A program made the position numbers and the translations under genes. A DNA stretch of 64,000 nucleotides from the human T2T-CHM13v2.0 reference genome, Homo sapiens: the NCBI RefSeq assembly GCF_009914755.1, contig NC_060947.1, one strand, 5' to 3'. The notes below the pieces were generated by a model. That model did not search any database, was not told the origin of the DNA, and saw nothing but the letters and a program-made list of their open reading frames with translations. Position 1 is the stretch's first letter, and the number at the start of each line of letters is the position of its first letter. Shown in pieces: positions 1-64,000 of this stretch.

Positions 1-354
1 TGGTTGATTTTATTTCATTAGTATGATTTAGTGTTATATCCCAAATGACTCAAGGAAATTTGCTCTAATAAATCTGAGTATAAGGGAAAATGGCATGCAA
101 AACAATTAGAAATGCAATGCGAACTTTATTTAGTAAAAATCCAAATTATGAACAAGAGAAAAAGTTTTTGCTATTGAAGTTGTGTCAAAAAAACGATTAT
201 AATGAGAATTGAAATATTTGCACCAAGCATCAATAATTTGGCAATGTGTTTATTATAAGGAATGGCACACATGTAAAAACTTAGCTCTACACTTTACAAA
301 AAAACAATATTTCACATCAAGAAAGATTAGATTTAGGAAAATATTTTAATAATT

Positions 355-490
355 TTAACAATAGCTACCACATACCTAGCAATTATATGTCAGAAACTGT
401 GCTAAATGCTTCATGATGCTACATATTTTTTCATTTAATCCCCATGCTAATCCCATGAAGTTGGATTATTATCCCGAATTTAGAAATAAT
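355..490 (-). mobile_element. MIR SINE fragment
   Basis: Degenerate antisense MIR core (actgtgctaaatgct...tcatttaatccccatgctaatcccatgaagttggattattatccc). Confidence 0.6.
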
Positions 491-3400
491 GATTATTAAC
501 ATTTAATGGGAATATGATGTAATATAATTTAAGTTTAACTTAACTTTCCATCAACTGTAGATGTTTTAGCAAGTGCCTCATTGTCCTATGGCTTTAATCT
601 GTAAGACCCTCTCCTGTACCACAGTGTGATCTAGCACCACAACAAAAAAGACTACAAATGCCTTCTTGTTGCTTATTAGCTCTATTTTGGACTACTCACT
701 GATCCATGTTACACTGGATTACTTGCACTGCCCCATAATTGATCATCCCAACCTAATTGCCTTGTAATTCACTGGCCTCCATTTGCACTTCAGAAAAGAT
801 GCATCAATAACTTCAACCCTTTGCGGCCGTGTTTGACTATGTTTTAAACTCTCGGGGGTCAATACTTTGTTGGATCCTGCATGGCTTTCAGACCATTGTA
901 TCTTGTATCTCCAATCAGGCACTTGAAAGTGACACCTCAATTTGAAAGTCTTTTCTTATTTATAGCTAAAACTTGCCTTCCTACAACATTTGCCTTTGGA
1001 TTTTAGCCAGTTAAAAAATTGCTTTTAACAATAAAATGTAAATATTTGCAATTATGACCTTTACTCTGTTTCACATCCAAAGCAAAACAGTGCAAGAGAA
1101 ACATTAGCATTAAAATGTAGGATGACTAACCAAGCACCAGGGCTCATTCCTGGCCCTCAGTGACTCCTGGGGAAGGGGTAAGTTGAACAGGCAAAGAGTG
1201 TCATGCTCTTGCCATGAACATCTGGAATCCTGGTAGCAGGAAACACCATGACCCCCAAGGACACTTGAGCTGGCAGGGATTGCTGCTTAAAGAGGTGGCA
1301 GGGGCAGGACTCCAGCCTGTGTGGAGCCCAGAGGGTTTGATGCTGCTATCACACCTATGAAGTGTTTTGGCCAGTGAGATTCATCAAAGTGTTGTGGCAA
1401 GCAGCCCAGGAACACCTTGGTCCCTCTAGTGCAGCAGGTTCCTAACCTTGAAGGGTCAGGGAAAAAAGCCAGGTGCCCCCTACCAGACCGCCAGTGTTAC
1501 AGCATGCAGCCTAGGAGTGCTGAGCTGATCCTTGGTCCCCTAAAATCTTCCCGAAATAAAGTCAGTCAGTTGAACCCACATTAAACCACAATCAAACCCC
1601 CAAGGGCATCAAAGAAGGTAAAAACAAACAAACAAAAAAACCCTCAGCAACTTCAAACATTAAAGGAACATCAGCCCATGCAGATGAAAAAGAACCAGTG
1701 CAAGAACTCTAGCAATTCAAAAAGTGAGACTGTCTTCTGACCTCCAACCAACCACACTATATTGCCAGCAATTGTTCTTAAACAGACTGAAATGACAGAA
1801 ATATAATTTCAAATATATATAGAAATGAAGATCATCAAGACTCAGGAGAAATTCAAAGCCCAATCCAAGGTATCTAAGGAATACAATAAACAGTACAGGA
1901 GCTGAAAGATGAAATAGCCATTTTAAGAAAGAACCAAACTAATCTTATAGAGCTGAAAAAACTTACTTCAAGCATTTCATAATGCAATTACAAATATTAA
2001 CAGCAGAATCAACCAACATGAGGAAAGAATGTCAGAGCTTGAAGAGCAGTTCACCAAAATAACTTAGTCAGACAAAAATAAAGAAACAAGAAGAAAGAAG
2101 AATAAACAAAACTTCTAAGAAATATGGGATTATGTAAAGAGACCAAACCTATGAAGCACTGGCATCCCTAAAACAGAGGGAGAGAAAGCAAGCAACTTAG
2201 AAAACATATTTGAGGTTATTGTCCATGAAAATTTCCCCAACCTTGTTGGAGAGGCCAACATTCAAATTCAGGAAATGCAGAGAACCTGTGCACAATACTG
2301 TATAAGACAACCATACCCAAAACACATGGTAAACAGGTTTTTCAAGGTTGAAATAAAAGCAAAAATGTTAAAGGCAACTACAGAGAAGGACCAAGTCAAC
2401 TACAAAGAGAACTCCATTAGGCTAACAGAGGAAATCTCAGCAGAAACCCTACAAGCCCAAAGGGATTAGGGTACTAAACTCGGCATTTTTAAAGAAAAGA
2501 TATTTCAACCAAAAATATCATAACCATCCAAACTAAGCTTCATAAGCAAGGAGAAAGAAGAACCTTTTCAGACAAGCAAATACTAAGGGAATCTGTTACC
2601 ACAAGACCTGTTTTAAAAGAGGTCATTAAGGGAATGCTAAATATGGAAAGAAAAGACTGTTAATGGCACCCACAAAAACACATTTAAGTACACAGACCAT
2701 TGACACTATAAAGCAAATACACAATCAAGCCTGCACAATAATCAGCTAAAAACATAATGACTGGATCAAATATGCACATATCAATATTAACCTGTAACAT
2801 CAGTGGGATAAATGCCTCAATTAGAAGGCACAGGGTGGCAAGATGGATAAAGAAGTACGAGCCAACTATATGCTGTCTTCAAGAGACTCATCTCACATAC
2901 AATGACAAACATAGGCTCAAAGTAGAGGGATGGAGAAAAATCTACCAAGCAAATAGAAAACAGAAAAGCAGGGGTTGCTATCCTAATTTCAGACAAAACA
3001 TTTTAAAGCAACAACGATGAAAAAAGACAAAGATGGGCATTATATAATGGTAAAGGGTTCAATTCAACAAAAAGATCTAACTATCCTAAATATATATGCA
3101 CCCAACACAGGAGTGGCAAGACTCATAAAACAAGTTCTTAGAGACCTACAAAGAGACTTAGGTAACCACACAATAATAGTGGGAGACATCTATACCCCGC
3201 TGACAGTATCAAAAATATTATCAAGACAGAAAACTAAAAATGACTATTTGGGACCTGAACTGAACACTTGACCAAATAAATCTAACAGACATCTAGAGAA
3301 CTCTCCACCCAATCGCAAAATAATATATATTCTTCTCATCTACAAATGCAAATACTCTAAATTTGACCACACAATCAGCCATAAAACAATTATCAGCAAA

Positions 3401-5694
3401 TCCAAAAGTACCAAACTCATACCACACTCTCAGATCATAGTGCAATAAAAATAGAGATCAATACAAGAAGAGTGCTCAAATCCATACAGTTACATGGAAA
3501 TTAAACAACCTGCTCCTGAATGACTTTTGGTTAAACAATGAAATTAAGGAAGACATCAAGAAATTCTTTGTAACTAATGAAAACAAAGATACAACATACC
3601 AGAATCTATGGGACAGGGTCAAAACAGTGTTAACAGGAATGTTTATAGTGCTAAATGCCACATCAAAAATTTGAAAGATCTCAAATTAACAACCTAACAT
3701 TACATCTAGAGAAACTAGAAAAACAAAGGCAAATCAACCCCTAAGCTAGCAGAAGAAAATAAATATCCAAAATCAGAGTTGAACTGAATGAATTTGAGAT
3801 ATAAAAAAAAATACCATTCTGGACATAGGCCCTGGCAAAGACTTCATGACAAAGATACTAAAAGTTATTGCAACAAAAAAAAATTGACAAATGAAATGTA
3901 GTTAAACTAAAGAGCTTCTGCACAGCAAAAGAAACTATGACTAAACAGACAACCTACAGAATGGGAGAAAATATTTGCAAACTATGAATCTGATAAACGT
4001 CTAATATTCAAAATTTATAAGCAACTTAAAACAAAAAGCAAAAAAGAACCCCATTAAAAAGTGGGTAGAGGACATTAACAGACACATTTTGAAAGAAGAC
4101 ATACATATGGACAACAAGCATATGAAAAAATGCTCATCACTAACCATTAGAGAAATGTAAATCAAAACCATGGGATATCATATCACAGTAGTCAGAATGG
4201 CTATTTATTAAAACGTCAAGAAATAACAGATGCTGGCAATATAAATTAGTTCAACCATTGTGGAAAGCAGTTTGGCAATTTTTAAAAGAACTTAAAACAG
4301 AACTACAATTTGATTCAGCAATCAAATTATTGGGTATGTACTCAAAGCAATATAAATTGTTTTACCATAAAGACACATGGGATTGCTGGCAAGATGGCCG
4401 AATAGGAACAGCTCTGGTCTGCAGCTCCCAGCGTGATTGATGCAGAAGGCTGGTGATTTCTGCATTTCCAACTGAGGTGCCCTGTTCATCTCATTGGGAC
4501 TGGTTGAACAGTGGGTGCAGCCCACGGAGGGTTAGCCAAAGCAGGGTGGGGCATTTCCTCACATGGGAAGTGCAAGGGGTCAAGGAATTTTCTCCCCTAA
4601 CCAAGGGAAGCTATGAGGGACTGAGCCTGAGGAGCCATGCACTCTGGCACAGACACTGCACTTTTCCCACGATATTCGCAACCCATAAACCAGGTGATTC
4701 TGTCTGGTGCCAACCCCACCACGGCCCTGGGTTTCAAGCACAAAACTGGACAGCTATTTGGGCAGACATGGAACTAGCTGCAGGAGTTTTCTTCCATACT
4801 GCAGTGACACCTGGAACACCAGCAAGACAGAACTGTACACTCCCCTGCAAAGGGGGCTGAAGCCAGGAACCCAAGTGGTCTGGCTCAGCGGGTCCCACCC
4901 CCATGGAGCCCAGCAAACTAGATCCACTGGCTTGAAATTCTCGCTGCCAGAACAGCAGCAGACTGAGATCAACCTGGGATATTGAACTTGGTGGGGGAAG
5001 GGCGTCTGCCATTACTGAGGCTTGAGTAGGAGGTTTTACCCTCAGTGTAAACAAAGCCACCTGGAAGTTCAAACTGGGTAGAGCCCACCAAAGCTTGGCA
5101 TAGCCACTGTGGCCAGGCTGCCAGATTTCTCCTCTCTGGGCAGGGTATCTCTGAAAAAAAGGCAGCAGCCCCAGTCAGGGACTTATAGATAAAACCCGCA
5201 TCCTCCTGGGACAGAGCACCTGGGGGAAGGGACAGCTGTGGGTGCAACTTCAGCAGACATAAACATCCCTGCCTGACAGATCTGAAGTGAGCAGTGGACC
5301 TCCCAGTAGAGAATTCGAGCTCTGCTAAGGGTCAGACTGCCTCCACAAGTGGGTCCCTGACCCCTGTGTATCCTGACTGGCAGACACCTCCCAGTAGAGG
5401 CCAACAGACAATTCATTCAGGAGAGCTCTGGCTGGCATCTGGCAGGTGTTCCTCCAGGAAGAATCTTCCAGAGGAAAGAGCAGGCAGCAATCTTTGCTGT
5501 TCTCCAGCCTCTGGTGGTGATACCCAGGCAAACAGGGTCTGGAGTGGACCTCCAGCAAATTCCAGCAGACCTGCAGCAGAGGGTCCTGACTGTTAGAAGG
5601 AAAACTGACAAACAGAAAGGAATAGCACGTCCACTCAGAGACTCCATCCAAAGGTCACCAATATCAAAGACCAAAGGTAGATAAATCCACAAAG

Positions 5695-6718
5695 ATGGGG
5701 AGAAACCAGTGCAAAAAGACTGAAAATTCCAAAAAACATAATGCCTCTTCTCCAATGGATCACAACTCCTTGCCAGCAAGGGAACAAAACTGGACAGAGA
5801 ACAAGTTTGACAAACTGACAGGAGTAGGCTTCAGAAGGTGGGTAATAACAAACTCCTCCAAGCTAAAGGAGCATGTTCTAACCCAATGCAAGGAAGCGAA
5901 GAACCTTGAAAAAAGGTTAGAGGAATTGCTAACCAGCATAACCAGTTTAGAGAAGAACATAAATGACCTGAAGGTGCTGAAAAACACAGCATGAGAACTT
6001 CATGAAGCATACCCAGGTATCAATAGCTGAACCAATCAAGTGGAAGAAAGGATATCAGAGATTGAAGATCAACTTAATGAAATAAAGCAAGAAAACAAGG
6101 TTAAAGAAAAAAAGAATAAAAAGGAACAAACAAAGCCACCCAGAAATATGGAACTATATGAAAAGACCAAATCTATGTTTCATTGATGTACCTAAAAGTG
6201 ATGGGGAGAATGGAACCAAGTTGAAAAACACTCTTCAGGATATTATGCAGAAAAACTTCCCCAACCTAGCAAGACAGGCCTACATTCAAATTTAGGAAAT
6301 ACAGAGAACACCACAAAGATACTCCTGAGAAGAGCAACCCCAAGACACATAACTGTCAGATTCACCAAGGTTGAAATGAAGGAAAAAAATGTTAAGGGGA
6401 GCCAGAGAGAAAGGTCCTGATACCCACAAAAGGAAGCCAATCAGACTAACAGCGGATCTCTCTGGAAAAACCCTACAAGCCAGAAGAGAGTGGGGGGCAA
6501 TATTCAACTTTCTTAAAGAAAAGAATTTTCAACACAGAATTGCATATCCAGCCAAATCAAGCTTTATAAGTGAAGGAGAAATAAAATCCTTTACAGACAA
6601 GCAAATGCTGAGAGATTTTGTCACCACCCGGGCTGCCTTACAAAAGCTCCTGAAGGAAGCACTAAATATGGAAAGGAAAAACCGGTACCAGCCACTGCAA
6701 AAACATATCAAATTGTAA
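5695..6718 (+). pseudogene. L1 ORF1p remnant (stops and frameshifts)
   Basis: MGRNQCKKTENSK... at 5695 and ...KPIRLTADLS...ARREWG...KEALNMERKNRYQPLQKH ending at 6718, in several broken frames. Confidence 0.9.
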
Positions 6719-6781
6719 AGTCCACCGATACTATAAAGAAACTGCATCAACTAAAGGGCAAAATAACCAGCTAGCAAAATA

Positions 6782-10597
<3,816 letters not shown>

Positions 10598-11260
10598 ACA
10601 ATGAGAACACATGGACACAGGGAGGGGAACATCACACACCTGGACCTGTTGGAGTGTGGGGAGCTAGGGGAGGGATAGCATTAGGAGAAATACCTAATGT
10701 AGGTGATGGGTTGATGGGTGCAGCAAACCACCATGGCACATGTATACCTATGTAACAAAACTGCATATTCTGCACATTTCCCCCAGAATTTAAAGTATAA
10801 TAATAAAAAAATACAGTATAAAAGATTTAAAAAAAGACACAGGCATCCATACGTTCGTTGCAGAACTACGCACAATAGCCAAGACATGAAATTAACCTAT
10901 ATGCCCATCAATAGTAGTCTGGATAAAGAAAACATGATACATGCCCACCATTAAATACTATGCAGCCATAAAGAAGAAGAAGATTATGTCCTTTGCAGCA
11001 ACATGGATGGAGCGGGAGGCTATTATCTTAAGCAAACTAACACAGGAATGGAAAAACCAAATACTGCATGTTGTGACTCATAAGTGGGAGCTAAAGATTA
11101 TGACCACAAAGAAGGGAACAACAGACTCCAGGACCTACTTGATGGTAGAGAGTGGGAAGAGAGTGAGGACTGAAAAACTACCTATCACGTACTATGCTTT
11201 TTACCTGGGTGACAAAATAAACTGTAAATGAATCCATCATGACATGTAACATATGTCCCC

Positions 11261-11320
11261 CTAACATCCAACCTGATTATATTATTTCACTTCAACTATG
11301 TTATTGACCTTAGGCCTACA
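11261..11320 (+). pseudogene. MT-CO3: Putative micro-NUMT, mitochondrial COX3-like fragment inside the L1 3'UTR
   Basis: Non-L1 insert cta aca tcc aac ctg att ata tta ttt cac ttc aac tat g tta ttg acc tta ggc cta. In the mitochondrial code it resembles mammalian COX3 LTSGLxMWFHFNSxxLLTLGL. Confidence 0.6.
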
Positions 11321-11350
11321 AATCTAAAATAAAAGTTTTATATAAAAATT

Positions 11351-11463
11351 TAGGGTGACCAATTTGTCCTGGCTTTTCTAGATACTGTCTTGGTTTTGAA
11401 CCTGGAAGTTCCCCTCCTCATAAACTTTCTAAGTCCTGGAAAACCTGGGATTGTGATATTCTA
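11351..11463. mobile_element. MER94-like hAT MITE
   Basis: Starts tagggtgaccaatttgtcctgg, with internal gtcctggaaaacctggga; length and motifs fit MER94 as recalled. Confidence 0.55.
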
Positions 11464-12534
11464 GGTTATATTTAGCAATCTAACATTCCTGAGTTCTACA
11501 ATAGCTTTCAAAAACCATCATTTGATGAGCACAGTCTAAATCTCAAACACACACAACACACAATTTCTGAAATGTACATAAAGTGCTAAGTCATGACTCT
11601 ACTAAGCTGAGAGCTCTAAATACTACAATCTAAGCATTACATGCCTTCCCCACTCCCCCAGATATGCAGAAGAGGTTGAAATATCAAGAGGGTTTTACTG
11701 GAGAGCTATTTAATTTATTATTAATAGCTAGAAAGGGAACCCCTCTGGAAATCTGGGTGACGGGCTTTAAACTTGTGACACTGGTTAAATTTACAATCCT
11801 TCCTAGGTTTTTTATTACTAAAACTAATAGAATACTTAGGCTGAGGCTCTTATATCTAAATTACCTGTTCTAGTATTCTAAACTTTATGTTTAATTATTT
11901 ACTCAGGATATTGAGAAGTGCAATAGAGAATGTCACTAATGTATGAAGTATATTTCAAAACTGTTTAACACTTGTAGGATAGATATAATTGAGTGGTTAG
12001 CACAAGGGCGTATTTTCTTTGGACCATAGAGTGTATTTTTAAAAACCTCAAATTGGTTGCCAATCTTTGAAACCCAAGAGACATTCAGAATAATCTGAAC
12101 ACAGGAAATGCTCCATAAACATGCGTGTCACAGAGTAAAAGTTTTCAATTAATGTTTGTTAAAATAACTGAATGCTAGCGAACAGCTTCCAGTGTCCTGA
12201 GTTATATAATCTCTCTGAATTGTAGAACAGGTGCAGTTACTTCAATGGACATGCCATTAGGAAGCTGCACATATAAGCTTTGCCTACTGCTTTGAAAATA
12301 AAGACACGTTGCCAATTAGCTTATATTACATTTAAGCTTTTGCCACTTGGAAAAGGTCCACTATAGCCTTGGGCTTTGTCTACATGCTGCCAAGCATCTG
12401 GATAAACAGTGACAGCCTCAGTTAATCATTTGGTAATAATAAACCCTTCCATTTTGATAGTTCTTCTAGGTTTTTAAAGCACTGCTACATTTACAGTCTC
12501 ATTTGAGTCTCACAGCAATTGGCTATCATTTAAA

Positions 12535-12795
12535 ATAGCTTAGTGATTAAGACTCAGGTTATAGAGTCAAATGGATCTGGGCTCAAATCATTATTTTTAT
12601 ATTTGCTAGTTGCATGACTTTTGGCAAGCTATTTAACCTCTCTCTCTGAGCCTTAATGAGTTTGACTTAAACTTGAGGATAATAATACCTGTCTCATGAG
12701 ACTGTTGTGATGATTCAGTGATTATGCAGGTCAAGCACTGAGAACAGAGCCTGGAACATAGTAAAGGCTCAATAACTTTTAGCTGCCATTATCAT
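12535..12795 (+). mobile_element. MIR SINE
   Basis: tggatctgggctcaaatc...tgacttttggcaagctatttaacctctct...agaacagagcctggaacatagtaaaggctcaataa. Confidence 0.8.
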
Positions 12796-13149
12796 AATTA
12801 TAATTAATTTTATTAATATTAATTTAGATACTATACATCTCATAGTCAAATATTCACAATTTTACTGTGTAGGCAAGCCACAGTAAGCTGCGGGGCAAGG
12901 GGAGATTTATTATATTGCTTGTCTAAACTACAAAGGGGCATATTTCAGAAGGTTGAAAGCTACAAATATCTCACAGTCCTAAAACTGACAGCTCTAGGCT
13001 AAGGACAAGAATTAAAGAGACTGGTGGCAGCAATGGCTTACAAGAGAGGATCCTTAGTACTACAAAAGATAAAACTCAGGAAAGTGTGTAAGCATCCTGC
13101 TCCCTCTATTTAACCTTTGGATATCTTTCAGAGAACATTGCTCTAGCAT

Positions 13150-13325
13150 AATAAATAATTATTGTTGAACACCTACCCTGATAGGCAATGGAATTATTAT
13201 TCCTATTTAACCTATGAGGAAACTGAGGCTAATAAAAATCAAATAAATTGCACAGGTCACACTGATAAAAATAGGTAGAGTTAGGCCTTACATATAGGTC
13301 TCCAAAACCCATATTTTTATCCACC
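13150..13325 (-). mobile_element. MIR SINE fragment
   Basis: attattattcctatttaacctatgaggaaactgaggct core, antisense. Confidence 0.7.
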
Positions 13326-13439
13326 ATATGATGTGGTCTTTCCTCATACCTCAGGATATCATCAATCACACACTTGTAATGGAGTCAGCCAGGCTGGCTT
13401 CCAGTAAGCATGCCCTTTCTACTTGTCAACCCTCTTATG

Positions 13440-13695
13440 AAGGAGAATTGGCAAGCCACATGTAGAAGAATGAAACTGGATCATCATCTCTCACCTGTTC
13501 GAAATAAGGTCGGAAGAGGGAGAGGATCAGAACAAATAACTATTGGGACTATAGGCTTAGTACCTGGGTACTATAGGCTTAGTACTATAGGCTTAGTACC
13601 TGGGTGCCAAAATAATCTGTACAACAAACCCCTGTGACATGAGTTTACCTATATAACAAACCTGCACATCTACCCCGAACCTAAAATAAAGGTTT
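13440..13695 (+). mobile_element. Short composite L1 fragment: ~55 bp of ORF2 fused to an L1PA13-16-like 3' end
   Basis: aattggcaagccacatgtagaagaatgaaactggatc ([12 protein letters not shown]) followed by a 3'UTR ending aacctaaaataaa and a (GTTT)n tract. Confidence 0.75.
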
Positions 13696-15347
13696 TTGTT
13701 TGTTTGTTTGTTTGTTTTTTTAATGAGCTGAAGGGAAGGAGAAAATTATAGACTATTTTCTCAAAGGGTTTAGTAGCAGAGGGAAGGACAATGGATAGTC
13801 TGATAAGTGAGGAAGATTCAGGGCTGAGGGAAGATTTTTGTTTTGTTTTTATTTTGAAGGCATATGGGCTTTGGTTAATCGTAGGCAGAGAACAAAGACC
13901 CAATGAATAGGAAGTAATTGGAGATATAGGAGAGAAAAAGAATAACTAATAGAGCACAGATTTTTTCTGTGGAAGATAATGAACATAAGTGGCTGGCTTC
14001 ATCATAAGGGGGGAACATCAAAATATTTTAACTCATTTTGCATTCAGTCACATAGAATCTTTCTTCATCACAAAACTATTCAGCAATGGCTATCACTAGA
14101 GCAAACCCTAATCTAGGATCTCATTGCTTTATATCTGAGAGACTGTGATGGCCTTGTAATTACGTTCCTTCTCTACAATCTTGTCCAATCAAAATTGTCC
14201 CTGCGTGTTGGCTAGTGGAGCTCTCTTCCAAAATCTTTTCTAGAAACAATCCCATATATGGCCCCTTCTTTCTGATCTCTGATTTTAGCTTGGCATCTTA
14301 ACTTTTCAGTATGGATAAGGATTTGGGTTGTTACTACTCCCTTTAAGTCTAGATTCCTTTGCAGTTTCCATTATCAGAAGATACCATGTAACTCTTAATT
14401 CTGTTGTGACTTTGGCATTTGACACACTGAAATTTGTTGCTGTAGCTGATTTTAAATGATGATGATGACACCTCTTGTTTTCTAACTAGATGGCAAGGAT
14501 TGCTGCCAAGGAGACTTTCTCTAAACAACTATTTATTTCAAAAAAAGATCATTAAGTGTGTAACTCTGTATGCCTGTGTGTTCGTGTATGTGTACATGTG
14601 TGTGTGTTATACCACAGACATAATTTATATTTGGTATATTTATTCTCATATGTGGGCTAATTGATAGCTTACAGGGTCCTTGTGTTTTTCAGTCTGTTGT
14701 TTTTGCTCTCAGCAAAAATTTACTCAGCTGATGAGGATATTTTGACAACTCGGCCTGTGTGTCCAGGAACTGCAATTTGGTATGAATTTTCTGGCTGAAA
14801 TGACCTAATTTTAACATATAAAATATTCCAAATTTATAAGGAAATGATGTAGGTAGCCTGATGCAAGGAATAACAAATATTAAGACTTTATACAGTTCCT
14901 AATATATAAAATCACAGGGTGGAAACATCATGATTATAGCTTCCTATTTCATTTGCAAATATTACAAATGTTGTTTACTAAAACTGCATTCTAACAAAAG
15001 TTACAAAGAATTATAATTTCCAGCTTGAACACACAGTTCAATTTAATTCTTAGGAATGTTTCAGTCAACATTTACAATATATTTGTACCTTAAAAAATTC
15101 ACATACTTTCTCAAATGTCTTTGTTTCTTGATGCTTCCAAATATACTATACCCAAATAGTTAATTTTCAGCACAGTGAAAGTGTATTGTTATTGTTTTTC
15201 TTTTGTGTTCAGTAGCCCAATAATGGCCTTTATATAATTTAGTGTGATTCCTATCTCCTCATTTATTTCTCAGCTGATTTAATTTTTAAGATTCTGATCA
15301 CATAAATAAATGCATACAGAATTTTATGGATAACTCATGAAAACCAA

Positions 15348-15451
15348 TCTCTCTCTCTCTCTTTCCCTCTCTCTATCTCTCCCTCCCTCCCTCTATCCCC
15401 CCATGTGTGTATATATACAGATAGATAGATCGATAGATGGATAGATAGATA
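15348..15451. repeat. Compound microsatellite (TC)n/(TCCC)n then (GATA)n
   Basis: Directly visible. Confidence 0.9.
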
Positions 15452-17262
15452 ACACTTATCATTTGCATAGGTGTTTTGTGAACTTTAATATTTAAAAACC
15501 TGGAACTCAACTAACACAAGTGCTGAGCTGTAATTGTTTATTAAAGATGCCTTTACCAAACAAGAAGCAAAATACCACTCTGCACTTGCTGACAGAGAAA
15601 ACAAAACAATCTGCATTCTCCAAAAGTATTGTGATTTAGCAACTTTCCTCTGCAGAATTGAGGCTGGCTTTATAGGATTCATTATGTTGACCATTTTTTG
15701 AGTCTGTTGCCAAGCAATTGAATAGTTGATTTGATCTGGTTTTCTTAATGGCCAAAAGAACCAGATGGCTTGATTGGAATGATTACTGAAACAACCAATT
15801 CAACCAGGAAAACAGTTGGATTAATGATGATGTGTTAACAACATCCAACTTCACAAAGAGATAGCTAATGTAGAAACTTCAAAGCCTGATTTATCAGATT
15901 TAACTAGCATTGTGAGTCTTGATGGCCAGCTCAGAATTAGTATTGCAGTGGACAACTTTAATTGGGGGTATTTTTAAGTTTTTCATAATGCAAATCGGCA
16001 TTCTAAAGGGTAGGATATTAAAGGAGCCAGAAAGAGAAACAACAAATTATTAGTCTATTGAGAAGCTTTGAAAGCATGCCAAGCTAAAATGATGATGGGC
16101 CATGATATGAGAATCTATAATGAATTTATAGCACAAACATTGTGACTCATAAGATTCTCACATCAGAGCAATTTAAAAAAGGTATCCTTGCAGATTGATA
16201 CCTGTGATATTTGTTCTTTTATATCCTAAAGTGCGATTTTACAAAGTATTAGGAAACTTTATAAAAATGAAAAACATTAACAGCTACAAAAGAAAAGGCA
16301 ATATTACAAAGCAAAAAATTTGTATGTATTAAGGCTTAAGTATTCATCTAGTTCTATGACTTTTGGCTCAATTATTACTGTCATGGTAATGTCTGGACAT
16401 AGATTGTGAAATCAAGGGTTAGGGTTGGAGCAAATATTAAGATGTCTCTTGTTACAGTATCTCTTAATGAGAAAAATGTTGGGGCTCATGATATCCTCAA
16501 ACTTTACGAGAATCAAATTTCTCTAAAACTTCCTCTCCTTTTACATTTCCTTTTTCCCCTATAATAGTGAATGTTTGATAGTTTCATTACATTCACTGAG
16601 GATTTCCCTTCCTTGTCCATATAAGAAGTGTTACCATCCAAAGACAGCATATTCCAGATGTTTTCCTGGGTTTGAAACAGGACTGCATATCTTGTCTCTT
16701 TATCTGAGAAGAGGAGCAACCCTGTTTTAGGAGCCTTTTACCAAGACTGCAGGGGGTAGTTTGTCAGATTCCTGTTCTTGGAATGTGAGGCCTAGACAAA
16801 AAAATATAAATTTGAAGCAGATTTTTTCAGAGATATTATCTCAAGGAATGAATTTATCCATTAATTCCACAAATACATATCTATTAAATGCTAGGCATTG
16901 TGCTAAGTGCAGTGTATACAGTAGTTAACACTATAGACATGCTCACTGACAGATATTAATAGATTACTCTTAAAATATATTTGTAATTTTACATGAGCTA
17001 TTTCAGAAAGGGTCAGGGTGTTATGAATGAATAATGAAGAGTTGTAGAATGTTTAAATTGGTAACCAGGAAAAGTATCTGAGAGGGTGACATTTAAGCTA
17101 AGACCCAAAGATGAGTAGATGTTAACCAGGTAATAAGTGGTAGGGCGAGATATGTCCCAGGCAGTATGTAAAAAGGCTTGGAATACAGAGGCTCATGTAG
17201 CTCAAGGGCAGAGAGACCAGGGAGAATAGCTCAAGATAAACCTGGAGAGGCAGGCAGAGGCC

Positions 17263-17659
17263 AGGGATGCTGTAACAAAGTGCAACAAACTGAATGGCTT
17301 AAGCAATATAAATCAACGATCTCATAGTTCTGGAGGCTAAAAAAATTAAAATCAAGGTATCAATAGAGTTTGTTCCTTTGGAGGGCGGTGAGGGAAGGCT
17401 CTCTTCTAGGCCTGTCTCCTTATATTCCACCTGTCTTTTCACATTGCCTTTCTTCTTTCCATGTGTTTCTGTGTCTACATTTCTTTTTTTTTTAATAAGG
17501 ATATCAGTCATATTGCATCAGTGCCTATCCCAACGACCTCACTTTAACTTGATTACCTCCATAAAATCCCTATGTCCAAATAAGGTTACATTCTGAGGTA
17601 GTGGGACTTAACACTTCAATATATGGATTTTGAGAGGAACACAATTCAACTCAACACAG
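17263..17659 (-). mobile_element. MLT1B/C-like MaLR solo LTR
   Basis: gctgtaacaaagtgcaacaaactgaatggcttaa...aataaggttacattctgagg...acacaattcaactcaacaca. Confidence 0.8.
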
Positions 17660-17777
17660 AGCTTTGACAGACATGCTACGCATTTTTTATCCTTTCCTGG
17701 GTGCCTAGGGCTGTCATAGACAGATTTTATTTTTATAAATGATTGCTCTGCTGTGTGGAGAATCTATTGTAGGGATT

Positions 17778-18282
17778 TTTATCAGTTTCCAATTGATGCT
17801 ATGACAAATTAACATAAATTTAATGGCTTAAAAACCACCTAGTTATCTTATAGTCCTAGAATTCAGAAGTCTATAATATCTAGTTTCAATGGGCTAAAAT
17901 CAAGGCAGAAGTCTTCATTCTAGATACTCTAAGAGAGAATGCATTTCTTTGTCTTTTCCAGCTTCTAGACACCACCTACATTTCTTTATTCATGGCTCCT
18001 TCCCCCATTTTCAAAGCCAGCAGTAGGGCATCTTCTCTCCTCTCTGACCTCAGCTCCAGTCATTACATCCTCACTTTCTGATTCTCGTCCTCCAGTCTAC
18101 CTCTCATATGGACCCTTGTGATTACATTGGAGCAAATTGAATGGTCCAAGAGAAATCTCCCCATCTCAAGATTTTTAATTTAATCACACCTGTAAAATCC
18201 TTGTTACCATGCAAGGTGACATACACACGGATTCCTGAACATCCTGGTATGTGTACGGAGGGGCATTATTCTGTCTACCGCA
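17778..18282 (-). mobile_element. MLT1D-like MaLR solo LTR
   Basis: atcagtttccaattgatgctatgacaaatt...gggcattattctgtctaccgca terminus, ~505 bp. Confidence 0.8.
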
Positions 18283-18427
18283 GTAGTCAAGAATGAAAGT
18301 AAAAAGCCAGTTACAAAGGTATTGCGATAATCTAAGTGTGAGATGATGGTAACTTAGATTGGGTAGCAATGGAAATGGAAATAAGTAGTCAGATTGGAGA
18401 ATTAATTAGGAGAAACTGAACAGGACT

Positions 18428-18430
<3 letters not shown>

Positions 18431-18477
<47 letters not shown>
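18431..18477. repeat. (AT)23 microsatellite
   Basis: Perfect dinucleotide run. Confidence 0.98.
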
Positions 18478-18478
<1 letters not shown>

Positions 18479-19230
18479 TGAACTATAACTGATTTATAAT
18501 ATGTCTCCTGATTATTGTGAATATCATATCTATAGCATGGACTAGGAAATTAAAATATTACATTTTGAACATGGTCCTGTATATTTATAAAAGTAGACAT
18601 TTTTGCATCCAAAAAGTTTTGCTTCTTTGTTTATTTTGGCATAGGTAGAAATTTTATTTTTAACTTTCTGGAAGAGTTGTATGAAATAGTTTGCTCAGAT
18701 TTTGAAACCTTATGAATAAATCATTTGAAATTGTCTACTAAATTTGCTATTTATCTCATTAAGTTTGAATATGAGAGAGAAAAATGCTAACAAATTAGAA
18801 AATAAAGTCAATTAGAAAATAAAAACTGGTTGTGTTCAAAGTGCATCATGTGTGGGTGGCAGTTGAAACACTAAAAAAGTAATTTTCATGAGCAGACGAC
18901 TGAACTTTGAACATGTTTTAAATGGCATTACAAGAAACGAAACTGTATTTTAGTTGGAGGTCTCCAGAAATTACAATGGAGAAGACTGACAGAGATAGAC
19001 CTGTTGAGAAGTTCTCTTGACTGATTCTTATGGCCAAAAGCTCTAGAGGAATATTTAGGAGTGTGGAAAAGGAAAACAGAAAGTTATATGGGCATTCTTA
19101 GGCTAGACCATTACCACATTACAGATGTACCCTGAGGAAAATACAATACGTTAAAAACTTATTCATCTTATGAGGTTTGACACATCTCGAGAACATATCT
19201 GAGGATCACATTAAATTAAAAATCCCTTTA

Positions 19231-21049
19231 GAGGAAAGTGACATTAGCAAGATGGTGGAATAGGAAATTCTATCACTCATCCCCTGACAAAAACATCAAT
19301 TTGAACAACCATCCAAGCATAAAAATCCATTACAAGATACCCTCAATAAATGTAAGAAATTTATGTGAGAGAATACAGCAGATGGGTGGAACACAGAAAT
19401 AAGAAAAGATACATTGAAGAGGGTAGGAAGGATAGTTTTACATTACCTATGTCATTCATTGCCTAAGCTTGAGCAATGCTGTGCAGGGAGAGTTACCCTT
19501 CATGTAGGAGAAGAGTGAGGTGAGCACCTGACTTTGCTATAGTGAGCCCCCAGAGCTTCAGGCTCCAGTACTTCCTCAGTGCCAGGCTGGCCCTCATAGC
19601 ACCAGGCTTCAGGCCCACAGTGGCAGGCTAGCCTCATGGCCACAGGCTCCAGGCTGGCAGGCCCAAGTTCCAGGACTGCCACAGTACCAGGTTTGTTCCC
19701 ATGAACCCAGGCTTCAGGCTGGTCTCCATGGACCCAGGACTCAGGCCTTCCCCTATAGACTCAGACTCTAGGCCTGCTACAGCACCAGGCCAGACCTGTG
19801 GACCCAAGTTTTAGGCCTCCTCTCTGGAATCTGGTGCCCGGCCCATTTCAGTGGACCCTGGCACCAGGATGTACCCTATGGACTTATGATCAGGACTATC
19901 CCTGTGGACCCAACCATTAGGACAACTTCAGTGAGCCTTACTGTCAGGCTGGCCACCATGAACCCAAGATCTAGGCCTGCTCCAGTGGACACAGGCTCCA
20001 GGTCCACCCCTGTGGATGCAGGCACCAGACCTGGCCACCTGCTAACCAGGGAACTAGGTCAGCTAGCCTTAGGACACCAGCAGCAAGCTTGCCCATGGAC
20101 CACACCAGTTGGCCTACCCAGAATCTTTGGATAGGCTGACTTTAAAGGGCTTTATGTGTTAAGCCAGTCTGTAAAGACTGTAAGAGGTGCCTACTCTTTC
20201 AAATGTGCAGACACCAACCAACACAAGACCCCAAGAATTACAAATAATGAGGGAAACATGACATTATCAAAGGAACAAAATAATGCATCAGTCACAGATT
20301 CGAATGAAATGGAGATCTACAACCTACTTGACAAAGAATTCAAAATAATCATCTTAAATAGCTCAGTGAGCCACAAGAGAGCACAGATAGCCAACCAGAC
20401 TAAATCAGAAAATGAACATATGAGCAAAATAAAAAAGTTCAACAGGGATATAGAAAATATTAAAAAAGCCAAACAGAAATTCTGAAACTGAAGAACAAAA
20501 TGACTGCACTGAAGAATGTCATACAGACATTCAGCAACAGACTTGATGAAGCAAAAGAAAGAATCAGCAACCTTGAAGACAGGTTATTTGAAATTACTTA
20601 GTGAGGAACAAAACAGAAAAAAAATAATTAAAAATAATGACAAAAGCCTATGAGACTTATAGAATATCATCAAGTGAATCAATGTAAACATTATGGAAAT
20701 CCAAGAAGGAGAAGATAAAGAGAAAAAAAAGGGACAAAAAAAGTAAAGAGATAATGAAAAAAAAAAAACTTTCAAAATATGGAGAAGAAAATGAACACCC
20801 AGATCCATGAAGCCTAAAGACTCCAAACAGATTAAACATAAAGATCTCATCACTGATACACAATATAATCAAATTCTCAAAATTCAGTGATTAAAAAGAG
20901 AATTTTGAAAGCAGCTAAAGAAAAAAAAAGTGACTCGTCTCATCACATATATAGAAACTCTCATAAAACAATCAGCTGATTTCTCAGAACAAACCTTGCA
21001 GGCCAGGAGAGAGTGGAATGACATATTCAAAGTGCTGAAATGAAAATAC
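19231..21049 (+). mobile_element. Mammalian-era L1M 5'UTR and ORF1 remnant
   Basis: gcaagatggtggaatagg 5' end, a GC-rich tandem array and ORF1-like peptides (EMEIYNLLDKEFKIIIL), broken off at an inserted L1 5' end. Confidence 0.8.
19545..20045 (+). repeat. Degenerate 27-bp tandem array in the L1M 5'UTR
   Basis: Units such as ccatgaacccaggcttcaggctggtct / ccatggacccaggactcaggccttccc / ctatagactcagactctaggcctgcta. Confidence 0.8.
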
Positions 21050-22375
21050 TGGGTGGGTGTAGAAAGATGGCAGAGTAGAAGGCTCCACTGGTCATACCCC
21101 CACCCTTCATAAAAAACTATTTTCACACACACACACACACACACCACCTTCATAAGAACCAAAAGTCAAGTCAGCACTCACAGTACCTGGATTTAACTTC
21201 ATATTGCTGAAAGAGGCACTAAAGCGGTAAGCATCTGGAATGACAGGTAGTGCGGGTGCCGTGTGGAGAGCATTTTTGTGCCCTGGGAAGAAAGGAAAAC
21301 AGCAACTGTGAGACATTAAACTCAGTGCTGACCTTGTTATAGCAGAAAGCAAAACTAGACCAAACTCAGCTGATGCCTGCCCATGCAGGGAGCATTTAAA
21401 CTAGCTCTAGCCAGAGGGGAATCATTGATCTCAGCAGACAACTTGAGTTCCTACAAGCCTTGCCACCTCAGGCTAAAGTGTTCTGGGGCACCAAATAAAC
21501 TTGAAAGGCAGTTTAGGCCACAAAGACTGCAACACTTAGGTGAGTCCTAGAGCTGAATTAGGCCCAGAGACAGTGAACTGGAGGGGCACATGACCTACTG
21601 AGACACCAGCAGAAGTGGCAAAGGGAGTGCTGGCATCACCCTTCCCCTAACCTACTTAAGGAAAGCAGATGGAAAAGTGGAGAAGACTTTGTCTTGCATC
21701 TTGGATACCAGCTCAGCGAGAGCAGGATAGGGCACTGGTCACGGTTGTGAGGCCCCCTTTCCAGGCCCTAGCTCCTGGACATTTCTAGAAACATACTGGA
21801 CCAGAAGAGAACATGTGGCCGTGAGGGTAAGAACTCAGTCTTGGCAGGATGCGTCACCTATTAACTGAAGAACCCTTGGGCCTTAAGTAACCAGCAGTAA
21901 TACCACAGTACTACACTGGGCCTTGGGTGAGACTCAGACTTGCTGGCTTCTAGTGATTCTCAGCACATTCCCAGTTGTGGTGATGATGAAGCAAGACTCC
22001 TGCTTGAGAAAGTGGATGGAAAAGTAAAGGCAACTATTTCCTGCACCTCAGGTATGAGTTCAGCCACAGGAGTTAGTGCACCAAACAGGCTCTTGGGGTC
22101 CCCAATTCCAGGAGTTGGCCCTTGGATAACATTTCTTGACTTGCCCTGTGCGAGAGGAGGGCCCATTCTCCTGGAGGGTGAATCGCAGGTGAGGCAGCAT
22201 TCACACAACCTGACTGAATAACCCTTGGGCCTTGAGGGAACATCAGTGGAAGTCTGGCAATATTCTCTGTGGACATGACTTGGCAGTGGTCATGGAGTGA
22301 AACTCTTCTGTCTTTGGAAAGCAGAGACAAAAGTGAGAAGGACTATGTCTTGTGGTTTGAGTGCCAGCTCAGCCA
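21050..22375 (+). mobile_element. L1M1/L1MA1-3-type 5'UTR fragment
   Basis: aaagatggcagagtagaaggctccac start and internal ~340-bp repeats (ttgtcttgcatcttggataccagctcagc); contains (CA)n at ~21124-21144. Confidence 0.8.
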
Positions 22376-22580
22376 AATTAAATTTCTCTGCATACAAAGA
22401 CTTTCCTCCTCTCATACATTCTGTTATTGAGGTAACAGTTTACATCTCTTATATTGTGTGTCCATTAATAAATTGTTGTGGCTATAGTTATTTTTAGTAA
22501 TTATTTTTAGTAATTTGACATTTATAGTAGAGCCAAAAGTGTTTTGTGTACCACCATTACTTTATTAATGTATTCTGAAT
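22376..22580 (-). mobile_element. L1M inter-ORF region fragment
   Basis: Antisense of the AT-rich ORF1-ORF2 spacer of old L1M (acacaatataagagatgtaaactgt). Confidence 0.6.
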
Positions 22581-23424
22581 TTTTTTGTCAGCACATAGTA
22601 GGTATATATATTTATGGGCTATATGAGATATTTTGATACAGGCATGCCGTGTAACATAATCACATCATGGAAAATGGGGTGTCCATATCCTCAAGCGTTT
22701 GTCTTTGTGTTATAAACAATCCAATTACACTCTTTTAGTTCTTGTAAAATGTACATTAAATTACTATTGACTACAGTCATGCTCTTTTGTACTATAATAT
22801 GCTAAGACTTATTCATTTTCTCTAATTGTTTTTGTATCCAGGAACCTACCCAAATCCCCATAAGCCCCACACCACCCTTCTCAGCCTCTATTCACCATAC
22901 TTCTACAGTCCATCTCTGTGGGTTCAATTATTTTGATTTCTAGATCCCACAAATAAGAGCCAGTATGTAATTTGTCTTTCCGTGTTGACTTAACCAAAGA
23001 TGTTAAAAATCTTTATAATAAAAAAGTATACAATACTGATGAAATAAATTGAAGAGAACACCAAAAAAAAATGGGAAGATAATCCATGTTCACGGATTGG
23101 AAGAACCAATAGTGTTAAATGTCCACACTACCCAAAGCAACCCACCCATTCAAGGCAATGCCTATCAAAATACCATTGACACTCCACAAAATTTGAAAAA
23201 AGTATCCTAAAATTTATATAAAACCTCAAAAGATCCAGAACAGCCAAAAATATCCTAAGCAAAAAGTACAAAACTTAAAAAATCATATTATCTGACTTCA
23301 AATTATACTACAGAGCTACAGTAACCAAAACAGTATGGTACTGGCATAAAGACAGGCACATAGACCAATGGAACAAAATAGAGAACCCAGAAACAAATCC
23401 ATACATCTACGGTGAACTTATTTT
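22581..23424. mobile_element. L1MA2/3-like 3' end (-, 22581-22985) joined to an inverted ORF2 segment (+, 22987-23424)
   Basis: catagtaggtatatatatttatggg...aatccaattacactctttt 3'UTR on the minus strand, then sense ORF2 (gacttcaaattatactacagagc). Confidence 0.75.
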
Positions 23425-23649
23425 CTTATTATTATTATTATTATTAATTATACTTTAAGTTCTAGGGTACATGTGCACAATGTGCAGGTTTGTTACATAT
23501 GTACACATGTGCCATGTTGGCATGCTGCACCCATTAACTCGTCATTTACATTAGGTATATCTCCTAATGCTATCCCTCCTCCCTCCCCCCACCCCACGAC
23601 AGGCCCCGGTGTGTAATGTTCCACACCCTGTGTCCAAGTGTTCTCATTG

Positions 23650-27467
<3,818 letters not shown>

Positions 27468-27530
27468 TATGATGCTAGCTGGTTGTTTTTCTCATTAGTT
27501 GATGCAATTTCTTCATAGTGTCAATGATCT

Positions 27531-28570
27531 TTACAATTTTGTGTGTTTTTGCAGTGGCTGCTACCGGTTTTTCCTTTCCATGTTTAGTGCTTCCTTCAGG
27601 AGCTCTTGTAATGCAAGCCTGTTGGTGACAAAATCTCTCAGCATTTGCTTGAAATCTCTCAGCATTTTCTTGTCTGTAAAGGATTTTATTTCTCCTCTTA
27701 TGAAGCTTGGTTTGGCTGGATATTAAATTCTGGGTCGAAAATTCTTTTCTTTAAGAATGTCGAATATTGGCCCCCACTCTCTTCCAGCTTGTAGGGTTTC
27801 TGCAGAGAGATCCGCTGTTAGTCTGATGAGCTTCCCTTTGTGGGTAACCTAATCTTTCTCTCTGGCTGCCCTTAACATTTTTTCCTTCATTTCAGCCTTG
27901 GCGAATCTGATGATTTTTTGTCTTGGGGTTTGCTCTTCTTGAGGATTATCTTTGTGGTGTTCTCTGTATTTTCTGAATTTGGATGTTGGCCTGTCTTGCT
28001 AGGTTGAGGAAGTTTTCCTGGATAATATCCTGAAGAGTGTTTTCCAGCCTGGTTCCATCCTCCTCGTCACTTTCAGGTATACCAATCAAGTGTAGATTTG
28101 GTCTTTTCATATAGTCCCATATTTCTTTGAGGCTTTGTTCATTCCTTTTCATTCTTTTTTCTCTAAACATGTCTTCTTTATTTCATTAAGTTGATCTTCA
28201 ATCACTGATATCCTTTCTTCCACTTGATCGATTCATCTATTTAAACTTGGGTATGCTTCATGAAGTACTTGTGCTGTGTTTTTCAGCCCATCAGGTCATT
28301 TATGTTCTTCTCTACACTGGTTATTCCAGTTAGCAATTCGTCTAACCTTTTTTCAAGGTCCTTAGCTTCCTTGCATTGGGTTAGAACACGCTCCTTTAGC
28401 TCGGAGGAGTTTGTTATTACCCACCTTCTGAAGCCTACTTCTGTCAGTTCATCAAACTCATTCTCTGTCCAGTTTTGTTCCCTTGCTGGTGAGGAGTTGT
28501 GATCCTTTGGAGGAGATGAGGTGTTCTGATTTTTGGAATTTTCAGCCTTTTTGTGCTGGTTCTGCCCCAT
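27531..28570 (-). pseudogene. L1 ORF1p remnant, disrupted
   Basis: MGQNQHKKAENSKNQ... and NEQSLKEIWDYMKRPNL; has a 21-bp tandem duplication aaatctctcagcatt(tg/tt)cttg at 27631-27672. Confidence 0.9.
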
Positions 28571-28836
28571 CTTTGTGGATTTATCGACCTTTGGTCTTTG
28601 ATGTTGGTGACCTTCAGATGGGGTCTTTGGGTGCACGTGCTATTCCTTTCTGTTAGTTTTCCTTCTGGCAGGCCTCTCTGCTGCCAGTCTGCTGGGGTTT
28701 GCTGGAGGTCCACTTCCAACCCTGTCTGCCTGGGTATCACCAGCGGAGGCTCAGTTGGAAATGCAGAAATCACCCACCTTCTGCGTCAGTCTCACTGGGA
28801 GCTGCAGACCGGAGCTGTTTCTATTCGGCCATCTTC

Positions 28837-30240
28837 CCACTGTATGTTTTTGATACCTTGTTGAAAATCAGTTCAATATAGGTATGTGGATTTGTTTCTA
28901 GGTTCTCTATTCTGTTCCATTGAGCTATGTGTCTGTTTTTATGCCAGCATCATGCTGTTTTGGGTACCATAGGTGTGTAGTATAATTTGAAATCAGGTAA
29001 TATGCTTCTTCCAGTTTTGTTCTGTTTGCTTAGGTTAGCTTTGGATATTCTGGGCCTTTCGTGGTTCCATATACATTTTAGAATTGTTTCTCTATTTCTG
29101 TGAAGGATGTCCTTTGTATTTTGATAGGGATTTCATTGAATCTCTAGATCACTTTGGGTAGTATGGACATTTTAACCATATTGATTCTTCCAATGCATAA
29201 ACATGGAATACTTTTCCATTTTTGGTGTCCTCTTCAATTTCTTTCATCTGTGCCATACAGTTTTCATTATAGAGGTCTTTCATTTTTTGGTTAATTCCTA
29301 GGTATTTGATTTCTTTTTCACATTGTTCTGTGTTGGCATATGGAAATGCTACTGATTTTTCTATGTTGATTTGTTTCCTGCAACTTTATTGAATATACCA
29401 GTTCTAATAGTTTTCTTGTGGAGTCTTTAGGTTTTCCAAATATAAGATTAAATGATCTGCAAACAAGAATAATTTGACTTCTTTCTTTCCAATTTGGATG
29501 TCCTTTATTTCTTTCTTTTGTCTGACTGCTCTAGCTAGGATTTCCAGTACTATGTCTGATAACAGTGGTGTCAGTGAGCATCCTTGTTGTGTTCTAGATC
29601 TTAGAGGAAAGGCTTTCAGTTTTTCCCCATTCAGTATGATACTAGATGTGAGTCTTTCATATATGGCTTTTATTATGTTGAGGTATGTTCCTTCTATCCC
29701 CAATTTTTGGATGTTAAATTTTATCAAATGCTTTTTGAGCTTCAATTAAAATGATCATATGGAGTTTATTCTTCATTCTGTTGATACGATGTATCACATT
29801 GATTGATTTGCATATGTGAACCATCCTTGTATCCCAGGGATAAATCCCACTTCCTCATGATGAACAATCTTTCTAATATATTGAATTTCGTTTGATAGTA
29901 TTTTGTTGGGGATTTTTACATCAATATTCATTAGAGATATTGATCTATAGATTTCTTTTATTGATGTGTCATTGTCTGATTTCTGTATCAGGGTAATACT
30001 GGCCTCATATATTGAGTTTGGAAGTATTCTCTCCTTCTCTATTTTTCAGAATACCTTGATTAGGACTGATATTAGTCTTTCTTTCAATGTTTGTATAATA
30101 CAGCATTACAGCCATCAGATCCCAAGCTTTTCTTTACTGGGAGACATTTTATTACTGCGTCAATCTTGTTACTTACTATTGCTCTGTTCAAGTTTTGGAT
30201 TTCTTCCTGGTTCAATCTTGGTAGGTTGTATAGATCTAGG
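28837..30240 (-). mobile_element. L1MA-type ORF2 fragment
   Basis: GTYLNIIKAIYERLTSSIILNGEKLKAFPLRS...LFADHLILYLEN on the minus strand. Confidence 0.85.
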
Positions 30241-30325
30241 TGATTGTGTTGTGTGAGCATCATAGAGTATACTTACACAAATCTAGATAGTATAGCTTAC
30301 TATACATCTTGGCTATATATATAGG
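30241..30325 (-). mobile_element. Tigger3 (Golem) fragment
   Basis: catcatagagtatacttacacaaatctagatagtatagcttac, homologous to the element at 54216. Confidence 0.65.
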
Positions 30326-30329
30326 CTAC

Positions 30330-30590
30330 CATAGCAATAAAAAGGAATGAACTATTAATACACTCAATGACATGGATAAGTTTTAAATGCATTACATTAT
30401 ATAAAAGAAGAGTAAGAATACTGCACAGTGTATACTTCATTTGTATGACATTCTGGAAAAGACAAAACTATAGGGACAGTTAACAGATTAGTCGTTGTCA
30501 GGGGTTGGGGGAGGGGGAAGATTTGACTACAAAGGAGCAAGAGGGATTTTATGGAAGTGATAGAATTGTATGATTAAAAGGGTAAACTTT
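30330..30590 (+). mobile_element. L1MC/L1ME-type 3'UTR fragment
   Basis: gcaataaaaaggaatgaactatt...gacattctggaaaagacaaaactatagggacag. Confidence 0.7.
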
Positions 30591-31253
30591 AAGAACTACA
30601 TCCTTGTAATATTTAGCATAGCTAGTCTTTGAACAGAGTAGGTGCTCCAGAATATTCTAAGTGAAGGAGAGAAAGACTTCAAATGTTTGTAAGCATGGAA
30701 GAGTAAGGCAATGATGGAGCTACTAGCAAAGGCAAAGAGTAGAGAAAGGAAGGCAAAGATTTAGCCAGACAGAACATGAATAGTGTGGTAGACTTGACCC
30801 ACTGTGTTTTCCTTACCCCATTATATGCCACAACCTTTAGATTGAGTGAAAATCAGAGCCCAGTGCATCTGATATTAGGATTACCACCTACAGAGGGGAA
30901 ACAAGAGACTATGCAAGGCTGAAACAAGTAGGATAAGCAACTAAAATCAGCAACATAGACTACAAGTCAGAACTGGGAACAAAATGACTAAAGAAAAAAT
31001 CAAAAATGAAATGGCCACAAAATACAGTTTATTTTGTGTATTTTTTGCCAGGGAAGGCAAGAAATAAGGCAACATCCTTGAATAGCTTCATACAGAGAGA
31101 ATAATCTGGAGTCTAAAACACAATACTTAATAACAGAAACTATGTTTGCATACTGCCTCTGCTTTCCAAACTACTTTCCCAGCCATTATCATGTTTGGTC
31201 CTTGTAGGATTTTAATTAGCAATATTATTTACATATTATACATATTTATCATT

Positions 31254-31610
31254 TGATATGATTAGTCTGTGTCCCCAGCCAAATCTTATCTTGAACTGTA
31301 ATAATCCCCACATGTCAGGGGCTGAGCCAGGTGGAGATAATTGAATCATGAGGGCAGTTTCCCCCATACTGTTCTCATGGTAGTGAATAAGTCTCACGAG
31401 ATCTGACGGTTGTATAAATGGGAGTTTCCCTGCAGAAGATCTCTTGACTGCCACCAAGTAAAATGTGACTTTGCTCTTCATTCACCTTCTGCCATGATTG
31501 TGAGGCCTCCCCAGCCATGTGGAACTGTGAGTCAATTAAATCTCATTCCTTTATAAATTACCAAGTCTCAGGTATGTCTTTATTAGCAGCATTGGAACAG
31601 AGTAATATAC
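31254..31610 (+). mobile_element. THE1 (THE1B/C-like) MaLR solo LTR
   Basis: tgatatg...gtctcacgagatctga...gccatgattgtgaggcctccccagccatgtggaactgtgagtcaattaaa, ~355 bp. Confidence 0.9.
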
Positions 31611-31972
31611 AATTCTTTTCCCACCACCAAATAAAGCAATAACATTTGCCGACATTTGTGACTCATTTCTTATTAGCTCAAAAAATTCTCAAATTTTCCA
31701 TATTTTCCCTTCACATACATAGTTTATTCCCTCTTTTATCTAAGGTGGTTTCTTCTATAAGCCAATATTCCTCCTGACTCTCTTGTTTATCTGCAGTCTG
31801 CTCTCACAGCAGGGTTTTTATCTCCCAAGTTCTGATGCTATATTTTTCCTTTTTTGTGCTTTTTTTAAATAGGACCTGATGAATTGTCACCATCAGAAAG
31901 ACTTTATTAAGAATTATGGCTCTTCATGAGTATGCAGCAAAAATGATACAAATTAATACATACATTCTAAAG

Positions 31973-32148
31973 CAGGTATCAGCAAACTGTTTCTATATGG
32001 GACCAGACAGTAAGTACTTAAATCTTTGTGGAGCATATAGTCTGTTGCTACTGCTCAACTCTGCCCTTATAGAAAGGCAGTCGGCCATAGACAATATATA
32101 AAATTGTACTTATAAAAACAGGCACTAGGTCATAGTTTACCATTCCTG
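31973..32148. mobile_element. MER58-like hAT-Charlie MITE
   Basis: TIRs caggtatcagcaaact / agtttaccattcctg and an 8-bp TSD ttctaaag / ttctcaag. Confidence 0.8.
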
Positions 32149-33318
32149 TTCTCAAGTTTCACTTAATAAGAAGCACCACATACTGTCAGTCCTCAAAACA
32201 CTCCCACAGCAGAACATAATATTCTTCTCACATCAATGCTTAATTTTTTGTTGTTTGCTAGATAAATTAAATCAACATTTTCATAATGTCTTTCAAAAAA
32301 CTTTTAATTTCATTTTTATAACCTCAAAATACAATTTATAAAATATAAAACTAACTTCTTAAAAGTGTTTAATTCAGTGTTTTTTGAACAGTCAGAGTTG
32401 TACAACCCTCACCACTAATATTTACCATCCCTCTCCTTTCGGACAATAATCATTCAACTGGTGCCTATTGAGCATCTATTATCTGCCCATCCTTGTATAA
32501 TGTTTTTGTTTTGTTTTACTTTGTTTGGTTGGTTTGGTTTGGCTTGGCATGGCTTGGTAGAGGGTGTGGCTAGTGCATAGTGGGTAATAGGAGAAACATA
32601 ATACATGACATGTCTGACACACTCAGCTAACAATATAAAAATTAAAAAATGGGAGTGCTAAGTTAGGCGACATGGAAACTACATACACAATAAAATTTTA
32701 CTTATAGGTGGGTGGGGCAGGGGGATCCTAAGGAACATGATGAATTTATCTAGAGATTCAGCAGTCCTGCTATTACCCTCTCTAATCCAATGTCATCTAT
32801 AATCTGACTAACTCAGAAAGGTTTTCACTGGGGCACTTCCAAAGATGAAGGATGAGTTACATCTTTTTCTTCATAATCTTCTCTTGAAGACATATGGTAT
32901 CTCCTCTGAAATTTTGCATTCATTTTAAGCAGTTGTTTATTACATAGAGCAAAACTTTATAGTTTTTTCCCAGTTCTCTAGTTCCTGCAACCTCCTAAGA
33001 GTGTATGAAGTATTTCTCTTCATTGAGTTCATCAGTTCCAATTTCACAAGTCACATCTTTTGATTTCTTACAACCTTTTCAATCCTCAGTCCTTAGCATT
33101 CACTCTGCCTCACCCATTTTCATTTTTGAAAATGTTTTTCTTTTCTTTCCAGCAGAGGGAATGCTTCTCATTAGTCATTTACTGCTTTTCTCTTTCAGTG
33201 CTATGAAGACAGTCTCTGGAGCAAAGTAATGACATATGATACAAACATGGGTGGACTTTAAAAACCTTATGCTAAGTGAAAGAAGCATGCACAAAAGACC
33301 ACATGCTATATGATTTCA

Positions 33319-33676
<358 letters not shown>

Positions 33677-33787
33677 TTAGTAGTTGCCTAGAGCTGGGAA
33701 AATGGGGGGAATGATTGCTAATGTATATGGAGTTTCTTTTTGGGGCAATAAAATGTAAAATAATTGTGGGAATGGTTACAAAACTTT

Positions 33788-34134
33788 TGTTGTTGTTGTT
33801 TGGTTGTTTTTGGTTTTGGGGGGTTTGGGGTGCATTTTTTTTTGAGACAGAGTCTTGCTCTGTCACCCAGGCTGGAGTACAATGGTGCAATCTTGGCTCA
33901 CTGCAACCTCCGTCTTCCAGGTTCAAGCGATTCTTGTGCCTCAGTCTCCTGAGTAACTGGAATTACAGGCACACACCACCATGTCAGGCTAATTTTTGTA
34001 CGTTTTTTTTTTCTAGTAGAGATGGGGTTTCGCCATGTTGGCCAGGCTGGACTTGAACTCCTGGCCTCAAGTGATCCAGTGGCCTTGACCTCCCAAAGTG
34101 CTGGGATTACAGGTATGAGCCACCACACCTGGCC
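33788..34134 (-). mobile_element. AluJ/old AluS SINE
   Basis: Dimeric antisense Alu with a decayed GT-rich tail and TSD tggttacaaaacttt / tggttgcacaacttt. Confidence 0.93.
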
Positions 34135-34689
34135 TGGTTGCACAACTTTGTAAATGTACTAAAAAATTCACTGAATTGTACTTTTAAAATGGATAAGTTT
34201 ATGGTACATAAATTATACCTCAATAAAGTTGTTGTTGTTTAAATAAAAAGGCAGCCAATGACAGTTGTGGTATAGGGGCATGCTTCAAGCAAGAGTCTGA
34301 TCATACCAGACCATCCTTCCTCCTGTAATACAAAGTTGACTTCCTTTTGACTCTGCCTTATTTCAAAGGGCTATAAAGAAACTCAGTCAGCAAATTCATG
34401 CCAGTCGTTAGTGGTAACTATACATTATTAAAACACAGGAAAATTGGCACCACAAAAACTTTTAATTAGTCTGACTCCATGTTCTAATGATGATTCCAGT
34501 TCTCCCACAATTGCCCTGGTACTGACTGTCAATCTGTCTAACTCTGTGAACTGCTCCATTTTTCTTTGCCAGAACTCCAGTTGTCATTACAATAAGCTCC
34601 GAATATTTAGGTTCATTTCCTCCCATATCCATAGCCTACTCTGATACCAGGTTCCTATTCAACATTAGTGAGAAGATTTCGCCAACCCT

Positions 34690-36280
34690 ACCACTGACAA
34701 GATAACATGTAACTTGTAAGTGCAAAAAAGTTTTACATCTTTCTGATTATAAAAATCATCCTATTTATTGTAAAACTTTGAGAAAAAAACAGAAAAAAAT
34801 ATATAGAAGAATAATACCTAGTGCCCAGGTATAATTAGCTAACATTTTGTTCTTATATACTAAATATACAGAAAAGGATGAGATGATTACTCTATGTAAA
34901 ATTTAATAGCCTGGCTCTCTTTTCATATCAATAAATATAGTCATATATAGTTTTAAGGTCTGAATATTACTCTATCACATAAATTAATAAAATTTCTTAT
35001 CAGTAATCTTTTAGATTGTTTCTAAGATTTATCAAATGTGAACAACGTTGAAATGAGCATCCTCATAGATACTTACTTGCACATTTGCCTAATAAACTTC
35101 TAGAAGTAGAATTGCTGAATGAAAGGGCATCCATTTTTCAATTGAGGTTGATTTTATAAATTTCCTCTTAGAAAGAGATCACCAATTTACATTGCTGTCA
35201 GCTGTGTATTACAGTGCCCATTTCCCCCAGACTCTCTCCAACACTGAGTATAGTTGTGTGATGCATAACGATGTTTTGGTCAATGACAAACAGCAGATAC
35301 AACAGTCATCCCATAAAACTGTAGTGTAGTTGTTACTGCTCTTGGACACCTTTCAGAGGGACAAGATGTGAAAGTGGAAGTCAATGATTTTGATGCTTCT
35401 GACCCTATGTAGGCCTAGGGTAATGTGTGTGTTTATGTCTTAGTTTTTAAGAAAAAAGTTTAAAAAGTAAAGAAATAAATAATTTCAAAAACAGAAAAAA
35501 GCTTATAAAGATAAAAAGAAAGAAAACCTTATTGTACAGTTTTACAATGTGTTTGTATTTTAAGCTAAGTGTTATTACAAAAGAGTCAAAAAGTTTAGAC
35601 TGTTAAAAAGTTTATAAAGTTAAGAAAGTTACAGTAAGCTAAGGTTAATTTATTACTAATGGAAAAATGTTTCTATATATTTAATGTAGCCTAAGTGCAG
35701 TGTTTATAAAGTTGACAGTAGTGCACAGTAGTAGTCTACGCCTTTGCAGTCCATCACCACTCACTCACTGGCTTATCCAGAGCAACTCCAGTCCTGCAAG
35801 TTCCATTCATGTTAAGTACACTACACAGGTGTACTATTTTTTTAATCCTTTGTGCTATATTTTTGCGATGGCTTTTCTATGTTTACATATGTTTAGGTAC
35901 ACAAATACTTACAGTTGTATTATAATTACCTACAGTATTCAGTACAGTAACATGATGTACATATTTGTAGAGTAGCAGCAAAAGCCATATTATATAGCCT
36001 GTGTGCATAGTAGGCTATACCATCTAGGTTGCTGTAATACACTCTATGATGTTCCCATAGCAATGAAGTCTCCTAAAGATGCATTTTTCACAAGTTATCC
36101 CCATCGTGAAGTGATGCATAACTATATTACCAATTTCTCATTATTATAATTCTGAATGGGTTTAAAAAGGTATAACGGCTGTTGTTATTTGAGGTTGAGT
36201 TTTTAAATCTTTATTTAAAATTTTTATTTTCCCATTTGGTAATTATTCTTTGCTCAACATTATACTGGGATGTTAATTTA
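34690..36280 (-). mobile_element. L1ME-type 3' fragment split by Tigger3b
   Basis: ttctagaagtagaattgctgaatgaaaggg...accaatttacattgctgtcagctgtgt, antisense old L1 3' region. Confidence 0.6.
35251..36124 (+). mobile_element. Tigger3b (MER7B/Golem) non-autonomous DNA transposon
   Basis: Decayed TIRs tagttgtgtgatgcataacg / cgtgaagtgatgcataacta flanked by TA, with typical internal gaccctatgtaggcctagg. Confidence 0.85.
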
Positions 36281-37590
36281 GTGAGATTATTTTTATTTTT
36301 TTAATTTTTTAATTTTGTGAGAAATAGTAGGTGTAAATATTTATGGGGTACATGAGATGTTTTGATACAGGCATGCAAATTGAAATAAACACATCATGGA
36401 GAACGGGGTATCCACCCACTCAAGCATTTATCCTTTGAGTTACAAACAATCCAAATACACTCTTTAAGTTATTTTAAAATGTACAATTTAGTTATTATTT
36501 AATATAGACACCCTATTGTCCTATCAATAGTAGATCTTATTCATTCTCTCTATTTTTTGTCTCCATTATAAATCCTGACCTCCCTCCAAGCCCCCTACTA
36601 CCCTTCAGAGCCTCTGGTAACCATCCTTCCACTCTTTATCTCCATGAGTCCAATTTTTTTTTTAAATTTTTAGGTCCCCAAAATAAGCGAGAACATGCAA
36701 TGCTTTGCTTTTTGGGCTTGGCTTACTTTGATTAACTTAATAATCATCCATGTTGTTGCAAATGACAGGATCTCATTCTTTTTTATAGTACTCCCATTAT
36801 GTATGGAGTACAATATATAGTACCTTTTTAATAGTACTTCATTTTATATATGTATGACATTTTCTTTATCCACTAATCTGTTGATGGAAAGACACAAAGG
36901 TTGTTTCCAAATCTTAGCTATTGTGAAGAGTGCTACAACAAACATAGGAGTACAGATAATCTTTCGATATGGTGATTTTCTTTCTTTTGGGTACATACCC
37001 AGCAATGAGATTGCTGGATCATATGGTAGCTCAAATTTTAGTTTTATGAGGAATGTCCAAACTGTTCTCCGTAGTGGTTGTACTAATTTATATTCCCAAA
37101 AACAGTGTACAAGGGTTCCCTTTTCTCCACATTTTTACCAGAATTTGCTATTGCGTGTCTTTTGTATACAAGCCATTCTAACTGGGGTGAGATGATATCT
37201 CACTGTAATGTTGTTTTGCATTTCTCTGATGACCAATGATGTTGAGCCCCTTTAAAAATGCCTGCTGTCATTTATATGTCTTTTTTGAGTAAATGTAAAT
37301 TCAAATCTTTTGCACATTTCTTGATAGTATTACGAGATTTTTTTCTATAGAGTTGTCTGAACTCCTTATGTATTCAGGTCATTAATCCCTTGTAAGAGAG
37401 GTAATTTGCAAATATTTTCTCTTACTCTGTGGGTTGTTTCTTCACTTTGTTGATTGTATCCTTTGCTATGCAGAAGCTTTTTAACTTGATGTGATCCCAT
37501 TTGTCCATGTTTGCTTTGGTTTCCTGTGGTGGTGGGGTATTGCTCAAGAATATTTTGTCCAGACCAATATCCTGGAAATTTTCCCCAATG

Positions 37591-40500
37591 TTTTTTTTTT
37601 TTTTTTTCCGTAAGTTATTGGGACACAGGTGGTAACTGGTTACATGAGTAAGTTCCTTAGTGGTGATTTGTCAGATTTTGGTGCACTCATCACCCGAGCA
37701 GCATACACTGCACCATATTTGTAGTCTTTTATCCCTCTCCCCGCTCCCACTCTTCACTCCAAGTCCCCAAAGTACATTCTATCATTCTTGTGCCTTTTCG
37801 TCCTCACAGCATAGCTCCCATATATTAGTGAGAACGTAAAATGTTTGGTTTTCCGTCCCTGAGTTACCTCACTTAGAATAATAGTCTCCAACCTCATCTA
37901 GGTCACTGCAAATGCTGTTAATTCATTCCTTTTTATGGCTGAATAGTATTCCATCATATATATATGCATATATATATATATCACAGTTTCTTTATTCACT
38001 CATTGATGGATGGGCATTTGTGTTAGTTCCACAATTTTGCAATTGTGAATTGTGCTGCTATAAACATGCATGTGCAAGTATCTTTTTCGAATAATGACTT
38101 ATTTTCCTCTGGGTAGATACCTAGTAGTGGGATTGCTGGATCAAATGGTAGTTCTACTTCTGGTTCTTTAAGGAATCTCCACACTGTTTTCCATAGTGGC
38201 TGTAGTAGTTTGCATTCCCACCAGCAGCGTAGAAGTGTTCCATGATCACAGAATCCACACCAACATCTACTGTTTTTTAATTTTTTTTTATTATGGTCAT
38301 TCTTGCAGGAGTAAGGTGGTATCATATTGTGGTTTTGATCTCCATTTCCCTGATCATTAGTGATGTTGAGCATTTTTTTCATATGTGTGTTGGCCATTTG
38401 TATATCTTCTTTTGAGAAATGTCTATTTATGTCCTTATCTCACTTTTTGATGGGATTTTTTTTTCTTATTGATTTGTTTGAGTTCATTGTAGATTCCGGA
38501 TATTAGTCCTTTGTCAGGTGTATAGATTGTGAAGATTTTCTCCACTCTGTGGGTTGTCTGTTTACTCTGCGGATTGTTCCTTTTGCTATGCAAAAGCTCT
38601 TTAGTTTAATTAGGTCCCAGGTATTTATCTTTGTTTTCCTTGTATTTGCTTTTGGGTTCTTGGTCATGAAATCCTTGCCTAAGCCAATGTCTAGAAGGGT
38701 TTTTCCAATGTTATCTTCCAGAATTTTTACAGTTTCAGGTCTTAAGTTTAAGTCCTTAATCGATCTTGAGTTGATTTTTGTATAAAGTGAGAGATGAGGA
38801 TCCAGTTTCATTCTCCTACATGTGGCTAGCCAATTATCCCAGCACCATTTGTTGAAAAGGGTGTCTTTTCCTCACTTTATGTTTTGTTTGCTTTGTTGAA
38901 GATCAGTTGGCTGTAATTGTTTGGGTTTATTTCTGGGTTCTCTATTCTGTTCCATTGGTCTATGTGCCTACTTTTACACTAGTACCACGCTGCTTTGGTG
39001 ACTATGGCCTTATAGTATAGTTTGAAATCAGGTAGTGTGATGCCTCCAGACTTATTCTTTTTGCTTAGTCTTGCTTTGGCTATGCAGGGTCTTTTTTGGT
39101 TCCATATGAATTTTAGAATTGTTTTTTCTAACTCTGTGAAGAATGATGGTGGTATTTTGATGGGGATTGCATTGAATTTGTAGATTGCTTTTGGCAGTAT
39201 GGGTATTTTTACAATATTAATTCTACCCATCTATGAGCATGGGATGTGTTTCCATTTGTTTGTGTAGTCTGTGATTTCTTTCAGAAGTGTTTTGTAGTTT
39301 TCCTTGTAGAGGTCATCAGACTCCTTGGTTAGGTATATTCCTAAGTTTTGGGGTTTGTTGTTGTTGTTGTTGTTGTTGTTTGCAGCTATTGTAAAGGGGT
39401 TGAGTTCTTAATTTGATTCTCCACTTGGTCGCTGTTGGTGTATAGAAAAGCTACTGCTTTGTGTACATTAATCTTGTATTCAGAAACTTTGCTGAATTCC
39501 TTTATCAGTTCTAGGGGCTTTCTGGAGGAGTCTTTAGGGTTTCCAGGGTAAACGATCATATCAGCAAACAGTGACAGTTTGACTTCCTCTTTACCAATTC
39601 AGATGCCCTTTATTTCTTTCTCTTGTCTCATTGCTCTGACTAGGACTTCCAGTACTATGTTGAGGAGAGGTGGTGAGAGTGAGCATCCTTGTCTTGTTCC
39701 AGCTCTCAGAGGGAATGTTTTCAACTCTTCCCCATTCAGTATTATGTTGGCTGTGGGTTTGTCATAGATGGCTTTTATTACCTTAAGGTATATACCTTGT
39801 ATGTTGATTTTGCTGAGAGTTTTAATCATAAAAGGATGCGGGACTTTGTCAAATGCTTTATCTGCATCTATTGAGATGATCATGTGATTTTTGTTTTTAA
39901 TTCTGTTTATGTGGTGTATCACATTTATTGACTCACGTATGTTAAACCATCCCTGCATCCCTGGTATGAAACCCACTTGTTCATGGTGGATTGTCTTTTT
40001 GATATGTTGTTGGATTCGGATAGCTAGTATTATGTTAAAGATTTTAGCATCTATGGTCATCAAAGATATCAGTCTGTAGTTTTCTTTTTTGGTTGTATAC
40101 TTTTCCTGGCTTTCTTTTTTGGTTATATCCTTTCCTCTTAGCACCACGTTTGCTGTATCCCACAGGTTTTGGTAGGTTGTGTCATTATTGTCATTCAATT
40201 CAAATAATTTTTAAATTTCCATCTTGACTTTGTTTTTGACCAAATGCTCATTCAGAAGCAGGTTATTTAATTTTCATGTTTGCATGGTTTTGAAGGTTCC
40301 TTTTGGAGTTGTTTTCCAGTTTTATTCTGCTTTGGTCTGAGAGAGTGCTTGATATAATTTCAATTTTCTTAAATTTATTGAGGCTCATATTATGGCCTAT
40401 CATATGATCTATCATGGAGAAAGTTACACATACTGTTGAGTAGAATATGTATTCTGTGGTTGCTGGATGAAATGTTCTGTATATATCTGTTAAGTCCATT

Positions 40501-43377
40501 TGTTCCCAGGTATAGTTTAAATTCATTGTTTCTTTGTTGACTTTCTGTCTTGATGACCTGTCTGGTGCTGTCAGTGGAGTATTGAAGTCCCCCAGTATTA
40601 TTGTGTTGCTGTCTATCTCATTTCTTAAGTCTATTAGTAATTGTTTTATAAATTTGGCAGCTCCAGTGCTAGGTGCATATATGTTTAGGATTGTGATACT
40701 TTCCTGTTGGACAAGGCCTTTTGCCATCATATCATGTCCCTCTCTGTCTCTTTTAACTGCCATTGCTTTAAAATTTGTATTGTCTGATATAAGAATAGCT
40801 ACCCCTGCTCTCTTTTGGTGTCCCTTTGCATGAAATGCTTTTTTCCATCCCTTTACTTTAAGTTTATGTGAGTCCTTATGTGTTAGGTGAGTCTCCTGAA
40901 GGAAGCAGATAGTTGGTTTGTCAGTTCTTATCCATTCTGCAATTCTGTATCTTTTAAGTGGAGTATTTCCGCCATTTATATTCAATGTTACTATTGAAAT
41001 GTACAGTATCATTGGATTCATCGTGCTCTTTGTTGCCTGTGTACTTTGGTCTTTTTGTTTTTTGTTTTTGCTTTTTAACTTGCATTTTGTTTTATAGGTC
41101 CTGTATGATTTATGCTTGAAAGAGTTTCTGTTTTGATGAGTTTCCAGGATTTGTTTCAAGATTTAGAGCTCCTTTTAGCAGTTTCTATAGTGGTGGCTTG
41201 GTAATGGTGGATTCTCTCAGTATTTGTTTGTCTGAAAAAGACCATATATTGCCTTCATATATGATGCTTAATTTCACTGCATACAAAATTATTGGCTGAT
41301 AATTGTTTTATTTGAGGAGGCTGAATATAGGGTCCCAATCCCTTCTAGCTTTTACAGTTTCTGCTGAGAAATCAGCTGTTAATCTGATAAGTCTTCCTTT
41401 ATAGGTTACCTGATGCTTCTATCTCACAGCTCTGAAGATTCTTTCCTTTGTCTTAACTTTGGATAACCTGATGACAATATGCCTAGGCATATTTTTTTTG
41501 AATGAATTTTCCAGGTGTTCATGCTTCTTGTATTTGGATGTCTAGGTCTTCAGCAAGGCTGGGAAAGTTTTCCTTGATTAATTCCCCAAACATATTTTCC
41601 AAGCTTTTAGATTTCTCTTCCTACTCAAGAACATTGATTGTTCTTAGGTTTGGTAGTTTAACATAATCCCAGACTTCTTGGAGGCTTTGTTCATATTTTC
41701 TTATTCTTTTTTACTTGCCTTTATTGTATTGGGTTAATTCAAAGACCTTGTCTTTGAGCTCTGAATTTCTTTCTTCTAGCTGTTCAATTCTATTACTGAG
41801 ACTTTCCAGAGCACTTTGCATATCTAAAACTGTGTCCAAAGTTTCCTGAATTTTTTATTGGATTTTCTTTAAGCTATCGATTTCCTTGAATATTTCTTCT
41901 TCTTGTATCATTTTTTGGACTCCCTTGCATTGGGCTTCACCTTTCTCTGGTGCCTCCCTAATTAGCTAAATGACTAACCTCCTCAATTCTTTTTCAGGTA
42001 AATCAGGGATTTCTTCTTGGTTTGGATCTATTGCTGCTAAACTAGTGTGATTTTTGGGGGGTGTTGAAGAGCCTTGTTTTGTCATATTACCAGGGTTGGT
42101 TTTGGGGTTCCTTCTCTTTTGTGTAGGCTCTGTCAGAGGGAAGGTCTAGGCCTAAAGGCTGTTGTTCAGATTCTTTTGTCTCATGAGGTATTCTCTTGAT
42201 GTAGTACTCTCCCCATTTTCCTATGGATGTGGCTTCCTGTGAGCTGAACTGCAGTGATTATTGTCTCTCTTCTGGGTCTAGCCACTCAGTGAGTCTACAC
42301 AGCTCAAGGCTGGTGATGGGGGTTATCTGCATAGAGTCCTGTGATATGAACCATCTATGGGTCTCTCAGCCGTGGATACCGGCACATGTTGTGGAGATAG
42401 CAGAGGGGGTGCAATGGACTCCCTGAGGGTTCTTAGCTTTGGGGGCTTAATGCTCTATCTTTGTGCTGGTTGGCCTCCTGCTGGGAGGTGCCACTTTCCA
42501 GAGAGCATCAGCTGTAGTAGTATAGAGAGGGACTAGTGGTAGGTGGGGCCCTATAACTCCCAAGATTATATGCCCTTTGTCTTGCTACCAGTGTAGGTAG
42601 GGAAGGACCATCAGGTGGGGGCAGGGCTAGGCGTATCTGAGCTCAGAAGCGCAGACTCTCCTTGGGTGGATCTTGCTATGGCTGCTGTGGGGGATGCGGA
42701 TGAGATTCCCAGGTCACTGGAGTTGGGTGACTAGGAGGATTATGGCTGCCTCTGCTGAGTCATGCAGGTTGTGATGGAAATAGGGAAAAACCAGCAGTCA
42801 CAGGCCTCACCCAGCTCCTGGGGAAACTGCACAACTGGTCTCACTCCTACTGTGCCCCTGCTCAATAGCCCCAAGTCTGTTTCCTGGTGATGAGTGAGAT
42901 GGGCTTGAGAACTTGCCCCCAGGCTACCTGCCTCCTAGCTGTGAAAGAAAAGGGTGTGGTTCTTCCCCGGCCTGTTGAGTCTGCACATCGAATTTGCACC
43001 CTCCCCCGAGTCCTAGCCAAGAGGCTTCTCACCCCATTCAAATTGTTACAAAGTTCATTTAGAGATTTCTTCTAATTAAACTCCTTCTTCCTGTGGACTT
43101 TTACCCCCTGCTCCTCTGGCCACCCTCCCAATGGATCCCTGTGGTGCCAATCAGGAATGGCCCACTGGGGGACCCAGCGAGATACCAGGGCTTTTCTGCT
43201 GCTTCCTCTACCTCTGTATTTTGCTCAGCTCTCTAAATTGACTCAGCTTCAGGTAAGGTTGGAAACTTCTCCCACAAACAGACCTTCAATTTCTCCAGTG
43301 GGGGTGTGTGTATGGGAGAGGAGGGTCTCCCTTTCCCACTTCCACAGTTGGGGCACTCACAGTATTTGGGGTGTCTC
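37591..43377 (-). mobile_element. Near full-length L1PB1-like LINE-1 with an internal ORF2 deletion
   Basis: Poly-T then ccgtaagttattgggacacaggtgg 3'UTR, ORF2/ORF1 remnants and an L1PBa-type 5'UTR. TSD ttccccaatgttt (37581) / ccctcaatgttt (~43380). Confidence 0.9.
40263..41021 (-). pseudogene. L1PB ORF2 endonuclease domain in one open frame
   Basis: TLNING, LQETH, NIYAP, GDFN and IDH motifs are present; the catalytic SDH reads SDQ. Confidence 0.85.
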
Positions 43378-44132
43378 TCCCCTCAATGTTTACTTGTAGC
43401 AATTTCATAGTTGGAGGTCTTAGATTTAAGTCTTTAATTCATTTTGATTTGATTTTTGTATATGACAAGGGACAGGGGTCTAGTTTTATTTTTTTGCATA
43501 TGGATATCCAGTTTTTCCAGCAACATTTATGGAAGAGACTGTCTTTTCCCCAGTGTATGTTCTTGACACCTTTGTTGAAAATCAGTTCAATGTGTTTGAA
43601 AATATCCCCTCCTCCTCTATGTTTCAGAATACGTTGAGGAGAACTGATATTAGTTCTTTAAATTCAGCAGTATAGCCATCAGGTCCCAGGCTTTTCTTTA
43701 CTGGGAGACATTTTATTATTGCTTCAATCTCATTACTTGTTATTGGTCTGTTCAAGTTTTGGATTTCTTCTTGGTCCAATATTGGTAGATTGTATGTATC
43801 TATGAATTTGTCAATTTCCTCTAGAGTTTCCAATTTATTGGCATATAGTTGCTCACAGTAGCCACTAATGATCTTTTGGATTTCTTCAGTATTAGGTGTA
43901 ATGTCTCCTTTTCATTTCTAATTTTATTTATTTGGATATTCTTTTTTTCTTAGTTATTCTGGTTAAAGGTTTGTCAATTTTGTTTAACTTTTCAAAATAC
44001 CAAGTTTTTGTTTTGCTGATGTTTTATCTCTTTCATTTCAATTTTATTTATTTCTGGTCTGATCTTTCTGTTTTTTTTTTCTTCTACTAATTGGGGGGTT
44101 TGCTTTGCTAGTTCTTTAAGATGCATCATTAG

Positions 44133-45750
44133 AGGTAGAGCAAGATGGCAGAATAGAAAGCTCCAGTGATTGTCCCCCTGACAAGGACACCTTTATAGGG
44201 ATCAAATATCAGGTGAGTACCTATAATACCTGGCTTTAACTTCATATCACTGAAAGAGGTACTTAAGAGTTAGAAAAAACTATCCTGAATTACCAACACC
44301 ACCCTTCCCCCACTGTAGGCAGCAGCTGTGCTGTGTGGGGAACTTCTCTGGGTGATAGGGAGGGAGAACACAGAAATTGTGAGGCATTGAACTCAATGCT
44401 GTTCTGTTAGAGAAGAAAAAATAAATCGAGACAAACTCACCTGATACCCACACACAGAGGAAATATTTAAACCAGCCCTAGCCATAGGAGAATTGCCAAT
44501 CCCACGGGTCCAAATTAGAGTGCCTGCAAACCTTACCACCAAGAGCCAAAGTGTTTTTGGTCTCTGAGTAAATTTGAAAGGCAGTTGAGGTCATAAGAAC
44601 CGCAACTCTTAGGTGGCTCCTAGGGCTGAAGGAGGCCCAAAGACAGTGGATGGTGGTGGGTGGGGACACATGACCTTCTGAGACATTAGCTGGGGCTACC
44701 AATGGAGTGCTGGCATTATCCCTTCCCTAACCCCAGGCTCCACAGCTCATGGCTCCAAAAGAAAACCCCTTCATTCCTCTTGAGGAGAGGAAAGGGAAGA
44801 GTAGGGAGGACTTTGTCTTGCATCTTAGATACCAGCTCAGCCAAAGCAGGATAGGGCAATAGTCAGAGTCATGAGTCTGCCGTTCCAGGCCCAAGCTTCC
44901 AGACCTTATTTAGAGATACACCCTGGGCAAGAAGGGAACCTGCTGAAAGAGAGGAAACCCAGTCCTGGCATTATTTATCACCTGCTAACTAAGGAACTCC
45001 TGGGCCCTGAATAACCAGCAGCAATAACCAGACATCAAGAGCCTTGGTGAGCCTCTGAGACTTGCTGGCTTAAGGTGAGACTTAGCACATAACCAGCTGT
45101 GGTGACTACAGGGCAAAACTCCTTCTGCTTGAGAAAACTAGAGAGAAAAGTAAAGGGAACTTTGTCTTCCAAGTTAGGTACCAGCTCGGCCACAGGGGAG
45201 TAGAGCACCAAAGGGGCTTCTGGGGTCCCTGAGTCCAGGACTTGGCACTTGGATGGCATTTCTGGGCCTGTCCAGGGCCAGAGGGCAGCACACTGCCCTA
45301 AAGGGTAAGTATCAGGCCGGGCAGCATTCACGACAAGCTGACTTAAGAGACCTTGGGCCTTAAGGGAATATCAGTGGTAGTCTGGCAGTAGTCCTCATAA
45401 CCAAGGGTACTGGTGGCTACAGGATGAGGCTCCTCTGCCTTTGGAAAAAGAAGCGAAGAGTGGGAAAACCTTTGTTTTGTGATTTGACTGCCAGCTTAAT
45501 CGCAATACAATAAAATATCAGGTAGATTTCTAAGGTTTTTGACTCTAGTTCCTGACTCCCAGAAGGTACTTCTGGACCTAACCAGGGCCTAGGATGCCTT
45601 GCCACCCTGAAGGGAAGAACACAGGCCTGAGGCCTGGCTGGCTTTGCCACCATCTGACTGTAGAGCCCCAGGGCATTGAGTGAACATAGGCAGTGGCCAG
45701 GGAGTGATTACAGAAGGCCTTGAGAGAGACCCAGCACTATGCTGGCTTCA
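44133..45750 (+). mobile_element. L1M1/L1MA-type 5'UTR fragment
   Basis: gagcaagatggcagaatagaaagctcc start with internal repeats; homologous to 21050-22375 and inverted to 45751-47467. Confidence 0.85.
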
Positions 45751-47804
45751 CTTTGGGCTTATTTGTAGCTGTCCTTCGGAAGGTTTTCCAGATATTTGAA
45801 AGGACTTGGGTGTTGTAATCTAATGTGTATCTGCTTTAGGGGCCACCCCAAGCTCAATAATGCTATGGTCCTTTCAGACTCGTACTGGTACTGCCTTGAT
45901 GGTCTTTGAGAAGACCTGTGAGAATTCTTTGAATTACAAGGGAGAGAGTTTTGTTCCTTTCCCTTACTTTCTCCCAAACACGGTGTCTCTCTCTGTTCTG
46001 AGCCACTTAAAGCTGGCAGCAGTATGACACAAGCAACCCTTGTCACCACTATGACTGCACTGGGTTAGACCTAAAGCTAGCACACTGGATCTTACCGAAG
46101 GCCTGCTGTAACCACTTCTTACCTACTGCCTATGTTCACTCAAGGCCCTGTTATTCTACAGTCAGATGGTGGCAAAGCCAGCCAGACCTGTGTCCTTCCC
46201 TTCAGGGAAGCGAGGTTCCCTACATCTGAGGTGGGGCCAGATGTCCTGTCCTGGAGTAAAGGTCTAGAGTTAAAAACCTTAAATGTCTAGTTGGTGTTCT
46301 ATAGTATTAGGACTGAGCTGGAACTCAAACCTCAAGACATAGTCATTCCTACTCTTCCCTCCCCTTTCCAAAGGCAGAGGAACCTCATCCCATAGCCACC
46401 ACCACCCCAAGCCATGAGGAGTACTGCCAGACTACCACCAATGTTTTCTTATGGCCCAAGGTCTTTTAAGTCAGCTTTTTGGGAATCCTTTCTGGCCTGG
46501 TACTCACCCTTTACAGCAGTGTGCTGCCCTCTGGCCCAGGGCAGGTCCAGAAATGCCATCCAAGAGTCAAGTCCTAAAATTGTGGACCCAGGAGCCCACT
46601 AAGTGCTCTACACCCCCGTGGCTGAGCTGGTACCTAACTTGCAAGACAAAGTACCTTTACATTTCCCTTTGCTTTTCTCAAGCAGGAGTTTTGCACCATA
46701 GCCAGCATAGCTGGTAATGTGCTGAGTATCAACTTCAGCCAGCAAGTCTCAGAGGCTCAACCAAGGCCCTTGATGCAATACCTGGTTATTGCTGCTGTTA
46801 TTCAGGACCCAAGTGCTCTTTAGTTAGCAGGTGATGAATGCTGCCAGGACTGGGTTCTTTCCTTCAAGGCAACAGGTTCCCTTCTTGCCCAGAGTACGTC
46901 TAGAAATGGCATCTGGGAGCTAGGCCCTGGTACGGGGCTTCACACTAGGACTCGCCTACAATTTGCAGTTCTTTTGGCCTAGACTGTCTTTCAAGTTTAC
47001 TTGGAGACACAGAGTGCTCTAGCTCTCAGTGGTGAGGTTTGCAGGCACTCAAGTTTGGACCCCTGGGATTGGTGATTTCCCTATGGCTAGGGCTAGTTTC
47101 AACATTCCCTCCGTGGGCAGGTATCAGCTGAGTTTGATCTGATTTTCCCTTATGCTGTTAACAGGACATCACTGAGTTCAATGCCTCACAATTTCTGTGT
47201 TCTGCCGCCCCAGCGCCCAGAGATGCTCTCTGCACCATGCTGCAGTTGCAGTGTGGTTGGGGGTGTGGCACTGGTGATTCTGGACTGTTTTTTCCTATCT
47301 CTTCAGTGCCTCTTTCAGGGATATGAAATTAAGACCAGGTACTGTGAGTGCTCCTGTGATTTTTGGTTCTTATGAAGATATTTTTCTGTGTAGATAGTTG
47401 TTAACTTTGTGTCCTTGTGTGGGGGACAATTGTTGGAGCTTTCTACTCCATCTTACTATGCTTCCTCTGAAGGTGACTTTCAAATGCTTTATAAAAGTCC
47501 AATATTTATGCTACTGAGTAGATCCTTAAAGAACTCTGTGGGTCTGTGGCATCAGTGGATCTATCTTGAGGATGGTTACTAATATGGAACAGTTTGTGAC
47601 CAGGAACACCTTGGCTTTTGACTGAACTTGGAGTTTCTGTCTTCAGTATCTGTTATTCATTTATGTACCTCTTTGATTCTCTGTAGATGTGGCCAAAATT
47701 CTCTATATCACATGCATTGAGTTACTGAGCCTATCCCTCTAATCTTAGAAAGCCAAAACTTTGTGATTATGATTTCTAAAACTATATACATTATAATGTA
47801 ATGG

Positions 47805-48075
47805 AAGGTAGTACAGTCATTAAGAATATGGAGTTAGAAAGATCTGAATTTGAATTCAAGTTCTGCAACTTACTAGTTGTCTATCTCTAAAAAAAGCCTA
47901 CTTGACTTTTTAAAGTCTCAGTGTTCTCATTTATAATATGAAACAAATAATAACACTCTAATGAGAGTATTGTTTTGGGAATTTAATCAGATATTACATG
48001 TTTAATACTACCAAGAAAAATGACTACCAAGAAAATACTCAATACATAGCACTTTTAGTATTTACTAGCTGCTAT
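47805..48075 (+). mobile_element. MIR SINE
   Basis: gagttagaaagatctgaatttgaattcaagttctgcaacttactagttgt...gtctcagtgttctcatttataatatg. Confidence 0.7.
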
Positions 48076-49949
48076 AATAGAGATGAAAGACAGAGGAAAT
48101 TAACTGGATCCTTTAGAATCCAGTTAGAAATTTGGTTTGCATATACATTAGAAAATGAGTGACTAGACAGAAATCTGCCTGGCTTTCAGCACCTATTACA
48201 GCATCCAAATTAACTTAGAAACTACTATAGTATAATGAAGTTAAATACAAACCAAACATAGAACATGTGTAATTCTGCCTCTCTATTCCCAGTGTCGAAT
48301 AGCTTCACTATGCTACAACCTATCATGCTTTCAACGAAATCCAAACTCCAAAGCAGAAATCATCAAGCAGATTAAGTTAAACAAGGGGTGTAGTAGGAGT
48401 GTAATAGTAAAATATGAATACCCTACCATTAATAATAAATGGGATAGAGCTGAAACATGAGGCTCACAGGCTTTTGTTTCCTCTGATGAGAAGCTCAGTT
48501 TTGGCCTAGGGCCCTAGATGTGGGCCATCCACAGCTTTCCACCTGGCTTCCAGAATTTAGGGGACCTCTTCACCAAAAATCTGGGCAAAGAAGCAGGAAT
48601 ACAGATTCCTCAGAAAACCACAGCCCCAGATTTTTCATCCCTCAACCCAAGGACATATTCTGGGATTTAATTTTGTGTTTTATCTTCCTCGTTGCTCTCT
48701 TGGCATTTGCAGAATAAACAGAATAAAAGAGGCAGGCAATATGCCAGACTTCATTCTCCAAGGCAGACAGAGTGCCAAGAGGCACATCTAAAGAAAGGGA
48801 GGGTGTACCCCAACCCCCAAGTCAGCTTCTGGGATGCCTTTAGTCCAAATACTGCTGCATAAACCTCAACATTTTAGCATTCATACTGGGAATCCTAGTA
48901 TTTCTCAGCTGCAAGCAGTCTCTCTAATATTTTAGAAAATGCTGGCTGAGGATTGTACTTTTTATAAATATTTATGTTGCATAGGGAACTTACAGGCTCC
49001 CATAGCAACCCAGCTAGTTCTGAAAATTAATGGAACACTGGTCTAGTCTTATGGAAGGCACCAGAATGGTTCTCTGCATAGAAGCCAAAAGTCGTATACA
49101 TAATATGGTTCTGTCTAGGATTAGAACTCAAATCTCTTAAACTCTTTTCTGAGGCTTTTTCTACTACGCCATGCTCTGTTTCATAAGCTGGTAACCTTTT
49201 AAATGTTTTATACCAAATATATATATACTGATAAGAAGTAGGAATGTTGCTTCTGCTGCTAGCTACTTTTCTTTTAGTGGGGAGGGAGCATGGGAGTGCC
49301 TGTCAACTGCCTGCTACTTCTGGCTCCAGATGGTATTCTCAAACAGCAGGAAGGTAGGGATGGATGAAAATTGTTTTCAGCTTTCTAAGCATGCCATTAT
49401 AGATCTCATCTCCTCAGGCTGTGAGTAGGGGGTACTAGGTGAGGATTTTATTCCTTGTGGGGTACAGGATTTATTCATCAGATTATTTAGTTTTTAAAGA
49501 AAACACAAACCAAAAACATGAAATAGGTTCAGGAAAGTTTCAAGATCAAGAGGAACATAGATGTGGCAATAGTAAGACTTGGCCAGTCTTGAACATTATA
49601 AAAATCACAATAGGAAAAGGAAGTCCTTGAAGAGGTAGCCCAGTGGTGAGTGAGGCTATGGACCTGACATGAGAAAATAACACATAAAGGACTACATGCC
49701 CTGGATATGGTAAAAAAATACATAGTCATTTACACTTCTTGGACTGTCTTTTCAGTCCATACACCTTGTCTGTATAAACTGCACTATCCACCTACCCATA
49801 GGGTACCCAACTCAAAAGTAACCAATCCACTAGATGACAAATAGACAATCACAATTTCTATCTCAGAAATTTGAACTAAGCATAGAAAGTGAGAGTATAG
49901 AGCTAAGGCAGATTAAGATTAGTGGTTTTCTTTGTTGGTTTTGTTTTCT

Positions 49950-50088
49950 GTTTTTTAAACGTTTTTTCTCTTTTTTGTTGTATAAATTTAAAGTCTACGG
50001 TGTAATGTTTGGGTATACTTTATACATACATAGTGAAATGATTACTACAGGTAAGTAACTTAACCTATCCATTATCTCACATGGTTAC

Positions 50089-50144
<56 letters not shown>

Positions 50145-51130
50145 AGAGCACCCAAAGTCTACTGTCTTGGAAAATTTGCAGTATACAATGTTATTAACTA
50201 TAGTCTTCATGCTGCACTTTAGGTCTGTACTTATTCATCCTATATAACTGCAACTCTGTACTCTTTGATCTATATCTCCCCCTGCCCCCACTTCTGGTAA
50301 CCACCATTTTATTGTTTCTTTGTATTAGCCTTTTTTTTTAGATTCTACATGTAAGAGTCATTATGTGGAATTTGTCTTTCTGTGTCTGACTTACTTCACT
50401 TAGCCTAATGTCCCCCAGTTCCATCCATGTCATCTCAAATGATAAGATCTCCTTTATTTTAAAGCTGAATATTATTCATCAATATATACCACAATTTCTT
50501 TATCCAGTGATCCATTGACAGACATTTAGGTTTTTTCCACATTTTGGCTACTGTGAATACTGTTTCAATGAACATGGGAATACATATATCTCCTAAAGGT
50601 GCTGATTTCATTTCCTTTGGGGATTTGCTCAGAAGGATTCCTGGATCATATCGTAGTACTATTTTGAATTATTTGAGAAAACTTCATATTATTTTCCATA
50701 ATGGTTGTACTAATTTACATTACCACCGGTAGTGTACAGGGCTCCTTCTTCTCTATGTCCTTGCAAACACTTACCTATCATCTTTTTTATAATAGCCATT
50801 ATGACAGATGTGAGGCGATGTGTCATTGTGGTTTTGATTTGCATGTCCCCAGTGATGCTGAGCAACTTTTTATACACTTGTTGACTACTTTTATGTCTTC
50901 TTTGGAGAAAAGTCTATTCAAGTCCCCTGGCTATTTTTTATTTGGGCTATTCATTTTCTTGTTCTTGAGTTGTGTGTTTCTTTATACATTTTTAATATTA
51001 ACTCCTTATCATATGTACAGTTCACAAATATTTTCTCTCAATCTGTAGGCTGACTTTCATTTTGTTGATTATTTCCTATGCTGTGCGGGACTTTTTAGTT
51101 TGATGTAGCTCCACTTATGGTTTTTGTTTA
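49950..51130 (-). mobile_element. L1MA7-9-like 3' end
   Basis: tataaatttaaagtctacggtgtaatgttt...catagtgaaatgattactacag 3'UTR and ORF2 C-terminal remnant. Confidence 0.85.
50091..50142. repeat. (GT)26 microsatellite
   Basis: Perfect dinucleotide run within the L1MA 3'UTR. Confidence 0.98.
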
Positions 51131-51339
51131 CTAGCTATTCAGCTAGTAAGTAACATATCTGAAAATTTAACAGAGAGCTGACTGATTGCAAGGTCTGTGC
51201 TTTTGTAATTATATTCTCCATAACAAATATCTACTGTACTTATATTGTAATATCATTTGATATTTCACTTTATGTTCCACCTACTTCTCTGGAAACCAGC
51301 TACTTTGTTTTCTGTCTAGAAAGCTGAGATCTTTTTTTT

Positions 51340-52158
51340 TTTTCCTATTCTATAATCTCTTTCAATTCCTTCCCTACCCCATGCCACCTCCTTGAGTTAG
51401 TCAGACTCCTGTTAATTCTTCCTCCTCTTTGTCTTTCAAATAAACCCCTGGTTCTCCATCCTCATTGTCATTTTCTTATTCAGACCTCACCATCTTTCAA
51501 CTGATATTATATTTCTACATGCTTTCTCTGTCCTCAGTCTTTCCTCTCCCTCCACATTCATCTTCCACCCAGCATCACAGATTTGTCATGACATCCCCTT
51601 TTTAAAACCCTCAGTGGTTTCCCATTGCATGCATAAAGTCCAAACTCTTTAACACATGAAAAAGTCCACCATAACCTGTCCTTTCCCTGCCTCTCCAGCC
51701 CTATCTTTTGCCAATATGTAGTTCATGCACTGTCACCCCACCCAATTTTGGCCACACCCACTACTAGTTGCTCCTTGGACAAACCATAATCTTCTGTAAC
51801 TCCAGGGATTTGCACAAGTTATTCTCTCTGATTATGATGCGCCAAATTTCTTATTCACATAGTGAAATTCTAGTCTTCCTTTAAAATCCAGTTCAAAAGT
51901 CAGTATGTACTGTCAAACCTTCAACTTTCCCAGGGAGAATAAATCATTCCCTTTCTGGGCTCTCATTTTGCCTTTTGTATTTCTCTTTTATAGTACTTAC
52001 TGCACTATAATTATCTAATGGCCTGTGTCTCCCTTCCCCACTGAACTGTAAATGTGTTATTGACAAAGACTGCCTTATTGACTATCTCCAGCATTTAGCA
52101 CAGTGATCAGCATAAGTATGTTCTTTATAGGTACCTATTGAATGAAGGAATAAATGAT
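51340..52158 (+). mobile_element. L2 LINE 3' end
   Basis: Pyrimidine-rich body (aaaaccctcagtggtttcccattgc) ending ccagcatttagcacagtg...ttgaatgaaggaataaatga. Confidence 0.8.
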
Positions 52159-52165
52159 CTGTACT

Positions 52166-52690
52166 TGTAGTATGCAAAACAGTGTTCACTCTCCAATAAT
52201 GTCCTTGTCCAAATCCATGGAATGTATGAGTTTGTTACCTTTCATGGTAAAAGGAGAATTAAGGTTGCAGTTGGAATTTGGGTTGCTAATCAGCTGGCCT
52301 TAAAATAAGAAGATTAGCCTGATAATCCTGATGGGCCCAATGCAATCCCAGGAGTCCTTACAAGTGGAAGAGGGATGCAGAGAGGAGTCAGAGTCAGAAG
52401 GAGATGTGACTATAGAAGAGAAAACCAGAGAGATTGCAGAATGAGGACTCAGTCCAATGTTGCTGGCTTTCAAGAGGTCACGAGCCAAGGGAAGAGGGTG
52501 TCCTCTAGAAGCTGGAGAAAGCAAGAAAATAGGTTCTTCCCTATAGCCTCCAGAAATAAACACAGCCATGCCAATACACAATGAGACCTGTGTCAGAATT
52601 CTGATATAAAGAACTATAAAATAATAACCTTGTGTTGTTTTAAGTCACTGAATTTGTGGTAGTTTGTCCCAGCAGCCATAAAAACCCACA
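52166..52690 (+). mobile_element. MLT1D-like MaLR solo LTR
   Basis: ggagaattaaggttgcagttggaatttgggttgctaatcagctg...tgtgttgttttaagtcactgaatttgtggtagtttg. Confidence 0.85.
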
Positions 52691-52752
52691 GCTGTTTTGA
52701 GCCAAAAGCTTTGACTAGATTTTCTATCAACATGTCCTGCTTCTCTTTAGAA

Positions 52753-52938
52753 CAGAGGTTCTCAAACATTAGTGTTCAAAAGAATCATCCAAAGAACTAG
52801 TTTAAAATGAAGATCCTGCTCTACACTCGAAAAGATTATGATTCAATGAGTTAGAGGTTGTGCCCAAGAATCTACATATTAAATAAGCACCCCAGGTAAT
52901 GTTGGTGAAGGTAGTCCCTCTATCAGGAGAAATGCTGC
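52753..52938. mobile_element. MER5-like hAT-Charlie MITE
   Basis: cagaggttctcaaac...agaatcatcc...aataagcaccccaggtaat...gagaaatgctg. Confidence 0.75.
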
Positions 52939-54215
52939 TGTAATGAGAGTTAATTAACATTTATAAGACTAGCATTATTTATATCCCTTATATTAATTTA
53001 GTGATGAAAATATTGCAACCTTTCTGAGCACGCTAAACATTTTTGCTCAAGGCACTTCCCTTTCCTTAGTGCTGATTTAATTTTATTCATTATACAAGGC
53101 ATCCAAATTATTTCATTGTGAATCCTGTCTGTCTGTCTCTAGACATTAAATATTATCATAACATCTTCCTACTTAAATGTCACAAAGACAGCTTTTTCTT
53201 TGTAATACAAGGTTTAATGAAGGGTAAAATACCACTTTCGAAATACGTGATGCTTCTAAGGCTACTAAGCGCAGTAAACCCAGGATGGAATTCTAGTACA
53301 GATCTAAAAGGTATTTAGTAAGGTAAAACATAGGTAAAGCACCATTGTGACTATCTCCCATTAGTGCTGCCTCTATGGAAAAGAGTAGCATAATAGGATT
53401 ACAATATAACTTGGGTACTGTAATATGTTTATAAAACTCCATTTAGCAGACTTTAGCATGAAGAGTGTCTCCTAACATAATCAGTCTGAACATTTGCCAT
53501 TTTCAACACTACATATTGACTGATTGCCTATTCTGCCTCTTCCTCAGTTGTTATGGAGCCATTTAACAGAGAAAAATAGCATTAGCCTGTAAGACAAATT
53601 ATTCCTTGAAAAGGTCAAAGTAACACAATTTTTGTCCTACTTCAAAAGGAGATGGAAATTCTAAATTGCGTAGCCCTCAATCCCATCCCTACAAAGCACA
53701 AATGGTCTTCTAAAATGTTAGTCTTTGATGCTTATCAAAGACCATTAAAACACATCAGGTTATATTTATTCATTCAAATTCTTTCACTATATAAATTATT
53801 CCTCAGGGCTTTCAGAGATGCAGTAACTCTTTGAGACCCCCATTGATGAGTGAGTACATCACAGCAGTCATTTGCCAATCAACCCCATGGCCTAAATGCG
53901 TTAATGCACTCCCCAGGGGACTGGCTAGCTTAATAGTCATCTATTCTTAAAGGCCTTAAAAAATGTATATCATTATAGTGACACTATCTTTTCAATATAC
54001 AACTTTGGCCTATAGTACTATTATATTTAACATATTCTAATTCTCAGAATGAAACTTATTAGAGCTAAGATTCACATGTTCTTATCAGCTTATGCTCTCA
54101 CCACCATTAGTGTGAAAGAAACTATTCAACAATGAAACAATAAATAATTTAAAGCTTCTTAACAGCTAATATTTCATCCTAATGAAATATCCTAGGGAAA
54201 TAAATGATTAGGATA

Positions 54216-54524
54216 CAGTGATGCATTGCTTAGTGATGAGGATACACACATTCTAAGAAATGAGTCTTTAGGCAGTTTAGGTATTATGCAAAAATTATAG
54301 AGTATACTTATACAAATCTAGATGGCATAGACTACTACACACCTAGGCTATATGGTATAGCTTATTTCTGCTAGGCTGCCAACCTGTACAGCAGGTTACT
54401 GAACTGAATACTGTAAGCAACTGTAAAACAATGGTATATCTAAACATAGAAAAAGTACAGTAAAAATACAGTAGTATAATCTTATGGGACCACTCCCGAA
54501 ATGTCATTATGCAGCCCATGACTG
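54216..54524 (-). mobile_element. Tigger3a (MER7A) MITE
   Basis: TA|cagtgatgca...tgcagcccatgactg|TA termini. Confidence 0.85.
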
Positions 54525-54838
54525 TAGTTTGATCATTCAAATAACATGAAGTTATAGGGCAAGTTTTAACATGGTCCTAAATCTTGTAGGACCTTGGAAA
54601 TCTGCTACAGGGTGAAGGTCCCTGGGGTAACACAGAGAAAATTAAAGTTACAGGGGACATTTGGGTTGGAGACAAGCAGAGGCGATATGATCAGACTCTC
54701 CCCCAAGCCTTTATATAAAAACATGGTCTTGTTTATTCAGACAATGGCACATATATTGGTTAACTGACTTCTACTTACAGATTGCAAAATATCCACATTA
54801 AAGCAAAAGTTGAAAAAGAAAGGAAAATTTAAGTAAAG

Positions 54839-55175
<337 letters not shown>

Positions 55176-56007
55176 AAGTAAAGTACTTATTACCACTTAA
55201 TGTAATTCCCATCTCCTAAAATGTTGGCTTATTTTTCTCCTACCTACAGCTTGTCTCAAGCCTTTTAAAGTTCTCTGGTCCCATGTCACCATTTTTTCTC
55301 AGCTACTATTTTGAGTACAGATATTAGTTTTACATTTATATATGTAAACTCCCACATTGTTTCTAAAAGGAGGTAAAGCAGGACAGGTATTAATTACCTA
55401 TTTTAAATTCTTTTCAGTTACCTTTAGCAAAAAGGACCTGAAGAGACTAGTATTTTCTAAACCCACACAGTCTTTTTTTTCTTCTCTTTAGGGCACCAAA
55501 CTTCCAAGACTTGCCTTTTGCTTATTTATCAAGCAGCTCTGAAACACCTTTTAAAGGGTCAAGCAAGACCTTCCTTCTTCCACTTTTGTCTTCCCCTCTC
55601 CCAACCTTCATTGTGTTTCTAATGTACTCATTCAAGTCTGTTTGCTTTTGATATAATCTGGCTCTTTTAAGGTTCTATCCACAAATAATTTCAAACAATA
55701 TGCCTAAAAATGCTTAAAAACTAGTTATTTCCATAATTTTCACATAACCCTTTGTTTTTACTTTTTTCTATAGGCATTCTCTGAATATTGAACCTGTTTG
55801 TGTACATTTCCTCTATGGCCAAAGCTGTTCCCACAAAACAAACTGGAAAGCATAAAATGAAATGTATTAGAGTTAATCATAAGAATGATCAAATATACCT
55901 TATCAACCTTATGGTTAAATTGTTTGCATCATTTAGACATCATGTTAGTGTTAAGAGAGTCTAGATTACTAACAGCATACATTTGCATGCTATTTTATAA
56001 ACCATAA

Positions 56008-57359
<1,352 letters not shown>

Positions 57360-57366
<7 letters not shown>

Positions 57367-57760
57367 GTGGTACATATACAGCATGGAATACTATGCAGCC
57401 TTAAAAAAGGATGAGATCATGTCCTTACAGCACCATGGATGGAGCTGGAGGCCATTATCCTTAGCAAACTAATGCAGAAAGAGAAAATCAAAGGCTGCAT
57501 GTTCTCACTTATAAGTGGGAGCTAAATGATGAGAACACATGGACACATAGAAGAAAGTGACACACACTGGGACCTATTGGAAGATGGAGGGTGGGAGGAG
57601 GGAGGAGATCAGGAAAAATAACTAATGGGTACTAGGCTTAATACCTGAGTGATGAAATCTGTGCAATAAACCCTCATGACAGAAGTTTACCTATATAACA
57701 AATCTGCACATGTACCCCTGAACTTAAAATGAAAGTTAAATTTAAAAAGGAAAAAAAAGG
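57360..57760 (+). mobile_element. L1PA13-like 3' end
   Basis: gatcaggaaaaataactaatgggtactaggcttaatacctg...cccctgaacttaaaatgaaagtt plus A-tail. Confidence 0.8.
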
Positions 57761-60029
<2,269 letters not shown>

Positions 60030-61669
60030 CAGAATACTTATTCTTCTCAGCTGCACATGGAAAGTTCTCCAGAATAGATCGCATATTAGGCCACAAACCA
60101 AGTCATAACAAATTTAAGAAGATAGAGATTGTATCAATTATCTTTTCTGACCACAATGGTATAAAACTAGATATTAATAAAATGAAGAATTTTGGAAACT
60201 TTACAAATACACAGAAATTAAACAACGGGCTTATAAATAATAAATAGGACAATTAAGAAATTAAATGGCAATTTTTAAAAATTTATTGAGCCAAATAAAA
60301 GTTGAAACACAGCATAACAAAACCTATGGGATACAGAAAAAGCAGTTATAAGAAGGAAGTTTATAGCAATAAATGCCTACAGCAAAAAAGAAAAAAAAAT
60401 CTCAAATAACCTAATATTGCACCTCAAGGAATTAGAAAAACAAGAACAATCTAAATCCAAAATTAGTATAAGAAGGAAATAATAAAGATCAGAACATTGA
60501 AAAAGAAATAGAGACTAGAAAAATAACAAAAGATCAACAAAACAAACAGTTAGCTTTTGAAAACATAAAGAAAATTGACAAACCTTTACCTGGACTAAAA
60601 AAAAGAAAATATTCAAATAAATAAAATCAGAGATGAAAAAGGAGATATTACAACTGATACCACAGAAACACAGAGAATCATGAGAGACAATTATGAACAA
60701 TGATATGCCAAAGAAGTGGATAACCTACAAGAATTTAAAAAGCTATCACACACATACAAACTACCAAGATTGAGTTAAGGATAAATAAAAAATCTGAACA
60801 GACCAATAATGAGTGAGAAAATTGAATCAGTAATAAAAATTCTCCCACCAATTAAAAAAAGGCCTACAATCTGATGGCCTCACTGATTAATTTTACCAAA
60901 CATTTAAAGAAGAGCTAATACCAATTCTTCTCAAACTACACCAGACAATTAAAGAAGAGGAAATACTTCCAAACTCATTTTGAGGCCAGCATGACTCTGA
61001 TATCAAAATCAAAAACACAACAAAAAAGAAATCTATAGGCCAAGATCACTGATGGACATAGATGCAAAAGTCCTGAACAAAATATAGTATCAAACCAAAT
61101 TCAACAACACATTAAAAGTATTATTCACTATGATCAAGTAGGATTTATCCTAGGGATGCAAGAATGTTTTAAAATACACAAATCAATAAATGTGACATAA
61201 CACATTAACAGAAAGAGGGACGAAAACTATATGAACATTTCAATAGGTTCAGAAAAAGCTTCTGATGAAATGCAACATCCCTTTATAATAAAAACTCTCA
61301 ACAAATTAAGTATAAAAGGTACATACCTCAATATAATAGAGGCCATATAGGGCAAACCCACAGCAAACATTATTCTAAATGGGAAAAATTTAAAGCTTTT
61401 CCTCTAAGATCTGGAATATGACAAGAATATTCACTTCCACCACTTCTATTCAACCTCGTACTAGAAGTCCTAGCCAGAGCAATTAGGCAGAGAAAAAATA
61501 AAGGGCATTTGAAATAGAAAAGAGAAAGTTAAATTGTCTCTGTTTGCAGATAACAAAATCTTATATATAGAAAGCTCTAAAGGCTTCATAAAAAACTATT
61601 TGAACTAATAAACAAATTAAAGTAACAAGATACAAAATCAACATACAAAAACTGATAGTGTTTCAAGAT

Positions 61670-61706
61670 CCTTCAATAGCTCAGTTGGTAGAGCAGAGGA
61701 CTGTAG
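61670..61706 (+). pseudogene. tRNA-Tyr(GTA) 5' exon retrocopy (37 nt), non-functional
   Basis: CCTTCAATAGCTCAGTTGGTAGAGCAGAGGACTGTAG matches vertebrate tRNA-Tyr CCTTCGATAGCTCAGTTGGTAGAGCGGAGGACTGTAG with two CpG transitions. It stops one base after the GTA anticodon. Confidence 0.92.
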
Positions 61707-62802
61707 AAGATTTCATCACAAAAACATCAAAGGCAATTGCAACAAAAGCAAAAATTGACAAATGAGATGTTACTAAAACTAAAAAGCTTCTGCACAGCAA
61801 AAGAAACTATTATCAGAGTGAACAGACAACCTACAGAATGGGAGAAAGCTTTTGCAATCTATCCATCTGACAAAAGTCTAATATCCAGAATCTACAAGGA
61901 ACTTAAGCAAATTTACAAGAAAAAAACATTAAAAAGTGGACAAAGGACATGAACAGACACTTCTCAAAAGAAGACATTTATGTGGCCAACAAACATATGA
62001 AACGAAGCTCAACATCACTGATCATTAGAGAAATGCAAATTAAAACCACAATGAGATACCACCTCATGCCATTCAGAATGGTAATTATTAAAAAGTCAAG
62101 AAACAACAGATGCTGGTGAGGCTGTGGAGAAACAGGAACACTTTTACACTGTTGATGGGAATGTAAATTAATTCAATCATTGTGGAAGACAGTGTGGTGA
62201 TTCTTCAAAGACCTAGAACCAGAAATACCATTTGACCCAGCAATCTCATTACTGGGTATATACCTAAAGGTATAGAAATCATTCTATTACAAAGATACAT
62301 GCATGCATATGTCCATTGCAGCACTATTCACAATAGCAAAGATATGGAATCAACACAAATGTCCATCAATGATAGAAGGGATAAAGAAAATGTGGTACAT
62401 ATACACCATAGAATACTATGCAGCCATAAAAAGGAATGGGATCATGTCCTTTGCCGGGACATGGATGGAGCTGGAAACCATTATCCTCAGCAAAGTAACA
62501 CAGGGAAAACAAAGAAACAAACACCGCACATTCTCACTTACAAGTGGGAGCTGAACAATGAGAACACATGAACACAGGAAGGGGAACAACACACACTGGG
62601 GCCTGTTGGGGGGCTGGGGGAGGGAGAGCATCAGTATAAATAGCTAATGCATGTGAGGCTTAATACCTAGTGATAGGTTGATAGGTGCAGCAAACTGCCA
62701 TGGAACACATTTACCTATGTAACAAACCTGCATGTCCTGCACATGTATCCCAGAACTTAAAATAAAATAAGATTAAAAATAAACAAATAGAAAAAGAAAA
62801 AA
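61707..62802 (+). mobile_element. 5'-truncated L1PA10/11-like element fused to the tRNA fragment
   Basis: Starts aagatttcatcacaaaaacatcaaaggcaattgc ([23 protein letters not shown]); 3'UTR aaatagctaatgcatgtgaggcttaatacctag; A-rich tail 62759-62802. Confidence 0.9.
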
Positions 62803-63146
62803 GTTCTTGTATGTATTCTGATAGGTAGTAGGGGTTTTTGTTTTCTAGCTATGTCATCAATTTCTAGTTTAAATGTGTTGTGGTGGATTGTATTTTGTGT
62901 TCTGTTGTTAGATTTTGGAACTTAAAATATTTTTACGCCTAACATTTGTTCAATTTTTGAGAATAGACAAGGATGTGTGAAAAGAAGGAATATTATCTAT
63001 TTTCAGGTATGTTGTTTGATGTATATTAGTTACATTTACTTCATTATGTTTTTAATGTCTTTTATAGCCTTAATTATTTTTGGTGATCTATCATGAAAGC
63101 AAAGTGTTGAAATGAATAAAATCTCCAGTTTCTAATGTGAAAAAAA
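62803..63146 (+). other. Probable L1 3' transduction
   Basis: Foreign T-rich segment between the L1 A-tail and the right TSD, with AATAAA at 63115-63120 and an A7 run 19 nt later. Confidence 0.75.
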
Positions 63147-64000
63147 GTAGTGTTTCTACACATTAATAGTGAACTATATGAAAAAGAAATCAAGAAAACA
63201 ATCCCATTTATAATAGTTATCAAAAAGTAAGATACCTAGGAATAAATCTAACCAAACTGGTGAAAAATATCTAAATTGAAAACTGTGAAACATTGATGGA
63301 AGAAACTGATGAGTACACAAATAAATAGAAATATATCCCCTGTTCATGGGTTGAAAAAATTAATTTTGTCAAAATGAACATACTACTCAAAGAGATCTAC
63401 AGATTTAATGCAATCCCTATCAAAATACCAAAGACATTCTTCACAGAAATATAAAATATAATCCTAAAATTTGTATAGAACCACAAAAGATACCAAATAG
63501 CCATAGCAATCTTGAGCTAAAACAAACCAAATTAAACAAGCAAACAAAAAACAAAGCCGGAGGCATCACACTACCTGACTTCAAAATATGCTGCAAATCT
63601 ATAGCAACCCAAACAGCATGGTATTGGCATAAAAATAGACACATAGAACAATGAAACAGAATAGGGAATACAGAAATAAATCAATGTATCTATAGCCAAC
63701 TAATTTTTTGACAATGGTACCAGGAACAAAAATTGGGAAATGACAATCTCTTCAATAAATATTGTTGGGAAAACTGGATATCCATATGCACAATAATGAA
63801 ACTGGACCCCTATCATTCACCATATTTGAAAATCAACTCAAAATGGATTGACTTAAAAGTAAGACCCAAAACTGTGAAAGTACTAGAAGGAAACATAGGG
63901 GAAATGCTTCATGACATTGGACTAGGCAATAATTTTTTAGATAAAGTCTCAAAAGCACAGGAAACAAAAACAATAATAGACAAATGGGATTACATCAAAC

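What the first reader, a model, noticed from the sequence alone, without database searches (positions are those of the whole stretch)
61656..63156. tRNA-Tyr 5' exon fused to LINE-1 exactly at the tRNA splice site
Seen: 37 nt of tRNA-Tyr(GTA), from nucleotide 1 to anticodon+1 (61670-61706), abut a 5'-truncated L1PA10/11-like copy in the same orientation. The whole unit interrupts an older L1 ORF2 and is bracketed by a duplicated target core tagtgtttc (61656-61664 / 63148-63156). Known: tRNA-Tyr introns begin after position 37, TSEN cleavage leaves the 5' exon with a 2',3'-cyclic phosphate that RTCB ligates, and U6/L1 chimeras have been attributed to RTCB ligation of cyclic-phosphate-ended U6 to L1 RNA. 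Inference: this is a genomic fossil of a tRNA splicing intermediate mis-ligated to L1 RNA and then retrotransposed, a tRNA-exon/L1 counterpart of U6/L1 chimeras. The next base (A) also matches mature tRNA position 38, so a 1-nt microhomology template switch is not excluded.
Basis: partly seen in the sequence, partly recalled or inferred. Interest (0 to 1): 0.88.

Follow-up and report, generated by a model that had tools for sequence, protein, structure and literature searches.

The report
tRNA-Tyr half fused to LINE-1
An old retrotransposon copy on the human X chromosome carries the first 37 bases of a tyrosine tRNA at its front end, one of a small group of such fusions that seem to come only from tRNAs that are spliced.

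Summary
Window 61670-61706 is the 37-nt 5' exon of tRNA-Tyr-GTA (35 of 37 identical to a gene; both differences are CpG to CpA). Sense L1 homology starts exactly at 61707. One target duplication brackets the whole 1483-bp insert. The last 340 bp of the insert is a 3' transduction from chr3. The exon is flanked by a 5-nt direct repeat, AAGAT, whose right copy is the start of the L1 part.

tRNA-half/LINE-1 chimeras are already in print (Law & Burns 2026, 21 loci, read as tRNA halves and twin priming). This locus is not in their table. In that table the only sense-oriented partial tRNAs are Tyr, Tyr and Arg-TCT, all from intron-containing families (Fisher p=0.005). I confirmed those three in the genome and found two more candidates (Leu-CAA, Ile-TAT). 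Four of the six carry a few bases of pre-tRNA leader.

So capture of a splicing-derived 5' exon is well supported for the class and moderately for this locus. RTCB ligation is not shown. The AAGAT repeat fits a template jump, or less likely a nested insertion, better. It is a new member of a known kind.

The parts
61350..61655 (+). Older L1 ORF2, left part of the interrupted target
   Evidence: Collinear with other old L1 copies in the window and in loci L036 and L073.
61656..61664 (+). Left copy of the target-site duplication, perfect core tagtgtttc
   Evidence: The flanks overlap by exactly these 9 nt in two independent old-L1 copies. A possible imperfect extension runs leftwards into AAAAA.
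61665..61669 (+). AAGAT: five bases between the TSD and the exon, identical to the first five bases of the L1 part
   Evidence: Read directly. It matches the upstream bases of none of the four T16-type Tyr genes (L011, L013, L014, L015). Origin unresolved: templated filler, short TSD, or a leader that matches by chance.
61670..61706 (+). tRNA-Tyr-GTA 5' exon, nt 1-37
   Evidence: 35 of 37 identical to gene L013, with both differences CpG to CpA. The pattern hits 27 places in the genome against 0 for the control.
61707..62759 (+). 5'-truncated L1 in sense: end of ORF2 plus 3' UTR
   Evidence: Homology to 6 of 6 L1 copies starts at 61707. In those copies the L1 context is GGCA|AAGA.
62760..62799 (+). 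Degenerate A-rich tail of the source L1
   Evidence: Read directly. It lies between the L1 3' UTR and the chr3-derived stretch.
62800..63139 (+). 3' transduced flank copied from chr3:141819203-141819541
   Evidence: It is the only other genomic match: 88% identity over query positions 1-340 (342 alignment columns). The match starts at aaagttctt and ends at ctaatgtg.
63115..63120 (+). AATAAA polyadenylation signal used by the read-through transcript
   Evidence: It lies 19 nt upstream of the point where chr3 homology ends and the A-run begins.
63140..63147 (+). A7 remnant of the poly(A) tail, then a G that probably already belongs to the target
   Evidence: Old-L1 copies read CAGTAGC at this place, so G63147 looks like ancestral target sequence.
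63148..63156 (+). Right copy of the target-site duplication
63157..63460 (+). Older L1 ORF2, continuation of the interrupted target

Best explanation
This is a single L1 retrotransposition event, tens of millions of years old. It copied a composite template made of the 5' exon of pre-tRNA-Tyr (nt 1-37), the last ~1.05 kb of an L1 RNA, and 340 nt of read-through sequence from the L1's former home on chr3, polyadenylated at a downstream AATAAA.

The L1 RNA was broken inside ORF2, between A and A of GGCA|AAGA. The tRNA piece is most likely the 5' exon released by the tRNA splicing endonuclease (TSEN), not a half of mature tRNA.

How the two were joined is not shown. [quoted passage not shown] I slightly favour this here, because the L1 start AAGAT was copied twice. 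Or it could be RNA ligation by RTCB before reverse transcription.

Shown: the anatomy, the single TSD, the exact junction and the chr3 origin of the 3' flank. Inferred: one event, the TSEN origin and the joining step.
For: One event:
- A 9-nt TSD sits exactly where old-L1 collinearity breaks.
- The insert ends in AATAAA, then 19 nt, then an A-run.
- A second insertion landing within 5 nt of an L1 5' end in sense is rare. I estimate about 0.04 such cases genome-wide for these families (my estimate, not computed in a call).

Exact junction.

Class evidence for a splicing origin:
- In Law & Burns Table S3, all 3 sense partial tRNAs are Tyr, Tyr or Arg-TCT. Among the 15 antisense partial tRNAs, 1 is from an intron family (p=0.0049). 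All three sense loci are flagged there as arriving together with their L1.
- I verified these three in the genome: L029, L065, L093.
- I found sense candidates for Leu-CAA (L116) and Ile-TAT (L148) that are not in the table.
- L029 carries the leader tgctt, identical to the 5 bases upstream of gene L026. L065 has gctt, L093 about tgt and L148 agga. These four therefore come from 5'-unprocessed pre-tRNA, not mature tRNA.
- Of 12 Tyr tailless retrocopies with a clear TSD, 11 keep at least 3 intron bases. The three Tyr chimeras keep 0, 0 and at most 1. So the chimeras used a different RNA species, one that ends at nt 37.

Precedent: Moldovan 2019 (PMC6789731, passages read) shows RtcB joining 2',3'-cyclic-phosphate U6 to 5'-OH L1 RNA.
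Against: - The exon in this window is flanked by AAGAT on both sides. A true leader would match the L1 start by chance about 1 time in 1000, and no extant T16-type Tyr gene has that leader. So this locus gives no direct proof of a pre-tRNA origin, and a separate 5-bp TSD cannot be excluded.
- The base after the exon (A) also fits A38 of mature tRNA-Tyr.
- Ending at nt 37 is generic for tRNA retrocopies of intronless families too.
- My own controls are underpowered: 0 sense chimeras among 16 half copies, where about 1 would be expected.
- L116 and L148 lack a demonstrated clean TSD pair.
- Three of the six junctions allow 1-3 nt of microhomology.
- The chr3 parent locus has no L1 today, so the 3' transduction presumes a lost source element.
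Confidence: 0.6

Rival explanations
1. The TSEN-cut 5' exon, ending in a 2',3'-cyclic phosphate, was ligated by RTCB to a 5'-OH L1 RNA fragment. The pre-formed chimeric RNA was then retrotransposed, like U6/L1.
For: - The junction is exactly after nt 37 with no added bases.
- In L029 there is no possible microhomology, because the source gene's intron starts with T while the chimera has A.
- The restriction of sense chimeras to intron families fits substrates of the tRNA ligase complex.
- The RtcB/U6-L1 biochemistry is established (PMC6789731, passages).
- In at least 5 of 6 chimeras the L1 part starts with A, as the 3' exons of the Tyr, Arg-TCT and Ile-TAT genes do (for the genes; for the chimeras).
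Against: - A pre-ligated RNA gives no reason for the L1 start AAGAT to be copied a second time upstream of the exon.
- End-to-end template jumping onto the same free exon predicts the same junction.
- The end chemistry cannot be read from DNA.
- A 2026 review of the tRNA ligase complex names only U6 and LINE-1 RNA as substrates of this 'pro-transposon' ligation (PMC13247085, passages).
Confidence: 0.25
2. Two separate events. A 5'-truncated L1 with its chr3 flank inserted first. Later a tailless retrocopy of exactly nt 1-37 of tRNA-Tyr inserted at the very start of that L1, with a 5-bp target duplication AAGAT.
For: - AAGAT flanks the exon directly on both sides.
- TC|AAGA resembles an L1 endonuclease site.
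- Tailless tRNA retrocopies are common in this genome, and 5 of the copies examined lie inside L1 bodies (L073, L090, L119, L135, L139).
- Leaderless copies of exactly 1-37 exist for Arg-TCT (L083, L094).
Against: - The duplication would have to begin at the very first L1 base, in sense. I expect about 0.04 such cases genome-wide (my estimate).
- Of 96 tailless copies, about 84 have repeats of 7-21 nt and none has a clear 5-nt TSD.
- 11 of the 12 Tyr tailless copies with a clear TSD carry a leader, and all 12 carry at least 2 intron bases.
- L116 shows a similar repeat next to the 5' end of its L1 part. That argues for a mechanism rather than a repeated coincidence.
Confidence: 0.1
3. The tRNA part is a 5' half of mature tRNA-Tyr, cut in the anticodon loop by angiogenin, RNase T2 or RNase L, or entered there by an internal template switch. 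This is how Law & Burns read tRNA/L1 chimeras in general.
For: - The A at 61707 equals A38 of the mature tRNA.
- There is no proven leader at this locus.
- Halves ending at 36-39 are the rule for intronless tRNAs.
Against: - It does not explain why sense orientation goes with intron-containing families (p=0.0049).
- It does not explain why L029, L065, L093 and L148 carry leader bases.
- In Law & Burns' table, all 14 partial tRNAs from intronless families are antisense.
Confidence: 0.12

Closest known systems
tRNA/LINE-1 chimeric insertions (Law & Burns, Cell Genomics 2026, PMC13174262; main-text passages and Table S3 read)
   Same: A half tRNA (1-37) sits at the 5' end of a 5'-truncated L1 within one TSD pair. 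Two of their 21 loci are sibling Tyr 1-37 and 1-35 sense cases, which I re-found as L065 and L029.
   Different: - This chrX locus is not in their table. The likely reason is that the 37-nt piece is not repeat-masked: the hub's annotation lists masking only from 61729.
- They describe the class as mostly antisense, made from tRNA halves by twin priming.
- Their main text never mentions Tyr, pre-tRNA or the splicing endonuclease (0 occurrences each).
- This locus is in sense and comes from an intron-containing family.
U6/L1 chimeric pseudogenes (Moldovan et al. 2019, PMC6789731; passages read)
   Same: A small Pol III RNA with a 2',3'-cyclic phosphate 3' end, in sense, joined without filler to a variably 5'-truncated L1. 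The whole is flanked by one TSD.
   Different: - U6 is a full-length mature RNA. Here the partner would be a processing intermediate.
- No biochemical evidence exists for exon-L1 ligation.
- The AAGAT repeat has no described counterpart in the passages I read.
Tailless tRNA retropseudogenes (Schmitz 2004, not held, known only through Noll et al. 2015, PMC5322556; passages read)
   Same: 3'-truncated, processed or unprocessed tRNAs are retroposed by L1 and break in single-stranded regions. This genome holds dozens of such Tyr, Arg-TCT, Leu-CAA and Ile-TAT copies with leader and partial intron.
   Different: Tailless copies have no L1 and no A-tail, and they are flanked directly by a 7-21 nt TSD. 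Here the exon is followed by 1 kb of L1 plus a polyadenylated flank.
5' leader-exon tRNA fragments of CLP1-mutant cells (Hanada 2013, not held; known through reviews PMC4052509 and PMC4931453, passages read)
   Same: An RNA species made of pre-tRNA leader plus 5' exon. This is the composition seen in L029, L065, L093 and L148.
   Different: That these fragments are mainly from Tyr is my recollection, not seen in a call. The window's own copy shows no certain leader.

Membership tests
L1-mediated chimeric retrocopy (U6/L1 type) | One TSD pair encloses both the small RNA and the L1 | tested here: met
   There is a 9-nt perfect core, and the flanks overlap by exactly 9 nt in two old-L1 copies.
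L1-mediated chimeric retrocopy (U6/L1 type) | The small RNA is in sense, directly abutting a 5'-truncated L1 with an A-tail | tested here: met
   L1 homology starts at 61707 in 6 of 6 copies. The A-run follows AATAAA.
L1-mediated chimeric retrocopy (U6/L1 type) | The insert begins with the true 5' end of the small RNA | tested here: inconclusive
   Five bases, AAGAT, precede nt 1. They equal the L1 start and match no Tyr gene leader.
L1-mediated chimeric retrocopy (U6/L1 type) | Both parts arrive together in phylogeny | not testable with these tools
   No primate genomes were available. Law & Burns flag this feature for the chr8, chr11 and chr14 siblings only.
tRNA/LINE-1 chimeras of Law & Burns | Half-length tRNA (about 1-37) next to the L1 5' end | tested here: met
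tRNA/LINE-1 chimeras of Law & Burns | Antisense orientation (their majority type, read as twin priming) | tested here: not met
   The locus is in sense. It belongs with the 3 sense partial rows among the 18 partial rows.
TSEN-derived 5' exon (tRNA splicing intermediate) | The tRNA belongs to an intron-containing family and ends at the 5' splice site with no intron bases | tested here: met
   All 12 intact Tyr genes have the intron after nt 37. The junction lies at 61706|61707.
TSEN-derived 5' exon (tRNA splicing intermediate) | Marks of pre-tRNA origin: a leader matching a gene | tested here: not met
   Not met in the window. Met in L029 (tgctt, the same as upstream of gene L026) and L065 (gctt), and plausibly in L093 and L148.
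TSEN-derived 5' exon (tRNA splicing intermediate) | 2',3'-cyclic phosphate at the 3' end; dependence on RTCB | not testable with these tools
   RNA end chemistry leaves no trace in DNA.
Tailless tRNA retropseudogene | The tRNA piece is flanked directly by its own TSD of typical length and has no A-tail | tested here: inconclusive
   A 5-nt repeat, AAGAT, flanks the exon. The repeats of about 84 of 96 tailless copies measure 7-21 nt and none is clearly 5 nt.
L1 3' transduction | A unique flank after the L1 tail, ending at a downstream poly(A) signal, with an identifiable parent locus | tested here: met
   A single other match lies on chr3, at 88% over query positions 1-340. AATAAA sits 19 nt before the A-run. 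The parent locus lacks an L1 today.

The most novel reading that the evidence does not exclude
Sense-oriented tRNA-half/L1 chimeras form a distinct class. The class is limited to the four intron-containing tRNA families (Tyr-GTA, Arg-TCT, Leu-CAA, Ile-TAT) and usually carries pre-tRNA leader bases. These loci would be germline fossils of TSEN-released 5' leader-exon halves that met broken L1 RNA in the nucleus. They would have been joined by the tRNA ligase RTCB, or by an ORF2p jump onto the cyclic-phosphate end. That would make them a natural, sequence-defined counterpart of U6/L1 that could settle the question of ligation against template switching.
Probability: 0.5. Interest if true: 0.75.

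Novelty: new member of a known kind. Interest (0 to 1): 0.58.

Why it matters
How L1 picks up other RNAs, by ligation before reverse transcription or by template switching during it, is still argued for U6/L1.

tRNA 5' exons are made by one known enzyme (TSEN), at one known base, with one known end chemistry. They are the normal substrate of the ligase implicated for U6/L1. If sense tRNA/L1 chimeras really come only from spliced tRNAs, they give a clean handle on that question.

They would also show that tRNA splicing intermediates and L1 RNA meet in germline nuclei.

For annotation, the locus shows that short unmasked tRNA pieces at L1 5' ends are missed by catalogues built on RepeatMasker. 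Three of the six sense cases I list are absent from the published table.

Tried and rejected
- ARAGORN and Rfam on the window find no tRNA. That is expected for a half and is not informative.
- A whole-genome search with Rfam tRNA scored only 63 candidates, all intronless. It was useless for finding intron-containing genes but gave coordinate anchors.
- 3'-exon mimicry: the L1 bases after the break (AGAUU in the window, AGACA in L029) cannot pair with the exon's anticodon-stem strand GAGGA. I judged this by eye and rejected it.
- 'Tailless insertion first, L1 second', with the exon's terminal TAG shared with the TSD and GTAG as a 4-bp L1 TSD. I rejected it: GTAG is ancestral old-L1 sequence (CAGTAGC), and the target copy probably extends into an A-run.
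- A source gene for a leader AAGAT: none among the Tyr genes of this genome.
- Extension of the repeat idea to other chimeras. L116 has ACAAGAGG, then 6 nt, then the exon, then ACAAGGAGG. L065 has a 4-nt TAGC repeat. L029, L093 and L148 have none. The picture is mixed.
- DRACH/m6A or RNase-specificity readings of the shared L1 break context: considered only, not tested.
- Papers not held: Schmitz 2004 and Hanada 2013.
- Searches for a printed link between tRNA introns or pre-tRNA and L1 chimeras found none beyond the papers cited. The PDF supplements of Law & Burns could not be read.
Full report
**What is there**

Window 61670-61706 reads as the 5' exon of tRNA-Tyr-GTA. It matches gene L013 at 35 of 37 positions, and both differences (positions 6 and 26) are CpG to CpA. 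A 31-nt exon pattern with up to 3 mismatches has 27 hits in the whole genome and none for the reversed control. ARAGORN and Rfam do not call it, as expected for half a tRNA.

All 12 intact Tyr genes recovered have their intron directly after nt 37, and their 3' exon begins with A. In 6 of 6 independent L1 copies, homology to the window begins exactly at 61707. The L1 context in those copies is GGCA|AAGA.

The flanks belong to an older L1 ORF2 in the same orientation. In two independent copies of that old L1, the left and right flanks overlap by exactly 9 nt. So tagtgtttc is a true target duplication, and 61665-63147 is one insert. Alignment of the right flank to old-L1 copies shows that G63147 is ancestral target sequence (CAGTAGC). 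The duplication may therefore run on imperfectly into an A-run.

First, the insert does not end with the L1. After a degenerate A-rich tail (62760-62799) come 340 bases with only one other match in the genome, at chr3:141819203-141819541, at 88% identity.
- Homology starts at aaagttctt. On chr3 this is preceded by ctcttg, which is an endonuclease-like site.
- Homology stops at ctaatgtg, 19 nt after an AATAAA. In the window an A-run follows.
- This is the signature of a 3' transduction.
- The chr3 locus has no young L1 at that point today. So the source element was lost or never fixed, or the RNA was a three-part chimera.
- The 12% divergence suggests an age of some tens of millions of years (inference).

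Second, five bases, AAGAT (61665-69), lie between the TSD and exon nt 1. They are identical to the first five bases of the L1 part (61707-11). None of the four T16-type Tyr genes has that sequence upstream.

**What is known**

Law & Burns (Cell Genomics 2026, PMC13174262) report 21 tRNA/LINE-1 chimeras. They describe them as mostly half-length (1-37) and antisense. They attribute them to tRNA halves made by angiogenin, RNase T2 or RNase L, and to twin priming. Their main text contains no mention of Tyr, pre-tRNA or the splicing endonuclease.

The chrX locus is not in their Table S3. The likely reason is that the 37-nt piece is unmasked.

Moldovan et al. 2019 show that RtcB can join cyclic-phosphate U6 to 5'-OH L1 RNA. 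They leave room for template switching for other small RNAs. A 2026 review of the tRNA ligase complex names only U6 and LINE-1 RNA as partners of this ligation. Three further searches found no paper that links tRNA introns or pre-tRNA to L1 chimeras.

In Table S3, 18 of the 21 rows are 3'-truncated tRNAs.
- Three are in sense with their L1: chr8 Tyr 1-37, chr11 Tyr 1-35 and chr14 Arg-AGA (anticodon TCT) 1-38. All three are from intron-containing families, and all three are flagged as arriving together with the L1.
- Fifteen are antisense. Fourteen of these are from intronless families and one is Ile-ATA.
- Fisher's exact p = 0.0049.

I re-found the three sense loci in this genome:
- L029 (chr11): TSD ataaactca. 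The leader tgctt is identical to the 5 bases upstream of gene L026. After the exon's 37 nt, L1 starts at once, with no possible microhomology, because that gene's intron starts with T.
- L065 (chr8): leader gctt, then the exon, then one T, then L1 ORF1.
- L093 (chr14): about 3 leader bases, then the exon, then L1 ORF2, with a 1-nt A ambiguity.

Pattern searches with exons taken from stored genes gave these counts:

| Family | Hits | Control hits | Genes | Other copies |
|---|---|---|---|---|
| Arg-TCT | 32 | 0 | 5 | 27 |
| Leu-CAA | 11 | 0 | 5 | 6 |
| Ile-TAT | 67 | 0 | 5 | 62 |

For Ile-TAT I examined the 42 non-gene copies with at most 2 mismatches. I did not examine the 20 copies with 3 mismatches.

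Among these copies I found two further sense candidates that are absent from Table S3:
- L116 (chr5): Leu-CAA exon followed by L1 ORF1, with 3 nt of possible microhomology (AAG).
- L148 (chr3): Ile-TAT exon with leader agga, followed by L1 ORF2.

For neither did I demonstrate a clean TSD pair.

Controls with two intronless families gave 0 sense chimeras among 16 half copies (10 Thr-TGT, 6 Leu-TAG/AAG) and 1 antisense chimera (L171, which is in Table S3). About one sense case would have been expected, so this control is underpowered.

**Why the tRNA partner is probably the cut exon**

This genome is full of tailless retrocopies of these four pre-tRNAs. They carry a leader, the exon and part of the intron between TSDs of 7-21 nt. 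That matches the class described by Schmitz and by Noll.

Of 12 Tyr copies with a clear TSD, 11 keep at least 3 intron bases. The three Tyr/L1 chimeras keep 0, 0 and at most 1. So the chimeras drew on an RNA that ends at nt 37. In four of the six chimeras that RNA still has its 5' leader. This composition equals the '5' leader-exon' fragments known from CLP1-mutant cells (reviews only).

Ending at nt 37 alone proves nothing, because the intronless controls also stop there.

**The AAGAT problem**

For this locus the leader argument fails, and the repeat is formally a separate TSD around the exon. I weigh three readings.

(a) Nested insertion of a leaderless exon with a 5-bp TSD that begins at the very first L1 base.
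- I expect about 0.04 such coincidences genome-wide (my estimate).
- None of about 84 measured TSDs is that short.
- 11 of the 12 Tyr tailless copies with a clear TSD carry a leader.

(b) One event in which the L1 cDNA ended at AAGAT as a free end. Second-strand or fill-in synthesis copied those five bases before or after the enzyme moved to the exon.
- L116 has a comparable repeat beside the 5' end of its L1 part. L065 has a weak one. L029, L093 and L148 have none.

(c) A real leader that matches by chance, with a probability of about 1 in 1000.

I put one event at about 85% and the nested reading at about 10%. Reading (b) fits a template jump better than a pre-ligated RNA. So for this locus I do not favour RTCB ligation, about 25% against about 40% for a jump. 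Nothing in DNA can decide the end chemistry.

**Verdict**

The kind of element is already published, and this locus is an uncatalogued member of its sense-oriented minority. The splicing-intermediate idea is a new and testable reading of that minority. It is supported at the class level and not proven for this locus. The ligation step remains open.

Noticed in passing
window 61703-61713 and L029:1528-1538 (chr11:131.78 Mb): The two Tyr chimeras break their L1 parts in the same heptamer, GCA|AAGA, at two different ORF2 positions. Two random L1 sites share a 7-mer with probability about 1.8e-4 (a post hoc test). The Arg chimera breaks at CCA|AAAC. In at least 5 of 6 chimeras the L1 part starts with A, against an L1 A content of 40%. 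This may reflect a cleavage or pausing preference. Unexplained.
   Followed up: partly
L187/L188 (chr5:141,419,128, minus strand) and L186 (chr3:194,041,757, plus strand): Two candidate sense 5'-exon/L1 chimeras that are not in Law & Burns Table S3. One is Leu-CAA plus L1 ORF1, with a later Alu and an internal L1 deletion. The other is Ile-TAT plus L1 ORF2. Their TSDs are not established.
   Followed up: partly
loci L012-L036, L066-L074, L078-L104, L113-L160: Dozens of tailless retrocopies of pre-tRNA-Tyr, Arg-TCT, Leu-CAA and Ile-TAT. Their leader and intron bases identify the source gene; for example L012 comes from L011 and L017 from L016. Tyr copies nearly always keep intron bases. In 8 of the 24 Arg-TCT copies scored for a flanking repeat, the right-hand repeat begins directly after nt 37.
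   Followed up: partly
L135, L136, L147, L148, L151, L157, L159 (Ile-TAT retrocopies): Seven independent Ile-TAT retrocopies read TTACA instead of TTATA, with C at anticodon position 36. This could be a reverse-transcription signature of a modified U36, or a lost gene variant.
   Followed up: no
L033 (chr2:218,731,540): A retrocopy of a complete unspliced pre-tRNA-Tyr, with leader, both exons, intron and trailer. It matches gene L019.
   Followed up: no
L030 and L031 (chr17:46.48 Mb and 47.09 Mb): The same tailless Tyr retrocopy, with near-identical flanks, occurs twice in opposite orientation. It presumably lies inside a segmental duplication or inversion.
   Followed up: no
Law & Burns Table S3, sheet tRNA (supplement file 2): In several rows the TSD columns appear shifted by one row. 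For example, the chr5:86372886 row lists TSD coordinates on chr6:81316914, and the chrX:107695404 row lists chrX:65017944. Readers should match TSDs by coordinate.
   Followed up: no
L076 (chr3:141,817,703-141,821,041): The parent of the transduced flank lies in an old L1M-like 3' region next to an Alu. No young L1 is present where the source element should have sat.
   Followed up: partly
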